Position numbers and translations under genes: made by a program | Source: a virus | Reading direction: 5' to 3' (one strand) | IMG/VR virus record: IMGVR_UViG_3300032331_000527 | Location: 1 to 64,000 of that record | Length of the DNA stretch: 64,000 bases | Shown: piece after piece, positions 1 to 64,000 of the stretch | Layout: every line of letters begins with the position of its first letter | Numbering within the stretch: the first letter of the stretch is position 1 | Notes under the pieces: model-generated | Told to the model about the DNA's origin: nothing | The model's database searches: none | The model's input: the letters and a program-made list of their open reading frames with translations, nothing else

Positions 1-145
1 CACCGTCCACAGAACCTGATAATGCCACTTTAATCATAGGCACAGTAGTTGGGATCATGTCCTTCTTAGTGAAGATCTTACTGTTATCTAACGTAGCCGT
101 AAACTCGATCGTACTATTCTTAATCAACTTATCTTTTAGTGACAT
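1..145 (-). CDS. uvsX: RecA-like recombinase UvsX, 5' part (runs off window start)
   Basis: Manual translation MSLKDKLIKNSTIEFTATLDNSKIFTKKDMIPTTVPMIKVALSGSVDG matches the UvsX N-terminus; AGAGGA RBS; lies just downstream of gp43 as in T4-like phages. Confidence 0.85.
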   Translation of the reverse strand, partial: MSLKDKLIKNSTIEFTATLDNSKIFTKKDMIPTTVPMIKVALSGSVDG

Positions 146-190
146 ATCATATCCTCTTCTCAAAAAGAACCAATCTTTCAACATGATTAT

Positions 191-219
191 AGTATACTCC
201 AAACGTGAGTGATTGTCAA
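191..219 (-). promoter_or_regulatory. sigma70-type early promoter for uvsX
   Basis: TTGACA-N17-TATACT on minus strand. Confidence 0.8.
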
Positions 220-1034
220 GACTTCTTTTCTATTACAATGTCATCCCATAAGTCACCGTTGGTTGTCACAGCATCTATGCTATCGACTTCTAGCTTCATG
301 TCTTTGCTGGCTGCGATAATCATAAGAACAGCAAGGGGATCGATGACTAGCACGAGCATTAGAATCATCGTACGAATAGCCGACTCCAAGTCTTTCTCAT
401 TTCCTTCTCCGTACATCAACTCTGCGACATAACGGATAGGGCCTACTTCTAATCTCATTGCGCGAGTTTGTGCGGCTAACGGAGCTTTCTCATCTAACAG
501 CTTCTCGATTGTAGCCTGAGCAGCCTTAATATCAACTGCTATCATATCACGTTCTTTCTTCTGCTGAGAACGTAATTGCAAAGCTGTCTGAGCGCGATTA
601 TTCTTTTCGATAATAGAGTCGATTGCTTTATCCATCTGTCCGAGCTGCTGTTCAGACTTAGTGATACGCATGCGCTCGCGCACGAGCGAACTATCTATAC
701 GTTCAATCTTAGCAGCTACGTCTCCACTAGGAGCAGTCTGCTCAAGATGCGCTTTCGATAGGAATCCAAAGATACCCATACTCGTGATGATCATGAGAAT
801 AATAAGCGCAGAAGTGAAATATGATTTCATTAGGAACGGAACATACTTCCAGTTCCTGTAGAGCCATGAAGCAAGAACAATCTTACCTATTTCTAATGTT
901 CCACCAAGGATAACGATTGCCCAGAATGCTCCAGCAAAGATAGCTGTCAATCCTGTCACGGAGTACCAAGCAGAAACGACGGAGAGTGCTATCCCCGTCG
1001 TCATTATTAGTATTCTATCGAAACTTAATGTCAT
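216..1034 (-). CDS. Membrane protein, 3 N-terminal TM helices + coiled coil + C-terminal TM
   Basis: Hydrophobic segments flank a long heptad-rich region. Confidence 0.75.
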   Translation of the reverse strand: MTLSFDRILIMTTGIALSVVSAWYSVTGLTAIFAGAFWAIVILGGTLEIGKIVLASWLYRNWKYVPFLMKSYFTSALIILMIITSMGIFGFLSKAHLEQTAPSGDVAAKIERIDSSLVRERMRITKSEQQLGQMDKAIDSIIEKNNRAQTALQLRSQQKKERDMIAVDIKAAQATIEKLLDEKAPLAAQTRAMRLEVGPIRYVAELMYGEGNEKDLESAIRTMILMLVLVIDPLAVLMIIAASKDMKLEVDSIDAVTTNGDLWDDIVIEKKS

Positions 1035-1321
1035 AGACCTCTTGTTGTCGTCAATACTTTTTCAAGCATTTCCTGACACTTATCCTTACGATTAGGCCAA
1101 TGGATATACGCTTTGTCTGACGTCTTGATGAGATTATTCAACAGAGGAACAATGATGCCCTCTAGAACTTTAATCTTATGAGCAAGCTCTTCTTCTTTAT
1201 CAGTGAGAGCTTGACCTTTCGCATCAAGCTCTAGAAGAACATCAGACTTAATTTCATCTTCGTCTACACCTGTGAATCCGAAGTCGAAGTCAGCATATTC
1301 CTGTGGTACTTTGATTGCCAT
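1031..1321 (-). CDS. Hypothetical protein
   Basis: 96 aa ORF abutting gp43 and overlapping the next gene by 4 nt. Confidence 0.75.
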   Translation of the reverse strand: MAIKVPQEYADFDFGFTGVDEDEIKSDVLLELDAKGQALTDKEEELAHKIKVLEGIIVPLLNNLIKTSDKAYIHWPNRKDKCQEMLEKVLTTTRGL

Positions 1322-3820
1322 TTAAAAGAAATCCTCTAGTGTGCTTTGCTTCTCTTCGTGCCAGTTAATCACTTCAAGGATTGCACGGAGCGGCGACATG
1401 AACGCTTTGTCGAACTGTGTATCGTAATCAATATATTCGTCTAGACGAAATTCATTTGGAAGCTGAGAGAAAGCACAAATCACGTTCTCATGAAGTGGAT
1501 TAGGCATTTTAAGATAAGAGAATCGAATCTTATCTCCATCCTGAATCAGTTCATATTTCTTCTGGAGCTTTAGCTTCTTAACACGATTGTTATAAGTGAT
1601 AGCACCACGAACATGAATCGGAATACTCTTAGTCTCGTTTTTATATTTAGTTAGATCTTGAACTGAACGAGGAAACGATACTTCCTCGAACGATAGCTTA
1701 TAGAATTTGGTTTTGAACTCAGAAATGAACGTATGAAGCTCGTTCTCTGGCTTAGTCATAACGATCAGGAGAGCTTCCTTAATAGCTTCACGACACACAG
1801 CAGGAGTCGAAGACTTGACAGCTTCGATTCCCATAATCTTCAGCTTTGGTTTCGCATAGCGAACGCCTTCCGAATCATGAACGTTGAGGATATATCGCTT
1901 CTTCGCAGTCCAGATGCCACGGTCAGCAATAACCTCACGCTTCATATTCATTTTTTGTTGGAAGGCAGACATATTGTCAGCAAGATCCTGATAGATGCGA
2001 TCAATAACTGGTTCCATCTTATCGCGAGCAACTTTATCCAGAAAGTTAATGATCTTCTCTTTAAGACCGTTATCAAGACCCTCTGTCTTAATCCTCTCCG
2101 CAAACACGCTATGTACCAGCTTATCAAAAGAGATATAAAGCGAGTCGGTATCAGACGCGATAACATAATCGTAATCTCCTGTTTTCAATAGATTATTGAG
2201 ATATCTATTCATCTCGTTTTCAGCCCAACGAATGGATAGCTGACCACCAAGAGTAATAGCAGTTGCCTGATCAATGTCAAAGAAACGGAAATGAGGATTA
2301 CCGATAGCGCCGTAAGCTGAGTTCAACTGTACCTTCTTTGCAAGCTGCATGTTCTTATATCGCGAGATATCTTTGACAGCCTGCTTATCTTTGGTTGCTT
2401 CGTAACGCTTTTGTGCCTCGATCATCTTGTCCTTATAGACGACGCGATCGTTATACATACGCTGCATAATCTCAGGGAGAAATCCCTGCTTATCCTTCTT
2501 GAAGAAGCATCCATTAGCTGCAAGACCGTAGCCTTCTGGTACTTCGGGGAATATCCCTTCAAGCAGCTCGTCTACGCTCGTGCGTGCTTTCTTTCCTTGC
2601 AATAGCGTCTCTGGAGAGATATTATATTGCATGATAAGATGAGGATACAGACTATTCAAGTCGAAGGACATAACCCAATCATATCCTCCAGGCTTAGGTT
2701 CTTTAACGAAAGCTCCGATATATGCTTCTTCTTTGCTACCTCCGCCAGTTAACGGAACAGCAACTTTCTTCTTCCACAAATGATTATGAGTAATGACATC
2801 CCACATACGCACTTGAGTAAAGATATCAAGCAGAGTAACCTTCGCATCGTACGCGAGCGCGAGAGCCATATCAATTAGCTTCATCTTGTCGTCTAGCTTC
2901 TCAACAAGCTCAACGTCTCGAATGTTATAGTCGATGAACTTCTTGAAGTCCTTCATGTAGAACTCATGAAGCGTTTCGTATTCGGAGTAATCTAACTTAC
3001 GCTCACCAAGCTCAACAAAACCAATATGATCTAGCTTATAGTTTTCTTGCTGCGTGTAAGTGAACTTCTGATACATCTCAAGATAATCGAGTGTGGCGAT
3101 ACCACCAATATTGTAGACGTGCTCTTCCTTACCAAACTTCGTGCGGACACGACGCTCCTTGAAAATACGCCACGGACTGAAAGATTTACTATGAGATTCA
3201 CCAAGGATAAAGTTCATGCGACGAACAAGATACGGAATATCAAAGAACGTGACGTTCCATCCAGTCACAATGTCTGGATATCCATCACTCCACTCGCTTA
3301 GAAACTTAGTCAACAGTTCCTTCTCGTTGTTGCACTGATAGTAGCGCACGTCCTCGCGCGATGAGTCGTAATCATAATATCCCCACACATGGAAGATACC
3401 ATTCTTCTTCAAAGCGATCGCAGTAATTTCTTGCGCTGCTACATCTGCGCTCGGGAATCCATTCTCGGAACTTACCTCGATATCAATATACGCAACATTG
3501 ATCTGCTCACGATCATAAACGATTTCGTTTTGATATTCCTCGTTCAGATAAGCATAGAGAAAGCGTGACATACCATAGACGGGAAAATTACTCACGTCTT
3601 CGTATCTCTTAACGAACTCTTTGGCGTCACGAATCGATTCGAAAGGCATAGGATCAAGCGGAAGCCCACGAATGTCCGACCACTCAGCGTTAGGACGCTT
3701 GCTTGGAAGGAACATCGTGGGCTTGTATGGAATCTTTTCTTCGAAGGGGCGTCCGCGATCGTAACCGCGGACGAGGATGTTGTTACCGTACTCTAAGGCA
3801 TTCGTGTAAAATTTGCTCAT
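1322..3820 (-). CDS. gp43: Family B DNA polymerase
   Basis: Exo motif DIEV, GWNV..FDIPY, SFDLNSLYPH, KVQLNSAYG, DTDS, KKRY. Confidence 0.98.
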   Translation of the reverse strand: MSKFYTNALEYGNNILVRGYDRGRPFEEKIPYKPTMFLPSKRPNAEWSDIRGLPLDPMPFESIRDAKEFVKRYEDVSNFPVYGMSRFLYAYLNEEYQNEIVYDREQINVAYIDIEVSSENGFPSADVAAQEITAIALKKNGIFHVWGYYDYDSSREDVRYYQCNNEKELLTKFLSEWSDGYPDIVTGWNVTFFDIPYLVRRMNFILGESHSKSFSPWRIFKERRVRTKFGKEEHVYNIGGIATLDYLEMYQKFTYTQQENYKLDHIGFVELGERKLDYSEYETLHEFYMKDFKKFIDYNIRDVELVEKLDDKMKLIDMALALAYDAKVTLLDIFTQVRMWDVITHNHLWKKKVAVPLTGGGSKEEAYIGAFVKEPKPGGYDWVMSFDLNSLYPHLIMQYNISPETLLQGKKARTSVDELLEGIFPEVPEGYGLAANGCFFKKDKQGFLPEIMQRMYNDRVVYKDKMIEAQKRYEATKDKQAVKDISRYKNMQLAKKVQLNSAYGAIGNPHFRFFDIDQATAITLGGQLSIRWAENEMNRYLNNLLKTGDYDYVIASDTDSLYISFDKLVHSVFAERIKTEGLDNGLKEKIINFLDKVARDKMEPVIDRIYQDLADNMSAFQQKMNMKREVIADRGIWTAKKRYILNVHDSEGVRYAKPKLKIMGIEAVKSSTPAVCREAIKEALLIVMTKPENELHTFISEFKTKFYKLSFEEVSFPRSVQDLTKYKNETKSIPIHVRGAITYNNRVKKLKLQKKYELIQDGDKIRFSYLKMPNPLHENVICAFSQLPNEFRLDEYIDYDTQFDKAFMSPLRAILEVINWHEEKQSTLEDFF

Positions 3821-3825
3821 AACAT

Positions 3826-3854
3826 ATAGTACCAGGTTATGATGTAGCTGTCAA
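3826..3854 (-). promoter_or_regulatory. Early promoter for gp43 (probably leaderless mRNA)
   Basis: TTGACA-N17-TACTAT, ATG 5 nt after the -10, no SD. Confidence 0.75.
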
Positions 3855-4184
3855 GATCCCTTTTGGTGGCATCACTAATCCTGAACCAAAATTCTGATTG
3901 TAAGCATTTTCTACTTGTGTATCTGGATCATAGGTAAACAAAACATTGCGTGGGTCTAGAATGATTTCTTTCGTTCTAGCCATAGGAATGAAATCGACAA
4001 GAGCCATCTGAGACTTACCAGAAGGACTTGGCTGAATCAATACGGCAGCTGGTTTAATCACTTTAATCATATTACCAATAGTGCCAACCTTACCAATAAT
4101 CTCGTCACCGTTAAGCAAGCGAAGCATCACGATAGCTGTATTGCGATTCTCATCATTCATATTCATTGCATTCACATTAGTCAT
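3837..4184 (-). CDS. Conserved T4-like hypothetical protein (possible Sm-like beta fold)
   Basis: LRLLNGDEIIGKV start, Y..NFGSGLV.P end; resembles 22397..22789. Confidence 0.7.
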   Translation of the reverse strand: MTNVNAMNMNDENRNTAIVMLRLLNGDEIIGKVGTIGNMIKVIKPAAVLIQPSPSGKSQMALVDFIPMARTKEIILDPRNVLFTYDPDTQVENAYNQNFGSGLVMPPKGILTATS

Positions 4185-4195
4185 TCTTCACTTCC

Positions 4196-4666
4196 TTATT
4201 TTGCAACGCCCTGAATCTTTTCCTGTCCTCTCGACCACGCAGCGATACCAAGAACAGCACCCATTGCTAGATGGAATAGACCAGCGCCTTGCAGCGTGAG
4301 AGGACTCCATTGAACAAGAGGCGTTTTCGTCATGACCTGAGCAACGCTCCACATGACAGGGAAGATAGCCATATCAAGGCAACATATGACCATATAACAC
4401 CAACCCATTGCTGGACGCCATTTCTTGACCATCCAGTCTTCGTTTTGCTTTGCGTTCTCCGCTTCCCATTGCTTCTTCTCTAGTTCAATCTTAGCAAGCT
4501 GCGCTGCTTCAGATAGTTGCTGAACAGCAGGAGCTGGAGCAGCTACACGAGGACTAGAATCCACGAATGCTGTTGGGATTGCGGCAGCTGCACCCTTGGT
4601 TGCAGCTGGTATTTCATCCATCGCAGGCTTTGCGACTGGTTCATCAGTTGAGCCAAATTTAGGCAT
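4196..4666 (-). CDS. Holin (3TM/GTA-holin-like)
   Basis: W..KWRPAMGW.Y motif, hydrophobic helices, GIAAWSRGQEK; next to endolysin. Confidence 0.7.
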   Translation of the reverse strand: MPKFGSTDEPVAKPAMDEIPAATKGAAAAIPTAFVDSSPRVAAPAPAVQQLSEAAQLAKIELEKKQWEAENAKQNEDWMVKKWRPAMGWCYMVICCLDMAIFPVMWSVAQVMTKTPLVQWSPLTLQGAGLFHLAMGAVLGIAAWSRGQEKIQGVAK

Positions 4667-4677
4667 TATCGTTTCCT

Positions 4678-5295
4678 TTATGCTGTGAATATCTCCAAGG
4701 CTGCAGCATAATGAGATTGACGATCTTCAAGACCGATTGTTCCACCATTGATTTTTTTAGTTACAGTAACAACGTCACCTTTATCAGCCCAATTGTTTAG
4801 TTCGCGCGAGTCCCAGAACCATCCAGCACTCCAAGCCGCACCTTCTTCAGTGCTAAGCCATTCAGTTGCTTCTTCCAGAGACATGTTCATGTCATCCGCG
4901 AAAGCTTTATAGTTTGATTTACCAGTCAGCTGGATGAGACCACGACCACAGTAACGATATCCATCCCCCGATGCTTCATCGCCATTACCCATACGACTAG
5001 CATACACGCGATTGGCAATCTTCTGTGGATTTTTCGCATATCCACTAGGATCAACACCGCGGAAATACTTAGGGAAAATAACTTTCAAGCGATCTGCTGA
5101 ATAGTTGAGATTTTCTTTAATAGTTCTAAGACCACCGGATTCGTGTCCTACTTGCGCAAGGAACATTGAGATTCGTTGTGGGGTAGTGATTTCATAAAAC
5201 GTCAATACCTCGTTAAGAGGCTCGACGTATTTCTGAACGATATCTTCGTTGGTATCCTCGAAGAACTCATTCAATTGTTCGAATGTAACAGCCAT
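4678..5295 (-). CDS. Glycoside hydrolase family 19 endolysin
   Basis: FLAQVGHESG, ENLNYS, GDGYRYCGRGLIQLTGKSNY, INGGTIGLEDR. Confidence 0.93.
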   Translation of the reverse strand: MAVTFEQLNEFFEDTNEDIVQKYVEPLNEVLTFYEITTPQRISMFLAQVGHESGGLRTIKENLNYSADRLKVIFPKYFRGVDPSGYAKNPQKIANRVYASRMGNGDEASGDGYRYCGRGLIQLTGKSNYKAFADDMNMSLEEATEWLSTEEGAAWSAGWFWDSRELNNWADKGDVVTVTKKINGGTIGLEDRQSHYAAALEIFTA

Positions 5296-5312
5296 GGCGA
5301 CTCCTTATTGAG

Positions 5313-5477
5313 TTACCTTTTATTTAGCGTATTGAGAGCAACGATAGGAATCTCGCCGCGATACAATCCAATGTCAGCAAGCTCTCTGTCTGATAGCTGG
5401 CTTAGTTCTTCGATAGCTTTATAGTATCGTCTTGTGTCTTCAATCTGCTCTGCGAATAGTTTGAATATGTTTAGCAA
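5313..5477 (-). CDS. DUF1127 (YjiS/CcaF1-like) small protein, 54 aa; absent from ORF track
   Basis: TTG start after GGAGG; MLNIFKLFAEQIEDTRRYYKAIEELSQLSDRELADIGLYRGEIPIVALNTLNKR contains the EL..LSDREL.DIG..R.EI signature. Confidence 0.85.
   Translation of the reverse strand: MLNIFKLFAEQIEDTRRYYKAIEELSQLSDRELADIGLYRGEIPIVALNTLNKR
5321..5327 (-). promoter_or_regulatory. T4-type late promoter variant for the lysis genes
   Basis: CTAAATA about 25 nt upstream of the endolysin ATG. Confidence 0.6.
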
Positions 5478-5495
5478 TGTCTTCCTCCAACGGAT

Positions 5496-5523
5496 AAAAG
5501 CGGGCCAGTTTCCCAGCCCGCTT
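5496..5523 (-). terminator. Rho-independent terminator after hsp20
   Basis: AAGCGGGC-loop-GCCCGCTT followed by TTAT. Confidence 0.7.
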
Positions 5524-5550
5524 CATAACAAATAACTCAATGGGTTTTAA

Positions 5551-6003
5551 TTATTCGATGTTGATCTTCTTAGGCTTCTGACTCTCTGGAATAAAATTCT
5601 CGAGCCAAACCTTAAGAATACCGTTTATCAATTCGGCATTGTTTACGACTACTGTATCAGCCAGAGTGAATGTGCGATTGAACGCACGCTCTGCGATTCC
5701 CTTGTAGAAGTAATATTCGGTAGCCTTATCCATATCACTGGCATCTTTGGTCTTTCCAGCAATGGTAAGCTTACCGCCTTCGAGCGTTAGCTCGATGTCT
5801 GTTTTAGCAAATCCTGCAACAGCCATTTCGATAACATACTTGTTATCATCAACCTTCTTGATGTTGTATGGGGGATACCCAGGAAGGTTCTTTCCGATTC
5901 CATCCAACTGCGAAGATAGCAGCTTGAATGTCTTGTCGAAACCGACAGAGAAAGGATCGAAAGATGCGAATGGAGATGGGATTTGTGCGTAGTCTTTAGT
6001 CAT
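5551..6003 (-). CDS. hsp20: Small heat shock protein Hsp20 (IbpA-like)
   Basis: YPPYNI, IEMAVAGF, YKGIAERAFNRTF.LAD, A.L.NGIL. Confidence 0.95.
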   Translation of the reverse strand: MTKDYAQIPSPFASFDPFSVGFDKTFKLLSSQLDGIGKNLPGYPPYNIKKVDDNKYVIEMAVAGFAKTDIELTLEGGKLTIAGKTKDASDMDKATEYYFYKGIAERAFNRTFTLADTVVVNNAELINGILKVWLENFIPESQKPKKINIE

Positions 6004-6057
6004 AGTATGACCTCCTATTAGGCAAGGTTTAAAATATGTGACCCCGAGGGCATCACG
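6004..6057 (-). promoter_or_regulatory. Putative ROSE-like RNA thermometer in the hsp20 5' UTR
   Basis: Two hairpins; the second, ACCUUGCCU-AAU-AGGAGGU, pairs the SD with an unpaired G. Confidence 0.5.
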
Positions 6058-6060
6058 TTT

Positions 6061-6068
6061 TATTTATA
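6061..6068 (-). promoter_or_regulatory. T4-type late promoter upstream of hsp20
   Basis: TATAAATA. Confidence 0.75.
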
Positions 6069-6085
6069 TGCGACGCATACAAATT

Positions 6086-6493
6086 CTATTCAACGGTCTT
6101 CTTTTTACCGATGTTGTATTTGGCTTCTAGTTTCCAGTCGTTCTTTTCCTTGTGAGCCAATATCTTAATCTGATTCAGCGGAGCAGCTGGTTCTTTAGTC
6201 TTCTCAGCGTCTACGATATCAATGAGATCCCATTCAGCAAGCAAATTGGTAATCGTATTACGACGAGCGATATCCTCTTCCGAAAAGTTAGTAGGCTTTC
6301 CGTCGAGGGCAAATAATTCTTTGAAGTGAACGATATAGTAGCGTCCCTGCTTATGCAGGATATGACACGATTGAAACAGTACCTTATCGCGTCGAGACGC
6401 GACGCCTATACGAGTTAGTGTTTCACGAATTTTTAGGAAATCTTCTGCTGATCGAAGCTTAACTTCAATCATGTTTTCAACCGATGCGTTCAT
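6086..6493 (-). CDS. regA: Translational repressor RegA
   Basis: DFLKIRETLTRIG, QSCHILHKQGRYYIVHFKELF. Confidence 0.96.
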   Translation of the reverse strand: MNASVENMIEVKLRSAEDFLKIRETLTRIGVASRRDKVLFQSCHILHKQGRYYIVHFKELFALDGKPTNFSEEDIARRNTITNLLAEWDLIDIVDAEKTKEPAAPLNQIKILAHKEKNDWKLEAKYNIGKKKTVE

Positions 6494-6882
6494 CCTTTTC
6501 CACCTTTATCGAGAGCAATCTCGATCATGGTAAGCTGATCATCGGTCAAGACACGCAATGTTTGCTCCGCCTTAGCACGACCATAGCAAAAATACTCCAT
6601 GATCATTTCAACGGATGCGTCAATCTTTTCTTTTTCCCATTTTGAATATCGCTGACGCTTCCGCAGACTATTTAGCAAAAACTCATATTGGAGCTTTGAA
6701 TCAAGGCTAGGACGAAGATTCATCTCGTTTGCGTATAGGATTGCGTCTTGATGGTAAGAAAGAGTTCGATTAACCAGATAGGGTTTGTATCCCTTCTCAG
6801 CTAGTTCATCGTTCGCTGTCTTACGCATCAAGTTCTTTTTATTATAGCTCACACTTTCTGCATAGACAAAAGGTTTGCTCAC
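6490..6882 (-). CDS. gp62: Clamp loader small subunit
   Basis: YLVNRTLSY, YANEMN, QYEFLLNSLRKR.R; position next to regA. Confidence 0.92.
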   Translation of the reverse strand: MSKPFVYAESVSYNKKNLMRKTANDELAEKGYKPYLVNRTLSYHQDAILYANEMNLRPSLDSKLQYEFLLNSLRKRQRYSKWEKEKIDASVEMIMEYFCYGRAKAEQTLRVLTDDQLTMIEIALDKGGKG

Positions 6883-7184
6883 ATAATCCTCGATACATTA
6901 CTAAAAATTAATCTGACAGCTGTGTCGATCTCCTCTAGAGGAACATTTAGCCATTCACGATTCTTTCTTAGTCTGCTTTCTTTGAAATGTTTATGAACGA
7001 TGTGATCACATTTTATATGATTAACATCGTTCAATGACCAAATGGCGTGTGTATGGATTTCATCGTAGTGAGTATCCAGTTCTTCGCGGCGGGCTTCTAC
7101 GCCAGACAACAATTCAGATTCACCTACTTTGTATATATTACGCTCTGCGTCTTTCGATGAAGCCATAGCATAAATGTACATCAT
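6879..7184 (-). CDS. Putative GIY-YIG/T5orf172-like domain protein
   Basis: YIY...IYKVGES...H..F...R....EW pattern. Confidence 0.5.
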   Translation of the reverse strand: MMYIYAMASSKDAERNIYKVGESELLSGVEARREELDTHYDEIHTHAIWSLNDVNHIKCDHIVHKHFKESRLRKNREWLNVPLEEIDTAVRLIFSNVSRIM

Positions 7185-8140
7185 ACCTCAGTCTCACCTT
7201 GTTTCCATGGCAGAAATTCGTACGAGAACGCGATCCCATACTTCTTAGAAAACGAAGCGATATATGCTTCGGCCTGAGCCTGAAACGAAGTATCTTCGAA
7301 GTCTTTGAAATGGAACACGATATGAATCTCAGCGTGATTCATAGAAAGACCCATTGCCTTTCCAAGAGTTTCAGGAATCCACTTGCAACGATCCACAACA
7401 GCCCAACATACTCCTACGCTACGATTTTCTTTATTGAATCGTATCGTACGGACTCGCTTGAAATATTCACCATCGCCTGTGGTATATTGATGAACGTTAT
7501 GAAGAACGTTCTTCAGCTCGCGTTGTGCCTCAGATTTGGCTTTGCTGACATTAGACGAAACATCTAATGCTGTCATCTGAAACTTACGTCGAAGCATAGC
7601 TCGATATGATTTGTCATCAATATCAACACCAGCGTCTTTGTGGCGCTTAACCATAGCTCGAAGATCGCGAGGCATCATCCCCTTCTTGATGACAGTAGAA
7701 ACATTCATTTCTGCGCCCATCGCATCCAGAAGAAGCTTCTTACCAAGAACATCATTCGGAATAAGATCTTCGGGGATTATAAGAACGTTTGTGCCTTCAA
7801 TGCTAATATAACCTTTCTGATCCGCACGCAGGAGCGCCGCGTTGGTGTTGTTGCCATCAGCAACAATCAGAACAGTTTCGCCGTCAATGGTTTCTTCATA
7901 ACACAAAATCGGATTAGCATTATCCGCATGACCAGAAGCCTCAATCCTATACACGATATTGCTTACATGTTCTTCATCCAGATGGACTTCTCGAACTTGA
8001 TTTCGATATTTGCCTTCATACCACATGAGCATCTGATCTTTATCAGCCCACGCTCGCTTCAGCTTTTGATCTTTATTCTTGACCATATCGCAGATGATGG
8101 TCGCAAGAGCGTCGATTTCTTCGTATTCGGTGTAAGCCAT
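7181..8140 (-). CDS. Hypothetical protein, possible ParB/Srx-like N-terminal domain
   Basis: PIL...LIVADGNNT resembles the ParB DG.HR motif; start moved to ATG 8140 (AAAGGA RBS). Confidence 0.6.
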   Translation of the reverse strand: MAYTEYEEIDALATIICDMVKNKDQKLKRAWADKDQMLMWYEGKYRNQVREVHLDEEHVSNIVYRIEASGHADNANPILCYEETIDGETVLIVADGNNTNAALLRADQKGYISIEGTNVLIIPEDLIPNDVLGKKLLLDAMGAEMNVSTVIKKGMMPRDLRAMVKRHKDAGVDIDDKSYRAMLRRKFQMTALDVSSNVSKAKSEAQRELKNVLHNVHQYTTGDGEYFKRVRTIRFNKENRSVGVCWAVVDRCKWIPETLGKAMGLSMNHAEIHIVFHFKDFEDTSFQAQAEAYIASFSKKYGIAFSYEFLPWKQGETEV

Positions 8141-8172
8141 AACAAAGTTCCTTTCACATTCACCATAATATA

Positions 8173-8201
8173 ATTGTACCACGGGTACGCACAGATGTCA
8201 A
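8173..8201 (-). promoter_or_regulatory. Early promoter for the inserted gene pair
   Basis: TTGACA-N17-TACAAT. Confidence 0.8.
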
Positions 8202-8204
8202 GGT

Positions 8205-9143
8205 CTATTTGAATTCGCAGTCTATCATCACCTGCGTCATGCAGGCAGCCATATTGATTTCCTGATCCACGACGAACGCTGCCTTGTACTGGTAGTCAGC
8301 GAGCGCGAGCACGAGAGGCGGAATAGACTCGGGCTTCATAATCTCCGACGCAGCGTCGTATAGCTTACGAAAGAGAACGTTGACGTCCATGCTCGCGTTT
8401 TGGGCTACCCACTTCCTCATATTCTCGAATTCGCGAGCTTTCAGATACTTTAGGAGCTCCTTGATCTCCACGTTGTCAACTTGGGCTAGAATACCAGCAT
8501 CAATCGAACCTCGAGCTGAGTATCGCTGCAACTCGTTGAGAACGCGACGCCAGTCGGGGAAGTGCTTCGTGATAATTTGGGCTAGAACTTTCTTGTCGAA
8601 TGTCACGCCTTCTGTGTCTAGGATAGTACCGACTCGCTTCATAAACTGCGAAGCCAAATCTGCCTTCTCCTTGTTGCCAATCTTGAACTCAACGACGGAG
8701 CAACGTGAGTGGAGCGGATCGATGAGACGATTGACGAAATTACACGTCAGGATAAAGCCACAGTTCGATGAGAACTCTTCCATGAAATTACGAAGCGAAG
8801 GTTGGACGTGATGAGCGTCAAGATAATCAGCTTCGTCTAGGATAACATACTTGCGTCCGCCAGTCATCGAGACTGTACTGGCATAATGTGCGATATCAGT
8901 TCGCAGAGAGTCTTTGTTGACATTCAAAGAACCGTTGAACACGATATAGTCTGCATCAATCTCTTCGAGCATCGCTCGCGCGACTGTAGTTTTTCCCGCG
9001 CCAGCTGTGCCAGTGAGAAGGAGATTGGGAATGCTGCCGTCGTTCACGAATTGCTGGAACGTAGTCTTTAGATCTACAGGAAGAATGCAATCCGCAATCT
9101 TGCGAGGACGATACTTTTCAACCCAGAGGAATTCTTTGCGCAT
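8205..9143 (-). CDS. gp44: Clamp loader large subunit (AAA+)
   Basis: LWVEKYRP, GTAGAGKTT, ILDEAD, SRC. Confidence 0.96.
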   Translation of the reverse strand: MRKEFLWVEKYRPRKIADCILPVDLKTTFQQFVNDGSIPNLLLTGTAGAGKTTVARAMLEEIDADYIVFNGSLNVNKDSLRTDIAHYASTVSMTGGRKYVILDEADYLDAHHVQPSLRNFMEEFSSNCGFILTCNFVNRLIDPLHSRCSVVEFKIGNKEKADLASQFMKRVGTILDTEGVTFDKKVLAQIITKHFPDWRRVLNELQRYSARGSIDAGILAQVDNVEIKELLKYLKAREFENMRKWVAQNASMDVNVLFRKLYDAASEIMKPESIPPLVLALADYQYKAAFVVDQEINMAACMTQVMIDCEFK

Positions 9144-9159
9144 ATTGGCTCCATACTAT

Positions 9160-9188
9160 AAAGAAGGAAGGGGAGCCGAAGCTCCCCC
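9160..9188 (-). terminator. Terminator/hairpin with UUCG loop after gp45
   Basis: GGGGAGC-TTCG-GCTCCCC followed by a pyrimidine tract. Confidence 0.7.
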
Positions 9189-9192
9189 ATTA

Positions 9193-9861
9193 TCACGCAC
9201 CGTACTTGCTACCTTGTTCCGTAGCAATCCAGTATTCTACGTCTCCCGTCTTCGACTTGAAGTGAGAGATACCCTTCGCAGATACACGGACATCATAATC
9301 ACGATTTAAGATCTTGAGATTCTCGATCTTGAAAATCATTCTGTAGTCGACTTCTGCTTTTCCGACTTCGCACATGAAAGTGTTCGAGCCCTCGTTGCGC
9401 GAATCCAGCGCAGCAAGATACGCGATGCCTCCACGTCCGACGAGAGCAAGCTCAGGTAGGCCCAGAACACCCGACGCTCGAAGCGCAGATTGCAAAGAAG
9501 CAGCTTCCAGCACAAACGAGATCTCTGTTGAAGGGAGAGTAATTTCCTTCGCAGGAACTGATTGAATAAGGTCACTCTTAGCATAGCGTAATGTCGTCTT
9601 TGATCTACCGTTGGAGATGACGACTGAGTCAGCACCAAGATTGAGGTCGGGATCTTCGAACATTGATACAGTTGAGATAAACTGCGTCAAGTCGTAGATG
9701 GCAAATTCCTTGTCAAACGATTCTGAGATATTAGCCTTAGCCAATACAGTCTTCTGGGGACTTACGGTCTTTTGGACACTACCCATCTGAAAGATAAGCG
9801 AAGGATTAATCGCGGCAAAGTTCTTAAGGATTTCTGTGGTTTCTTTAGATAGTTTCATCAT
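9193..9861 (-). CDS. gp45: Sliding clamp
   Basis: MKLSKETTEILKNFAAINPS, FAIYDL..F, YWIATE. Confidence 0.95.
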   Translation of the reverse strand: MMKLSKETTEILKNFAAINPSLIFQMGSVQKTVSPQKTVLAKANISESFDKEFAIYDLTQFISTVSMFEDPDLNLGADSVVISNGRSKTTLRYAKSDLIQSVPAKEITLPSTEISFVLEAASLQSALRASGVLGLPELALVGRGGIAYLAALDSRNEGSNTFMCEVGKAEVDYRMIFKIENLKILNRDYDVRVSAKGISHFKSKTGDVEYWIATEQGSKYGA

Positions 9862-9879
9862 GCAAACTCCAATAGCATT

Positions 9880-9908
9880 ATATTATCATAGTATGAACAA
9901 AATGTCAA
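9880..9908 (-). promoter_or_regulatory. Early promoter for gp45
   Basis: TTGACA-N17-TAATAT. Confidence 0.75.
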
Positions 9909-9910
9909 GA

Positions 9911-10777
9911 TCACTTCTTCTTGTTGATCTTATTAGGCATAGACGTCTCATCAGCTGTTGCGCCTGCGCCAATTTGAGCAAGATCTATGAGAGAACCAGC
10001 GAACACATAAGAACCCATGTGCTGGAGCTTCATCCAAGGACAGAGCCAAGTCTTGAGACCAATAGCTTGTGCCTTCTGGCAGAACCAATAATCCTCTGAG
10101 AGATAACGCTTGGATTCTGGATCTACTTCAGCCTGAAACGCCATAAGGATTTCACGAGTGCCGTCGAAATGCTCTGTGCGAACGTGATCAGGCAGATACA
10201 TATACTGAGGATATGCTTCTCGGAACTTCTCCAGAGCAGACCGCTGGATCATCATGAATCCAGTCCCGCTCTCAAGAACTTCTACAGGCTCGTCGAGCGC
10301 GATAGTACCAGTTCCAGCCTTAGGATTGAACACATAGTCGCCAACATAACGCTCAAGGTTCTCGGGATTCTTATCAGCGAAACCCTTGTCGACTGCTCGC
10401 TTAATCTTTTCCCAAGCGATACACTTCTTAGGATAAGCGCCACACACGATATCTTTATCGGATCCTGGAGCAGCGATAACAGACAACGCGATAACGTCGT
10501 TTGGATCAAAGCCAATGTCCGAGTCGATGAACATGAGATGGGTACAATCAGAACGCAAAAATTCGTCCACGAGATAATTTCGTGCACGTGTAATTAGAGA
10601 TTCGTTGAAGAGATAAAAGAAGCGAACATCCATACCATAGTTCGCTGCCATTGACGATAGATCAGCTGTGGACTTGGTATACATTCCTCCGCATTGACCA
10701 CCATACATTGGCGTCGCTACGAAAATCTTTCTTGTTCGCAATTCTTCGATAGATACTGAAACTTCAATTGCTGCCAT
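9911..10777 (-). CDS. GT-A fold glycosyltransferase-like protein
   Basis: VATPMYGG, ESLITRARN, FIDSDI (DxD), GTGFMMI, YLSEDY.FC. Confidence 0.75.
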   Translation of the reverse strand: MAAIEVSVSIEELRTRKIFVATPMYGGQCGGMYTKSTADLSSMAANYGMDVRFFYLFNESLITRARNYLVDEFLRSDCTHLMFIDSDIGFDPNDVIALSVIAAPGSDKDIVCGAYPKKCIAWEKIKRAVDKGFADKNPENLERYVGDYVFNPKAGTGTIALDEPVEVLESGTGFMMIQRSALEKFREAYPQYMYLPDHVRTEHFDGTREILMAFQAEVDPESKRYLSEDYWFCQKAQAIGLKTWLCPWMKLQHMGSYVFAGSLIDLAQIGAGATADETSMPNKINKKK

Positions 10778-10817
10778 GACTACTCCAAATGTTTATTACG
10801 TTATTATATATGTTCGT

Positions 10818-11057
10818 TCAAAGCGATTCTGCAATCTCAGCTTGCTTTTTTTTCCAACGAACAACAGCTTGTTGCTGTTTCATACGACGCTTCATAGACG
10901 GCTTCGTATAATGCTCGCGCTCAGCCAAATCTCGCAAAAGATTTTCTCGCTGAACTTTCTTCTTCAAAATGCGCAAAGCACCGTTCATGTCATTGTTGCG
11001 AACAGTGACGGATAGTCCCTTGAGATGCTCCCAAGGTTCACGATTATCAGTTGACAA
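10818..11057 (-). CDS. rpsU: Phage-encoded ribosomal protein bS21
   Basis: VTVRNNDMNGALRILKKKVQRE..LRDL.EREHYTKPS.KRR; TTG start at 11057 after GGAG. Confidence 0.88.
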   Translation of the reverse strand: MSTDNREPWEHLKGLSVTVRNNDMNGALRILKKKVQRENLLRDLAEREHYTKPSMKRRMKQQQAVVRWKKKQAEIAESL

Positions 11058-11073
11058 TTTAATAAAGCTCCAT

Positions 11074-11108
11074 AAAAAAAGATGAGAGGGGGTCATCCCC
11101 CCTCCCAT
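11074..11108 (-). terminator. Rho-independent terminator
   Basis: GAGGGGG..CCCCCTC stem followed by T7. Confidence 0.75.
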
Positions 11109-11119
11109 TATATAGTCGA

Positions 11120-11386
11120 TTAAGCAGCGCGGCTGTCGAACACTGATCCGCCGAGAACGGCATAAGCAGCAGCAACCATCTTGCGCGAAGGCTTACCGAG
11201 ACGATACTTGGTAACGACTTCACCCTTTGAGTTCTTGCGATCGTTGAGATAAATCGCGAAGCCCTTCTCACGAAGAGAACGGATAGCCTCATGCGGATTG
11301 CCAGTGCCGAAGCGAGCACGGATCTGAGCAACAGTGAACTCTTCGCCGTTCTGAAGAGCAGCGAGAAGCGATTCGGTCTTAGTCAT
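11120..11386 (-). CDS. Winged-helix DNA-binding protein
   Basis: FT..QI.ARFG..NP...I..LR..GF.IY..R pattern. Confidence 0.7.
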   Translation of the reverse strand: MTKTESLLAALQNGEEFTVAQIRARFGTGNPHEAIRSLREKGFAIYLNDRKNSKGEVVTKYRLGKPSRKMVAAAYAVLGGSVFDSRAA

Positions 11387-11418
11387 ATTATATACTCCAT
11401 TGGTGGTTTAGGTTACTC

Positions 11419-12642
11419 TCAGAAAGCAATTTCCTGAGAGTTCTCCGCAGTGGTGGCTGCCGGAGTTTCGGTGACGGGATTGATCGTAGGATCAACCTTG
11501 CTATAGAGGTCCAAGAACGCAGTCTTGGTCTCTTCGTCGAAACGGTTAATGCAAAAGCGAATCGCTTTCATACGATCGCCAAGCATACGATAGGTTTGCG
11601 CGATATGCACGAGGCGACGAGTAGAGATAAGCTCGTCGATAGCGCCTTCGCTGAAAGTCTTGCGAATAATCTCAGACCACACGGTGAGATGCTCAACCAA
11701 TGACTTATCATCTTCAGTCATTGTAGTGTCACTGAGATAATTTGTCAAGATCTTTTTCTCGATCGCGGCAGTAGGATATTCCTGCTCGATGGTAATCGGG
11801 AAACGCTCAAGCCACGCATCGTCGAGCATGGTAGCCGCAACATAGCGTCCATCGTCAGAGCCACGACCCTTCGTGTTAGCAGTGACCATGATATTGAAGC
11901 CAGGAGCTGGTGTAACAATCTCGCCAGTCTTCTTCATGTAATAGGGCTTGCCTTCGAGAATGCCCTGAAGACACATAGCCTTGCCTGGATCAGCACGATC
12001 AGCCTCGTCGATGAGCAGAAGCGCACCGATTTCCATCGCGCGAAGCACTGGGCCTTTCATGAACTTCGTTTCGCCTTCGATAAGACGGAAGCCGCCAATC
12101 AAATCGTCTTCGTCAGTCTCACGAGACATCTGAACACGAATCATCGCACGCTTGGCCTTGGAACAAGCTTGCTCGACCATGAAAGTCTTGCCGTTACCAG
12201 AATGACCAGAGATGAACACAGGGAAGAACTGACCAGAAGCGATAATCTTCTCGATCATCTTGAACTCGCCAAAAGGCACATAGTTCTTGTCTTTGGCAGG
12301 AATCTGCGCATATTCATGCTCCGAAATAGCGTTCGGATTGAACTTCTTGGTCAATGGAGCGTCTTTGCGAATAGGAACGATGTCGGCCGCCATAGCAGCA
12401 ATGGAAGTCGTATCAACCTGAGACTTAGGTGCATTCTGCATTATGGCAGAAGTATCGTGGGTAGGAAGCTTATACACAGCACGCCCAGCACGATACGCAG
12501 GCTTATACAGCCAATGATGATCTGTATTACCAAAGCCATTCGAATCAGCCAGAGCGACCAGCTCTGCGACGGGAACAACAGCTTCAACGCCAAACTGAGC
12601 GATGGCGCACTCGAGGAACTTGATTTGACCAGCCTTCAACAT
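11419..12642 (-). CDS. MoxR/CobS-like AAA+ ATPase
   Basis: GHSGNGKT, EDDLIGGFRL, LLIDEAD, TANTKG.GSDDGRY, ISTRRL. Confidence 0.9.
   Translation of the reverse strand: MLKAGQIKFLECAIAQFGVEAVVPVAELVALADSNGFGNTDHHWLYKPAYRAGRAVYKLPTHDTSAIMQNAPKSQVDTTSIAAMAADIVPIRKDAPLTKKFNPNAISEHEYAQIPAKDKNYVPFGEFKMIEKIIASGQFFPVFISGHSGNGKTFMVEQACSKAKRAMIRVQMSRETDEDDLIGGFRLIEGETKFMKGPVLRAMEIGALLLIDEADRADPGKAMCLQGILEGKPYYMKKTGEIVTPAPGFNIMVTANTKGRGSDDGRYVAATMLDDAWLERFPITIEQEYPTAAIEKKILTNYLSDTTMTEDDKSLVEHLTVWSEIIRKTFSEGAIDELISTRRLVHIAQTYRMLGDRMKAIRFCINRFDEETKTAFLDLYSKVDPTINPVTETPAATTAENSQEIAF
11720..11748 (-). promoter_or_regulatory. Internal early promoter within the AAA+ gene
   Basis: TTGACA-N17-TACAAT. Confidence 0.55.
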
Positions 12643-12668
12643 TGGATTCACCTTTCATCATATAATAT

Positions 12669-12698
12669 ATTGTACCACGATAACGTGGTGATTGTCAA
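12669..12698 (-). promoter_or_regulatory. Early promoter
   Basis: TTGACA-N18-TACAAT. Confidence 0.75.
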
Positions 12699-12853
12699 GA
12701 CTTAATTCGCTCAATCATCGGTTTACCAACAAGCCCGTTGCAGTTCAACACGAGACGCATGAACACGAAAGCGTCTTTGATATAGCGAAACGTGGCTGAC
12801 TCATCAACGAGCAACTTGTCTTCCGCCTTGAGGGTGTAAGTTACCTTGAACAT
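12695..12853 (-). CDS. Small early protein, 52 aa; absent from ORF track
   Basis: MFKVTYTLKAEDKLLVDESATFRYIKDAFVFMRLVLNCNGLVGKPMIERIKS; AAGGAG RBS and own promoter. Confidence 0.75.
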   Translation of the reverse strand: MFKVTYTLKAEDKLLVDESATFRYIKDAFVFMRLVLNCNGLVGKPMIERIKS

Positions 12854-12877
12854 GGCTCTCTCCTTCATCATATGCTA

Positions 12878-12906
12878 AGTATATAGGGCGGGCGGGGAAA
12901 TGTCAA
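12878..12906 (-). promoter_or_regulatory. Early promoter with the -35 inside a 12-bp inverted repeat
   Basis: TTGACA-N17-TATACT; IR GGGCGGGGAAAT/ATTTCCCCGCCC at 12890-12923. Confidence 0.8.
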
Positions 12907-12929
12907 GAACTATTTCCCCGCCCAAATCC

Positions 12930-15263
12930 TCACGCAGCGATCGTCTGAATGAAACGACCTAATACCGCACGAGAAGCTCCACGCTTGTTTTGGGCGGAGA
13001 TAAACGCCCTAGTAAGCTGTCCCTTTTTCATGTCCGAAACTGCATCGAATTTAGCCTGTTGGGCTAAGAGTGAACGTCCGCCCTGAATGAGATAAAACTC
13101 ATCGAAGTTGAGCATACCCTTGACGACGCAGCCTTTTTCCTTCTTCCACTGATTCATCAAGCCATCATGGTCCTTGTTGCAGTAACGATAGCCAATGTGG
13201 CGAACATCGTAAGGACCCCCGACGATATAGAAGCCAACGAACGTGGCGTTCTGAGAAGAACGAACGGTACGAGCATACATACCCGTAATTTCGTGCTGCT
13301 CTTGGAAGTTGATTCTCGTCTGAACACGAGACTCCTCGTCCACGAAAATGCGAGTCGTTTTATCAGTTCTGTGCTGATAGTGAGGCAGAGACGTATGATA
13401 ATGCGTTCCGCGATCGTACGGACGATACGACCAATACGAAGGACAGTTGCTCTCGCCGTCTGTGATGCATACGAAATTCATAATCTGAACGTTCTTTTCC
13501 TTGCGGAACTTCTTCATCAGATCACGAGAAACGAGCAGCGCACAGTTCAATGGTGTACCACCGAGAGAGAAGTATCTCATATCTTTGCCGTATCCGAATC
13601 CATTCTGAACAAGACTCGACGCATTGCTATACCCATTCTTGGTAGCAAATTCATCATCGCCACGCATATTATATTTCTGCGCAGCCAAGAGAAGAGCACC
13701 AGTCATGGTATTGAAGTCCTTGAGAGACATTTTCTCATGGAACATTTCGATGAGACTGAAATCATCCTCAGGGAAAACATAGTCCTTGTTACCGATACGA
13801 CGCTGGATAGCAAGACGCATATCCTTGCGCTTCTGCATCGACAGATGATAGTCCTTATCAGCTTCAGCCATCACGCTCGTGAAGCCATAGACACGATGAG
13901 GAATACCGACACGACGACAGAACATAGTCAAGCAAACAAGCTGGTCAATCGCACCACGAATGCTCGAAGACATAGAACCAGACATGTCCAGAACGACTAC
14001 GAGTCCATGATTCTTGCCAGTAGGCTCAATCGTAAGTCTACGGAAAATGTCGTCGTTGAACTTATAAGAATGAATCTTATTGGTATCAATGACGCCAGTC
14101 TTAGCCTGCTTGCTTCGCGCATACGAAACAGCAGCCTTCTTCATCTCGAACTCCTTCACCATATAGTTAATGGCGTTGTTGTTCTCCGAACGGAACGCAG
14201 TCAGAAGCCTTTGACGATATTCCATCAGCACAGAACGATTGGAAGCACGAGCGAAATCGTGCTCAATCATCTTAATGATAGCCTGATAATCGTATGTGAA
14301 CGGCTCGTATGTAATATCCTTCGGAAAGGAGATATAGCGAAAGTCACGGCCAGTCAGCGACTGATCGAGAAGTTCTTCCATACGATCGTTCATGGCACGA
14401 TCAGTCGTAGCCTCTTCTACTCCATCGAGCGGATCGGACTTACCACCTTTGGTGCCAGGAGAGTTGGCTTCAGAATCGGAATCCTCTTCTTCGCCATCTT
14501 CCTCGGTATCTTCGCTGTCGTCCGACTCATCGCCGTCACCGTAGTCCTCGTCATCAAAGTCGTCGGACTCTTGACCTTCGCCGTCTTCGTCTTCGTCATC
14601 AGCAAGGCTAGTAGATACGTCGCGATTGTCCTCATCTTCTTTCTTGATCTTGGCCCAAGCAAGAAGATCTTCAGACAGCTTAACAACGTCGTCGAACGTG
14701 ATAGTCTGTTCAGCACGGCGGACGAACACACGCTCTTCTTCCGAGAATTTGATACGGATACGAGTACCAAGCTTGAAGTAGAGATTGATACGGTCGATGA
14801 GAGACAGATTATCAACTTCGCGATTAGCCAGCTCAAAGAAATCTTTATCGTGGAGATAGTTGTATCCGTCGATGAAATCCTTGCGCGAGCCAGGAAACTT
14901 GGTCTTGATCTTGCGCTCGATGCGAGCGTCTTCGACCACATTCATGTAGCCTTGGAACGTTTGACCGACACGCTTAGATTCGTGTTCTTTGGTGGCGTTG
15001 TCAATCGCGCCTTTCCAAGCATCGGCTGGAGTTTCCAGCGCATGACCAACTTCGTGGAGCACGAGCATATGATAGAGCGCCTCGCTCATTTCATCCCACA
15101 TAGGCAAGCCAAGGACACGATTCTTCACGTCGAAATAAGCTGTGCGAATGGGTTTATGCTCAACGGTGATGTTCTCGGCCGCAAGCAGCTTGGCGAGCTT
15201 ATCGAGCTCTCCGCCCGGACGGACCATTTTTGTAGATTCAGCCATTGCCTTCTCCTTCATCAT
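12930..15263 (-). CDS. Zincin-motif peptidase + acidic linker + VWA domain protein (CobT-like MoxR partner)
   Basis: HEVGH, NVVEDARIE, D/E-rich linker, DMSGS MIDAS, GGTPL, ITDGE. Confidence 0.85.
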   Translation of the reverse strand: MMKEKAMAESTKMVRPGGELDKLAKLLAAENITVEHKPIRTAYFDVKNRVLGLPMWDEMSEALYHMLVLHEVGHALETPADAWKGAIDNATKEHESKRVGQTFQGYMNVVEDARIERKIKTKFPGSRKDFIDGYNYLHDKDFFELANREVDNLSLIDRINLYFKLGTRIRIKFSEEERVFVRRAEQTITFDDVVKLSEDLLAWAKIKKEDEDNRDVSTSLADDEDEDGEGQESDDFDDEDYGDGDESDDSEDTEEDGEEEDSDSEANSPGTKGGKSDPLDGVEEATTDRAMNDRMEELLDQSLTGRDFRYISFPKDITYEPFTYDYQAIIKMIEHDFARASNRSVLMEYRQRLLTAFRSENNNAINYMVKEFEMKKAAVSYARSKQAKTGVIDTNKIHSYKFNDDIFRRLTIEPTGKNHGLVVVLDMSGSMSSSIRGAIDQLVCLTMFCRRVGIPHRVYGFTSVMAEADKDYHLSMQKRKDMRLAIQRRIGNKDYVFPEDDFSLIEMFHEKMSLKDFNTMTGALLLAAQKYNMRGDDEFATKNGYSNASSLVQNGFGYGKDMRYFSLGGTPLNCALLVSRDLMKKFRKEKNVQIMNFVCITDGESNCPSYWSYRPYDRGTHYHTSLPHYQHRTDKTTRIFVDEESRVQTRINFQEQHEITGMYARTVRSSQNATFVGFYIVGGPYDVRHIGYRYCNKDHDGLMNQWKKEKGCVVKGMLNFDEFYLIQGGRSLLAQQAKFDAVSDMKKGQLTRAFISAQNKRGASRAVLGRFIQTIAA

Positions 15264-15269
15264 TTACTA

Positions 15270-15298
15270 ATGATAGCTGGTTGGCGCTCAGTTGTCAA
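15270..15298 (-). promoter_or_regulatory. Early promoter
   Basis: TTGACA-N17-TATCAT. Confidence 0.75.
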
Positions 15299-15459
15299 GA
15301 CGGATCTTTCGCCATGTTAGTATATAGGAGCAAACACAATACGCCAACGGCAACATAGGCGTTCGTGCCTATTCCGATGAACGTGATACCAGCGATAAGG
15401 CAGAGAAGTTGGAAAAACATCGCGCCAATGATCTTGACGACTTCAGTCTTATCATCCAT
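15295..15459 (-). CDS. Small 2-TM membrane protein, 54 aa; absent from ORF track
   Basis: MDDKTEVVKIIGAMFFQLLCLIAGITFIGIGTNAYVAVGVLCLLLYTNMAKDPS; GAGGAG RBS. Confidence 0.7.
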   Translation of the reverse strand: MDDKTEVVKIIGAMFFQLLCLIAGITFIGIGTNAYVAVGVLCLLLYTNMAKDPS

Positions 15460-15470
15460 GTGCGTTCTCC

Positions 15471-15737
15471 TCAATGCAGTTCAGCGGATGTGTCGTACCA
15501 GTTGCGATTCCAGTCTGTGTCGTTGGCTTCGACATCTTGTAGGCGTTCACAGACTCGGATGAGATAGTCGGCGGCGGACTGGTATCGTAAAGCTTGCGTC
15601 AGAATTCCGTAAGCGCCAATACCAGCACCGGTACGACGGTTGATTTCCTCGCAAACACAAAGCAAGGTATAGCCATCAACGGTCGGATACTTTTCAAGGA
15701 ATTCTGCCACACTTGGTCGGATAGCCACTTTGGCCAT
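15471..15737 (-). CDS. Hypothetical early protein
   Basis: AGGAGG RBS, co-oriented and tightly packed. Confidence 0.7.
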   Translation of the reverse strand: MAKVAIRPSVAEFLEKYPTVDGYTLLCVCEEINRRTGAGIGAYGILTQALRYQSAADYLIRVCERLQDVEANDTDWNRNWYDTSAELH

Positions 15738-15738
15738 T

Positions 15739-15951
15739 TTAGCCTCCTAACATTGCGTCGGACGTGAAGCGAACACTATCGCCAAACTCCTCGGCGATAA
15801 GATAAAAGTCGAAGCTGGCCATTTCCATGATCTCGGTAGGCTCGCCAGCGATGATAGCCTCAGCCTCGGCGCGGGTAGCGGCATAAGCCACGATCTCGGG
15901 TAGCTCGTCGGAACCGTAGTGGCTGCCGTAAACGATGAACTTGCTGGTCAT
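15739..15951 (-). CDS. Hypothetical early protein
   Basis: AGGAG RBS, co-oriented. Confidence 0.7.
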   Translation of the reverse strand: MTSKFIVYGSHYGSDELPEIVAYAATRAEAEAIIAGEPTEIMEMASFDFYLIAEEFGDSVRFTSDAMLGG

Positions 15952-15966
15952 ATTGTTAAGCTCCTG

Positions 15967-16086
15967 TTAGAGACTGAACTCTTCGATCATGCGCTTGGCG
16001 ACGTAGGCAGAACCCATACGAACGCCGACACAGAACGACACGAACGCGACTATAACGATAACGGCGGTGAAAGTGGCGTATTCCAT
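15967..16086 (-). CDS. Small single-TM protein, 39 aa; absent from ORF track
   Basis: MEYATFTAVIVIVAFVSFCVGVRMGSAYVAKRMIEEFSL; GGAG RBS directly below a promoter. Confidence 0.65.
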   Translation of the reverse strand: MEYATFTAVIVIVAFVSFCVGVRMGSAYVAKRMIEEFSL

Positions 16087-16120
16087 ATTGCGAAGCTCCG
16101 TTTTCTAACTCTATTATTTC

Positions 16121-16149
16121 ATTGTAAGGGGCTTTGAACCGATTGTCAA
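16121..16149 (-). promoter_or_regulatory. Early promoter with flanking inverted repeat
   Basis: TTGACA-N17-TACAAT; IR AGGGGCTT/AAGCCCCT. Confidence 0.8.
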
Positions 16150-16535
16150 GCCCCTGCCCAGCTCGTTTGGGCCTCACCGTACTGGCCGGTAACAATATTC
16201 CCGCGAGGGAAATTCAAAGCCGGTGCTTTCCAGCTGGCCGCCTTGGCGATGTCGCCGAAAGCAAAGCCCTTGGTTGGCTCCTTAACGATAAAGGAGTGGA
16301 CTGAGCGGTGCGCGTTCCCGTGGTTGGTGACCACCTTGATGAATTTACGCCCCTCTTCGAAAGTGACCTTAAACTCAGCAATACGCTCTGCAACAGCTTG
16401 TTCGTCGCTATAGGGACTGGCTGAAGCGAAGCGGGCGTAATCAGCCACGATTTCGTCGGCATAGTCCAAAAGGTCGGTATAAAGGGCTTCGAGCTGGTTG
16501 GTAGGCATAAGCGGCTCCTTTCGAGTTATCATCAT
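16146..16535 (-). CDS. Conserved T4-like early hypothetical protein
   Basis: GRKFIKVV..SVHSFI..GDI.KAASWKAPA motif; alternative start at 16508 with AAGGAG. Confidence 0.8.
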   Translation of the reverse strand: MMITRKEPLMPTNQLEALYTDLLDYADEIVADYARFASASPYSDEQAVAERIAEFKVTFEEGRKFIKVVTNHGNAHRSVHSFIVKEPTKGFAFGDIAKAASWKAPALNFPRGNIVTGQYGEAQTSWAGA

Positions 16536-16541
16536 ATTATC

Positions 16542-16570
16542 ATTGTATCACGGTAGGGGGTGATTGTCAA
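16542..16570 (-). promoter_or_regulatory. Early promoter with flanking inverted repeat
   Basis: TTGACA-N17-TACAAT; IR GGTAGGG/CCCTACC. Confidence 0.8.
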
Positions 16571-16591
16571 GGCCCTACCCCAGGAAATCGC

Positions 16592-16680
16592 CAAAAAACT
16601 CTACAAAAAAACTCTAGCAAAAACAGTGACTTACAGTTAAGTCATTGGATTCACTAGAGTATTATTTTTGTATTTTTTTG
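16592..16680. repeat. Long imperfect palindrome with A/T-tract flanks
   Basis: 23-bp arms 16611-16633 and 16638-16660 (18/23 complementary), 4-nt centre; AAAAAACTCTA twice on the left. Confidence 0.75.
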
Positions 16681-16682
16681 TG

Positions 16683-17375
16683 TTACGAAGCTAACGGAGA
16701 TTTTAACGCAATGAACCCCGTAAAGGCGTGATTCTGCCAAAAGGTATCGATCGCGGTAAAGCCCGCCGCGCGGCACATATCGAAAATCTCTTCGCGGGTA
16801 TTGGGCTTGGTCATGTGGCGGAGTTGTCGCTCCTTATCCAAAATGTCGTCCGAGGTAAATGTGCGCCGCTTGTAATCGTAGTAGGTAAAGGTACGCATCT
16901 CATGGACACGAACATTCTCTGGCATCGTCTTCTCAGCGAACACGAAAGCACCGCCAGGATTCAAACCTTGGAACACGCTATTGATCACTCGCGAGCGATC
17001 CTGATGCGACATGAACTGGAGTGTGAAGATTGACGTGACATACGAGCAGTTATAGAAGTGGAAATCGTTGGCGTTGCCTTGATGATAGTCCAGGTTCAAA
17101 TAGTCCTTCGTATCCTGTTCGTATGTGCTCCAGAACGCTTCTTCGATCTCTACGCCCGTGTACTGTGCGTTCGGAGCGAATGTGTTTTGAGCGATCATGT
17201 ATTTAAGCATCTTACCGGTCGAGCAACCGATATCAACGACGCTTGTGTAGTCTTCCACAAAATACTGAGAATAATCTACGACGTCATTCCACATATCATT
17301 ATATCCACGGATGGATGTATCAATGTGCTCGTCGAATCCTTCTTCGCGTGTAGCGAACGTAAACTTACCTGTCAT
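16683..17375 (-). CDS. cmoA: CmoA-like carboxy-S-adenosylmethionine synthase (class I SAM fold)
   Basis: F..HI..SI.GY, VDIGCSTG, FTLQF, L.PGGAFVFAEK, AGF...F.GFIALK parallel E. coli CmoA. Confidence 0.8.
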   Translation of the reverse strand: MTGKFTFATREEGFDEHIDTSIRGYNDMWNDVVDYSQYFVEDYTSVVDIGCSTGKMLKYMIAQNTFAPNAQYTGVEIEEAFWSTYEQDTKDYLNLDYHQGNANDFHFYNCSYVTSIFTLQFMSHQDRSRVINSVFQGLNPGGAFVFAEKTMPENVRVHEMRTFTYYDYKRRTFTSDDILDKERQLRHMTKPNTREEIFDMCRAAGFTAIDTFWQNHAFTGFIALKSPLAS

Positions 17376-18513
17376 TCTGTAACTCCTTATATGGTTTCAA
17401 GATATTTTCATAAATGCTAGTCGCAAGAGCACCCATCATCTTTGGTGCTACCATACGACCGATTCGTTCAGCCTGCTGATCAAACGTGCCAGTGAGTTCG
17501 TAGTCATCAGGAAGACTCATTATACGTTTCATTTCTTTGATTGTCAATTTCCTATTTGCAGCGTAGTGCATAACACCAGAGGCAGAACGTTGTTGACCCA
17601 TTTGCGTGAGCGTAGGAGAAGGACGATTTGGCGATGGGCGTTTCATATTGAAACAAGAGAGTTTGCCATTGACGAGTCCTGGCTTCAAAGTCTTCGTTGG
17701 ATTGAAAGCCATAGTCTCGACGAATTTCTTTTGGAAACTGCTCTCACAGAAGTCAAGGAGCATTTGAACTTCTGCTGGATCATTATCAATCCCTTCTATC
17801 GCGCTTCCGATAGATACACCTTGCGATGTGGTGGACATAGGATAAATCCGACCAGCGAGTTCATACTCCTCCAGCCCCAGAGCCTCGAAAACGTCACTCC
17901 TTACTCCCACGAAGAATGTGCGCATGCGACTCTGGGGCACCCCAAACTTCGAAGCATCCATCACCTGATAAACCATTTTATATCCGGGTGTGATATGCTC
18001 GAAGCCTGTTACGAAATCACGAAGCTTTTCAATTGCTGCTCGTGACGTAATACCTTCAACATTTTCCGCTACAATAACTTTAGGTTGAATATCCTCAGCG
18101 ATTCTTATATATTCTAGAAACAGATTCTCAATGTTAGTAACAGTCTTGCCGTCGGAATATTTCTTTTCGCGATTCCAACCCTTCTTACCTTTACCAGAAG
18201 TAGAGAACGCAGAACACGGAGGAGACCCGTCGAGGATATCCAATTCTCTTGGTTGTAATCCTCCTACTTCTAGGAGATCTTTACCCGTGATAGCTTTGAT
18301 ATCCCCGAGAATCACTTTGGTGTCGGGAAAGTTGCGCGAATAGGTAGCAACAGCTTCCTCAACGAACTCGTTGATCGCAACAACTTTCCCGCCAGCTAAC
18401 CTATATCCAGTCGAAGATCCACCACCTCCTGCGAAAGTCGATACGACTGTAAATAGTTCTCGACTCGAGGATTTCCTAACATCTTCGATCGTATATGGTT
18501 GATAGTGATTCAC
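17365..18513 (-). CDS. C5-cytosine DNA methyltransferase family enzyme (predicted carboxymethyltransferase)
   Basis: Motif I FAGGGG, IV GSPPCSAFS, VI ENV, VIII GVPQSR.R, IX RKLT..E..R...LPD, X GRMV. Confidence 0.9.
   Translation of the reverse strand: MNHYQPYTIEDVRKSSSRELFTVVSTFAGGGGSSTGYRLAGGKVVAINEFVEEAVATYSRNFPDTKVILGDIKAITGKDLLEVGGLQPRELDILDGSPPCSAFSTSGKGKKGWNREKKYSDGKTVTNIENLFLEYIRIAEDIQPKVIVAENVEGITSRAAIEKLRDFVTGFEHITPGYKMVYQVMDASKFGVPQSRMRTFFVGVRSDVFEALGLEEYELAGRIYPMSTTSQGVSIGSAIEGIDNDPAEVQMLLDFCESSFQKKFVETMAFNPTKTLKPGLVNGKLSCFNMKRPSPNRPSPTLTQMGQQRSASGVMHYAANRKLTIKEMKRIMSLPDDYELTGTFDQQAERIGRMVAPKMMGALATSIYENILKPYKELQNDR
17519..17547 (-). promoter_or_regulatory. Perfect sigma70 promoter inside the MTase gene, driving the cmoA-like gene
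   Basis: TTGACA-N17-TATAAT. Confidence 0.7.
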
Positions 18514-19061
18514 GAAGCTCTCTGCGTCTTCAGCTTATTAAGCTTACGGTCCATTCTGTTCTTAGCATTACGAGCTTGCTCCAAATGGAATCGAGTGGCT
18601 CGTGTGTTGAACGTGATACCGTTCAAGTGATCGTACTCATGGAGGAACACGCGAGCGGTATATCCTTCGTACAACTCAGTACCAGCTTCTCCGTTCCATC
18701 CGCGATAGCGAACACGAATACGATGAGCTCTCTTTAATTTAATGAATAGGCCTGGATAAGTGAGACATCCTTCTTCGTATACGACTTCTGCATCACCGTA
18801 GTCTACGATCATAGGATTGAACACGCCAATGATGCTCGCTGAGTCTCCTGGATTACCGATAACAAATACGCGAGTCATAATGCCTAGCTGACAAGCAGAA
18901 AGACCAACGCCTTTGCTTTCAATCATCTTATCGCGAAGAAGCTCGTATAGCTGAAACGCTTGAATGACTGTTCCGTCTTCTCCGACATATCCAGTATCAA
19001 AATTAAACTCTGGGCATTGTTCTTTTAAGCGTGGATCATTAGGCTTGATTAATTCGAACAT
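18510..19061 (-). CDS. def: Peptide deformylase
   Basis: GVGLSACQLG, EEGCLT, HEYDHLNG. Confidence 0.95.
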   Translation of the reverse strand: MFELIKPNDPRLKEQCPEFNFDTGYVGEDGTVIQAFQLYELLRDKMIESKGVGLSACQLGIMTRVFVIGNPGDSASIIGVFNPMIVDYGDAEVVYEEGCLTYPGLFIKLKRAHRIRVRYRGWNGEAGTELYEGYTARVFLHEYDHLNGITFNTRATRFHLEQARNAKNRMDRKLNKLKTQRAS

Positions 19062-20764
19062 TAGAGTATCCTACTGAAGTTTTTTTGTTTTGTGAAGCGA
19101 AGGACATTGCTGAATTTGTCATTAAGCACATCGCCCTTGTGCGAGATAACAAAGATATTGGTACTCTCCATATCATGGATAAGCTTTAGGAACTCATCAC
19201 AACCATTAGCATCGAGAGAAGCATCGAACACTTCATCTAGAATAAGAAGATTGGTGCTTGCGCTGTTTTTCATACGAGCGATAGAACGCCAAGTGAAAAG
19301 AAGCGATAAGTCGATACGCATCTTCTCACCTTCAGAGAATGAGTCGTAAGTAAAATCGTCACGATGACGAGATAGGATTTTTTCTTCGAAAGATTCGTTC
19401 AGCTCGAACTTAACGAAGAAATCCATAGCAGCAAGGTATTTATTGACCAGCTTGTTGATGACTGGTATGTACTGCTTAATAATGCGAGACTTGATACCAG
19501 AGTCGCGTAGGATAACTGTTGCCAGTTCATACATCTCCTTATCCCGTAGGATCTTCTCTTTCTCCGTTAGAACTTTATCTAACTCAAGTTTGGATGAAAG
19601 AATCTCGGATTCGGTAAAGGTTCCTTGCGTCTTGTTAAGGTCGGAGATCTCTTTGTTCCAAATAGCGATTTCTTTTTGATAGGACTCAATTGAGGATTGA
19701 AAACGATTCGTTTCAGCTTGTAGCCTTCTAATATCAGTCTGAATCCCTCGGATCTCACCGTGACGATGCTCTGCTTTCCTATGTTCATCCTCAAGTCTGG
19801 CAAGGGCCGTTTTAATTTCTTCGATTGAATTTTTCTTTTCATCGACCTTCGACTTTCTAAGGGTTTCCTCAATGAGCTGTGCGCAAGTAGGGCACTCATT
19901 ATTTTCCGTGTAAAATCTAATCGTCTTTGTTGCGTTGTTTTTCTTACTTTCAAGATTTTGCTCCAACGAAACTATCTTATGAATACGAGCTACAGTAGAA
20001 TCATAGTCAGCACATTGTTCTAGTAGTTCATTGATTTCTGTTTGATACTCTTCGATGCGTGAATTGCATACATTTAAGTTTTCTTCGTTTCGCATGATGC
20101 TTACGTTATAGTCTGCGATCTTGCTTTCGCGTTGTTCTTCAATCTTAGCACGCAGCTTTTCTTGCGCTTGAATAGATTCTTGATGAAGCTTGATAGCCTG
20201 CTCGTTGAGCTTATACTCTTCGCGATTACTGGCTACACGATCCTTCAGGAGCAAAGCCATCGAGGAAAAGACGCGAATATCTAACAGATCCTCGATGACT
20301 TCGCGGCGAACGTTCGTCGTCAATTGCATGAACGGAACGAACGATGACGATCCCAGGATAACGATCTGGGTGAAGGACTTCATACTTAGCTTAAGAATAC
20401 GCTTCTCGAGCATCTCTTGATAATCACGAACGGCTGCATCCTGATCAACAAGAACACCATCTTCGTGGATCTCAAACATATTAGGCTTGATGCCACGACG
20501 AACGAGATATGTATGATCGTGCGTATAGAACTCGATCTCGACGACTACGTCACGTCCGTTGACCGAGTTAATCAGTTGATCTTTCTTAACCTTACGGAAC
20601 GGCTTACCATAAAGACCATAACAGATTGCGTCAAGCATCGTCGACTTACCCGCACCGTTTTCACCAACGATGAGAGTAGAGTCGTGCTTGTCGAGTTGAA
20701 TTTCTGTGAAGGCGTTGCCGGTAGAAAGAAAATTCTTCCAACGGACTTTGGTAAAATGAATCAT
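19061..20764 (-). CDS. gp46: Recombination endonuclease subunit, SbcC/Rad50-like
   Basis: GENGAGKST, CPTC hook, FSEGEKMRIDL, LILDEVFD. Confidence 0.96.
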   Translation of the reverse strand: MIHFTKVRWKNFLSTGNAFTEIQLDKHDSTLIVGENGAGKSTMLDAICYGLYGKPFRKVKKDQLINSVNGRDVVVEIEFYTHDHTYLVRRGIKPNMFEIHEDGVLVDQDAAVRDYQEMLEKRILKLSMKSFTQIVILGSSSFVPFMQLTTNVRREVIEDLLDIRVFSSMALLLKDRVASNREEYKLNEQAIKLHQESIQAQEKLRAKIEEQRESKIADYNVSIMRNEENLNVCNSRIEEYQTEINELLEQCADYDSTVARIHKIVSLEQNLESKKNNATKTIRFYTENNECPTCAQLIEETLRKSKVDEKKNSIEEIKTALARLEDEHRKAEHRHGEIRGIQTDIRRLQAETNRFQSSIESYQKEIAIWNKEISDLNKTQGTFTESEILSSKLELDKVLTEKEKILRDKEMYELATVILRDSGIKSRIIKQYIPVINKLVNKYLAAMDFFVKFELNESFEEKILSRHRDDFTYDSFSEGEKMRIDLSLLFTWRSIARMKNSASTNLLILDEVFDASLDANGCDEFLKLIHDMESTNIFVISHKGDVLNDKFSNVLRFTKQKNFSRIL

Positions 20765-21834
20765 TATGCTTCCATATTCAATGCTTCATTATATAATGAG
20801 CGCATGAGTTTGTCAAGATCATTATTATCTACATTAGACTCAATCGTGGTAATATACTTAGATAGGATTGTCAGCGTATCTTCTGCCTCATCCAACAACT
20901 CACTCTCACTAATCATATCCATATTACGATGATCCTCTACGATAGTAACGTCTAGAGGCGCAGCTTCATACAGCTTCGTGGTAAACAAATCGAAGTTCAT
21001 CGGATTATCTTTGTTCGACACGATGAGCTTCACATAAGCTCCTGAATACTTATTCCAATCACGATCGAGCAATTCTTCGGTCGTAGAATTTTTATCGTTG
21101 TACCAGATCTTGCGGAACATACGATATGGATTTTCTATGAACGCCAGTTCACGAGTTTCCGTATCAAGGATATGGAATCCTTTAGGGTCATCGTAGTCGC
21201 TCCAAGTAAATTCAGCATGGCTACCAAGGTAATGAATGTTCCCAGCAGAAGACCTGTGATGATAGTGACCGCTAAGGACCATATCAAACCTACCAAAAAG
21301 ACTACGATCGTCTCCGTGACTGACCGGACTACCGCGATACATTTCGAAACCTGCAAGCTCAAGGTGGCCCATGCAGATTTGAGCATTTGTGGATCCTATC
21401 TGTTGCAGAATGATATCTCTGTTCTCATCACAAATCCACGGTAGCATCATAATCTTAGTGCCATCAAACTCTACGACCTTAGCGTATTCATCGTAGATTT
21501 TAAAGTCTGGATACTTATCTACTAGCAACTCCTGTAGAACATTGACGCTATTCGTGTTCTTGAAGTATGTGTCGTGATTGCCTACGAGGATATGGAAATC
21601 TATAGACTCACTGGCAATCCTATCGAGGAACTCTGTACGCAGACGTTTAGCAGTGTTAATGTTAAGATATTTACGACGGTCAACCAAATCCCCGAGATGG
21701 ATAACAGTGTTAATGCGATGATTATCGAGATACGGAAAGAAAATGTCATCTAGGAACTTCTTATTGTTATCAAGGAACGCTGACTGGTCGTTACGCACTC
21801 CCCAGTGCGTATCAGTAATCAAAGCAATTTTCAT
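20764..21834 (-). CDS. gp47: Recombination endonuclease subunit, SbcD/Mre11-like
   Basis: DTHWG, HLGDLVD, GNHD, SGHYH. Confidence 0.96.
   Translation of the reverse strand: MKIALITDTHWGVRNDQSAFLDNNKKFLDDIFFPYLDNHRINTVIHLGDLVDRRKYLNINTAKRLRTEFLDRIASESIDFHILVGNHDTYFKNTNSVNVLQELLVDKYPDFKIYDEYAKVVEFDGTKIMMLPWICDENRDIILQQIGSTNAQICMGHLELAGFEMYRGSPVSHGDDRSLFGRFDMVLSGHYHHRSSAGNIHYLGSHAEFTWSDYDDPKGFHILDTETRELAFIENPYRMFRKIWYNDKNSTTEELLDRDWNKYSGAYVKLIVSNKDNPMNFDLFTTKLYEAAPLDVTIVEDHRNMDMISESELLDEAEDTLTILSKYITTIESNVDNNDLDKLMRSLYNEALNMEA
20788..20816 (-). promoter_or_regulatory. Perfect sigma70 promoter in the 3' end of gp47, driving gp46
   Basis: TTGACA-N17-TATAAT. Confidence 0.7.
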
Positions 21835-22397
21835 TATACAACCTTGGGTTCTTCGACTTCTACGATCTTCTTACCACGTTTGATATTCTTTGTCGTTTCA
21901 AAGTCCTGCATGAATTTCTCCATCTGCTCTTGCGACCATTCACCGTATTTGATATCAGTATCATAATTGCTGCGATCGCCTGTTTGACTATCAGAAGTTT
22001 CACCCATGATGTTAGCATACTCAATCGCAGCATACTTCGTGTAGAGATGCTTCTTCTCTTTCTGAATACGACGGATGAACGCAAAGTAAATAATCTGCGT
22101 GAAATAAGCAAAAGGATTCTGCGACTTAGAAGGATCGAAGTTCTTGATATAGAGCAAGCAGTTTTCGATACCGTCTGAAACCATTTCCTCTCGGAAAGTG
22201 TAGTTAGCGAAATTCGGACGATAAGCCAAATGAGTAGCAATTTTCATAATGCACTCGCCAACATAATTGGGAATGCGAGGCAGTTGTTTACCTTCCGCGA
22301 TAGCCGCATTGACTTCATCTTTAAAAACAACCATTGCTGCATAAAGCTCTTTGTTGTTAACGTAATGCTTTTTTGGTTTAGCTTTTGAAATAGACAT
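21834..22397 (-). CDS. gp55: Late transcription sigma factor
   Basis: HYVNNKE, PNF.NYT.REEM.SDGIENC, NPFAYFTQI. Confidence 0.96.
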   Translation of the reverse strand: MSISKAKPKKHYVNNKELYAAMVVFKDEVNAAIAEGKQLPRIPNYVGECIMKIATHLAYRPNFANYTFREEMVSDGIENCLLYIKNFDPSKSQNPFAYFTQIIYFAFIRRIQKEKKHLYTKYAAIEYANIMGETSDSQTGDRSNYDTDIKYGEWSQEQMEKFMQDFETTKNIKRGKKIVEVEEPKVV

Positions 22398-22789
22398 TAG
22401 TGTAGGGTTCCTGAGGTATTAGCTATCGTTCGCATAACTTGACTCAAAGCCATTTGACGAATTCGATTCATTTGTTCTTCACGATCACGTTTAGATTGTT
22501 GATTAATTGTACTCATATATCTACTAGCAACTATATCATCAACTATCATATATGTCAAGATATTTCTTTTATCTAGGCAGATAGTCTCTTCCATTAGACT
22601 CTCAAAAGGAATCCAACGCATAATGGCTGTTGTAACAGTCATAGTTGCTGGCGACTGCATCATTTCAATACGATAAGGCTGAGTGACAAACAGATAATCT
22701 TCTTCATCGCCTATGAGCATGCAAAGAAGATCTTCGCCGCTACTCATCTTCAGAAAATAAACTTCTTCCTGCTCTTCCGACTCCATCAT
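22397..22789 (-). CDS. Conserved hypothetical protein between uvsW and gp55
   Basis: LKMSSGEDL motif and conserved syntenic position. Confidence 0.75.
   Translation of the reverse strand: MMESEEQEEVYFLKMSSGEDLLCMLIGDEEDYLFVTQPYRIEMMQSPATMTVTTAIMRWIPFESLMEETICLDKRNILTYMIVDDIVASRYMSTINQQSKRDREEQMNRIRQMALSQVMRTIANTSGTLH
22530..22558 (-). promoter_or_regulatory. Early promoter upstream of gp55
   Basis: TTGACA-N17-TATAGT with extended TGn. Confidence 0.6.
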
Positions 22790-24245
22790 CGCTCCTTAAT
22801 TTAATGGTGTGCATTTCATAAGGGAATCCCTCACTGTTGTACATTTTAACTCGTTCTATAAGATGATTGAGCGTGAAGTTTTTCTTGCTATTGCTTGTTG
22901 ACAGATTGTCGGCAATATCAAATAACGTCATACCATCTTTGCCTTCTGACGTCCTGAGTCCACGTCCGATGGACTGCATAGTTCTAACACGGCTTTTAGT
23001 TGGACTCGCGAATATGACATTGTGAAGGTTCTTGATATTTATGCCGGTGCTAAATGTGCCGTAAGACGCTACGATGATTGCATCGTTCTCCTTCTCAACG
23101 ATAGCACGAATAGACTCACGCTCTTCGCCGTCAACACCCCCATGAACGAAGAAGACTTTACGATTACCAGCCTTCTCCCCTATCATATCATATAAGATAC
23201 TCCCATGCTTATCAACGTATGCATAAAGTATCAGAGTATTACCTTTAAGTGATACAGCAAGATTCCGAATAAACTTATTACGAGGATAGAACGAAACGAT
23301 GTGTGCAAGTTCGTCTTGGTATGATCCCCCAATAAGCTTCTTTGCTTCCTCGATAGGATGATTGAGCACAAGAACTTTGACTTTAATAGCAGCGAGCTTC
23401 CCGCTGTCAATGAGTTCTTTAGTATCAATGATTTTATGCGCTGGACCAAATAGCCCAGTAAGAACAAGCTCGTTAACTTGCGATCCATCTAGCGTTCCTG
23501 TAAGACCAAAACGATATTTGGTATTTGTCATGTTCGTCATGACTTTCGTCAATGACTGTGCTTTGAATAAGTGAGCTTCGTCTCCGATGACTAAGTCAAA
23601 CGATTCGAAAAAGATCTTATCCATTTCGTAAACCGATTGCCAGGTTGAGATAACAATCGGCTTATCCGTCTGTTTAGATTGGCCTCCATAGATTCGATGA
23701 ACGAACTCATCAGATACATAACCATAGTCGGCAAAATCAGAATAGAGCTGATGCACCAAAGAAATAGTTGGCACAACAATAAGAGTGCGGCAATCATAGT
23801 ACCTCGTCAGTAGATAAATTATTAGGGACTTGCCAGATGCAGTAGGAGAAACCATAACACAGCGCTTGCTCCTAATACCAAGAGCAAATGCCCGTAGTTG
23901 ATGATCGTGTGCTTCGAACGGAAGTCCGAGCGAATGTGAAAATTCCTTAGCTTCAGCAAGAGAGAACTCCTCAGTCTCAATCAATTCGGGATCTACTTCT
24001 ATAGTGTAGTCTCTTTCCTCACAGAACTTAATTATATCTTGCGTGAGTCCTGCGTATGTTGTCATATTACGCGAGTTCAAAAGACGGATCTTACCATCCC
24101 ACACGCGAGACTTGAACTTAGGTGAGAACTTAGCACCAGGAATCTCGAATGTCAAGAACTCTGCTAGCTCGCGAGCGATACCCATATCACCTTCAACGCG
24201 AAGCCACGCTTCATTAACTTTTACGAGCTTGAGATCAGAATCCAT
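22740..24245 (-). CDS. uvsW: SF2 DNA helicase UvsW
   Basis: SPTASGKS, GDEAH, GLTGT, STGINI, QSIGRGLR; start reset to ATG 24245. Confidence 0.95.
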   Translation of the reverse strand: MDSDLKLVKVNEAWLRVEGDMGIARELAEFLTFEIPGAKFSPKFKSRVWDGKIRLLNSRNMTTYAGLTQDIIKFCEERDYTIEVDPELIETEEFSLAEAKEFSHSLGLPFEAHDHQLRAFALGIRSKRCVMVSPTASGKSLIIYLLTRYYDCRTLIVVPTISLVHQLYSDFADYGYVSDEFVHRIYGGQSKQTDKPIVISTWQSVYEMDKIFFESFDLVIGDEAHLFKAQSLTKVMTNMTNTKYRFGLTGTLDGSQVNELVLTGLFGPAHKIIDTKELIDSGKLAAIKVKVLVLNHPIEEAKKLIGGSYQDELAHIVSFYPRNKFIRNLAVSLKGNTLILYAYVDKHGSILYDMIGEKAGNRKVFFVHGGVDGEERESIRAIVEKENDAIIVASYGTFSTGINIKNLHNVIFASPTKSRVRTMQSIGRGLRTSEGKDGMTLFDIADNLSTSNSKKNFTLNHLIERVKMYNSEGFPYEMHTIKLRSDDGVGRAGRSLFSEDE

Positions 24246-24672
24246 TAGTGAACTTTCTCCACTCGATGGCTGACTTGATATCGTATCCACGCTTATGAAT
24301 GCACTTCATAATCTCGACTATGACTTCAACCTTTTCTTCTAGAAGGGCTATACGTTCGTCTATGCGCACAAGTTCGCCATCTGCATCAATATAATTATGC
24401 ACTTCGTTCTTCAGGACTTTGTTGAGGAATGGTTGACGATTAATCCGCTCTAGGTCTTCTGGATTATTTAGATTACCTAGATAATACTCACGCAGAGTAT
24501 TGAATTGTGCCTTCTTACGAATCATAGCACTACGCAGCTGTGAGCGAGTTTCGCTGAGCATACGATTATATTTGGCGTGGAGGGAGGAAATGTTGAGGCT
24601 ATCAGCGTCTAGGTTAAGATCGTCATACTTGGCGTCTTTTTCCCACATCTCGTATATATCTTCGAGTTTCAT
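24235..24672 (-). CDS. uvsY: Recombination mediator UvsY
   Basis: LHAKY, YIDAD, RGYDIKSAIEWRKF..G. Confidence 0.93.
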   Translation of the reverse strand: MKLEDIYEMWEKDAKYDDLNLDADSLNISSLHAKYNRMLSETRSQLRSAMIRKKAQFNTLREYYLGNLNNPEDLERINRQPFLNKVLKNEVHNYIDADGELVRIDERIALLEEKVEVIVEIMKCIHKRGYDIKSAIEWRKFTNGF

Positions 24673-24678
24673 GCTAAT

Positions 24679-24707
24679 ATATTACCATAATGAGAGCCAG
24701 TTGTCAA
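24679..24707 (-). promoter_or_regulatory. Early promoter for uvsY (leaderless)
   Basis: TTGACA-N17-TAATAT, ATG 6 nt after the -10. Confidence 0.8.
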
Positions 24708-24722
24708 GATCTATTTTAAGTC

Positions 24723-24751
24723 TTGACATTTTAACAATTAAAGCATATAAT
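24723..24751 (+). promoter_or_regulatory. Perfect sigma70 promoter pointing antisense into gp3
   Basis: TTGACA-N17-TATAAT on plus strand, back-to-back with the uvsY promoter. Confidence 0.7.
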
Positions 24752-24774
24752 AAGGATGTTATCCAGGGGTCATA

Positions 24775-25323
24775 TTACTCGTCAAGACGATACTTACGAT
24801 AGCGGAACGTTACCGAAGCCTGTAGATATTCGATCGTGGTATTCGTTGACTCGAACGCCAACTCAGTAAGATTGATGGGAAACATATCCTCGAAGAAAAT
24901 GAGTTTATTGGCGTTCTTATTGCTCGTGAGAATTGAGAGTGTGCCATCAGAAACGTATGTTGTGTAGTAGCCCATCTGACGTTGACCAGCCATCATAGTG
25001 TTATTGATGGAAGTGGATAGTTCTTTAGTTTGCGACAAACTGTCTGGATGACCTAATCCTTCCATCCATTTTTGGATTTCGAAATAGTTCTTTAGGTCTT
25101 CATCTACTCTAAATGTTAGAGTAAGCGGATCGTAGATAATACGATCGCCTGGACGAGCAAGAGAAGCAAAAGGCGTAGGAACTTCAGCGACACCAACTGT
25201 TACTGCAGGAATAGCGACAGACTGACAAAAATAGTTTACAGTAGGTAGGCGCTTGATAGCAAAGCGAAACCCATTCTGTCCTAGAAAATTGATATTCGAT
25301 GGTTGATTGTCTTCTGCGCTCAT
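24775..25323 (-). CDS. gp3: Tail completion / tube terminator protein
   Basis: NFL..NGFRF, YFCQ...IP, F.VDEDL.NY.EI..W, FP..L..L.F. Confidence 0.88.
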   Translation of the reverse strand: MSAEDNQPSNINFLGQNGFRFAIKRLPTVNYFCQSVAIPAVTVGVAEVPTPFASLARPGDRIIYDPLTLTFRVDEDLKNYFEIQKWMEGLGHPDSLSQTKELSTSINNTMMAGQRQMGYYTTYVSDGTLSILTSNKNANKLIFFEDMFPINLTELAFESTNTTIEYLQASVTFRYRKYRLDE

Positions 25324-25328
25324 ATCAC

Positions 25329-25335
25329 TATTTAG
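25329..25335 (-). promoter_or_regulatory. Late promoter variant for gp3
   Basis: CTAAATA just upstream of the ATG. Confidence 0.6.
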
Positions 25336-25340
25336 TCAAT

Positions 25341-25366
25341 AAAAAAGGGGGAGCCGAAGCTCCCCC
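25341..25366 (-). terminator. Terminator after the major capsid gene
   Basis: GGGGGAGC-TTCG-GCTCCCCC followed by T6. Confidence 0.9.
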
Positions 25367-25423
25367 AGTTTGCGGCTTGAAACCGTCTTGTAGCGCCTCG
25401 CCTTTGAACCAGCGAGGTGTAGC

Positions 25424-26821
25424 TTACATAAGGTTCGTAACCTTGACGAAGCGGTAGTACACGTTGTAACCCTTGGTGTTTGGAGCACCGATAGCGCCGT
25501 CGGCAGAAGACGTTGCGAATGGGTTTGCAACCATTCCGTAACGAGTCTTGAAACCAATCTTTGGCTGGAACGTATCCTGACCAACTGCACGGACCATCTG
25601 TAGAGGAACGTATGGACAATAGAACAGACCGGCGTCAAAAGATGAAGAACCCTTATAGCCTAGTGTGAAATACTGTGTACCAGCACTTGAAGAGAAGTAT
25701 GGATCGATATAGACCTTGATACGTCCACCTAGAACACCAGCGAAGGTATTGCCAGTATCGTCAACATTCAGATTGTTAGAAAGAGCTGGAGTATAATCCA
25801 GAACGCCAGCCATCTGAAGAGCAGAAGCAACGTCAGATCCGCAGATCATTACGTTACCCTTACCACGACGAGTTGCCTTAGCAATTTGGTTAGCTTCACG
25901 CTCGATCTGGAATAGAAGACCCTTGAACTTTTCTACCATCCAACGACCGTTTGAGTCGACGTCTAGGTTGAACGTACCAGCAGTTGTTACGTTTTCCTGA
26001 GCACCGACAGCAGCAGTGTAGTTGATTGTACGAACAACTTCACGGTTGATTTCCGCAAGGATTTCAGCAGCAAGGATGTTTGAAAGTTCAGTTTCAGCGT
26101 CAAGACCATGAATTGCCTTCAAGTCCTGTGCAAGTTCCATTGTGTATTCTGCCTTGAGAGCGCGGCTAACTGCGGTAACAGCAACCTTCTCAATGCTGAA
26201 TGCCATTTCCTGGAACGCATTCGCAGCACCGTCACCAAGAGCTTCGGCCTTAGTACGAGCCATACCTGTTGAAAGGGTATACGAAGAAGTCGTAGCATTC
26301 GAAACACGATCTGTTGGATCGTTGGAAGCCTGAGCGCGATTAGTTGAAGTGTTACCAACAACGAGACGTGAAGCAGTGTTACCAGCAGCAGAACCAGAGA
26401 ATGTAGTATTAGCTTCGTTGAAGAGAGCTTCTGTACCAGACTGGTTTGTGTAACGTGAACGCATTGCGAAGATAAGTCCTGTTGGACCAGTCATTGGCTG
26501 AACGCCGCAGATATCATACGCAATTAGGTTTGGCATCGAACGACGAACCAATGAAATAAGTACTGGATCGAATGTGTCGATAGAACCGTCACCAGCAGTA
26601 GATGAAGATGCACCCATAGCGTTTGTTGGAGCAGTTTCTCCCAAAAGACCTGGAGCGCGATAACCGCCTGATCCAAATCCATCTTCTCTAGCAGCCTTTT
26701 CCTGATTCTCAAGAAGTTGGGCAACTACAGTACGACGATGTACGTCCTTGATTGGAGCCAAGTCAGGATGTTCCAGAACTGGCTGCCACTTTTTCTGAAC
26801 TTGTTCATTCAGAGATTGCAT
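25424..26821 (-). CDS. gp23: Major capsid protein
   Basis: LIAYDICGVQPMTGPTGLIFAMR, ELAQDLKAIHGLDAE, FQPKIGFKTRYG. Confidence 0.98.
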   Translation of the reverse strand: MQSLNEQVQKKWQPVLEHPDLAPIKDVHRRTVVAQLLENQEKAAREDGFGSGGYRAPGLLGETAPTNAMGASSSTAGDGSIDTFDPVLISLVRRSMPNLIAYDICGVQPMTGPTGLIFAMRSRYTNQSGTEALFNEANTTFSGSAAGNTASRLVVGNTSTNRAQASNDPTDRVSNATTSSYTLSTGMARTKAEALGDGAANAFQEMAFSIEKVAVTAVSRALKAEYTMELAQDLKAIHGLDAETELSNILAAEILAEINREVVRTINYTAAVGAQENVTTAGTFNLDVDSNGRWMVEKFKGLLFQIEREANQIAKATRRGKGNVMICGSDVASALQMAGVLDYTPALSNNLNVDDTGNTFAGVLGGRIKVYIDPYFSSSAGTQYFTLGYKGSSSFDAGLFYCPYVPLQMVRAVGQDTFQPKIGFKTRYGMVANPFATSSADGAIGAPNTKGYNVYYRFVKVTNLM

Positions 26822-26845
26822 TGTGTTTCTCCTAATTAGATTAAA

Positions 26846-27940
26846 TTACTTTTTGATGCCGCGAGTGATCGCGTTCATGTAAGCAGCCATTTCAACTGGA
26901 ACCTGCTTTTCGGCGTCGGTATCGTCGCCCACTGGTTCCTCATCGAGGGTTACGCTTTCGTTCAAAGAGCCGGCCGTGCCCTTTGTTGGGAAGTAACTCT
27001 CACGAAGAGTTCCGATCTTCTTCTTATAAGTCTCAAGACTTTCGAAGTCGACGGACTCAGAAAGTGACTGCAGCTTTGCAAGTTGCGTATCTGTCAGGCC
27101 TTCTGAAACTTCTGCGAACGCAAATGCACGTTCGAATTCTTTTAATTGAGCAGAAAGCTCAACGTTCTTTTCGATTTCCTCATTGATAGCATCTTCTAGA
27201 ACTTCAACCTTATTGGCGAGTTCTTCTGTGACAGCAAGAGCTTCTTCTGGGATATCAATATAGTGTTCTTCGAATAGTCCCTTAAGACCAGACATGAACG
27301 ACTCAACAATTTCAGCCTTAAGACCACGCTCAATAGCGACTGAGTTTGCATCCATCCACTGTTCAACAACATAATCAAGATACGTATCAACACGCTCAAC
27401 GAGTTCTTCGCTGAGAGTTGATGTTTCTTCTGATAAGGTTTCATCGAATTTGGTTTCGAGAGTTTCGATCTGCTCGTTAACCTTTGCTAGAACTGCTGCT
27501 TCAAACACTTCTGTTGCCTTAGCAATGAATTCGTCTGAAACTTCTGCGCCTTCAAAAATAGCCTTGATATCTGCGGACACGTCGAGGTCTTCCTTTGTTA
27601 AACGAACAATCTTAGATTCAGCAACGCGACCCTTTGGATTAACAGATGAACCCTGCATTGGGTTTGTCTTGTCACCCTTGAATGAATCATAAGCTTGAGA
27701 TACTTCGGCTTTCTTCATTCCAGAGAGTGCTTGAATCATAGAGTTAATCATACCAACCTTTGTGTATGGCTTAACGCTAGAACCCTGCATTGGGTTTGTT
27801 CTATCGCCGGAATTCTGTGAACCACCGGGAGGTGACGCATTTGCTCCAGTTGGTTCAGCGACCTCAGCTTCAACGCCAAAGCTCGCTTTCTTTGCTTCAT
27901 GCATGTCGAGCTTATCGACATTTGTGTCCTGAACTGACAT
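26846..27940 (-). CDS. gp22: Prohead core scaffolding protein
   Basis: Acidic coiled coil, YLDYVVEQW, F..GLK.LFEEHYI; position between gp21 and gp23. Confidence 0.93.
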   Translation of the reverse strand: MSVQDTNVDKLDMHEAKKASFGVEAEVAEPTGANASPPGGSQNSGDRTNPMQGSSVKPYTKVGMINSMIQALSGMKKAEVSQAYDSFKGDKTNPMQGSSVNPKGRVAESKIVRLTKEDLDVSADIKAIFEGAEVSDEFIAKATEVFEAAVLAKVNEQIETLETKFDETLSEETSTLSEELVERVDTYLDYVVEQWMDANSVAIERGLKAEIVESFMSGLKGLFEEHYIDIPEEALAVTEELANKVEVLEDAINEEIEKNVELSAQLKEFERAFAFAEVSEGLTDTQLAKLQSLSESVDFESLETYKKKIGTLRESYFPTKGTAGSLNESVTLDEEPVGDDTDAEKQVPVEMAAYMNAITRGIKK

Positions 27941-27982
27941 ATTATTATTCTCCCTCAGGGTTTGTAGAAGATGCTTCTAGTT

Positions 27983-27990
27983 TATTTATA
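27983..27990 (-). promoter_or_regulatory. Late promoter for gp22/gp23
   Basis: TATAAATA. Confidence 0.8.
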
Positions 27991-28001
27991 AAAATGAGTG
28001 A

Positions 28002-28658
28002 TTATACCTTTTTAAGGAATGTTTCAAAAGCACGCATCAAAACTGTTTCGCGTGACTCTCTTGATCTATAACCTTCTTCGATATCCGTTTTGATTTGATC
28101 GACTTCCTTTTCTACAAGAACGCCGTTATCCCAAATCCATTCTTTACCTTCCATAATCCCGTGAGCCATAGCTTGTGGGGCTGAAGGATCAGCAACAATG
28201 TCAGCTGCTGTAGCAAGATAGTAATCGTTCTGGACTTCCATGATTCCATTTCTCTTGACGAGACTACCCATACCTCTTGATGAGAAACCTAGTTTGGCTC
28301 CTTCTTTCATAAGATTCTTTACGATCTGACCATACGGCGTATCCATGATTTTAACCTTGCCGATGAAGTTATCTCCATCCTGACGCAGTTCTTTAATCAT
28401 GTGCGACACACGCTCTAGATTGATAGTTGGACCAGCTGGATGTCCGAGTTCACCATAGGCACGATTCTGCTCTACGAAATCACGATTATAACGAGCAACT
28501 TCCTTAGCAAGTATAGGAGTAGGATAAACTCTACCGTTCTTGTTCTGAAGATTACCCTGCATCAAAATGCCTTCAAGGAAAAATTGCTTTTCTCCTGTTA
28601 CTTCGTTTGCTTCAGTGATGATTTGAAGATTTTCGTGGATTTCACAGATGAGTTTCAT
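28002..28658 (-). CDS. gp21: Prohead protease
   Basis: NKNGRVYP, GELGHP, SSRGMGS, DIVADPSAP. Confidence 0.96.
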   Translation of the reverse strand: MKLICEIHENLQIITEANEVTGEKQFFLEGILMQGNLQNKNGRVYPTPILAKEVARYNRDFVEQNRAYGELGHPAGPTINLERVSHMIKELRQDGDNFIGKVKIMDTPYGQIVKNLMKEGAKLGFSSRGMGSLVKRNGIMEVQNDYYLATAADIVADPSAPQAMAHGIMEGKEWIWDNGVLVEKEVDQIKTDIEEGYRSRESRETVLMRAFETFLKKV

Positions 28659-29080
28659 TAGTATTGCGAGCCCCCTGTGATAGATACTTGCTTATGCAAC
28701 TTAAGAATAAGAGTAGCAGGACCTGTGTTAACTTTGGTGATTGTTACGTTTGATGTTGACATAGCTGTTGTGTTATCAATCAAACGACTATCGGAAAGAT
28801 CGACGTTATCTGTTCCAGAAAGAACAAGAACCATACTTGCACCTCGTCTTATTTCCCATTGTACGTTGTTAGCGCCACCGCAGTTAACTTGCGCTGAGAT
28901 AATGTTCATTGAACGAACAGTTTCGCCACCAGAATTCGCACCCCAAACAGGAATGCCTCCGCCTGTAGTAGTATCAGCGGCGTTTAGTTTGATTCCTCCG
29001 CTATTATGAAATTTAGCAATAATCCAACCACCTTTGGTTTGCTTATTCATAATGCCTTCGTTATTGGAAACGGCTGCCAT
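28658..29080 (-). CDS. Hypothetical structural protein
   Basis: Overlapping stop/start codons within the head operon. Confidence 0.7.
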   Translation of the reverse strand: MAAVSNNEGIMNKQTKGGWIIAKFHNSGGIKLNAADTTTGGGIPVWGANSGGETVRSMNIISAQVNCGGANNVQWEIRRGASMVLVLSGTDNVDLSDSRLIDNTTAMSTSNVTITKVNTGPATLILKLHKQVSITGGSQY

Positions 29081-29661
29081 TAGTTTGCTTCCTCATAGGC
29101 TTTAGCAATGAAGTCAAGAATCTTTTCGAAAGAATCTGCGCTCTCATTGATGGCTGAACGGAACACAGATTGATTCTCTGCATTGAGCTTGTTAAACATA
29201 TCAACGATTGCGTTGTATGTATCTTCATTGACTTCTACGGAATCGCCGTTATCTAGTTCAATGTAGATAGAGTCGTCATCAGATTCGCTGATCATTGGTT
29301 GATTGTTGAAAACGGATTCAACAAAAGCAGGAGCACTAGCAGCAGAAGCTGAAGTCTTTAATACTTTAAGATCACCTTGTCTAGCAGAATCTGCAATTCT
29401 CTTTGGTGTTTGCTGACCATTGAATCCAGACTTATCACTAAGCTTAGAAGTTCCTTGTTGAATAGGCGCGCGATCGCCATTTCCCGATTGATGCTTAGTC
29501 TTTGAGATCTTGTCGTCTGTTTCGAATGAGTCGCCTTTAGTAGGATAATCCGTTACAGTTGGCTTATGCATATCAACGAAATCTTGCTCACCTTGAGCGC
29601 GAGGCTTAAGAGCCGCCGCCTCTGGATTAAGAGCTTCGCGCAGTTGTTTAAACGTCTTCAT
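29080..29661 (-). CDS. Putative prohead core/internal protein
   Basis: MKTFKQLREA start resembles T4 capsid-targeting/gp21-cleaved proteins; head operon context. Confidence 0.65.
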   Translation of the reverse strand: MKTFKQLREALNPEAAALKPRAQGEQDFVDMHKPTVTDYPTKGDSFETDDKISKTKHQSGNGDRAPIQQGTSKLSDKSGFNGQQTPKRIADSARQGDLKVLKTSASAASAPAFVESVFNNQPMISESDDDSIYIELDNGDSVEVNEDTYNAIVDMFNKLNAENQSVFRSAINESADSFEKILDFIAKAYEEAN

Positions 29662-29842
29662 CTGAAACCATCTCCTGCTCTGATTGCTCTTCCGATTGAT
29701 TGAACATATTAGAAGCGATCTCGATTTTCTTCAAACCAAGAGCATCTTCGATTTTAGTTGCAAGCGCAGCACCAATAGCCTCGCGAAATGCGTTAGCGTC
29801 TTTATTAGCGGCAGCTTGAATTGCGGTATGAATTTGTTCCAT
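29648..29842 (-). CDS. Small prohead core protein (gp67/68-like)
   Basis: A..F...L..K...AL...K.EIA..MF pattern; normally follows the portal gene. Confidence 0.65.
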   Translation of the reverse strand: MEQIHTAIQAAANKDANAFREAIGAALATKIEDALGLKKIEIASNMFNQSEEQSEQEMVSDEDV

Positions 29843-29866
29843 ATGATAAACCTTTCATTCGTAATC

Positions 29867-29874
29867 TATTTATA
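29867..29874 (-). promoter_or_regulatory. Late promoter
   Basis: TATAAATA. Confidence 0.8.
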
Positions 29875-29882
29875 AAAAAGCC

Positions 29883-30623
29883 TTAGTATTCAATAATGAT
29901 TAGTCCTGGCGCACCAGTTCCACCTGCGCGAGTGGTAGCGCCAGTGCCATTTCTTGCACCTGATCCGCCAGCACCATATCCAGTTCCAGGCTGTCCTGCC
30001 TGACCAGCAGCAGTTTCTGGCATAACACCACCCTGACCAAAACCTAATGGAGTATTAGCGCCAATACCTGCTACGTTAGTTGTCGCAGCCATAACACCAC
30101 CAGCACCACCTGGATATCCTGTTAAACCCATTACGTTAGCTGTACCAAACAAAGAAGGAGATGCAGTGCCACCAGCACCGCCAGCAAGCACCGAAGTAGC
30201 AAGTGTTCCACCTAATCCACCACCCGCTGAATAAGTCACACTGTTATAGACAATAGAAGATGGTGCTCCTGCTGCGCCAGCAGCACCAGCAGTACCAGCG
30301 GCTGTAGTACCAGCAACGGTATATGTTAATGTGTAAACACTAGATACTACAGTGATATAAGCAACAACAACAGATGAAGATCCACCACCACCTCCCATTT
30401 GACCAGCAGTAGCAGCGGTACCACCACCTGAACCACCAGCACCGATGATAGTAGCTTTAAACTTAGCACCAGCATATTGAAGTGCTGCTGGCAATGTATA
30501 TGTAACAGATGAGCCTGTTGTGAACGCAACAAGGTTCATAAATCCAGAACCAGCACCGGCAATCAGAGCGCCGTCAACTGTTGCTGATCCATATACTCTT
30601 GTTCCGCTAATCAATTTTGCCAT
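29883..30623 (-). CDS. Glycine-rich domain virion protein
   Basis: IIGAGGSGG...GAGGSG...GAPGLIIIEY glycine-rich domain. Confidence 0.8.
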   Translation of the reverse strand: MAKLISGTRVYGSATVDGALIAGAGSGFMNLVAFTTGSSVTYTLPAALQYAGAKFKATIIGAGGSGGGTAATAGQMGGGGGSSSVVVAYITVVSSVYTLTYTVAGTTAAGTAGAAGAAGAPSSIVYNSVTYSAGGGLGGTLATSVLAGGAGGTASPSLFGTANVMGLTGYPGGAGGVMAATTNVAGIGANTPLGFGQGGVMPETAAGQAGQPGTGYGAGGSGARNGTGATTRAGGTGAPGLIIIEY

Positions 30624-30635
30624 ATTAATTCTCCG

Positions 30636-33600
30636 TTATTGTTGACCAGTTGGATTACCAACAGCGGCTGGATAACCTGACACTCTGTCTGCGGTAAGTG
30701 TTGATGGATATGCGCGGCCAGTTCCCCATATGATTCTAACGCATCCAGGTCCACCATTCCCTCCTGGCTGACCATTACCATCTCCGCCTCCGCCTCCGCC
30801 TCCAAATCTCCCACCATGAGGAGGTTGATTTGCGCCATTAGGATATGGTGTGGCAGTATATCCTCTTTCACCTAGTTGAACACCAAATGCAGTTGTTGTT
30901 GCAACACCTCCTGAACCACCACCACCACGACCACAACTAGAACCAGCTCCAGCATATGCTATACCTGCAATAGAAGCAACAGCAACGGAACCAAATGGTG
31001 AAGTTCCGCCACCTCCACCACCAACAGCAAAATATCCTCCAGCTGTTGCGCTACCACCAGCGCCGCCACCAGCACCACCTGTTGCAGATGCAGCACCGGA
31101 ACCTGCAACTAATGTTGTTGGATATGTTCCTGTAAAAGTTCCCCCAACACCACCAACAGCAGTGTAACCACCAGCACCGCCACCACCACCTCCAGCAATA
31201 GTTCCTACGCCAGTTCCGCCGGCACCGCCAGCAAAACCTGTACCAGCGCCTACAGTACCACCAGCGCCGCCAGTTACTGGAGCAACAGGTGACCCTCCTG
31301 GTTGACCACCGTTAGCGATAATTGTTGATGCAAATGAACTTGCAGTACCAGCACTCGTTACGGCACCACCAGCACCACAAGTTATTGTATATGTGGTTCC
31401 AGCAGTTACGGCAATGCTTGCACTGTATGCTAATGCGCCGCCGCCTCCACCACCGCCACCATTAGTTCCTCCACCACCGCCACCGCCAATAGCGACAGCA
31501 GAAACAGTTGTATATCCTTTAGGTGCTGTGAATGTGAACACACCTGGAGTTCCTGTATAAACTAAGTTAGGCCCAGAAACATAATCAGGATAAGCACACC
31601 AACATTGACCACCACCAGGTAATGCAAGAGGTTTTGAAGTATCAGCTACAACAACAGTTGGCGCAGTTGCTAACACAGCACCTGATGTAGAACCAGAACG
31701 CAACTGCAATTGAATATCTTGAACACCTTCTTGCAAAATGTCTTGACCAACTGTTAACGCGAGTGTTCCTGTTCCATTTGTGATAGGAATTGATCCGCTA
31801 TTTTGTACAACAGAAGGATAATCAGGATAGTTGCGATTAACGATTGTGCTTGGTGGATAATAAAGCGCAGTGCCTTTGATGATACGAATGTTAGAAAGAT
31901 ATCCAACCCATCGCGCACCACCTGGATCTTGACCAATATTCAAAGAAGAACCATCGTCATATATTGCTGTCGTATGAGCATATTTTCTAACCATTAATCC
32001 GTTTATATAAAGATAGATAACACCATTTGTTTTAGTGATAGCAAAATGATACCATGTGCTGATAGCAAATGTTCCAGCAGTTTCATCATTAATAGTCCAA
32101 GCAGATCCAGTAGCATTTGCTACTTTTAATGTGAATCTGCTCGCTGTTGTTGTTGATGTGCCAAAATTAACACCGCTAATATTAGATCCGGATCTTTTGT
32201 AAATCAGTCCTTTGTTTATGGTAGTCGCGCTTGTGTACAGATATCCTTCAATCGTGAAATCATCAGTCGCACCAAAAACAAAATTAGAACTGCTAGGAAC
32301 ATAAAGATATTGTGTTGTTCCGTTGAACTGATTACTGTATGTTCCAGCAAATGGAATAATGGTAGTACCTGCTACAACAGTTGCTATGTTTCCTATAGTG
32401 TTTAAACCAGTAGCATCGGTAATAGTTGCAGATTGTGATGTCAATAGTTTCGTGTTTCCAACTATTGACAATGCAGTTTGTTCTGGTAAGAATCCGTGTG
32501 GATAATTCCAAATAATTCTAAGCGCGCCAGCACCACCAGCGCCGCCAGTAGTTGATCCACCACCTCCACCACCGCCTTGTGCACCACCAGCTCCACCAAC
32601 AGTAGCAGATGCGGCACCACCAGTTGCACCACCAGAACCACCAGTTCCAGATTGTCCAATAATAGCACCTGATGAACCAGTAAGATTTACACCACCTACT
32701 CCCAAATTAGAAACACCAACAAGTAGCACACCACCGCCACCACCACCGTTTCCAGTAGATGTATTGACTGCGGTTCCTACGCTATCTAAAACACCCGCAC
32801 CGCCTCCACTTGATCCGCCACCGCCACCAGAAGCGGAATTTTTTCCTAATTGCAACAAAAGACTTCCAGTACCACCACCAGTAGAACCAAATGCTAGACC
32901 ACCTTCGCCACCATTAGCAGTAAAACCTCCTGCACCTCCTCCACCACCTTGTGCGGCTGGAGATGCTGCACCGCCGCCACCATTACCACCAGAGAATCCA
33001 ACGAACCCAGAAAATTTAGGAAGAGAGGCAATACCACTTGATGCTGTTCCACCAGGCCCGGCACTTTGACCACCTCCAGCGTAACAAAGATAGCTATAGC
33101 CGACAAGATTATCTGTAAAATAACTATCACCACCATTAACACCGGCTGCTCCACCTATTCCTACTACGACAGGATAAACTGTTCCTGGAACAACTGCGTA
33201 ATCAGTATTATAGCCTAATGCACCGCCTCCACCGCCTTGAGCACCAGCGCCAGATCCGCCGCCGCCGCCTCCACCAACAGCAGCAATGCTTATGCGATAT
33301 ACGCCATCAGGACATGTCCAGTTAGCAGCACCAGTTGTCATGGTACCTAACCCAGTACCTGTCACTGTTGTAGGATATACACCCTGAGCGAACCAATCAG
33401 AACCAACTGTTATTGTTAGATTGTTTGTTGTAACAGTTAGACCTAAGCTTGCTCCGCTAATCGTTATCGTATCACCAATCTGATAGCCAGATCCAGGAGA
33501 TGTCGGTATTACGGTAAGAACACCATGTGTAGCCATAGTGGTAGTCGCATTGTTTTTTCTAATGCTGAATACTGCACCTGTTCCGGAACCACTTGTTGAT

Positions 33601-36596
33601 AGCTGTGTGATACCAGTAAATGACCAAAGTGTTGCAGTAGCAGTGCCTGCCCATGTCAGAGGAGTAACGCCATACACAAGACCACCACTGAAATCTGCTG
33701 CGGTTGTTGTGCCAGCATTAGTGTAATATAATGTGCTAGACTTTGATAACGGTGCGTTGATTGTATAAGTGACAGTATCGCCTTCGTTCATTATTTTTCT
33801 ATCAGGCGTGATCGTGTATGCAAGTGACACTTCGTCAATTGAATTATAAACTTGATATGAAGATGCTGTTTGTCTTCTAGATACTGCTCCAGGAACCATT
33901 GTTTTTCCTCCTGGAGGATTATAAATGTTATCAACTGAAAATGTTGGTGCGGTGCTGTACACAGTAGGAATAACTGCACCACCACCACCGCCTGGATTAT
34001 AATAAGGAGTTAATGTAAACGCATTTGATGATTGGTCAACAAAAGAAAGACTATTGCATGTAAGCAATATTGTTCCGCCATTTATAGCGTTTATGTTAGT
34101 TCCAAGGCTTTGAGTTGCTGACAATCTAGAAGGTGGCGTAAAGTTTCCTGTATATACGCTAGTTGTATTATTAATTCTGTATTGAGAATAATACATATCA
34201 GCCGAGCTTACACCTAAGTAACCACCAGCAATTAGGAATTGTGTGATATTTGTTGTCTGAGCATTTGAAACTATATTATTTGTAACGCCATTCCATCCGC
34301 TTTGAACAACACCGTTGATATAAAGACTTAGTGTTGTGTTACATACGAGAGCAAAATGATTCCATTGGTTAAGAGTATATGCACTGTTTAACGATCCAGT
34401 TGGATTGTTTGTGCCATCATACAACTGCAAAGTTGTCCCATTATTATTAAAATATATCATAAAGGCCCAAGTTGAACCGTTGTACAAATCTAAAAGAACT
34501 TGGCCATTACCACCTGTTGAATATGTTGATGTTTTAAACCAAAATTCAATAGTCCAGTTATTTGACCTGGCGTTAAATACTGATCCGTTACCACCAGATG
34601 TTTGAACGTAAGTTATGATAGTACCTGCACTAGGATTAATTCTAACGCTGTACTCGGCCGTATCGGTATAGGTGTATGCGTTAGGATAAGTTGTTTGTAG
34701 TGTATATTCGTCAAACGAACTTTTTGTATATAAATTTCCGTCACTAGATAAACGACTATCTGGCCATGTTATTCCGCTTGCAGTAGGAAAAACTGTTGAT
34801 GCTGGTGTATTCCATACAATTCTTACTGCTCCGGCACCACCAGCACCACCGCCATTTATTCCGCCTCCACCTCCGCCTCCGTATGCTCCGCCGGCACCAG
34901 CACGTCCATCACCGGAAAGTCCGCCGTATGGAGCAATACCACCTGTTGCGAGACCACCAGTTGCTCCACCAGAACCGCCTGTACCAGGAAGACCTGCTCT
35001 AACACTACCGCTACCACCAGCACCAACACCAACACCATCAGCACCCTTACCTAAAGCTGTTAAACCAACGCCGCCGCCAGCACCAGCATAACCATAACCA
35101 TAAGGATTATCCAAACCACCTGAACCACCACCACCACCTCCGCTACCAGCGGCTGCATTTCCACCAGCTGTCATTACACCGTAAACACCAGGAGCGCCCG
35201 TACCACCAGTACCACTGTAGCCACCTGCGCCGCCGCCAGCACCAGACATGCCGCCGTTAACTGCGCCGCCTGCTCCACCATTACCGCCGCCGTCTCCTAT
35301 ATATGTTCCTCCCGCACCACCTGCTGATGTAGTGGGGTTCGCACCACCTGCTACAATTATTCCTCCTCTGCCGCCTCCACCTTTAACTGTGGAAGTGTTG
35401 ATAAAATAACTATCTCCACCATGATTTGCTGAACCGGTTAAATTTTCAGCACCACCTGCTCCTGCGACAACAGTATATGTTTGACCAGGAACAACAGTGA
35501 TATTATTTTTCCAACCTAAGCCACCTCCACCTCCACCAGATCCCGCACCAGCAGCACCAGCACCGCCACCACCAACACAAACGACACTAATATTAGTAAC
35601 ACCAGGAGGACACGTCCATGTAAATATTCCAGGTGTTCCAGAATATGTTAATGATGTTGCTGATATCGTAGAAGGATAAGAAGCAATTGCGTCGGCATAA
35701 GAATAAGAACTGTTCGAAGGACCATATTCATCAAATGCGCCTGGTATTTGAAGAACAGCAGCACTAGTAAATCGTTGTGCTAGTATTGTGCCTTCGTTGT
35801 TTAATGTGGCTGTTGTCGTATCAGATAAAGTTAATGTTTCTGTTATGCTATCATCAGAGAAAGGCCCATAAGGAGTAGGAATAACATAAGTTGTTTCGCT
35901 AACAGTTAAAGAATTTACAAACGGATAATGATTAGCACTATCATCGTATATTACGCCTTGTGTTCCTGTTAATAAAACAGTTCCACTGATTGCCGTTAAT
36001 GTTGATGTGGGGACAGTGTATGTAGCGCCAGTGTATAATGCAGTACCAATCACAACACGATGATTTGATATAGAAATATTTCCAACAGTACCGGCTGAGC
36101 CCTCTGTTACATAATCTAAAACACCATTAACCATCCATAAACCAGGATTAGGCATTGAACCCGTGCATGTTCCGGAAGCTTCTCTAGTACCATTAACATG
36201 TAAATAGAATGAAGAACCAGATCTGGTAACGGCTATATGATACCACTTATTAGCAACAAAATTATATGGAGCAGGATAATTTGTTGATGGTGTATTAGAT
36301 TGCCCTGTTGGAAAAGTTCCACCTGACCAAAAAAACGGATAAATGTTTGTTGTTGAACCTGTGCCTGGGTAATGAATTTGAAGACCAAAACAAAGTCTAC
36401 TAGCGGAAACACCGTTCGACCACGAACCAAAAAGATCAATTTGTGTAGCAGTAGCAACAAAAAATGATGATGGTAGTTTTATAAAAGCTTCTACAGTCCA
36501 ATTGCTACTGGCAAAATTTAATGCACCAGTAAATTTTAATTGATTTCCGATTTGGCCCGCTGCACCTTTAAAATTATAAGCATAATCAATAGCCAT
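30636..36596 (-). CDS. 1986-aa fibre/adhesin with 3 LamG-like and 3 glycine-rich modules
   Basis: WTVEAF/WTIEFW/FTIEGY...W.H.A...LY.NG three times; W/FT.P.G....V.GGG...G..RI.W three times. Confidence 0.85.
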   Translation of the reverse strand: MAIDYAYNFKGAAGQIGNQLKFTGALNFASSNWTVEAFIKLPSSFFVATATQIDLFGSWSNGVSASRLCFGLQIHYPGTGSTTNIYPFFWSGGTFPTGQSNTPSTNYPAPYNFVANKWYHIAVTRSGSSFYLHVNGTREASGTCTGSMPNPGLWMVNGVLDYVTEGSAGTVGNISISNHRVVIGTALYTGATYTVPTSTLTAISGTVLLTGTQGVIYDDSANHYPFVNSLTVSETTYVIPTPYGPFSDDSITETLTLSDTTTATLNNEGTILAQRFTSAAVLQIPGAFDEYGPSNSSYSYADAIASYPSTISATSLTYSGTPGIFTWTCPPGVTNISVVCVGGGGAGAAGAGSGGGGGGLGWKNNITVVPGQTYTVVAGAGGAENLTGSANHGGDSYFINTSTVKGGGGRGGIIVAGGANPTTSAGGAGGTYIGDGGGNGGAGGAVNGGMSGAGGGAGGYSGTGGTGAPGVYGVMTAGGNAAAGSGGGGGGSGGLDNPYGYGYAGAGGGVGLTALGKGADGVGVGAGGSGSVRAGLPGTGGSGGATGGLATGGIAPYGGLSGDGRAGAGGAYGGGGGGGINGGGAGGAGAVRIVWNTPASTVFPTASGITWPDSRLSSDGNLYTKSSFDEYTLQTTYPNAYTYTDTAEYSVRINPSAGTIITYVQTSGGNGSVFNARSNNWTIEFWFKTSTYSTGGNGQVLLDLYNGSTWAFMIYFNNNGTTLQLYDGTNNPTGSLNSAYTLNQWNHFALVCNTTLSLYINGVVQSGWNGVTNNIVSNAQTTNITQFLIAGGYLGVSSADMYYSQYRINNTTSVYTGNFTPPSRLSATQSLGTNINAINGGTILLTCNSLSFVDQSSNAFTLTPYYNPGGGGGAVIPTVYSTAPTFSVDNIYNPPGGKTMVPGAVSRRQTASSYQVYNSIDEVSLAYTITPDRKIMNEGDTVTYTINAPLSKSSTLYYTNAGTTTAADFSGGLVYGVTPLTWAGTATATLWSFTGITQLSTSGSGTGAVFSIRKNNATTTMATHGVLTVIPTSPGSGYQIGDTITISGASLGLTVTTNNLTITVGSDWFAQGVYPTTVTGTGLGTMTTGAANWTCPDGVYRISIAAVGGGGGGGSGAGAQGGGGGALGYNTDYAVVPGTVYPVVVGIGGAAGVNGGDSYFTDNLVGYSYLCYAGGGQSAGPGGTASSGIASLPKFSGFVGFSGGNGGGGAASPAAQGGGGGAGGFTANGGEGGLAFGSTGGGTGSLLLQLGKNSASGGGGGSSGGGAGVLDSVGTAVNTSTGNGGGGGGVLLVGVSNLGVGGVNLTGSSGAIIGQSGTGGSGGATGGAASATVGGAGGAQGGGGGGGSTTGGAGGAGALRIIWNYPHGFLPEQTALSIVGNTKLLTSQSATITDATGLNTIGNIATVVAGTTIIPFAGTYSNQFNGTTQYLYVPSSSNFVFGATDDFTIEGYLYTSATTINKGLIYKRSGSNISGVNFGTSTTTASRFTLKVANATGSAWTINDETAGTFAISTWYHFAITKTNGVIYLYINGLMVRKYAHTTAIYDDGSSLNIGQDPGGARWVGYLSNIRIIKGTALYYPPSTIVNRNYPDYPSVVQNSGSIPITNGTGTLALTVGQDILQEGVQDIQLQLRSGSTSGAVLATAPTVVVADTSKPLALPGGGQCWCAYPDYVSGPNLVYTGTPGVFTFTAPKGYTTVSAVAIGGGGGGGTNGGGGGGGGALAYSASIAVTAGTTYTITCGAGGAVTSAGTASSFASTIIANGGQPGGSPVAPVTGGAGGTVGAGTGFAGGAGGTGVGTIAGGGGGGAGGYTAVGGVGGTFTGTYPTTLVAGSGAASATGGAGGGAGGSATAGGYFAVGGGGGGTSPFGSVAVASIAGIAYAGAGSSCGRGGGGSGGVATTTAFGVQLGERGYTATPYPNGANQPPHGGRFGGGGGGGDGNGQPGGNGGPGCVRIIWGTGRAYPSTLTADRVSGYPAAVGNPTGQQ

Positions 36597-38020
36597 TATC
36601 CAAACACCGTATCCAATGAACCAGAAACTGAATTATAATATGTATAAACTGCACTTGTGCCGCTTGTTGTATTTGATGCGTAACCTACACGTCCAGCAGT
36701 ATATATGTTGCCAGTAACACCAACACCGCCAGTCACTTTGAATGCACCAGTTAGATTAGATGTTGATGCTGTCGCGTCTGTGACTGTGGTAGCACCAGAA
36801 ATTGTACCTCCAGTAAACGTGCCACCACCGCCGCCTGCTACAGGAGACCAGTAAATGCCAGTGCCCGATGTACGAAGATAATAACCAGCTGTACCAACAG
36901 AAGCGTTGGCAGTCAGAGTGCCAGTGATTACTGGATTATTTTTAGTTAGATATATCGTTGATGCGTTTGCAACCTGCAATCTATCACTGATAAGAGTTCT
37001 AAGCGCAGTGTTAGTGCCAGTTAAACCAACCCAAGATGCTTTAGCTAATAATAACGTATTGACGTTTGCAACTTGGTATCTGTCAGACACGAGGGTACGG
37101 ATAGCGGTGTTAGTTCCCGTCAATCCTGCCCATGTGGCTTTGGCATTCAGTAGCGTATTGACGTTAGCAACCTGATACCTATCATTAATCAACAAACGAA
37201 GTGCGGTATTGGTTCCAGTAAGATTCGTATTGATTAGATTGATACGCAGGTTTGTGTTTGCTAGATATGCTTTGGTGTTAGCGACTGATATCTTAGTTGA
37301 GATAAGGCTAGCTGTTGACGTAGCAAAGTTAGGATCATTTGCTAAAGCGGCCGCAAGTTCATATAGTGTGTTTAGTGTGCCGGGTGCTGAGTTGACAACA
37401 GCCGCAACAGATGTGTCCACATAATTACGAATGGCTGTATTTGTAGAAGTAAGATTGGTATTGATTAAGTTAATACGAGTTGCTTGCGCCGCAATGTAAG
37501 CATTGGTATTTGCTAGTGCTGCGCGCTCTGTCGTTATTGTTTGATAAGTTGCGGCTGCGTTTGCTACCTGTAATCTATCAGATACCAATGTACGAAGTGC
37601 TGTGTTAGTTCCCGTGAGCGCAGTCCATGTAGCCTTTGCATTCAGTAGCGTATTGACGTTTGCTACTTGAAGTCTATCGCTGATAAGTGTGCGAAGGGCC
37701 GTGTTGGTTCCTGTCAGTGCGGCCCAACTTGCACCACCAGAAACTACAATGGTGTTGATGTATGCGTTGGTATTAGCAAGAGCTGAATTAAATGTGGTTG
37801 TGTTGACTTTAGTTGCGATATACGAATTAGTATTAGCCAATATTGATTTGACGTTAGCGACTTGAATATAATCGTTCGTAAAACTAAAGACAGCCGTGCC
37901 GTTAGAAGAATATATCTTCTTGTCTTTGGTATTGATAGCAAGTTCACCAGTAGCAATATCTACTGTTGTTGGCACTTTCGCGGCAACGCTACTGCGTTTT
38001 ATTTTAATTGTGGAAGCCAC
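36596..38020 (-). CDS. Fibre protein with Mtd_N-like N-terminus and tandem repeats
   Basis: IKIKRSS...P......GELAIN..DKKIY; repeats LTGTNTALRTL.SDRLQVAN; SAPGTLNTL.ELAAAL.NDPNFA; GTG start after AGGAG. Confidence 0.8.
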   Translation of the reverse strand: MASTIKIKRSSVAAKVPTTVDIATGELAINTKDKKIYSSNGTAVFSFTNDYIQVANVKSILANTNSYIATKVNTTTFNSALANTNAYINTIVVSGGASWAALTGTNTALRTLISDRLQVANVNTLLNAKATWTALTGTNTALRTLVSDRLQVANAAATYQTITTERAALANTNAYIAAQATRINLINTNLTSTNTAIRNYVDTSVAAVVNSAPGTLNTLYELAAALANDPNFATSTASLISTKISVANTKAYLANTNLRINLINTNLTGTNTALRLLINDRYQVANVNTLLNAKATWAGLTGTNTAIRTLVSDRYQVANVNTLLLAKASWVGLTGTNTALRTLISDRLQVANASTIYLTKNNPVITGTLTANASVGTAGYYLRTSGTGIYWSPVAGGGGGTFTGGTISGATTVTDATASTSNLTGAFKVTGGVGVTGNIYTAGRVGYASNTTSGTSAVYTYYNSVSGSLDTVFG

Positions 38021-38039
38021 ACCCAACTCCTAGAGAGGA

Positions 38040-38069
38040 AGACCAAGGGAAACACTTGTCCCTTGGTCT
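38040..38069. other. Strong hairpin between late promoter and RBS
   Basis: AGACCAAGGGA/TCCCTTGGTCT 11-bp stem. Confidence 0.6.
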
Positions 38070-38078
38070 GAGTGATTA

Positions 38079-38085
38079 TATTTAG
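38079..38085 (-). promoter_or_regulatory. Late promoter variant
   Basis: CTAAATA. Confidence 0.55.
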
Positions 38086-39672
38086 TTAGTAAGTTCCGCC
38101 GTCGATGATTGCGTCAAGCTGAGCAAGACCATAACCAGTTCCCGATACGTTAACTGTAGATGTTGGTTCCACCTGAAGACCGGTATATGCCTTGAACACA
38201 CCATCTGTAGCATCTCTGAAGAAACCAGCATACTTAGTTCCGCTTGCTGCATACATGCCGTAGAAGCCGGTGTCAACTGCGTCTGTTGAGTTATTAGCAG
38301 CCAACTTAATCATTGAGTCATCGACGTTTAGTGTCGATGATGAGATATAAGTAACTGCACCTTCAACCGTCAAGTCACCATCAATTATTGCAGAACCAGT
38401 AATACGAGTATTACCAGAAACAGCAAGATTGGTGCTGATTGTCATACGGCCTGTATGAGCTAACAGACCAGATGTTGTTGGATTAGACTTAGTTGCATAT
38501 GTAGAAACAGCATTCGCTACCTCAAGGTAGATATTCTGTCTTGGCATCGCATCCCAGTAAGCGTTCGTACCGTTCGTGCGAAGAAGATAACCAGCTGATC
38601 CAAGCGAGTTGTTAGCCTTAAGACCAGTGACGCTAGTATTGCCAGAAACAACCAAGTTTGTGCTGATAGTAGCACGGCCTGTATGCGCTAGAATGCCAGA
38701 TGTTGTTGGGTTGGTAGCACTAGCCTTTGTCGCAATATACGAGTTGGTGTTAGCCAATACCGTATTGAATGTGGTTGTGTTTACCTTAGTGTCAATATAG
38801 CTGTTGGTATTAGCAAGAGCCGAATTGAAGGTAGTTGAATTGACCTTAGTTGCAATGTAGGTATTGGTATTAGCAAGATCAAGTCTAGCCTGGCTCTTTG
38901 TCTGATACGTCAAAGCCGCATTAGACATCTGAAGTCTGTCAGCAATCAATAAACGAAGCGCAGTGTTTGTGCCTGTTAGGTTAGTATTAACAAGCGTGAT
39001 GCGCTGGCCTTGCGTAGAGATATAAGCATTGGTATTTGCAAGGTCGGTATTGTGTGTGGTTGTGTTAAGCTTAGTCGCAATATAGCTGTTGGTATTCGCA
39101 AGATGCTGACGCTCAATTAACGCATTTGCTGCAATATACAAATTGGTATTTGCAAGGTCAGTGTTATGTGTAGTTGTGTTGAGCTTAGTTGCAATATACG
39201 AATTGGTATTCGCAAGTGCAGAGTTGAAAGTGGTAGAGCTTACTCTAGTCGCAATGTAGCTGTTTGTGTTAGCAAGGGCCAGCTTGAAGGTAGTGTTACT
39301 TACCTTAGTTGCGATGTAGGCATTTGTGTTAGCAAGCTGTGACTTGATATATGAGTTGGTATTTGCAAGTGCGCTATTGAAGGTCGTAGAATTGACCTTA
39401 GTTGCAATATACGAATTGGTATTTGCAAGAGCAGACTGGAATGTTGCGTTAGAAGCTGCATAAGCTTTCGTAGCATATTTAGCATCAGCGTTAGCAACCG
39501 TAATGTATGCGCCGATATTGAACGAAGCCGAACCACCGATTTCGAATACCGACGTGCCATTAGACGTATAGATTTTCTTATCTTTTAGGTTGACCGCTAG
39601 TTCGCCTGCATATAGACTACCTGGCACTGAGCTAGGTGTACTACTGCGTTTGATTTTGATAATTGAAGCCAT
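38086..39672 (-). CDS. Fibre protein, paralogous N-terminus, with about ten ~18-aa repeats
   Basis: MASIIKIKRSS; repeat TTFNSALANTNSYIATKVN; ends IDGGTY. Confidence 0.8.
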   Translation of the reverse strand: MASIIKIKRSSTPSSVPGSLYAGELAVNLKDKKIYTSNGTSVFEIGGSASFNIGAYITVANADAKYATKAYAASNATFQSALANTNSYIATKVNSTTFNSALANTNSYIKSQLANTNAYIATKVSNTTFKLALANTNSYIATRVSSTTFNSALANTNSYIATKLNTTTHNTDLANTNLYIAANALIERQHLANTNSYIATKLNTTTHNTDLANTNAYISTQGQRITLVNTNLTGTNTALRLLIADRLQMSNAALTYQTKSQARLDLANTNTYIATKVNSTTFNSALANTNSYIDTKVNTTTFNTVLANTNSYIATKASATNPTTSGILAHTGRATISTNLVVSGNTSVTGLKANNSLGSAGYLLRTNGTNAYWDAMPRQNIYLEVANAVSTYATKSNPTTSGLLAHTGRMTISTNLAVSGNTRITGSAIIDGDLTVEGAVTYISSSTLNVDDSMIKLAANNSTDAVDTGFYGMYAASGTKYAGFFRDATDGVFKAYTGLQVEPTSTVNVSGTGYGLAQLDAIIDGGTY

Positions 39673-39675
39673 TTC

Positions 39676-40365
39676 TTAATTCCTTTTTAGCTTTGAACCT
39701 TTTGACAAGCCGGTTCTGACTGGGGTTACAACGACGGGTTCCTCTTTTTCTAATATAGTCGGTTTGCGAACTCTTTCAGATTTAGAATCAGAAGGTCTGA
39801 CACTTTTTCTAACAGGAGCTTTAACATTCTCACGAATTTTATCTACAAGATCATTATTATGTTTAACACTTACCACATCTTCTGAATGTATAATACTTTT
39901 ACGTCTATTCTTTTCAGCTTTAGCTGAATTACCAGCCATCAAATCAAAACCAGAACCGATATTGATAGTTTGTTCCGCTAATATATCGTGGGTCAAACCT
40001 TTTCGTTTCTTGTTCTTTTTCGGATCATTCTCACCCTTAATATCAAAGCCAGTAGTGATCTTAGTAGTTTTTTTAGCCGTACCCGTAGACCCTTGTTTCT
40101 TGCTTATAGTAGGACGTGGGCTCATCATCATTAATTCATCTTTATAATGTCTATTTATATCTTTTAGGTTTTCGATCTCTGCCCGAGTTTGTGTGATCAC
40201 GTCAGCAACTGCATCTGTGTGCTTCACACTGATCTTACCCATTTCTTGTTCAAGATAGGCAACCTTGGTCTCAAGCAAAACTATCGTTGACATAAGATTG
40301 CCAATCTTGTTTTGTTGTTGCTCGATATAGAGATTGATGGTTTCTGATTCTTTATCTGTATCCAT
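39676..40365 (-). CDS. Hypothetical protein (N-terminal coiled coil, basic C-terminus)
   Basis: Co-oriented ORF with RBS in the island. Confidence 0.65.
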   Translation of the reverse strand: MDTDKESETINLYIEQQQNKIGNLMSTIVLLETKVAYLEQEMGKISVKHTDAVADVITQTRAEIENLKDINRHYKDELMMMSPRPTISKKQGSTGTAKKTTKITTGFDIKGENDPKKNKKRKGLTHDILAEQTINIGSGFDLMAGNSAKAEKNRRKSIIHSEDVVSVKHNNDLVDKIRENVKAPVRKSVRPSDSKSERVRKPTILEKEEPVVVTPVRTGLSKGSKLKRN

Positions 40366-40374
40366 GGCGTACCT

Positions 40375-41361
40375 TTAAAAAGAACCTCCGTCTAAATCTG
40401 TAAATGCAGGAGTTCCGTTCGAAGTGATTTGCATCACAGCACCGCTCGCTCCTGTTATAAATCCAATCACTGAACTATTGGCTCCAAACATTACACCATT
40501 CTTAGTGAATGAAGATAAACCTGTTCCACCATACTTTGTTCCTAAGACAGTTTGCAAAACCAATTCTGATAGATTCGTTTTTCCTGTAGTGCTTGAAGAA
40601 GTAACAATTGTTTGTGTCAGATTGTTAGCTTGAGTAACTTGGAAAACTCCATTGCCGGAAACACCAAGCGATACTCTACCAATATATATTGTATTTGAAG
40701 CCACATATAGGCTTTTGAATCGTCTTTTCGGTGAACCTAACGAATATGTATTATTCGCAGCTGGAATAATATCTTTAACAGCTATCGTTGTTGTTACGTT
40801 GTTAGATATTTTTGTTGCCAGCGCATTGTTTACGTTTGCAGCAAAATTGGCATTGTTGCCCATTGCCGTCGCAATTTCGCGAAGCGTATTTAATACCTCA
40901 GGAGCTGAGTTAACCAGCTGTGAAATTTGATTAGCCACATACAGACGAAGTGCGGTATTATTGGCTGTAAATGTTAGTGTCTTATCACCACTAGAGGTAT
41001 TGCTAGTGGTAATCTTGATGCCTTGACCACCAATAATTTTAATCGTGTCTTCGCCTACGGCCACGAGAGCCGCTTGTCCTGGCACGTTCCACGTCTTGAA
41101 CGAACTGCCTAGACTGACCTTGACTGTACCACTACCCCAACCAGCAACAGAAAATCCAGTATCTTTATCAAAACGGATTGCTGATATACCAGAGAACGAA
41201 TTGGTGATAGTATTCGCACCATTAATTTCGCTGACTATTATACCTGTTGCAACATTAGCAATTCTCTGATCAACATATAGTTTCGTAGTCGCGTCAGTGT
41301 TAGCTGTCGGCGAATCTAAGTTACGGAATACTGTTGGTGTTGGAAACGAAAGTACAGCCAT
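40375..41361 (-). CDS. Tail-fibre-like protein
   Basis: DATTKLYVD, SAPEVLNTLREIA.A.GN..NFA, YSLGSP..RF..LYV, LDGGSF. Confidence 0.75.
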   Translation of the reverse strand: MAVLSFPTPTVFRNLDSPTANTDATTKLYVDQRIANVATGIIVSEINGANTITNSFSGISAIRFDKDTGFSVAGWGSGTVKVSLGSSFKTWNVPGQAALVAVGEDTIKIIGGQGIKITTSNTSSGDKTLTFTANNTALRLYVANQISQLVNSAPEVLNTLREIATAMGNNANFAANVNNALATKISNNVTTTIAVKDIIPAANNTYSLGSPKRRFKSLYVASNTIYIGRVSLGVSGNGVFQVTQANNLTQTIVTSSSTTGKTNLSELVLQTVLGTKYGGTGLSSFTKNGVMFGANSSVIGFITGASGAVMQITSNGTPAFTDLDGGSF

Positions 41362-41364
41362 TTC

Positions 41365-42540
41365 TTATGTTACCACATATATTGTTGTTGCAGCAGAGAA
41401 ATTACCAAAACCGTAAACATTGTAAGTAGAACCAGAAATCGTTTGGTTGGTGTAAGTAACAGCTGGCGTAAGCACAACGTCGCTTCCCAAGAAGATATAT
41501 TTAAATGTGCGCGCAGCAGATGTTGGAGTAGCAATCCATGTGTAATCAGCAGGAGTAGCAGTCGTCACCACAGTTTGCCCTGTAGCAAATGCTGAGTTAT
41601 TATGACTATCACTTGTAGTGAATGTTGGATTAGAACTCGATTGCGTAGTTTTCCAAAAGAGCGGATAGTACACGGTCGCAGGTCCGCGTGTGACTGTTCT
41701 ATTAGCAGATGTTGCGGTACCAGCACCATTGAGACCAGTTCCGCTATAGTTTTGAGTTGATAGCGTATAACTCAATGTGCTGTCTATTGCTGCGCTTGAT
41801 CCTGCTGTTGCGCCGACAGAAGTTAATGTTGCAGTTCCACCACCAGTGTATGATGTAGTTCCAGCAACGCTTGAACCTGTAACAGCCAAAGACCAGTTGA
41901 ATGCTTGACTTGTAAGCCAAAACTTAACTGGATTTGTTGCCCAATTTGCTGTGATAGATGACACATTGAAAACAGTAGGTGCGGTGCCAGATAGAGTTGT
42001 GCCAGATCCAGTTCTTACCGAACGATTGGTCGTCAAGCTATATGTTATGGCCGTTGAGCTTCTTATCTGAATTGCGGATGAAAAGTGTGTAGACGATAGT
42101 GTGTATGTTCCGCCTGTTCCAGAAAGACCAAGAGTGTTTCTTAGGAATGTTCCGCTTAGATTCGTAACACCAGCGATGTTGATATAGTCTCCGTCCTGTA
42201 TGTTAAACGTAGAATTTGTCAAGCTAATAGTAAATACGATATTCTGTGTGTTCACTGTACCATTAGCATAGTCGGTATATTGATTCTTGGTAGAACCGCC
42301 AGATGCCCATGTGTTTGTGAAAGAAGATGCTTCTGCGCCTAGCTTTTGAATCGTGAATACACCACCAGGAAACTGATTGTTTGCAGTCAACACAACAGAC
42401 AACGAATCACCGGCAGTGATATTAGTCACTGTGCTGGTTATGAACGTGTTCCCAAGCGTGTTTACTTTACCAATGACCTCATTGATCTTGGTTCTTACAT
42501 CTTTGAATTTTATGGAAGAGTTTGCAGTTGTGATGGCCAT
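41365..42540 (-). CDS. Thr/Ser-rich virion structural protein
   Basis: Beta-rich T/S/G composition; position in the fibre island. Confidence 0.7.
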   Translation of the reverse strand: MAITTANSSIKFKDVRTKINEVIGKVNTLGNTFITSTVTNITAGDSLSVVLTANNQFPGGVFTIQKLGAEASSFTNTWASGGSTKNQYTDYANGTVNTQNIVFTISLTNSTFNIQDGDYINIAGVTNLSGTFLRNTLGLSGTGGTYTLSSTHFSSAIQIRSSTAITYSLTTNRSVRTGSGTTLSGTAPTVFNVSSITANWATNPVKFWLTSQAFNWSLAVTGSSVAGTTSYTGGGTATLTSVGATAGSSAAIDSTLSYTLSTQNYSGTGLNGAGTATSANRTVTRGPATVYYPLFWKTTQSSSNPTFTTSDSHNNSAFATGQTVVTTATPADYTWIATPTSAARTFKYIFLGSDVVLTPAVTYTNQTISGSTYNVYGFGNFSAATTIYVVT

Positions 42541-43631
42541 TATCCACCCAACGCTACTATACGAGCCTCTAGTGCTGATATTTGTGCCAACGCATTATTC
42601 AATGCCGTCGTTAAAATACCAACTGTGTTTGATGTGACAACACCGCCTGTGACATTGACGACAATCAAATCGTTTTCTCTTAGTTCACCAAGTGTTGTCG
42701 TTGATACAGTTGCTATGTTATTTGCTGCACCACCTGATGCTACTGTTCCTGCTTGCCACTTACGAGTTGTTGCATTATAGACGAGGGCTTGGCCTTCGGT
42801 AGCTGTTTTCAAGCTCGCGTAGTCAACGTCATCCAACTTGTGTAGATTAACTTCACCAGAACCAGGTGAGCGTGATATTCCCATCGTTGTTGAATATGCG
42901 AGTCTTGACAAACGATTTTCCGCAGCTGTCAAGAATACTTCCACTTGTTTTTTTAGTGGCGCTATGTCAGGAGCAGGTCCAACTGGTCCTATAGGACCAG
43001 TGTCACCTTTTATACCCTGGGGCCCGTCTTGTCCAGGTATCCCTTGAGCGCCCCTCTCACCGGGGCTGCCGGGATTTCCATCAAGACCTCTTGCTCCGTC
43101 GGAACCTCGTTCACCTCGTTCACCAGCAACACCTGGCTCGCCTCGTTCTCCACGTTCTCCGCGTTCACCAGCAACACCTGGCTCGCCTCGTTCTCCACGT
43201 TGTCCTCGCTCTCCAGGAATACCTGCGATTCCTTGTTCGCCGTCGTTGCCCTTTTCGCCTTTTTCGCCATGTTCTCCCTTTTCTCCACGTTCGCCTTGAA
43301 TTCCTGCAAGACCTTGAATTCCCTGTAGACCAGTTAAACCACGTTCTCCTTGGTCACCTCTTTTGCCTCGTTCGCCAGTATCTCCCTTGAATCCCTGGAT
43401 TCCTTGAGGCCCAGGAGTTAATATGAATTCGTTGAGTATTTTTTCTTCAAGAGATCTACGAACTTCGTTAGCTTCTGATTTGGCGAACTTTTGTGCAACT
43501 GATAGTATTTTAGCTTTATCTAATTCTGATATGAAAGAATGTTCGTTGAAATGGCGTCGCAGTTCATCTGTTTCGGCCTTAGCAAACTTAGGAGCTATGG
43601 AAAGAATCTGAGCCTTTTCTAGTTCTTTCAT
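42540..43631 (-). CDS. Collagen-like (Gly-X-Y) fibre protein
   Basis: About 48 consecutive Gly-X-Y triplets; GSGEVNL..LDDVD; L.YNA...KW. Confidence 0.88.
   Translation of the reverse strand: MKELEKAQILSIAPKFAKAETDELRRHFNEHSFISELDKAKILSVAQKFAKSEANEVRRSLEEKILNEFILTPGPQGIQGFKGDTGERGKRGDQGERGLTGLQGIQGLAGIQGERGEKGEHGEKGEKGNDGEQGIAGIPGERGQRGERGEPGVAGERGERGERGEPGVAGERGERGSDGARGLDGNPGSPGERGAQGIPGQDGPQGIKGDTGPIGPVGPAPDIAPLKKQVEVFLTAAENRLSRLAYSTTMGISRSPGSGEVNLHKLDDVDYASLKTATEGQALVYNATTRKWQAGTVASGGAANNIATVSTTTLGELRENDLIVVNVTGGVVTSNTVGILTTALNNALAQISALEARIVALGG
43117..43199. repeat. Exact duplication with 45-nt period in the collagen gene
   Basis: CGTTCACCAGCAACACCTGGCTCGCCTCGTTCTCCACG occurs twice. Confidence 0.8.
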
Positions 43632-43633
43632 TT

Positions 43634-45460
43634 CTATAACACATCCCTGATCTCTTCCGTTTCTTCGATATCTTCTTTAGAGACCTTTTCTATGGCACGA
43701 GTCATGTTTTCAATTAAACGTCTGTCTTCTTCAGAAAGAGGCTTTGGAGTGAACTCTTCTTTCTTAACAGTTCCTTTTTTATCACCTGTTAACTTGATTT
43801 CGATTTTCTGTGCTTTTGGTTTAGCTTCTGCAGCAGGTTTTGCTTCTGGTTTCTTTAACGCAGCAGCTTTAGCTTCCAACTCTTTGCCTTTAATGTCCAT
43901 GTCTTTCATAGCCATTTGCTGTTGAGTCTTTTGCATTTCTTGATCGTGCTGTTGCTGTTGTGCAGCCATTTCATCTTGAGCAGTATCTGGCTCTGCTGCA
44001 ATCTGCGCATCAATTTCACGCATGTCTTCTTCAGACTGACGTAGAACGTTTTTACGAATCCATTCTGTAGAATAGTATTTGCCAGCATATGCGTCAACTA
44101 CGCCTAAAACAGCCAAACGATTGTTGAGCATATCTTGCTCTTTGATTTCAGCATAATAGTTATCACGCTGATAGCTATAGCTGATATCATTCTTCATCTC
44201 TTTCCACTCTTCACGAGTCATTACGCCCGTAAGAAGAAGTTGGATTTCTAGAAGATGATCAAAGAGATGTGAGAAACGATCGCGTAGGCGTTCAATGAAC
44301 TTAGCGAACTTGATTTCGTCACGAGAGATTTCACTACCACGACCAAGTGAGAACTGACCGTCTGGCTCTAAGCGTGAGATAGGAACAGATAGTGACTTAT
44401 AGAGTTTCTTGCGGAAATATTCTACGTCATCCATTTGTCCGAGGTTTTCGCCTCCAGGCAATGTAGTGATTTCAGTTCCGCGCCCACCTTCACGACGGGG
44501 AAGCCAATAGTCTTCCAACATAGTCATGAACTTACGAGCATCTTTGACTGCACCAGTATCTGCATCATAAACAAGACGGTTCTTATGACGAACCATCATA
44601 TCACGCACATACTGTTCAGCTTTTGCTTTTGGTAAGTTACCAACGTCGATATAGAAAATGCGGCGCTCAGGTGCGCGAGCGAGACGATAGATAACTACCG
44701 CGTCTTCAAGCATACGCAACTGATTAAGGGGTTTAATCGCTTTGTGTAAGTGCGAAAGCACCATACGATTACGGGCATCTAGATTTCCGCTATGAACATA
44801 GCAGATAGCATCTTTGGAAATCTTAACGCCTTGTGTCATCGTGCCAGTAGCCATACCAGCAAGATTGTACAAATAATATTCTTCGTATGCAGGAACGATT
44901 AGTTTTGAGTTCTGTCCAACGATAGGAGTACGCTTCATTGGCTGACGAACTTTACGAATACGTCTTGGATCAATGTAACGAAGCTCTTGGATACCCATAC
45001 GAGGGCTCTTATTGTCAATCATAATATGATAGAACAGACGACCATCGATATACCAACGACGGAAGATGTCATATGCCATATTATGAAAATCAAGAAGATC
45101 TAGAACTGTTTTGAATTCTTCTTCGATGCGTCTCTTGACGCTCTCGGGCTGTTTAAGCTTTTCTAAGTCAATAGAAACTGGATCTCTTTCGTCATCTGTG
45201 ATAATAGCTTCGTTAATTACGTCGTCAATCGCAGATTCGCATTCCGGATACATTGACATCTCACGATATCTAGTTACCAGTTCGCCTTCGTTCTTTGATA
45301 CACCTTCTAAGTCGACGTAAGTGCCGTATGCACCGCCAGGCGCTACTTCAAGCGCACCATCGGTATTAGGTGGAGGAGCAAAGGAAGGAACCGAGACTGC
45401 CTTCTTCTCGGTTTCTTCCTCAGTCTTCCCAATACGGAAGCCAAACAATTCGATTGCCAT
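43634..45460 (-). CDS. gp20: Portal vertex protein
   Basis: FRRWYIDGR, YRLARAPERRIFYIDVGNLPK, EDYWLPRREGGRGTEITTLPGG. Confidence 0.97.
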   Translation of the reverse strand: MAIELFGFRIGKTEEETEKKAVSVPSFAPPPNTDGALEVAPGGAYGTYVDLEGVSKNEGELVTRYREMSMYPECESAIDDVINEAIITDDERDPVSIDLEKLKQPESVKRRIEEEFKTVLDLLDFHNMAYDIFRRWYIDGRLFYHIMIDNKSPRMGIQELRYIDPRRIRKVRQPMKRTPIVGQNSKLIVPAYEEYYLYNLAGMATGTMTQGVKISKDAICYVHSGNLDARNRMVLSHLHKAIKPLNQLRMLEDAVVIYRLARAPERRIFYIDVGNLPKAKAEQYVRDMMVRHKNRLVYDADTGAVKDARKFMTMLEDYWLPRREGGRGTEITTLPGGENLGQMDDVEYFRKKLYKSLSVPISRLEPDGQFSLGRGSEISRDEIKFAKFIERLRDRFSHLFDHLLEIQLLLTGVMTREEWKEMKNDISYSYQRDNYYAEIKEQDMLNNRLAVLGVVDAYAGKYYSTEWIRKNVLRQSEEDMREIDAQIAAEPDTAQDEMAAQQQQHDQEMQKTQQQMAMKDMDIKGKELEAKAAALKKPEAKPAAEAKPKAQKIEIKLTGDKKGTVKKEEFTPKPLSEEDRRLIENMTRAIEKVSKEDIEETEEIRDVL

Positions 45461-45503
45461 CTATAATCCTTCAAGTAAGTAATAATATCGAAGAGGCAAT
45501 CAA

Positions 45504-46112
45504 CTAGGTAAGAAGTACCCTATTGTTGACGTCTTTAGCAACGTTCCAGTAATCGTATGCAAATTCAACGGTGAACTCTTCGACAGCGTCTGTGGTTTCC
45601 CAATTCAAATCAATGCTTGAGATATTGATTGGGAAAATGTTTACGAAATCGTATTCGCGAGTTGGAATAGCTGCATCGCCAGCTGAAGTACCGCCAGCAT
45701 AAACACCAGTCTTAGCATAATGACGGACTGTCGCAATAGAACGATAAGAAGCACGTCCAGACTCTGTAATGGCACCTACGTTACGCAGATTGTTGTTGTG
45801 TGAGTTAATGAATGAACTCCACTTCTCGAATGCGTGACGTACCATAAAATCTTCGTCATTTAGAATTGTTACTGTCCAATTCTCAAAGGTTCTATTTCCT
45901 GCCATTTTAATCTTGCGACCGAAGTAGGGCACTTCAATTTGCCCTACTGTAGATGTTGGTAGTTGCGCTGCTTTACATACGAAGCGAAACTGAGCTTCAG
46001 CCGTTGGTTCAGCAAGAGCTGCTGGCAACGTCATGAAGACTTCGAAGAGCGAAGCTCTCGCGCCACCAAGAGGTAGTCCTTGTGAAGCGAAAGTTGACAC
46101 ATTAAAGGGCAT
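45504..46112 (-). CDS. gp19: Tail tube protein
   Basis: GGARASLFEV, PYFGRKIKMAGNRTFENWTVT, EEFTVEFAYDYW. Confidence 0.95.
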   Translation of the reverse strand: MPFNVSTFASQGLPLGGARASLFEVFMTLPAALAEPTAEAQFRFVCKAAQLPTSTVGQIEVPYFGRKIKMAGNRTFENWTVTILNDEDFMVRHAFEKWSSFINSHNNNLRNVGAITESGRASYRSIATVRHYAKTGVYAGGTSAGDAAIPTREYDFVNIFPINISSIDLNWETTDAVEEFTVEFAYDYWNVAKDVNNRVLLT

Positions 46113-46139
46113 AGTTTTTATTCTCCCTACTGTTTAAAG

Positions 46140-46147
46140 TATTTATT
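46140..46147 (-). promoter_or_regulatory. Late promoter
   Basis: AATAAATA upstream of gp19. Confidence 0.65.
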
Positions 46148-46154
46148 CCGCTTA

Positions 46155-48470
46155 TTAGAACTTACCTACAACTTCAGTGAAATCTACACCGGTACGAACG
46201 GCTACGAAGTTCAGCTGGATGAAGTTGATCGAACGAGCAGGTTTAATATAGATATCGCCGATGAATTCGTTACGATCGATGACTTCTGGTGTGTTATTTG
46301 TTTCGTCGCAAACTACACGGAAATCCGTGATACCACGACGACCCTGAACGTCACGCAGGAACGGCTCAACAAGTGAACGGAACTGAGCGCGAGTGAATGC
46401 ATCGTTAAATTCAAAGAGCGTGTACTTAGCTGCTGTAGCGATAGCCTTTTCAAGAACGATGAACAGACGACGAACGTTGATACGATCGAAAGCTGATGGC
46501 TTCGTTAGAAGAGTCTTATCACCAAAGAGAATTGTACCTTCGCCTGGGAAAGTCACGATTGGATTAATACCACGCTTGTAGAGCTGATCACGATCCGTCT
46601 TATTTGGATTGTAAGCCATTCTAACAACGTTCTTAATCTGCCCACGATTATATCCAGCTGGTGAGTACCAAGGATCGCGATCAATATCAGTACGAACCAT
46701 CGTACCAGCAACGTCGCCGTTACAAGGAATGTTACGGAAAATGTCGTTGTACTTGTCGTATTGAACTTTATATCCAGAATCCAACACACCATAAGATGTT
46801 GATGGTAAGAAGTTACGGAATTCAACGATGTCGTCTACTTCTGATCCTGCATATCCGCTGTTATTAACAACGTCAGCTGAACGAGGTGAGAAGATACCAA
46901 TACAATCTTTACGATATTCACAGATATTGTTTAGAATGTGAATCGCTACGGTTGAAGAAGAAGCACCACCAAGAATCAGTGATACGTCAACATCTTGAGC
47001 AGACTTGAACAGATTGTATCCGTTGATATAGTCGGCTGCACGTGGTGCTCTTCCATCATCGCCTCTTGCAAAAGATACGTTAGATGGCTTAGATTGAGCA
47101 CCAGTTGCTATATTTAAACCAGAAGTGACTGATCTACCAGCAGTAAATCCACCTGTATGACCGTTCCACCAAACCCAACGAGACATCTTGTTGATGTAGT
47201 TCTTGTAGTAGATATCTGTACCGTCTTCGCTCTTGGCATTAACGCACTTGGAAAGATTAGGATACACTTCAAGAATTGTATTAGCAGTTCCTGCGATACC
47301 ACCTTTAAGATCTGCAATAACAACGTGCATTTCATCGCCTGAAGTACCATATTGTGATGCTTCATTGCTAGTGCCTGGAGCAGAAGAGAAGTAATCAAAG
47401 AATTCCCAACGACGAGTAGCACCTTGTGTGGTAGAAGTGTTACCAACATACTTAGACTGGATCGTGAAATAACGACCGTTAGCTGCGATAGAAGCAATCT
47501 TAACTGGAATTTTATCTGGACCAGCAACAATAATGTCGCCTACAGTAAGTTGACTACCTACGTTAGCAGTAGATGTTACAACCGTGCTGTTGTTTGAGAA
47601 TGTCAATACTCCTGTTCCATAAGAACCAGGAGAGAACCATCCATACTTTGTTGAAGTAACAGCTACAGTACCGTTAGAACCAGTAGATGTGCCTTGCGCT
47701 CCAGCTTGAAGTGTTAGCGTTACAGTCCAACCAGTTGTCACGCTTGCAGAAGTGTTTGAAGAAACACGAGCAGTAACTTTTCTTTGCTTTGTTCCATTAA
47801 AAATCAAATAGTCAGTTGTATTAATTTGGCTTATTAGATTAGATGAAGCCACTTTTGATTTAGTGTTAGCTGTGACGCTTGAGATATTTCCGTTAGCAGC
47901 AGTTACAATCGTGAACACTGTTGCAGAAAGACCGGCGCTGTTAGCAGCAGAAAGCGTTGTTCCGCCAAGAGCAAAACCGCGAGTAGCAGTTGTTGATAAA
48001 GTGCTTTCGAATGCATTAGCAGTCAAACATGTAGACGCACGAAGATTGTTACCAAGAAGACCTGGATACTTAGCAATGAAAGAACCTGCTCCAGAAACGC
48101 CAGCAGAAGAATAATTTTCCTGATAATCGTCTTCGTTCTTAACGAGCGGATATATCGATGTATTTGACGAAGAGATAGCATTAACAGCTCTAAGAATATT
48201 ATTCGAACTCTGATTTACGACACGAACAGTGTACAGAGCATTACCGTATGCAAGGAAGTTCGCAGCGGTAAAGAAGTCAACAGCTGTATTGGTAGTTGGG
48301 TGCCAAAATGATTTGACAAGCGTATCTTCGCTATCAACGAGAACACGCTGCCCAACAGGACCCCAGCGCAAATGGCCCGCAAACGCACCAGTTGTAGTGC
48401 TTACGGCAGGAATAATCGTTGTGAGATCGATCTCACTTACATTAACTCCTGGAGAAACTTGGAAACCCAT
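46155..48470 (-). CDS. gp18: Tail sheath protein
   Basis: SPGVNVSEIDLT, PWYSPAG.NRG, FDRINVRRLF, IKPARSINFI.LNF. Confidence 0.97.
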   Translation of the reverse strand: MGFQVSPGVNVSEIDLTTIIPAVSTTTGAFAGHLRWGPVGQRVLVDSEDTLVKSFWHPTTNTAVDFFTAANFLAYGNALYTVRVVNQSSNNILRAVNAISSSNTSIYPLVKNEDDYQENYSSAGVSGAGSFIAKYPGLLGNNLRASTCLTANAFESTLSTTATRGFALGGTTLSAANSAGLSATVFTIVTAANGNISSVTANTKSKVASSNLISQINTTDYLIFNGTKQRKVTARVSSNTSASVTTGWTVTLTLQAGAQGTSTGSNGTVAVTSTKYGWFSPGSYGTGVLTFSNNSTVVTSTANVGSQLTVGDIIVAGPDKIPVKIASIAANGRYFTIQSKYVGNTSTTQGATRRWEFFDYFSSAPGTSNEASQYGTSGDEMHVVIADLKGGIAGTANTILEVYPNLSKCVNAKSEDGTDIYYKNYINKMSRWVWWNGHTGGFTAGRSVTSGLNIATGAQSKPSNVSFARGDDGRAPRAADYINGYNLFKSAQDVDVSLILGGASSSTVAIHILNNICEYRKDCIGIFSPRSADVVNNSGYAGSEVDDIVEFRNFLPSTSYGVLDSGYKVQYDKYNDIFRNIPCNGDVAGTMVRTDIDRDPWYSPAGYNRGQIKNVVRMAYNPNKTDRDQLYKRGINPIVTFPGEGTILFGDKTLLTKPSAFDRINVRRLFIVLEKAIATAAKYTLFEFNDAFTRAQFRSLVEPFLRDVQGRRGITDFRVVCDETNNTPEVIDRNEFIGDIYIKPARSINFIQLNFVAVRTGVDFTEVVGKF

Positions 48471-48533
48471 CGGACTTATCTCCTTTATAAAAACGAAGTT
48501 GTGTTTTCTTCGCGCCCTAAATTGAACTCGATT

Positions 48534-48541
48534 TATTTATA
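48534..48541 (-). promoter_or_regulatory. Late promoter
   Basis: TATAAATA upstream of gp18. Confidence 0.75.
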
Positions 48542-48561
48542 AAAAGCGGGCTTTTATCTAT

Positions 48562-50181
48562 TTAGAAATTCCCAAACCCACTAGATTCACCAAAAGCGTC
48601 TCCGGAATTTTCCATTGATTGAGTGGCTTCACCATCGTCGATGAAACCAGCAGGCAACAAATCGTCGTGAACGTCTTTCATGTTTGCATTTGCTAGATTC
48701 TGTCGAATATCGCTATTCGTTAGATCTTTAAAATATGGCTGAGTAATCAACCATCCAAAAAGCACGAGCGTCATAGCTAAATCGTCGTGACAACCTTCTT
48801 CAGCTTTAAACGTATCTTTATCTTCGATGAACGTCGTCAGCTCTTCGATAGTCTCAAAATCTGTTATCAGTAAACGATCACTTTCGATGATCGTTTTTAA
48901 GTTAGAACACCCAATCTTTTTAACTGATTTCGTTGTACGGATACCAAAGGCTGAACGAATATTGAATCCACCACCAACCTTGATATTTTTGTTTTTCGTG
49001 AACGTAGCAATCACGTTTTCATATTCAAGATCCATAAACAACGAGTTAACTACCTGTTGTCCGATATTATTAGTTTCACCTAACACATACGCATTATTGT
49101 ACCACTTGCAAAACCTGTAAATAATATCAGGAAACATCAAAGGTGTTACTTCTCGACTCCTATATTTAGCTACTTGACGATATGGCAATTGCGATACGTC
49201 GTAGATCGACAAAGCTGAATAATCTTGCCCAACACCTTCGGACACGTCAAACACACATATGTAGGATTTACGAGGATCTGGCTTTTCGTAATAGTCTAGA
49301 CCCCATTTATCTTTGCTAGGAGTAATCCAAGACAACTCACGCAATTTCATTGGATGGATAAGTGTGCTGGACGAACCAATGAACTCGCACTCAAACTCCT
49401 GACGAAATTGCTCTTCGCTGGTGTTAGCGATAGTCTGTTGTCTCCAACTATCATCACGCCCAGGAACTTCGTTCCACATAATTTCAATAGGAACATACTC
49501 GCTACGACCCTCACTAGCATCTGTCCACATCTTGAAGAAGTGATTCATACCAAGAGGCGTAGAAACGATAATAATCTTAGTCGTCTTACCTGATGAAATC
49601 GTAGGATATGTAGAAGCGAAGAACGCATCAGCTAGATTGCGTTGAACGTGGGCAAACTCGTCGAGGAAGATTAGATTGAATGATCCACCGCGGATAGCAC
49701 TGGATGATGTAGCAGCAGCTAGAACCTTAGAACCGTTCTCAAGCTCGATGTTACCTTTATTCCAAGTGACTACGCCTTGCTGCAACCATTTCGGAAGATA
49801 TTCGTACGCAAGCTGGAGTTTAGCTAACAGGTCTCGCGCGAGCGCGCCCTTGTTCGCGAGGATAGCGACATTCTGTTGATCTGTAAACAATACGAGCCAT
49901 AAAATATATGCAACAGATGTCGTAGACTTACCGACCTGACGAGGAAGCTTACAGATAGAAAATCTGTTGTCCGCAAACGTGTGGAGCATCTTCGCTTGGA
50001 AATCCCACATATTAAATGGCATAAGACCAAGATCTACGTTTACGATCTTGACGTAATTACGAGCGAAGTACTCTACGTCCTTAGCGCACTTGATATATTC
50101 GTCAGCTTCGTGTTTGGTGTATTGATGTATGACACCAACAGCTTTGAGGTTGGGATTTCCTAGATACGTTTTGACAGCCAT
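48562..50181 (-). CDS. gp17: Terminase large subunit
   Basis: YLGNPNLK, PRQVGKST, IFLDEFA, DVSEGVGQDYS, HDDLAM. Confidence 0.97.
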   Translation of the reverse strand: MAVKTYLGNPNLKAVGVIHQYTKHEADEYIKCAKDVEYFARNYVKIVNVDLGLMPFNMWDFQAKMLHTFADNRFSICKLPRQVGKSTTSVAYILWLVLFTDQQNVAILANKGALARDLLAKLQLAYEYLPKWLQQGVVTWNKGNIELENGSKVLAAATSSSAIRGGSFNLIFLDEFAHVQRNLADAFFASTYPTISSGKTTKIIIVSTPLGMNHFFKMWTDASEGRSEYVPIEIMWNEVPGRDDSWRQQTIANTSEEQFRQEFECEFIGSSSTLIHPMKLRELSWITPSKDKWGLDYYEKPDPRKSYICVFDVSEGVGQDYSALSIYDVSQLPYRQVAKYRSREVTPLMFPDIIYRFCKWYNNAYVLGETNNIGQQVVNSLFMDLEYENVIATFTKNKNIKVGGGFNIRSAFGIRTTKSVKKIGCSNLKTIIESDRLLITDFETIEELTTFIEDKDTFKAEEGCHDDLAMTLVLFGWLITQPYFKDLTNSDIRQNLANANMKDVHDDLLPAGFIDDGEATQSMENSGDAFGESSGFGNF

Positions 50182-50594
50182 TATTTACGCCCATTAATCA
50201 ATGCTTGTAGCTCCGCTGAAGTTCCCACGAAAATAGCATTCTCCGCTTGAATATTCTGCGAAGCTTTGTGATCATCAGTTTTCTTTAGGTCTTTCAGTTT
50301 CTTTTGAATATCCAATAGATCTTTATTGGCGTCTACCATCGTTTTAATGAGTTGCCCAACAACTTCGAATGCGCGAGGATGCTCAGAAGTTTTTGCAACC
50401 ATGAGAGCTTCGTCTAGCGCATCATTACCTTTGTGAATAATCTGATGAAGATTGTTTCTAACCTTAGCAAAATCGTCATCAATGTCTTCATTAGGATTAA
50501 CTTCGATTGGTGGTAACATTTCAATCATAGGACGAGAATCAGGTAATCCCAGAGCGTTTTCTACGCTTATCTCAAATTTTGTTTTTTCAATCAT
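50181..50594 (-). CDS. gp16: Terminase small subunit
   Basis: SEHPRAFEV, AIFVGTSAELQ. Confidence 0.93.
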   Translation of the reverse strand: MIEKTKFEISVENALGLPDSRPMIEMLPPIEVNPNEDIDDDFAKVRNNLHQIIHKGNDALDEALMVAKTSEHPRAFEVVGQLIKTMVDANKDLLDIQKKLKDLKKTDDHKASQNIQAENAIFVGTSAELQALINGRK

Positions 50595-51481
50595 GATATT
50601 GGTTCATCCGTTCCTGTTTTAGGATTATATTTTTTACCATCTACGAAGAAGAATGAGTTGCTACAGAATCCGTAGTCATCTGTTGCGTTGATTTGATTAT
50701 ATGGAATAGAAGCAGAGCTGTTCGTTGTTGGGCTTCCGTTAGCCAATAATCCTGGCTGAATAACAATACGAGAGCTGCGTCCTGTTCGCGCGACGTCTTC
50801 TAATGTGATCTTTCTGCCGCTGTTTGTATTGGCAGTAACGACACCAAAATCGATCTGTGCACGCTTGATAATTCCCTGACGTTTCGTTGGTCCGTAGAAG
50901 AATCCTTTGACAGTAAAATCAAACGTGTATATTAACGCACGACGATTATTGAAATCACCTTCGTATGTGTCTTCGATAGATACTGTATTCAGAATCGTAG
51001 GCACATCCATAGTGATACTTGTTTGTGGAATAAGACGCACTTGATTAGTCCACTCGGGACCAAAATAAGGCACAATCTGCTCAAGAATCTGTGCGCCATC
51101 GTCTGCGTTGCGCACGTATGCGTATAGATTGAATTGCAAATCATATGGAACTGGATTATAGTTGAAATCTAATTTGTCTTCATCAGTAGTGACTTTGATG
51201 TTACGCCCTGTGCTATTAAGACGACGTTGTCCGTCATAGTTCAGCGTTGTCATTTCAAACGCCATACGCGGAAGCTGAATCGCTACTTGTTGATCTAAAT
51301 CAGGATCTTGAGTCGTACGAACTAGGAACTTTTCCTTTGGACCATAGGCAAGAGGGACTGTAACTGCGCTCACGTTGTTATTAGCCGTATCATAGCGACG
51401 AACAACAATGTCGTTGAACATGTTACCAAACATGATAACATATTTTCTAAGCGACTGATGATAAAACTGTGATCCAAACAT
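50591..51481 (-). CDS. gp15: Tail sheath stabilizer/completion protein
   Basis: VPLAYGPKEKF, LPRMAFE, QILEQIVPYF.P. Confidence 0.93.
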   Translation of the reverse strand: MFGSQFYHQSLRKYVIMFGNMFNDIVVRRYDTANNNVSAVTVPLAYGPKEKFLVRTTQDPDLDQQVAIQLPRMAFEMTTLNYDGQRRLNSTGRNIKVTTDEDKLDFNYNPVPYDLQFNLYAYVRNADDGAQILEQIVPYFGPEWTNQVRLIPQTSITMDVPTILNTVSIEDTYEGDFNNRRALIYTFDFTVKGFFYGPTKRQGIIKRAQIDFGVVTANTNSGRKITLEDVARTGRSSRIVIQPGLLANGSPTTNSSASIPYNQINATDDYGFCSNSFFFVDGKKYNPKTGTDEPIS

Positions 51482-52317
51482 TAGTATCTATCCACTTCAG
51501 AGAATGGGTTACGTTCGCTGAAGTCGATGTAGTCGAGCGACTTCGTGGTGAAATATTCGTTGTTAGCCAATTTATCTTGGGTCTCGACTCTGTATTCCCA
51601 CAGAATCGATTCGCCGTCTTCATTAAGAATCGAACCAGTTCCGTTTCCACTTTCCAACGTAATTTGATACTGTAGGATATCGTTATTGTAACGAGTACCA
51701 ATAGCGTCGATATCTGTATTGCCTGTAGCAATCGTAGCCAGACGATCTACGAGTTCGCAATTAAGTTCGTATGTGTATAGCTTACCGTGCTGATAAAAGA
51801 CTTGCTCGTTTTCTACGAACTTGATTTCATATAATTTCTTATTCAGAGGAAAGTAAATCCAATCACCTTCGTACGGACGAGAATGTTCCGTTTGATAATC
51901 TTCTGTTCCGCCTGTTTCTAAGCGGAGAGCATTACTATTTCCCCATTCGTTTGTGTTGGCGTTTTCCATCTGAATGTTGTAGCCAACTTCAGTAAGCACT
52001 TTTTCGTTAGATACTTGTTCCCAACGCTTACGAGACATAACGAACGTAATCGAGTCACGGATTTCTAGGTTGAACTTGGAAAGGAAATCGCCTTCACCCT
52101 CGAATCCTTGAGTGTTCTTGATATACATTTCGATGTCAATGGCATCGTTGAACGCAGACGAAGCGTCTTCACCTAATAGAGCATCTGGATTACCAAGAGT
52201 TCGTGGCAAATACTTCACGTCAAGACCATAGATCTTGATTGATTGAATAATCAAATCTTCAGCTAGATCTTGTTGACGTCCGAAAGTAAACGGACGGAAG
52301 TATTTGTTCGTTGCCAT
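51481..52317 (-). CDS. gp14: Neck protein
   Basis: G.DV.YLPR, IEMYI....GFEG.GD..SKF, RP.EGD.IYFP, DFSERNPF. Confidence 0.93.
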   Translation of the reverse strand: MATNKYFRPFTFGRQQDLAEDLIIQSIKIYGLDVKYLPRTLGNPDALLGEDASSAFNDAIDIEMYIKNTQGFEGEGDFLSKFNLEIRDSITFVMSRKRWEQVSNEKVLTEVGYNIQMENANTNEWGNSNALRLETGGTEDYQTEHSRPYEGDWIYFPLNKKLYEIKFVENEQVFYQHGKLYTYELNCELVDRLATIATGNTDIDAIGTRYNNDILQYQITLESGNGTGSILNEDGESILWEYRVETQDKLANNEYFTTKSLDYIDFSERNPFSEVDRY

Positions 52318-52319
52318 CG

Positions 52320-53060
52320 TTATCCAATCATGTCCGTAACAGGCAAGCTGTAATCGTTAATAACAGTATCTTCGAGTCTTTGTATTTCTTCCTGTGCTTC
52401 GTCCCATATCTTTTGTCCATTAAACGTAATGCCGCCTGGAAGATTCATGCCTTCGTATAGCTTTAGATGCTCGCCCCACTGGCGCTTAACCAGCTGTGTG
52501 GCATACTGTTTAAGCCAAGGCTCTTCCCAGACATCTGGATATTCTTCTGGATTGACTTCGCGATAACCTTCGATCATAATGAATTGACCTACTTGAGTGT
52601 CGTCGTCCCACGACATATCAATTTGCAACTTATTCATATTACGATTGAAGCGGATAGGTTTCTTTCCGACGAACACTTCTTCAAGGAATTCGATATGGCG
52701 CATCGCAACAACATAAGGCGCAATAGATACGCTAGAAACATTGAACAGTTCGTTTAGATGAAGCTGATAACGAATATTGAACATATTCATAGCACCATAC
52801 GAATCGTTGATATCAAAAACGCGAGTCACTCCTACGAAATCATTCGGAAGAGTGATATAACGATTATTGATATTTGTTTGCGTTAGTTGATGTGGATAAT
52901 ACACATGCTCCATACCGTCAAAGTGATAATCGCGATACTTGAGCAAAGCATCGTCAATACGATCATCAATCTGCTCATCGTCGACGTTGATGTCAATGAC
53001 TGGAGAGCCTAAACGGCGTAAGATATATTCTTTGAACTGTTGACGACTTGTAATAGCCAT
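52320..53060 (-). CDS. gp13: Neck protein
   Basis: LRRLGSPVIDINV, YHFDG, KRQWGE.L, LPGGITFNG. Confidence 0.93.
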   Translation of the reverse strand: MAITSRQQFKEYILRRLGSPVIDINVDDEQIDDRIDDALLKYRDYHFDGMEHVYYPHQLTQTNINNRYITLPNDFVGVTRVFDINDSYGAMNMFNIRYQLHLNELFNVSSVSIAPYVVAMRHIEFLEEVFVGKKPIRFNRNMNKLQIDMSWDDDTQVGQFIMIEGYREVNPEEYPDVWEEPWLKQYATQLVKRQWGEHLKLYEGMNLPGGITFNGQKIWDEAQEEIQRLEDTVINDYSLPVTDMIG

Positions 53061-53089
53061 AAGGGGAGCTCTCCAATGAGTAACTCCCC

Positions 53090-53097
53090 TATTTATT
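53090..53097 (-). promoter_or_regulatory. Late promoter for gp13, followed by a hairpin over the RBS
   Basis: AATAAATA then AGGGGAG...CTCCCCT stem ending 1 nt before the ATG. Confidence 0.6.
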
Positions 53098-55154
53098 CAT
53101 TTTGAATTCGTTCTGAATACGCCATCCCAATCTTTGGGTAACGGATTGGCTTTATACTCTTCGATGCGCTCAACCATCATATGATAATACTCTGTCATTT
53201 CACCTTCAAATGCTTTCTCAATGTAAGGAATATATTCGAGAGCTTTTTCCCAATACTGTTCGCGATAGAGTTGTAGAAAATCCGCATGCGAGCGAGAGAA
53301 AGCGATATTGAGTCCGTTCTTTTCAACGATGGTATAGATCTTAACCCCTTCGTTTTTGCCTTTAACCGCAAGGCAATCAAGCTCTAGGCATAGATACTCG
53401 TCCTTCACATATTCATAAGTCTTTGGACCTATGACCATCTTAACGTGATATGGCTTGCTCTGACCTTCTAGTCGAGAGGCCAGATTAACGGTATCACCAA
53501 GACAAGTGTAATCAAAACGTTGGTCACTACCCATATTGCCAACCACAACGGAGCCTGTGTTAATCCCAAGACCCATACCAAAGGGTGGAATACCCTCAGC
53601 GGTGACTTCTTTGTTAAATCGTTCCAGATCATCTAGCATCTCCAATGCTGTTTTAACTGCGTGTCTGGCGTGCATCTCATCATCAAGTGGTGCATTCCAA
53701 AACGCCATTTGAGCATCACCGATATACTTATCTAGTGTGCCATCGTTGTCAATGATCTTCTTGGTCATCGCTGTCATGTAGCGATTCATTATCTTAGTAA
53801 GGCCCTGAACGTCGGAGCCATAATGCTCAGAAATAGTAGTGAAACCACGAACGTCAGTAAACATAATCGATAGTTCACGAGTCTCTCCTCCTAGACGTAA
53901 TAGCTCAGGATTCTTCTGAAGTTTTTCAACAAGAGCTGGTGAAAGATAAGTTCCGAATTGCTTTTTGATTTGCTGCTTTAGTCTAAACTCGCGAGCGAAA
54001 TTGTTGAATACCAAATGCCCGAATACAGCAGATAGAGCCAATATAATATAGCTAGGATCCCAAAGTTGAAGTTCTGTTTTAAATAAGTAATATGACGTAA
54101 ACCCTATGCCAGAAACAAGGAAGGCATAAAATGGTACTGTCAGACTTACGCTCAGTTTTGGAACTATATGGAGCAATAGTAGTAGCATGGTGGTTAGTAG
54201 TGCTCCTTCTATTAGCCTTCCTACGTTTGGGCGAGAAATAGAAGTGCCATCGACCAGTGTTTGGAGTGTCTGCGCTTGGATCTCATGGGCCCACTTCTCA
54301 CCGATTGGTGTTGCTATGATACCACCAACACCTTCAATCGTTAGACCAAGAATAACAATCTTGTCCTTCACGCGAGCATCTATCTCGGTTGCTTCTAGCG
54401 TATCAAATTTGGTGTTCCAAGATAACCAGATGCGCCCGCGCTCGTCGGTTGAGATTGGTGGAAAAGCTGGGACTCTTACAGCTTCTATTCCACCTTCGTT
54501 CGTCTTAACTTGGAAGCTAGGGTCTCCAGCAGCGACACGAATGGTCTCCAAAGGTATGCTAGGATAAAGACCAGATGCAATATTGACCAATAGAGGCATA
54601 CGGCGAACCACACCGTCCAATTCAGAGATTGTTGCGACCACACCAACGCCTGAGGCAACTTCGGCATACTTGTCAAGAGGGCGTAATCCACCAGGCCAAC
54701 GATAGACAACCCTAGCAGGATCAACAGGACCGATACTAGCGAACCCACGACGGACCGAATCAGGTTTAGAATTTTGTGTAGTAGGTGTTTGTGCGAGGAT
54801 AACACCATCAAGAGTTTTTGCCAGTTCATCATCGCCACCTGCTCTGTCTTTCTCTGAGAATAGTATTGGTGCAACGATTACCGAAGCACCGTTTTCTTTT
54901 AGTTTGTTGATTGTCTTTGCGATATCTCTGCGGTCGAATGGCCACTGACCAAACTTCTCGACCGACTTCTCACCAAAATTGACAACGACAATTTCCTCTG
55001 ACTGTTTCTTATCAAGCGAAGTGATAAGATAATCAAAGGTCTTTAGCTGGAGCGTTTGAATCGCGCTTGGGTTGATTGCATACAATGTCAACAGGAGACA
55101 GGCGCTGATAGCAACCATCCATGTGCTTGTAAGAAACTTGGTCAGCTTTTCCAT
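53097..55154 (-). CDS. CHASE2 sensor + TM helices + class III adenylate cyclase
   Basis: GQWPFDR, DGVVRRMPL (CHASE2); FTDVRGFT, DKYIGDA.MAFW, GNMGS..RFDYT.LGD.VNLASRLE. Confidence 0.92.
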   Translation of the reverse strand: MEKLTKFLTSTWMVAISACLLLTLYAINPSAIQTLQLKTFDYLITSLDKKQSEEIVVVNFGEKSVEKFGQWPFDRRDIAKTINKLKENGASVIVAPILFSEKDRAGGDDELAKTLDGVILAQTPTTQNSKPDSVRRGFASIGPVDPARVVYRWPGGLRPLDKYAEVASGVGVVATISELDGVVRRMPLLVNIASGLYPSIPLETIRVAAGDPSFQVKTNEGGIEAVRVPAFPPISTDERGRIWLSWNTKFDTLEATEIDARVKDKIVILGLTIEGVGGIIATPIGEKWAHEIQAQTLQTLVDGTSISRPNVGRLIEGALLTTMLLLLLHIVPKLSVSLTVPFYAFLVSGIGFTSYYLFKTELQLWDPSYIILALSAVFGHLVFNNFAREFRLKQQIKKQFGTYLSPALVEKLQKNPELLRLGGETRELSIMFTDVRGFTTISEHYGSDVQGLTKIMNRYMTAMTKKIIDNDGTLDKYIGDAQMAFWNAPLDDEMHARHAVKTALEMLDDLERFNKEVTAEGIPPFGMGLGINTGSVVVGNMGSDQRFDYTCLGDTVNLASRLEGQSKPYHVKMVIGPKTYEYVKDEYLCLELDCLAVKGKNEGVKIYTIVEKNGLNIAFSRSHADFLQLYREQYWEKALEYIPYIEKAFEGEMTEYYHMMVERIEEYKANPLPKDWDGVFRTNSK

Positions 55155-55417
55155 CAGTATTGACTAACGATATAAGGGCTATTGGGACAAGTGAAACCAC
55201 AAGTAACACTAAGACTAAAAGACTGAGGCGTGTTTCCAGACTGAGAGATAATAGCCGAGATATTATCGCCAGTAAAATTAAGGGTAGCACTATGATTAGC
55301 ACCAGACTGAGTAATACTAACATTCTGTAAGGATCCTATGATGTTCACGGTTGCATTATTTACTGTCTGCGATAGCGCAGGCATTGTCATTAGAAGGAGC
55401 GCGATTAAAGTTTTCAT
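55154..55417 (-). CDS. Small secreted curlin-like protein
   Basis: Signal peptide; ITQSG.NHSA, ISQSGN repeats. Confidence 0.6.
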   Translation of the reverse strand: MKTLIALLLMTMPALSQTVNNATVNIIGSLQNVSITQSGANHSATLNFTGDNISAIISQSGNTPQSFSLSVTCGFTCPNSPYIVSQY

Positions 55418-55418
55418 G

Positions 55419-56528
55419 TCAGTTACCCTGCTTTATAGTTATCGTTGTGGTCCCAGCGCTGTTTACCATCTGTGTCACTGAACCACCATCTTGAGTCAAA
55501 TTCAACGTCATGTTATGCGTAGTTGATACAGTCAATTCCATATATGCGTTGTACGTTTCACGATAGAGCGTCACGTTATCTTGCTCAACAAAATACTTCA
55601 AACCTGTTGCAGCATTATATTTAGGCAGCAAAGCGTTGAACTCTGCAAGCTCATTACCTAACATCTGCGAATTTGATAGATCTAAAAAGTTCAGTAGAAA
55701 ATCACTATCAAGGAAATTGCGATCTAGTTTGTCATACTCGTTGAGATAGTTTTTGTCAAGCTCGCCATACTTTAGAAAATCAACGCCAAGTAAGTCTGCA
55801 TCTAATACGTTCGCGGCACGTTCTACTGTTTGTTCGCGCATGACAGGTTTCGCTGGTGCTACGATAAGCATATTGTTTATCTGATCTAGATTCAAATTCA
55901 TAATGTTGGACTTGAGTGTGCTAGTACTCGCTTGCACGTTTACTGTTTCAAATGCTCTAGTTAGCCAAATAACACCTGCATCTGTAGTAACAGATATGGA
56001 ACCAACCACGCAGTCTCGTTCAATATTACGCCAGCCAGCAGGACAAGAAGGAAGAAGGACAATAGTAGAGCGCCCAATTTCATCGACGGTACCTGAGAAA
56101 TCAGTTCCGCGGACACCGATTGTTGCTGTTGGTGTTTCCACCATGACTTGTTGCGGATCTGATTTAGCAATTTGCCCGGATGCATATTTGATAGTGCCGA
56201 GCGCCATCTTGATGCCAAGCTTGCCAGTTTTCTTTTCACCATCGTAAACAAAATTGTCAATGACAAGGCGGCTGTGCTCCGTTATCTGGACTTTAGTTTC
56301 GTCTCGGAACGTGATTCCCGCTTTACTGTTTGCGGTCGTTATTGTGTCCTTCATCTCAACGCCACTTTGCAGTGCGCTAGGAATCACGTTCGTTTCACGT
56401 TTTATTTCAGCTGGTCCTGACTGCTCAGTGACTTTTCCGACTTCCGCTTCAGTTGTGGTTGGACTTAACAGTAAGAGTATTGCCAGTACCAGTGATTGTA
56501 GAAATGACCTTAGAGTCAACAGCGCCAC
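55419..56528 (-). CDS. FecR-domain secreted protein
   Basis: D.I.T......I.F.D.T.V...E.S, TPTATIGVRGTDF. Confidence 0.85.
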   Translation of the reverse strand: MALLTLRSFLQSLVLAILLLLSPTTTEAEVGKVTEQSGPAEIKRETNVIPSALQSGVEMKDTITTANSKAGITFRDETKVQITEHSRLVIDNFVYDGEKKTGKLGIKMALGTIKYASGQIAKSDPQQVMVETPTATIGVRGTDFSGTVDEIGRSTIVLLPSCPAGWRNIERDCVVGSISVTTDAGVIWLTRAFETVNVQASTSTLKSNIMNLNLDQINNMLIVAPAKPVMREQTVERAANVLDADLLGVDFLKYGELDKNYLNEYDKLDRNFLDSDFLLNFLDLSNSQMLGNELAEFNALLPKYNAATGLKYFVEQDNVTLYRETYNAYMELTVSTTHNMTLNLTQDGGSVTQMVNSAGTTTITIKQGN

Positions 56529-57126
56529 CTTGCTTTATATCTACAGTGTTTGTTGCACCTAAGATATTCACATCGGCTTCATGACCATTCGTAGATGCTA
56601 CGCCTGTTTGAATGATGTTGACATTATTGCCTCCACCACCGTCAATAAGAACCGTACTCTTCGCACCCGCGACTGCGCTGGAATCATTCTCTATGTTTAC
56701 GGTGTTGTTGTCTGTGTTAATTGTAACAGTTGATAATGTAAGCCCTTCAGCTTTTTGTGTCACTGTGTTTCCGTCACCCGTAACTGTGTTGTTGATAATG
56801 GATCCTGTACAGCTTCCGCTCACGCCGCAAGCAATTTCAATCGTATTGCTGTCGCCTGTGACTAACGAATTTACCTGTACAGCATCACCCTGAACATTAA
56901 TGCTCATCAGGTTGCTATTACCAATCTGATCAATCGTGACAATGTTATTTTGTCCGTTGAATATTGCTTTGTCGGTGACATTACCAATCGCATTCGAATT
57001 GCCAGTTTGAGTCAATGAAATTGTAGATCCGCCACCTATTTGGTCTACATACACACTATTGCTCGCGGCGTTTGCATATTGAAGCATAACCAAGAATGAC
57101 AAAAATGCCAGTCTTGTACGTTTCAT
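56449..57126 (-). CDS. Curlin-repeat (CsgA/CsgB-like) protein
   Basis: Signal peptide; repeated N....DQ.G..N, QTGNSN, DQIGNSN, VQGD. Confidence 0.75.
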   Translation of the reverse strand: MKRTRLAFLSFLVMLQYANAASNSVYVDQIGGGSTISLTQTGNSNAIGNVTDKAIFNGQNNIVTIDQIGNSNLMSINVQGDAVQVNSLVTGDSNTIEIACGVSGSCTGSIINNTVTGDGNTVTQKAEGLTLSTVTINTDNNTVNIENDSSAVAGAKSTVLIDGGGGNNVNIIQTGVASTNGHEADVNILGATNTVDIKQGGAVDSKVISTITGTGNTLTVKSNHN

Positions 57127-57130
57127 TTTG

Positions 57131-57934
57131 TTACCTCTTTTTGATACTCCAGAGCTTCTTCTTAGCTCCCTCCTTTATCATATCTGCTACTGCTGCTTCA
57201 ATTGCTATTCTAACTGCATACGTCGTAGGTTCATTAACAGCAGTTCCTGCTTCGAATTCCAAAGATTTCGTACCTACATCAAGAAATTTAAAAACGTTCG
57301 CGCCAGCACTTGTACTAAGAACTGTCTTGGATGATCCTGTTGAAAGTAAAATCTCACCTGTGTTTATGGATATCAAACGGATAACAACAGTGACTTCATC
57401 TTTACGATATTCTTGAGTAGCTCCGATTCCTAAGAATCTTGCGCCTATACCACCTGTTCCTACGTTAGTATCATAACCAACAACACCGCCATCTAACATA
57501 ATGCCAGCAACAGTAAGTGGTGTCAATGGCTTCGCTTGATCCTTTTCATAAAGCTCGCGCTGACTACGAATCAGCTGACGTTCTTTTACTAGATTATCAA
57601 GTGAAGCACGTTCTACAACTTGAAACCACTTACCTTTACCCGCATCCTGTAGTGCCTTGATTAGAAAAACTTCAGAGCCCTGCGTCACAGCAGAACTTAG
57701 ACTAGCAAAACCACTAGCTGGTTTACGTTGTCCTGTTAGATCAGGGAAACGATACACAGCGATTGGAATAAGAGGTCCGTCTACACCTTTCAGATTGGCT
57801 AATTCATTGAAACGCTTAGTCGTAATAACTTCGGGTGCTTCAACAGTAACTTCCATCGTTTCTTTAGTCACTTGAGTAGGCATACAACCAACTAACAATA
57901 GACTAGCAAGAACTATGCCAAAAATCTTTACCAT
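57131..57934 (-). CDS. csgG: Curli secretion channel lipoprotein CsgG
   Basis: Lipobox LLVGC, AVYRFPDLTGQRKP, SSAVTQG, WFQVVER..L.NL.KERQLIRS, GG.GARFLGIG. Confidence 0.92.
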   Translation of the reverse strand: MVKIFGIVLASLLLVGCMPTQVTKETMEVTVEAPEVITTKRFNELANLKGVDGPLIPIAVYRFPDLTGQRKPASGFASLSSAVTQGSEVFLIKALQDAGKGKWFQVVERASLDNLVKERQLIRSQRELYEKDQAKPLTPLTVAGIMLDGGVVGYDTNVGTGGIGARFLGIGATQEYRKDEVTVVIRLISINTGEILLSTGSSKTVLSTSAGANVFKFLDVGTKSLEFEAGTAVNEPTTYAVRIAIEAAVADMIKEGAKKKLWSIKKR

Positions 57935-58377
57935 GCTAAACTCCCATATGGGACAACGACTTCTGTCACGCTGCCACCAGCATCCGTAATTCTTAGAGTA
58001 ATCTGTGATCCATCAGATGACCACTGAACGTTATTCGAAGCGATATCAAATGTACCTGAGGTATTTCCGTTATCAGTAAACAACTGCTCGGCTATTTTCT
58101 GCGAGAGCGTCGCGTACACGCGAGACTCCAAATTGTTCAAGAATTTTGCCAGATTAGTATTTTTCGCGGCGGACGCAGCTGCAGCTGCTTCAGCTTTTTT
58201 ATCTTCAGCCATCTTTTGTCTACGAGAAGCTTCTAGATTGTCGATTGTTAGAACGTGAGCTGAAAAACCTATACCACTGAAAGAAGGACTCTTAAACTGA
58301 AACTGTAAATCGTTTGCTAGAGTACTACTGCTTAGGATTAGGAGGAAGCTCAGTGCTGTGATCGTGCATCTGTTCAT
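57928..58377 (-). CDS. csgF: Curli assembly component CsgF-like
   Basis: Signal peptide, L.FQFKSPSFSG.G, F..NLESR.Y..LS, I.L.ITD..G..TE..VP. Confidence 0.82.
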   Translation of the reverse strand: MNRCTITALSFLLILSSSTLANDLQFQFKSPSFSGIGFSAHVLTIDNLEASRRQKMAEDKKAEAAAAASAAKNTNLAKFLNNLESRVYATLSQKIAEQLFTDNGNTSGTFDIASNNVQWSSDGSQITLRITDAGGSVTEVVVPYGSLAW

Positions 58378-58636
58378 ATTTCTGTTCCTCGATTTGTTGT
58401 CCTCGTAGCGTAAGCACTACGTTGACTTTCTGATTTAATCGAATAAGGTCATTATCTAGCATTCGAATACGATCAATCAAAGCAATCAGAACTGTATTAG
58501 CTTCGGAGAGTATGGGTTTGATTTCTTGAGTAGCCCACTTCCAAACATAAAAGATAAGGTATCCCATACCGCCAGCAGCGACGATGGGAAATCCATACTT
58601 ATTAATCATTTCTACTATGTCACCAGGCCCGGCCAT
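58325..58636 (-). CDS. Small membrane protein
   Basis: YGFPI TM segment + LDNDLIRL; paralog of the next gene. Confidence 0.75.
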   Translation of the reverse strand: MAGPGDIVEMINKYGFPIVAAGGMGYLIFYVWKWATQEIKPILSEANTVLIALIDRIRMLDNDLIRLNQKVNVVLTLRGQQIEEQKYEQMHDHSTELPPNPKQ

Positions 58637-58920
58637 TAGTCTCTCCTTGCGTCGTTTTTACCGTCAGCTCTTGCGATACGATCTGTGTCTGGCTTTATGC
58701 CGAGTGCGTTCGATACCAAAGTATCGATGCGAATAACGTCATGGTTCATAGTCTTAACTCGATTGTCGAGCGCCGTGATAATTCCGCTCATTCCTTTAAC
58801 GCTACCCATCACACCGGCCAGAATAAATTTGAGCGTCAGGAACACGAAATATCCACCCGCGATTGACGAAGCAATAGGAAACCCCACTTCAGCCACGAGC
58901 TTGAAAAATTCTGCATTCAT
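58636..58920 (-). CDS. Small membrane protein
   Basis: VGFPI TM segment + MNHDVIRID. Confidence 0.75.
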   Translation of the reverse strand: MNAEFFKLVAEVGFPIASSIAGGYFVFLTLKFILAGVMGSVKGMSGIITALDNRVKTMNHDVIRIDTLVSNALGIKPDTDRIARADGKNDARRD

Positions 58921-58942
58921 AACATGTCCTTTCCTTTTACGC

Positions 58943-58950
58943 TATTTATT
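58943..58950 (-). promoter_or_regulatory. Late promoter heading the curli-like operon
   Basis: AATAAATA then AAGGAAAGGA RBS. Confidence 0.6.
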
Positions 58951-58968
58951 CAAGTGCTATATAGTTTT

Positions 58969-59658
58969 ATGATTGAACATGCTCTATTCCCTACGCTCGT
59001 ATGTGAGTTCGACTATCCCCGAAAAGACCTCTTTAAAAGAACGTTTTATGATCGTATTTTTGATTATATGACGGGTGATGGCTACTCAAACGAGTTTACA
59101 GGACACGTTAACATCCATCACGAAGAATCATTTTTGCCTTTCTTTCAGTTCGCTATCGACTGTGTTAAGCAGTACGCTTCTCGACTCCATATCGACAACG
59201 AACGCTTTGATTACAACATCACAAAGACTTGGCTGAATATCAAAAAAGAAAACTCAACAAATCTGCATCATCATCGCGACGCTCATATATCGTTCACTTA
59301 TTATGTCAATGTGCCTGAGTCGTTTTCGCGCCCAATTAGGTTTCACAACTACGAGCATAGAAATGAGCCTTATCCAGGTTCAATTCTATGGAACAACACA
59401 ACTAACACATGGGATGAGATAAACGCATACACTTGGCAATTTAATCCAAAAGAAGGACAGCTTTTTGTGTTTCCTTCTTCGTTGCCGCATGATACTGTAG
59501 GACAAAATGATAGTAGCATAGATAGTGGTACAACAAACGAATATGAGTTATCGCAGAATCGTATTTGTTTAGCAGCAGATATTGTTATGACCTACAAAGA
59601 AAATATGAAATCTCCTCTCGGAATCCAACCGATTAGTAATTGGAGAACTTTTGAATGA
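58969..59658 (+). CDS. 2OG-Fe(II) oxygenase (TIGR02466-like)
   Basis: LFPT start, W.N, HHH..AHIS..YY, P.EG.L.VFPS.L.H, R...A. Confidence 0.8.
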   Translation: MIEHALFPTLVCEFDYPRKDLFKRTFYDRIFDYMTGDGYSNEFTGHVNIHHEESFLPFFQFAIDCVKQYASRLHIDNERFDYNITKTWLNIKKENSTNLHHHRDAHISFTYYVNVPESFSRPIRFHNYEHRNEPYPGSILWNNTTNTWDEINAYTWQFNPKEGQLFVFPSSLPHDTVGQNDSSIDSGTTNEYELSQNRICLAADIVMTYKENMKSPLGIQPISNWRTFE

Positions 59659-60278
59659 CGTACACTACCATATACAATGATCCATTATCAAGAGCTAAGG
59701 TATTGCATCCGTGGATTTATTGGGATAATGCGTTTACCGACGAAGAAATTGATGAGATTGTTGCGTATTGTGACAATAAAGAACTTATGTCTGGAACAGT
59801 AGTTGGTCCTGACTCAGAAGAAACAGTAGAAGAAGGTCGTGTTTCAAAGGTTGCTTTTCATGGAAGAAACCCAGATACAGCTTGGATATTTGACAGATTG
59901 AATTTCACTATCCAATCAGCCAACGAACAGTTTTTCAATTATCATCTGAATGGATACGATGCATTTCAGTACACAACATACAGTGATACTGATAAAGGTC
60001 ATTATACATGGCATATGGATACGCATTTTGGACAACCAGCAGGATCATTAAAATTCGATGAACCGAGAAAGTTATCACTAACTCTTATGTTGAATGATGA
60101 TTACGAAGGCGGAGAATTTCAATTTAATTTTAGCAATGAGTCGGATGCGATAATTCCAGTCAAGAAAAAAGGACGGATACTAATGTTCCCGTCCTTCATG
60201 CTTCATAGAGTTGCTCCAGTAACAAAAGGTATCCGTAGATCCATCGTTATTTGGGTAGTAGGTCCTAAGTTCGTTTAG
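59655..60278 (+). CDS. 2OG-Fe(II) oxygenase, prolyl-4-hydroxylase/PKHD type
   Basis: YTWHMD, RKLSLT..LNDDYEGGEF, FPSF..HRV.PVTKG.RRS.V.W. Confidence 0.9.
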   Translation: MTYTTIYNDPLSRAKVLHPWIYWDNAFTDEEIDEIVAYCDNKELMSGTVVGPDSEETVEEGRVSKVAFHGRNPDTAWIFDRLNFTIQSANEQFFNYHLNGYDAFQYTTYSDTDKGHYTWHMDTHFGQPAGSLKFDEPRKLSLTLMLNDDYEGGEFQFNFSNESDAIIPVKKKGRILMFPSFMLHRVAPVTKGIRRSIVIWVVGPKFV

Positions 60279-60661
60279 ATATTCAGATTAATGTTAGTGC
60301 TGTAACCGTTTGCGAATACTAACTCTGTGTGGGATTTTTCTACTGAAATCCCACCACCTTTAGAACTGATCATGCTCAGAAATTCAGTTTTTGCTGTATC
60401 TGTGCTTTGCGATAAAGTACGGAAAAACGCTCTCGCAGTCACTTCTTCTGCTCCGTCGCGCGATTCGCATTGATATACGAATTTGATCGTATTTTCATCT
60501 ACTCTAGTTCGAGTGACGTTACCTGTATGTCCAGGCAGAGTGCGAACAAAATTGATATAGTTGTTCGCTATAATCTGTTCGCTCTCTGTGTATGTAGCAG
60601 GATCAACAAAAATCTGATCGTCGTCTTTGACTGCATAGCGATGAATCTGATATCCAGCCAT
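60275..60661 (-). CDS. Hypothetical late protein
   Basis: GAGG RBS, TATAAATA at 60701-60708. Confidence 0.65.
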   Translation of the reverse strand: MAGYQIHRYAVKDDDQIFVDPATYTESEQIIANNYINFVRTLPGHTGNVTRTRVDENTIKFVYQCESRDGAEEVTARAFFRTLSQSTDTAKTEFLSMISSKGGGISVEKSHTELVFANGYSTNINLNI

Positions 60662-60671
60662 ATGAAAACCT

Positions 60672-61607
60672 CTAGTTCGATGCCTTTGGATTATATACCC
60701 TATTTATAAAGGCTAACTCGTTCTTGATAGTAGCCTCTGTTTCTTTGGGATCCATGCAATATGAAAGATATGGTGCTCTAAGCTCCGCCACTTTCTTAAA
60801 GTCTGGATGCGCGCACGCGAGCTTCATGTCGGCTTCAAACGTCTTAACGAATCCAGCTCGCTCTTTAGGTACAGCAAAGAGTAGGATTGTCTGAAGATTA
60901 AACTCAGGGAATCCGATTTCTTTACCTGTAGGAGCATCTGGGAAAGTCTTCATACGCTCGTCAGAAGAAACAAGAAGCGCCTTAAGACCAATCATATCTG
61001 GCATTGTGAATACCGTATAGTCGACTTCCTTATTCTGAACTGCTAGAACGATATCTGGAACAGACTTGTACTTGATCTCATCGACTCTACCTTCAATCCC
61101 ATATTTTTTCATAAACAAATCGTTCATCATTCTAGCTGCTGGGCCAATAAGAGTCGAGCCGACATATGATTTTGGCTTGCTCTTAATAGAAGCAACAAGA
61201 TCGTCGATATTCTTAATCGGAGAATCTAGAGCAACTAGAACACCAAGCGTGTTCTTACCAATACCTGTACTGATGATAAAGTCATTATCACGATCAAATC
61301 CTGGCTTTGGGTTCTCTATCCTATTAACTGTAAGGGTCGAAATTCCTGTATAGAATACAACATCTTGATTTTGTTTAGCTAGAACAGTTGCTCTTAACGC
61401 AGCAACGTCACCAGCAGCGCCCATTGAAAATGCGAACTTGTATTCTCTTTCTTTTTGAACTGTGTTCAGAATCTGTGTAATACCAACTCCGATTAGTCCA
61501 CCACTACCAATAACTGGTAATGCGCTGACGAGTTCCACTTGCTTTTGCGCTAGTGCTGGAGACGCCAACATAGCGGCGAGTAAAGCAATTTTAATACCAC
61601 GAAACAT
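60672..61607 (-). CDS. TctC/Bug-like periplasmic substrate-binding protein
   Basis: Signal peptide, GAAG.VA, SPIKNIDDL, YKS......V...EVD, R...FPDAPT..E.G. Confidence 0.7.
   Translation of the reverse strand: MFRGIKIALLAAMLASPALAQKQVELVSALPVIGSGGLIGVGITQILNTVQKEREYKFAFSMGAAGDVAALRATVLAKQNQDVVFYTGISTLTVNRIENPKPGFDRDNDFIISTGIGKNTLGVLVALDSPIKNIDDLVASIKSKPKSYVGSTLIGPAARMMNDLFMKKYGIEGRVDEIKYKSVPDIVLAVQNKEVDYTVFTMPDMIGLKALLVSSDERMKTFPDAPTGKEIGFPEFNLQTILLFAVPKERAGFVKTFEADMKLACAHPDFKKVAELRAPYLSYCMDPKETEATIKNELAFINRVYNPKASN
60701..60708 (-). promoter_or_regulatory. Late promoter
   Basis: TATAAATA. Confidence 0.6.
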
Positions 61608-62841
61608 TTAATTCTCCTATTGTGTAAGGTTCTGTAAAGATGTGTTTTCCAAGCAACTCTTTCTCTGCAACTTTGGCGTATTTCTTTAAGTAGAATTTGT
61701 TGTACTCTTCTAAAGCTTCGGCTGCTGCATTATCTTTCTGAATCAGTGAGACTAATTCATATTCCGGTGATCTAGTTCCTGGCTTGGGAGCAACAAACAT
61801 ATTACTGTTCCAATAGTAATAGATCAACTCATCGTATCTACGATAGATATTTCCAACAAGACTAGGTGAGACGTCAGCCTTATTGAAAACAATCGCTCGT
61901 TCTTGACTGTACATAAATGCAGCATAGAAATCTCTATCGGATTCCAACTTACGCTTGATCACATGAGATTGTTTGATTGGGATGAGGGGACAATCTGGCG
62001 TCCAGAAAAAGTTTTCGATAGTATAGATATCGTCTACGTCTTTTTTCTGGATCATCTTCACGGAGTGCATTGATGCATCGCTGAAACGGAATTGAAGATG
62101 ATTGTCTAATATATTTAGCGATGGTTTCTCGACTCCTCTGATAAAAGCTGCGTTATTTTTTCTTACAGCATGTTTATTATTGTGATGCTGTTGGAAGAAG
62201 CTTCTCGTATATGGCGTCTTTATTGTTACGAACGATGGATTACTGACGAACTTATCCATACCCAAACTCGAGAATTTATTGCTGACGATATCGCCAACAG
62301 CGAAATCTGATGCGTCTAACAGCGTGATCTTAGTGTTTGGACTTCTATCAGCTATGATCTTCAGCTGTGGTTTAACCATAATATCGAATTCTAAAAGTGT
62401 CTTGATAGAAGCGTCTTTCATCAACTCGTTTTTGTCGAATCTGTTAAGAGCTTTGCTGTAGTGAACTGTCTGTATCTCGTCAATGAAAATGTTGTTATCT
62501 AAGAATGTGTAGAGAATCTCGTGTGAGTCTGCTCCTCCAGAATAGCTAAGAATGAGATAGTCATACTTGTCACGCAATTGTTGACAACGTTCGACATAGA
62601 GCTGCTTGAGAGTTTGCTCTGGTTCTTTTGACCAGTCACGTGTCTTGAACACTGGCTCGTTGAAACAATAGTAAATAGTTTCACGACCAGCGCCTCGACT
62701 GATCCTAATATCAGCAGGGATATTATGAATCTTCTCGCGCAGATTTACGCCAGCAACCATCTCATCGAGCAGATCCTCTCGACTGATATAGATCTTGTTA
62801 CCATGAAGATAGAAACCGCAATGCAGTTGAGGATATATCAT
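61591..62841 (-). CDS. PP-loop (adenine nucleotide alpha-hydrolase / Asn-synthetase-like) protein
   Basis: QLRDKYDYLILSYSGGADS, G.EKP, ENFFW. Confidence 0.7.
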   Translation of the reverse strand: MIYPQLHCGFYLHGNKIYISREDLLDEMVAGVNLREKIHNIPADIRISRGAGRETIYYCFNEPVFKTRDWSKEPEQTLKQLYVERCQQLRDKYDYLILSYSGGADSHEILYTFLDNNIFIDEIQTVHYSKALNRFDKNELMKDASIKTLLEFDIMVKPQLKIIADRSPNTKITLLDASDFAVGDIVSNKFSSLGMDKFVSNPSFVTIKTPYTRSFFQQHHNNKHAVRKNNAAFIRGVEKPSLNILDNHLQFRFSDASMHSVKMIQKKDVDDIYTIENFFWTPDCPLIPIKQSHVIKRKLESDRDFYAAFMYSQERAIVFNKADVSPSLVGNIYRRYDELIYYYWNSNMFVAPKPGTRSPEYELVSLIQKDNAAAEALEEYNKFYLKKYAKVAEKELLGKHIFTEPYTIGELNVSWY

Positions 62842-63683
62842 TTAATTTTCCATAGATCTAAGAACTCTATTAGATCTGCTCTTTTGCCAAAACTATAACC
62901 AGGTTTCGCCGTTTTCATACCGGAACTCATACTGATCTTTCGAGCTAGCTCACGGAACTCTTTATCGAACTCATATCCCAATATAGGACGATATTCTATC
63001 CCGTACAACTTACACTTCCACATGTCCACAGGTTCTTTGTCATCGTAGATAGCGTCTATCATAGCATAGGCTATCTCTAGTGTGTACATGAAAAATGGAA
63101 TTGTGTACTGTTCGCCTACGAAACACTCGTTATAACTATCCCACTCGTTCATCATTGGACGAAGCCTAACTTCTCCGTCTTCGTCGGGCTTTTCACCTTC
63201 AATCATATGTTCGCCAATAATCAATACGCCATCATTGTCTCTTGCGTATCTACAGGCGTGGATAGAAGGGATTGAAAAAATACCATATCCAAGTATCTTC
63301 TTTATCACTTCCTCATAGTATATACTGAGATACTCGCTATTGTCAAGATTTAATACGATGGGCTCGATATTAAGTTTCTTACACAGCTCAAAGGCGTATC
63401 TAAGTTCTTTTTCGTTACCCGAAGTCTTTACGATAATCACTTCAAAGGGAATATTGTTACGATGGAAACATTGGGTAACGAAAATAGAATCTGCGCCTCC
63501 GCTAAGAGCGACGTAAATCTTCTTGTTTTTTTCGTAGATTTTTTTGGCTGTGTAATCCGCGGCGTCTTGAAAGCTCATCTCTCGAAATGGATATGGGCGC
63601 AAACGAACATAGTACGCCATTCCTTTGACGAGCAATCGTTCGTAGATGTTGGTATCTACCCAGTCATTTTCGGTTGCCATCAA
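62838..63683 (-). CDS. PP-loop family protein
   Basis: IYVALSGGADS, IIGE, PFF.YT.E. Confidence 0.7.
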   Translation of the reverse strand: MMATENDWVDTNIYERLLVKGMAYYVRLRPYPFREMSFQDAADYTAKKIYEKNKKIYVALSGGADSIFVTQCFHRNNIPFEVIIVKTSGNEKELRYAFELCKKLNIEPIVLNLDNSEYLSIYYEEVIKKILGYGIFSIPSIHACRYARDNDGVLIIGEHMIEGEKPDEDGEVRLRPMMNEWDSYNECFVGEQYTIPFFMYTLEIAYAMIDAIYDDKEPVDMWKCKLYGIEYRPILGYEFDKEFRELARKISMSSGMKTAKPGYSFGKRADLIEFLDLWKIK

Positions 63684-63999
63684 ATCCCTTCCAAGTACCG
63701 AATATCAAATCCCACACAGGGATAAACACACCATAATTACGAGTCGGGTCTTGGTGATGGATTAGATGCCACTTACCACTGGTAAGGAACGGATAAAGAT
63801 TAATGCGTTTGTTGTGTTCTATAGCTTCCTGAATGAAAGCAGCCCAAACATAATAAGCTACGAATAACCACCAATGACCTGTTACAGCACTAATTATAAA
63901 GGTTGGGATCACCTCTGTCAACCACTGATCTACGGTACTGTTTATCGTATCAAACCAAAGAAATGCGTTCTTCCAGCTCAATCCCTGTATCGTAGCATT
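63664..63999 (-). CDS. Fatty acid hydroxylase/sterol desaturase family, 3' part (open to window end)
   Basis: EH, WHLIHH, NYG....WD.IFGT; frame has no stop up to 64000. Confidence 0.8.
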   Translation of the reverse strand, partial: NATIQGLSWKNAFLWFDTINSTVDQWLTEVIPTFIISAVTGHWWLFVAYYVWAAFIQEAIEHNKRINLYPFLTSGKWHLIHHQDPTRNYGVFIPVWDLIFGTWKGFDGNRK

Positions 64000-64000
64000 C

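Follow-up and report, generated by a model that had tools for sequence, protein, structure and literature searches.

We analysed a 64,000-nucleotide stretch of viral DNA (the window), which corresponds to positions 1 to 64,000 of the record IMGVR_UViG_3300032331_000527. The record is linear, 139,058 bp long, and has a CheckV completeness estimate of 78%. The window contains two overlapping genes, cmoX and cmoA, that encode homologues of a DNA cytosine C5-carboxymethyltransferase and of a carboxy-SAM (Cx-SAM) synthase, respectively (Table 1). They belong to a chain of genes (gp46-like, peptide deformylase or pdf, cmoX, cmoA) that touch or overlap at 20764/20764, 19061/19061, 18510-18513, and 17365-17375, the last being the 11-nt overlap of the minus-strand genes cmoX and cmoA, whose length agrees with the initial annotation. 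The GTG start of cmoX overlaps the pdf stop codon as GTGA. For comparison we fetched 10 related IMG/VR loci, nine of which contain a full-length cmoX; in four of these nine the same start position is occupied by ATG.

Table 1. Coordinates, in the window, of the cmoX-cmoA pair, its predicted promoters, and the empty cmoY site.
Feature	Position	Strand	Remarks
cmoX, DNA cytosine C5-carboxymethyltransferase homologue	17365..18513	-	382 aa; PF00145, PDB 8YF3
CmoX catalytic Cys100 codon	18214-18216	-	SPPC motif
CmoX Arg353 codon	17455-17457	-	ERIGRMV
cmoA, carboxy-SAM synthase homologue	16683..17375	-	230 aa, ATG start; TIGR00740, PDB 4gek
Perfect sigma-70-type promoter TTGACA-N17-TATAAT inside cmoX	17547..17519	-	12/12 matches
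Second perfect TTGACA-N17-TATAAT	20788..20816	-	gp47-like 3' end, just upstream of gp46-like gene
Empty cmoY site	1316..1324	-	DNA polymerase stop TAA directly abuts ATG of next small gene

Profile searches agreed with the earlier assignment of CmoX as a C5-cytosine methyltransferase (MTase). CmoX matched PF00145 across profile positions 1-323 of 324 (E 5.6e-51; 174.3 bits with a cut-off of 22) and scored 147 bits with TIGR00675 (cut-off 100.65), which places it in the C5-cytosine MTase family. The best match in the PDB was 8YF3, the crystal structure of SpCmoX with Cx-SAM (E 2.8e-104, residues 6-373), and the next best was M.HaeIII (E 3.6e-18). SpCmoX comes from Synechococcus phage S-B43, in which the phage CmoA makes Cx-SAM and CmoX, a C5-MTase homologue with Arg-350 replacing HhaI Asn-304, writes 5-carboxymethylcytosine (5cxmC) at GC sites (Yang et al., Nat Commun 2025; PMC12783734). 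The SPPC motif at CmoX residues 97-100, which contains the catalytic Cys, aligns with S95-C98 of 8YF3 without gaps. Other motifs are ENV at 150-152 and QxRxR at 194-198.

The unusual motif X that had been noted, QAERIGRMVAP, was found at CmoX residues 347-357. Its R353 (ERIGRMV) aligns to SpCmoX R350 (ERVGRMV), the 60 residues around it being free of gaps, and the equivalence of R353 to HhaI Asn-304 and M.MpeI N374 is made through R350, as stated in PMC12783734. R350 contacts the carboxymethyl group of Cx-SAM in SpCmoX (PMC12783734). In an alignment with SpCmoX and the homologue from phage S-CRM01, S97-C100 and R353 are invariant, as are F27, E49, F50, and D71, which correspond to the SpCmoX Cx-SAM contacts F25, E47, F48, and D69. 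Among the related loci, SPPC is kept in 9/9 full-length relatives and ERIGRMVAP in 10/10. CmoX is 88-93% identical in eight relatives as compared with 64-78% for the flanking gp46, pdf, and cmoA genes, which points to strong purifying selection on CmoX.

The second gene had been called CmoA-like, and this too was borne out. The best NCBIfam match of its product was TIGR00740 (E 1.4e-26), and the best PDB matches were E. coli CmoA (4gek, E 9.3e-22; 4iwn, 4e-21) and H. influenzae YecO (1im8). The protein scored under both curated equivalog cut-offs (TIGR00740, 93.6 with a cut-off of 193.3; NF011995, 78.8 with a cut-off of 285), as compared with 455 and 582 for the E. coli CmoA control. However, SpCmoA, an assayed Cx-SAM synthase with a kcat of 2.33 per s (PMC12783734), also fell below both (115.6 and 102), so that these cut-offs exclude a proven phage CmoA. 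The S-CRM01 CmoA scored 119 and 105. According to PMC3663124, the SAM-moiety ligands of E. coli CmoA are Y39, D62, G64, S66, D89, D117, N132, and F137. Five of these are identical in the phage protein (Y25, D48, G50, S52, and F121 for Y39, D62, G64, S66, and F137), and D89, D117, and N132 are substituted by E76, N101, and I116, where SpCmoA carries E, N, and L, respectively.

Arg199 of E. coli CmoA, which is described as forming a salt bridge to the cofactor carboxylate (PMC3663124), had been flagged as having an ambiguous equivalent within DKERQLR (residues 180-186), and it does. Both phmmer and MAFFT align E182 to R199, and moving a gap of one residue would bring R183 to this column. R186, which corresponds to E. 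coli E203 and is one turn further along the helix, is found in all 14 aligned phage CmoAs, including one from a Staphylococcus phage. SpCmoA has the same local arrangement, with Glu at the aligned Arg199 column and Arg four residues later. Because the assayed SpCmoA has this configuration, the caveat about Arg199 appears to be answered, by homology to an active enzyme and not by the alignment.

We also considered whether CmoX might be an ordinary SAM-dependent orphan methylase that makes 5-methylcytosine as anti-restriction protection, with the CmoA-like protein being a methyltransferase for small molecules or RNA that is unrelated to it and just happens to adjoin it. Both proteins do match generic methyltransferase families, and the low equivalog scores and the non-aligned Arg199 of CmoA would be in line with this. 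By contrast, an Arg replaces the usual C5-MTase Asn in CmoX, wild-type SpCmoX accepts Cx-SAM only and not SAM, and its R350N variant is inactive with both cofactors (PMC12783734). Once generic Pfam domains are set aside, all specific family and structure matches of the second protein are to CmoA. In addition, cmoX is followed by cmoA in 10/10 related loci, so the pair is no chance arrangement, and the cultured phages S-B43 and S-CRM01, as well as related ones, pair the two genes too. We therefore regard an ordinary 5-methylcytosine methylase beside an unrelated enzyme as extremely unlikely.

The predicted promoter inside cmoX had been described as perfect, and we found the same. The end of its -10 box is 143 nt upstream of the cmoA ATG. 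The equivalent position carries TTGACA-N17-TATNAT in 9 of the 10 related loci. When the nine full-length cmoX genes were aligned, the TTG codon within the promoter was the sole invariant codon among 23 invariant leucines, and CGT was the sole invariant codon among 13 invariant arginines. The predicted promoter is conserved at synonymous sites, and it probably gives cmoA its own transcript. A search for sequencing runs listed 20 of the DNA type, whose contigs do not reveal transcript starts, and no RNA run. The 139-kb record contains 11 perfect TTGACA-N17-TATAAT sites, compared with 0.04-0.055 expected. The site just upstream of the gp46-like gene (Table 1) is likely the promoter of the chain from the gp46-like gene through cmoA, with the four genes likely transcribed together.

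A strong predicted promoter of its own could also mean that host metabolism is the main target of CmoA, which would weaken SAM-dependent defences by draining SAM or feed the tRNA cmo5U pathway of the host CmoB, with DNA modification being secondary. SAM depletion has been raised as an open possibility for phage CmoA (PMC12783734). However, cmoA overlaps cmoX in every relative and the record has no cmoB: in agreement with the initial annotation, TIGR00452 gave no match at E<=10 across the 139,058 bp. A role in host metabolism would also add to the supply of Cx-SAM for CmoX and not exclude it. We consider it very unlikely that host metabolism is the main purpose of this gene.

The genes near the pair encode a peptide deformylase, gp46/gp47-like nuclease subunits, a sigma-like protein, a UvsW-type helicase, an AAA_5 ATPase, and a DUF7717 protein. 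The earlier observation that no restriction enzyme gene is nearby held for the 12 neighbouring ORFs scanned, none of which matched a restriction-enzyme-specific Pfam family; the match of the UvsW-type helicase to PF04851 (ResIII) comes from its helicase domain. No family was matched by four of the 12, and the small family-less ORFs near cmoX-cmoA may include a restriction enzyme.

Comparison with known systems places the pair most closely with those of two cultured phages. Like S-B43, this phage is T4-like and has no cmoB, and its CmoX and CmoA are each 51% identical to the S-B43 proteins. The gene order in S-B43 is cmoA-cmoY-cmoX, where CmoY is a ligase that joins glycine to the 5cxmC product (PMC12783734). 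By contrast, the order here is cmoX-cmoA with the overlap, the record has no cmoY, cmoA has the conserved promoter inside cmoX, and the pair is known from sequence alone. Phage S-CRM01 (HQ615693.1), in which the genes are annotated only as methyltransferases, likewise carries just cmoA and cmoX, with no cmoY, among genes for replication and recombination, and its genome is complete. Its proteins are 50% (CmoX) and 54% (CmoA) identical to those described here, but cmoA precedes cmoX and the neighbours are regA and the clamp loader. A full-text literature search found no assay of the S-CRM01 pair.

The same logic is seen in an engineered enzyme. The initial annotation had stated that the N374K variant of M.MpeI is a carboxymethyltransferase, and PMC12783734 confirms this, stating that the variant uses Cx-SAM to make 5cxmC. 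In both cases a basic residue in place of the motif X Asn goes with a C5-MTase that uses Cx-SAM, or is predicted to; M.MpeI N374K was made by engineering a Lys into a bacterial CG methylase and still has the ancestry of a working methylase, whereas the phage enzyme has a natural Arg and comes with its own cofactor synthase. The E. coli CmoA/CmoB pathway for tRNA cmo5U (b1870/b1871) shares the Cx-SAM synthase fold and most of the SAM-binding residues. It differs in that the phage lacks CmoB and the predicted acceptor is a DNA cytosine and not U34 of tRNA.

Together, these data make it very likely that the pair is a CmoA-CmoX DNA hypermodification module, with unligated 5cxmC as the predicted final base. 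That the pair in this phage is active, how it is transcribed, which motif it modifies, and which base finally results are inferred. In this module CmoA would convert SAM and host prephenate to Cx-SAM. Arg353 of CmoX, replacing the motif X Asn, would bind the carboxylate of the cofactor, and the carboxymethyl group would be transferred by the usual covalent mechanism of Cys100 onto the C5 position of cytosines in phage DNA, giving 5cxmC. The modification would then shield this DNA from restriction enzymes, in keeping with the HhaI resistance conferred by the homologue (PMC12783734). With cmoX and cmoA forming the end of the touching gene chain, a conserved promoter for cmoA alone would fit a stoichiometric demand for cofactor. 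The initial proposal was that the phage supplies its own Cx-SAM to an Arg-for-Asn C5-MTase, which writes 5cxmC either to protect the DNA or to provide a handle for further modification; it is supported, being the mechanism that experiments established for the homologous S-B43 pair.

The modified sites would probably be GC dinucleotides by analogy with SpCmoX. C5-MTases recognise their target through the stretch lying between motifs VIII and IX. In CmoX this region is visibly less conserved relative to SpCmoX than are the catalytic motifs, so GC as the target of this enzyme is only a guess. Palindrome statistics gave no sign of the relaxed avoidance that might be expected at GC sites if they were protected, and they are uninformative about the target motif. 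Palindromes that contain GC are avoided like others (observed/expected 0.61 for GGCC, which is the most avoided 4-mer, 0.11 for GGCGCC, and 0.16 for GAGCTC). The median observed/expected ratio for 6-mer palindromes was 0.75 with GC (n = 23) vs 0.83 without (n = 41; Mann-Whitney p = 0.47).

Whether 5cxmC is the final base depends on CmoY. Searches of the 139,058-bp record (78% complete) with SpCmoY, the CmoY of relative G001, and PF00733 (E<=10) gave no match, whereas the controls did match (S-B43, E 1e-189; G001, 5.2e-82). In three relatives, the gene for a 269-aa CmoY, an Asn-synthase-type ligase, occupies precisely the junction of the DNA polymerase gene with the small gene that follows it. 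In this phage those two genes abut, and the junction is likewise empty in relatives G002 and G008. Overall, cmoY is present in three of the six genomes that cover this site, which is about 16 kb from cmoX-cmoA. In this one freshwater lineage of T4-like phages, cmoY would be a cassette that is cleanly present or absent just behind the DNA polymerase gene. Because cmoY is absent and its syntenic site is empty, the predicted end product is plain 5cxmC and not the glycine amide 5gcxmC.

It is possible, although we think it doubtful, that the same module makes 5cxmC only as an intermediate. It would then be converted further by a ligase or a different kind of enzyme, either from an unrecognised family or with its gene in the ~22% of the genome that is missing. 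The record is linear and incomplete, one-third of the neighbouring ORFs scanned (4/12) have no Pfam family, and three sister genomes do have cmoY. In addition, there are several ligase clusters with differing predicted amine substrates, and native S-B43 DNA contained only 5gcxmC and no 5cxmC (PMC12783734). Another type of ligase, or one encoded at a different locus, may exist. By contrast, the site used by all three cmoY-bearing relatives is present here and empty, as it is in two sisters, and PF00733 is unmatched in the record. Furthermore, neither PF00733 nor SpCmoY matched anything in the complete S-CRM01 genome, which has cmoA-cmoX. On balance, we lean slightly toward free, unligated 5cxmC being the final base in the virion DNA of this phage and its cmoY-less sisters.

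The phage is an uncultured T4-like myovirus, and its lineage is freshwater and without evident cyanophage identity. Its DNA polymerase is at an equal distance (~51%) from those of Methylophilales phage Melnitz and cyanomyoviruses. psbA (PF00124) had no match in the 139-kb record, a point of difference from S-B43, and because of this missing match we do not call the phage a cyanophage. ParB_N (PF02195), contained in many CmoX contigs (PMC12783734), had no match in the record either. No near-identical DNA to the cmoX-cmoA pair was found among 50,697 phage records, a set from which close records may have been withheld.

The initial annotation had mentioned a similar pair in a cyanophage, and the CmoA-CmoX pair of S-B43 is such a pair. 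The novelty that had been assumed for a 5cxmC system does not hold, since the system was published in 2025 (PMC12783734). The mechanism is thus already known for S-B43, and the pair described here is a further member of that system. Our full-text literature search found no other paper on natural CmoX or 5cxmC in phages. The survey in that study lists 5,615 CmoX and included IMG/VR v4 among the sources searched, so this record is probably already among them. What the present locus adds is that the CmoA-CmoX logic was recovered independently from sequence, in a lineage that is not evidently cyanophage.

The comparison also indicates that phages can do with or without the ligase step, whose gene comes and goes at one fixed site. 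With cmoY 16 kb away from cmoX-cmoA, neighbourhood surveys would miss it, and counts of ligases based on proximity may be too low. If the prediction is true, free 5cxmC in virion DNA would be a state that was undetected in native phage by PMC12783734. Relatives with and without cmoY would offer naturally occurring, near-isogenic comparisons of what is gained by capping the carboxylate; possible benefits are escape from enzymes that recognise 5cxmC and charge neutralisation for packaging. Genomes with a predicted exposed carboxylate would be the cleanest material for studying effects of 5cxmC by itself on restriction, polymerases, and packaging. They are also a source of CmoX variants for DNA-labelling tools, for example the L011 form with insertions.

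The two minus-strand genes that the initial annotation had proposed as a DNA carboxymethylcytosine system overlap by 11 nt, with cmoX first. As had been read from the sequence, a C5-MTase gene lies next to a CmoA-like gene: the cmoX product is a full-length C5-cytosine DNA methyltransferase homologue by the family profiles PF00145 and TIGR00675, and the cmoA product, besides generic class-I methyltransferase domains, has specific matches to CmoA only, both with profiles (TIGR00740) and in the PDB (E. coli CmoA 4gek and 4iwn, H. influenzae YecO 1im8; E 9e-22 to 7e-17). The motif X that had been reported, QAERIGRMVAP, is present at CmoX residues 347-357.

Coordinates of the genes, promoter sites and compared ORFs
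Feature	Position	Strand	Description
cmoX	17365..18513	-	382 aa, GTG start; PF00145 E 5.6e-51, TIGR00675 147 bits
cmoA	16683..17375	-	230 aa; TIGR00740 E 1.4e-26
Perfect TTGACA-N17-TATAAT, inside cmoX	17519-17547	-	
Perfect TTGACA-N17-TATAAT	20788-20816		
Perfect TTGACA-N17-TATAAT	24723-24751		
Perfect TTGACA-N17-TATAAT	63893-63921		
Acidic ORF	12930-15263	-	777 aa
ATPase gene	11419-12651		AAA_5 (CbbQ/NorQ-like)
Divergent cmoX of a relative	L011:6001-7287		
SPbeta-like phage cmoA and 'hhaIM'	L014:3983-5682		Staphylococcus phage, KT429160.1
Melnitz 'hhaIM'	L015:3995-5212		Methylophilales phage Melnitz-3, MZ577098.1
Lys/Arg-rich ORF	L022:16120-16332		70 aa; G001 68119-68331

A CmoA-CmoX-CmoY system has been described in Synechococcus phage S-B43 (Yang et al., Nat Commun 2025, published December 2025; PMC12783734). 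The S-B43 CmoA homologue is a Cx-SAM synthase that is faster than E. coli CmoA, and the C5-MTase homologue adjoining it, CmoX, produces 5-carboxymethylcytosine (5cxmC) in vitro and in E. coli, for which a CmoA must be present. CmoX targets GC motifs and its product blocks HhaI. In the 1.9-A structure of SpCmoX, the S-B43 protein (8YF3), Asn-304 of HhaI is replaced by Arg-350, which touches the carboxymethyl group; wild-type SpCmoX uses Cx-SAM only, R350N uses neither cofactor, and the authors draw the parallel to the engineered M.MpeI N374K. The asparagine-synthetase-like ligase CmoY turns 5cxmC into the glycine amide 5gcxmC, which is the sole form found in native S-B43 DNA. Their survey of IMG/VR v4, UniProtKB and MGnify lists 5,615 candidate CmoX (criteria SPPC and R350), 4,257 CmoA and 2,251 ligases (PMC12783734). 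A full-text literature search found no other papers on natural CmoX.

The best PDB match of the window CmoX is 8YF3 (E 2.8e-104, residues 6-373), followed by M.HaeIII (E 3.6e-18). Counting along the alignment placed SPPC at residues 95-98 of 8YF3 and the Arg of ERVGRMV at 350, and therefore the chain numbering is that of PMC12783734. SPPC 95-98 and R350 of SpCmoX lie opposite SPPC 97-100 and R353 of the window CmoX in gap-free alignments, and the Cx-SAM contacts named in that study (F25, E47, F48 and D69) are invariant as F27, E49, F50 and D71. Identity is 51% to SpCmoX and 50% to the homologue in S-CRM01, another Synechococcus phage. We class the window pair as a further, predicted member of the published CmoA-CmoX system. 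In our assessment the Cx-SAM/5cxmC mechanism proposed initially was right and its evidence sound, the same system having been published for S-B43 (PMC12783734). The published survey took in IMG/VR, so its 5,615 candidates probably include the window CmoX. What the pair adds is modest: a reversed, overlapping gene order (cmoX then cmoA, versus cmoA-cmoY-cmoX in S-B43), a cmoA promoter conserved at synonymous sites, a displaced Arg in phage CmoAs, and a presence/absence polymorphism of cmoY at a remote fixed site.

The window CmoA is 51% identical to SpCmoA and 54% to the S-CRM01 CmoA. Against a curated CmoA cut-off of 193.3, it scores 93.6, the assayed SpCmoA 115.6 and E. coli CmoA 455; since the assayed SpCmoA is also under the cut-off, this value is not discriminating here. 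The SAM-moiety ligands of E. coli CmoA include Y39, D62, G64, S66, D89, D117, N132 and F137 (PMC3663124). Among these named ligands, Y39, D62, G64, S66 and F137 are identical in the window CmoA, and D89, D117 and N132 are replaced by E, N and I, where SpCmoA has E, N and L. The caution that the equivalent of Arg199 is ambiguous was justified: phmmer and MAFFT both pair E182 with R199, and R183 would take that place if a one-residue gap were set differently. Four residues on, an Arg (R186, opposite E. coli E203) is invariant in 14 of 14 aligned phage CmoAs, and R...E of E. coli is thus E...R in the phage proteins in this alignment. We infer that this exchange is a swap on one helix face. The point that seems to count for the predicted function of the window CmoA is that the active SpCmoA shares its E...R arrangement.

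The ligase gene is not found between the window cmoX and cmoA, and neither SpCmoY nor PF00733 has a match anywhere in G000, the whole record; the same search detected S-B43 as a positive control. The related genome G001 (157,580 bp, 90% complete) encodes a CmoY 53% identical to SpCmoY (E 5.2e-82), 16 kb downstream of cmoX-cmoA and directly behind the DNA polymerase gene, and cmoY has this position in G005 and G007 also. The window covers this site. The next gene starts, with its ATG, right after the polymerase stop TAA, and its product is 78-87% identical to that of the gene 3' of cmoY in these three genomes. In G002 and G008, the polymerase gene is likewise followed directly by the next gene, which is more divergent. 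Of G000 and its ten relatives, six genomes were inspected over the junction, and cmoY is present in three of these and absent from three; S-CRM01, a complete genome, gave no match either. Because cmoY is not matched in G000 and its site is empty, the predicted end product in the window phage is unligated 5cxmC, subject to the 22% of the genome that the record does not cover. In G001 only, a Lys/Arg-rich ORF of no Pfam family lies between the polymerase gene and cmoY, which directly follows the polymerase gene in G005 and G007.

The TTGACA-N17-TATAAT site noted initially inside cmoX is there as described. G000 has 11 such perfect sites versus 0.04-0.055 expected, all with the 17-nt spacer and nine on the minus (main coding) strand, and therefore consensus promoters are a real feature of this phage. 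Several of the 11 sit within the 3' end of the preceding gene. The cmoX-internal site is conserved as TTGACA-N17-TAT(A/C/T)AT in nine of ten relatives, in frame with codons L323-T324 and R330-I331-M332. Among nine cmoX genes, the codon is also invariant for only 48 of 289 invariant residues. Of the 23 invariant Leu, only that of the -35 TTG has an invariant codon, and of the 13 invariant Arg only that of the CGT which gives the -10 box its first T; variation falls in the spacer and at -10 position four. These patterns are good evidence that the DNA sequence as such is under selection. The site presumably fires as a promoter, which would serve to supply more CmoA.

G000 is a linear record of 139,058 bp, estimated as 78% complete, with the window as its first 64 kb. 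The DNA polymerase that it encodes shares about 51% identity with that of Methylophilales phage Melnitz and, equally, with those of cyanomyoviruses; psbA was not found in G000. Upstream of cmoX are gp46/gp47-like genes and a peptide deformylase gene (pdf), whose stop overlaps the GTG of cmoX; downstream of cmoA is a DUF7717 gene with a promoter-like site of its own. In agreement with the initial annotation, cmoB and restriction genes were not found nearby: cmoB and ParB_N have no match in G000, and no restriction-enzyme-specific family was seen among the neighbouring ORFs scanned, where a UvsW-type helicase matches PF04851 ResIII via its helicase domain. With tblastn, cmoX then cmoA was found in 10 of 10 related IMG/VR loci, gp46-pdf upstream in nine (the tenth ends at a contig edge) and the DUF7717 gene downstream in eight. 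CmoX is 88-93% identical in eight relatives, despite third codon positions at 53-60%, near saturation, and less conserved proteins beside it (gp46-like 68-74%, deformylase 64-78%, CmoA 73-78%), which points to unusually strong constraint on CmoX. The L011 CmoX is only 57% identical, with gp46, pdf and cmoA at 72-78% as in other relatives. It has insertions of 28 aa after motif IV and of 13 and 5 aa in the variable region, keeps SPPC and ERIGRMVAP, and has lost the internal promoter. This may reflect a swap of target specificity.

Related genes occur in other phages. Melnitz 'hhaIM' encodes a protein with SPPC and 41% identity to the window CmoX; its ARIGLMVAP puts Leu at the position of the CmoX Arg and of the Asn in ordinary C5-MTases. 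Melnitz records are absent from the 67 phage records that have a CmoA match. Just upstream of the DNA polymerase gene adjacent to 'hhaIM' is a RimK-like ATP-grasp gene. In the Staphylococcus phage, an annotated cmoA (36% identical to the window CmoA; TIGR00740 155 bits) directly precedes an 'hhaIM' methylase, in which simple pattern searches for SPPC and for the Q..G..V motif gave no hit. With this methylase, a Firmicute phage may encode a Cx-SAM-using DNA enzyme of another kind. In jumbo phage records from Erwinia and Dickeya (e.g. MZ443770.1), a CmoA-like gene is near 12-13 kb (~25-27% identity) and a two-piece CmoX-like match near 30-35 kb (~33%), and because these are far apart, they would not be linked by neighbourhood-based surveys. 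Elsewhere in the window, the acidic ORF, which contains a long acidic stretch and matches no Pfam family, adjoins the AAA_5 ATPase gene, and the two are conserved together in G001 (59% and 84% identity).
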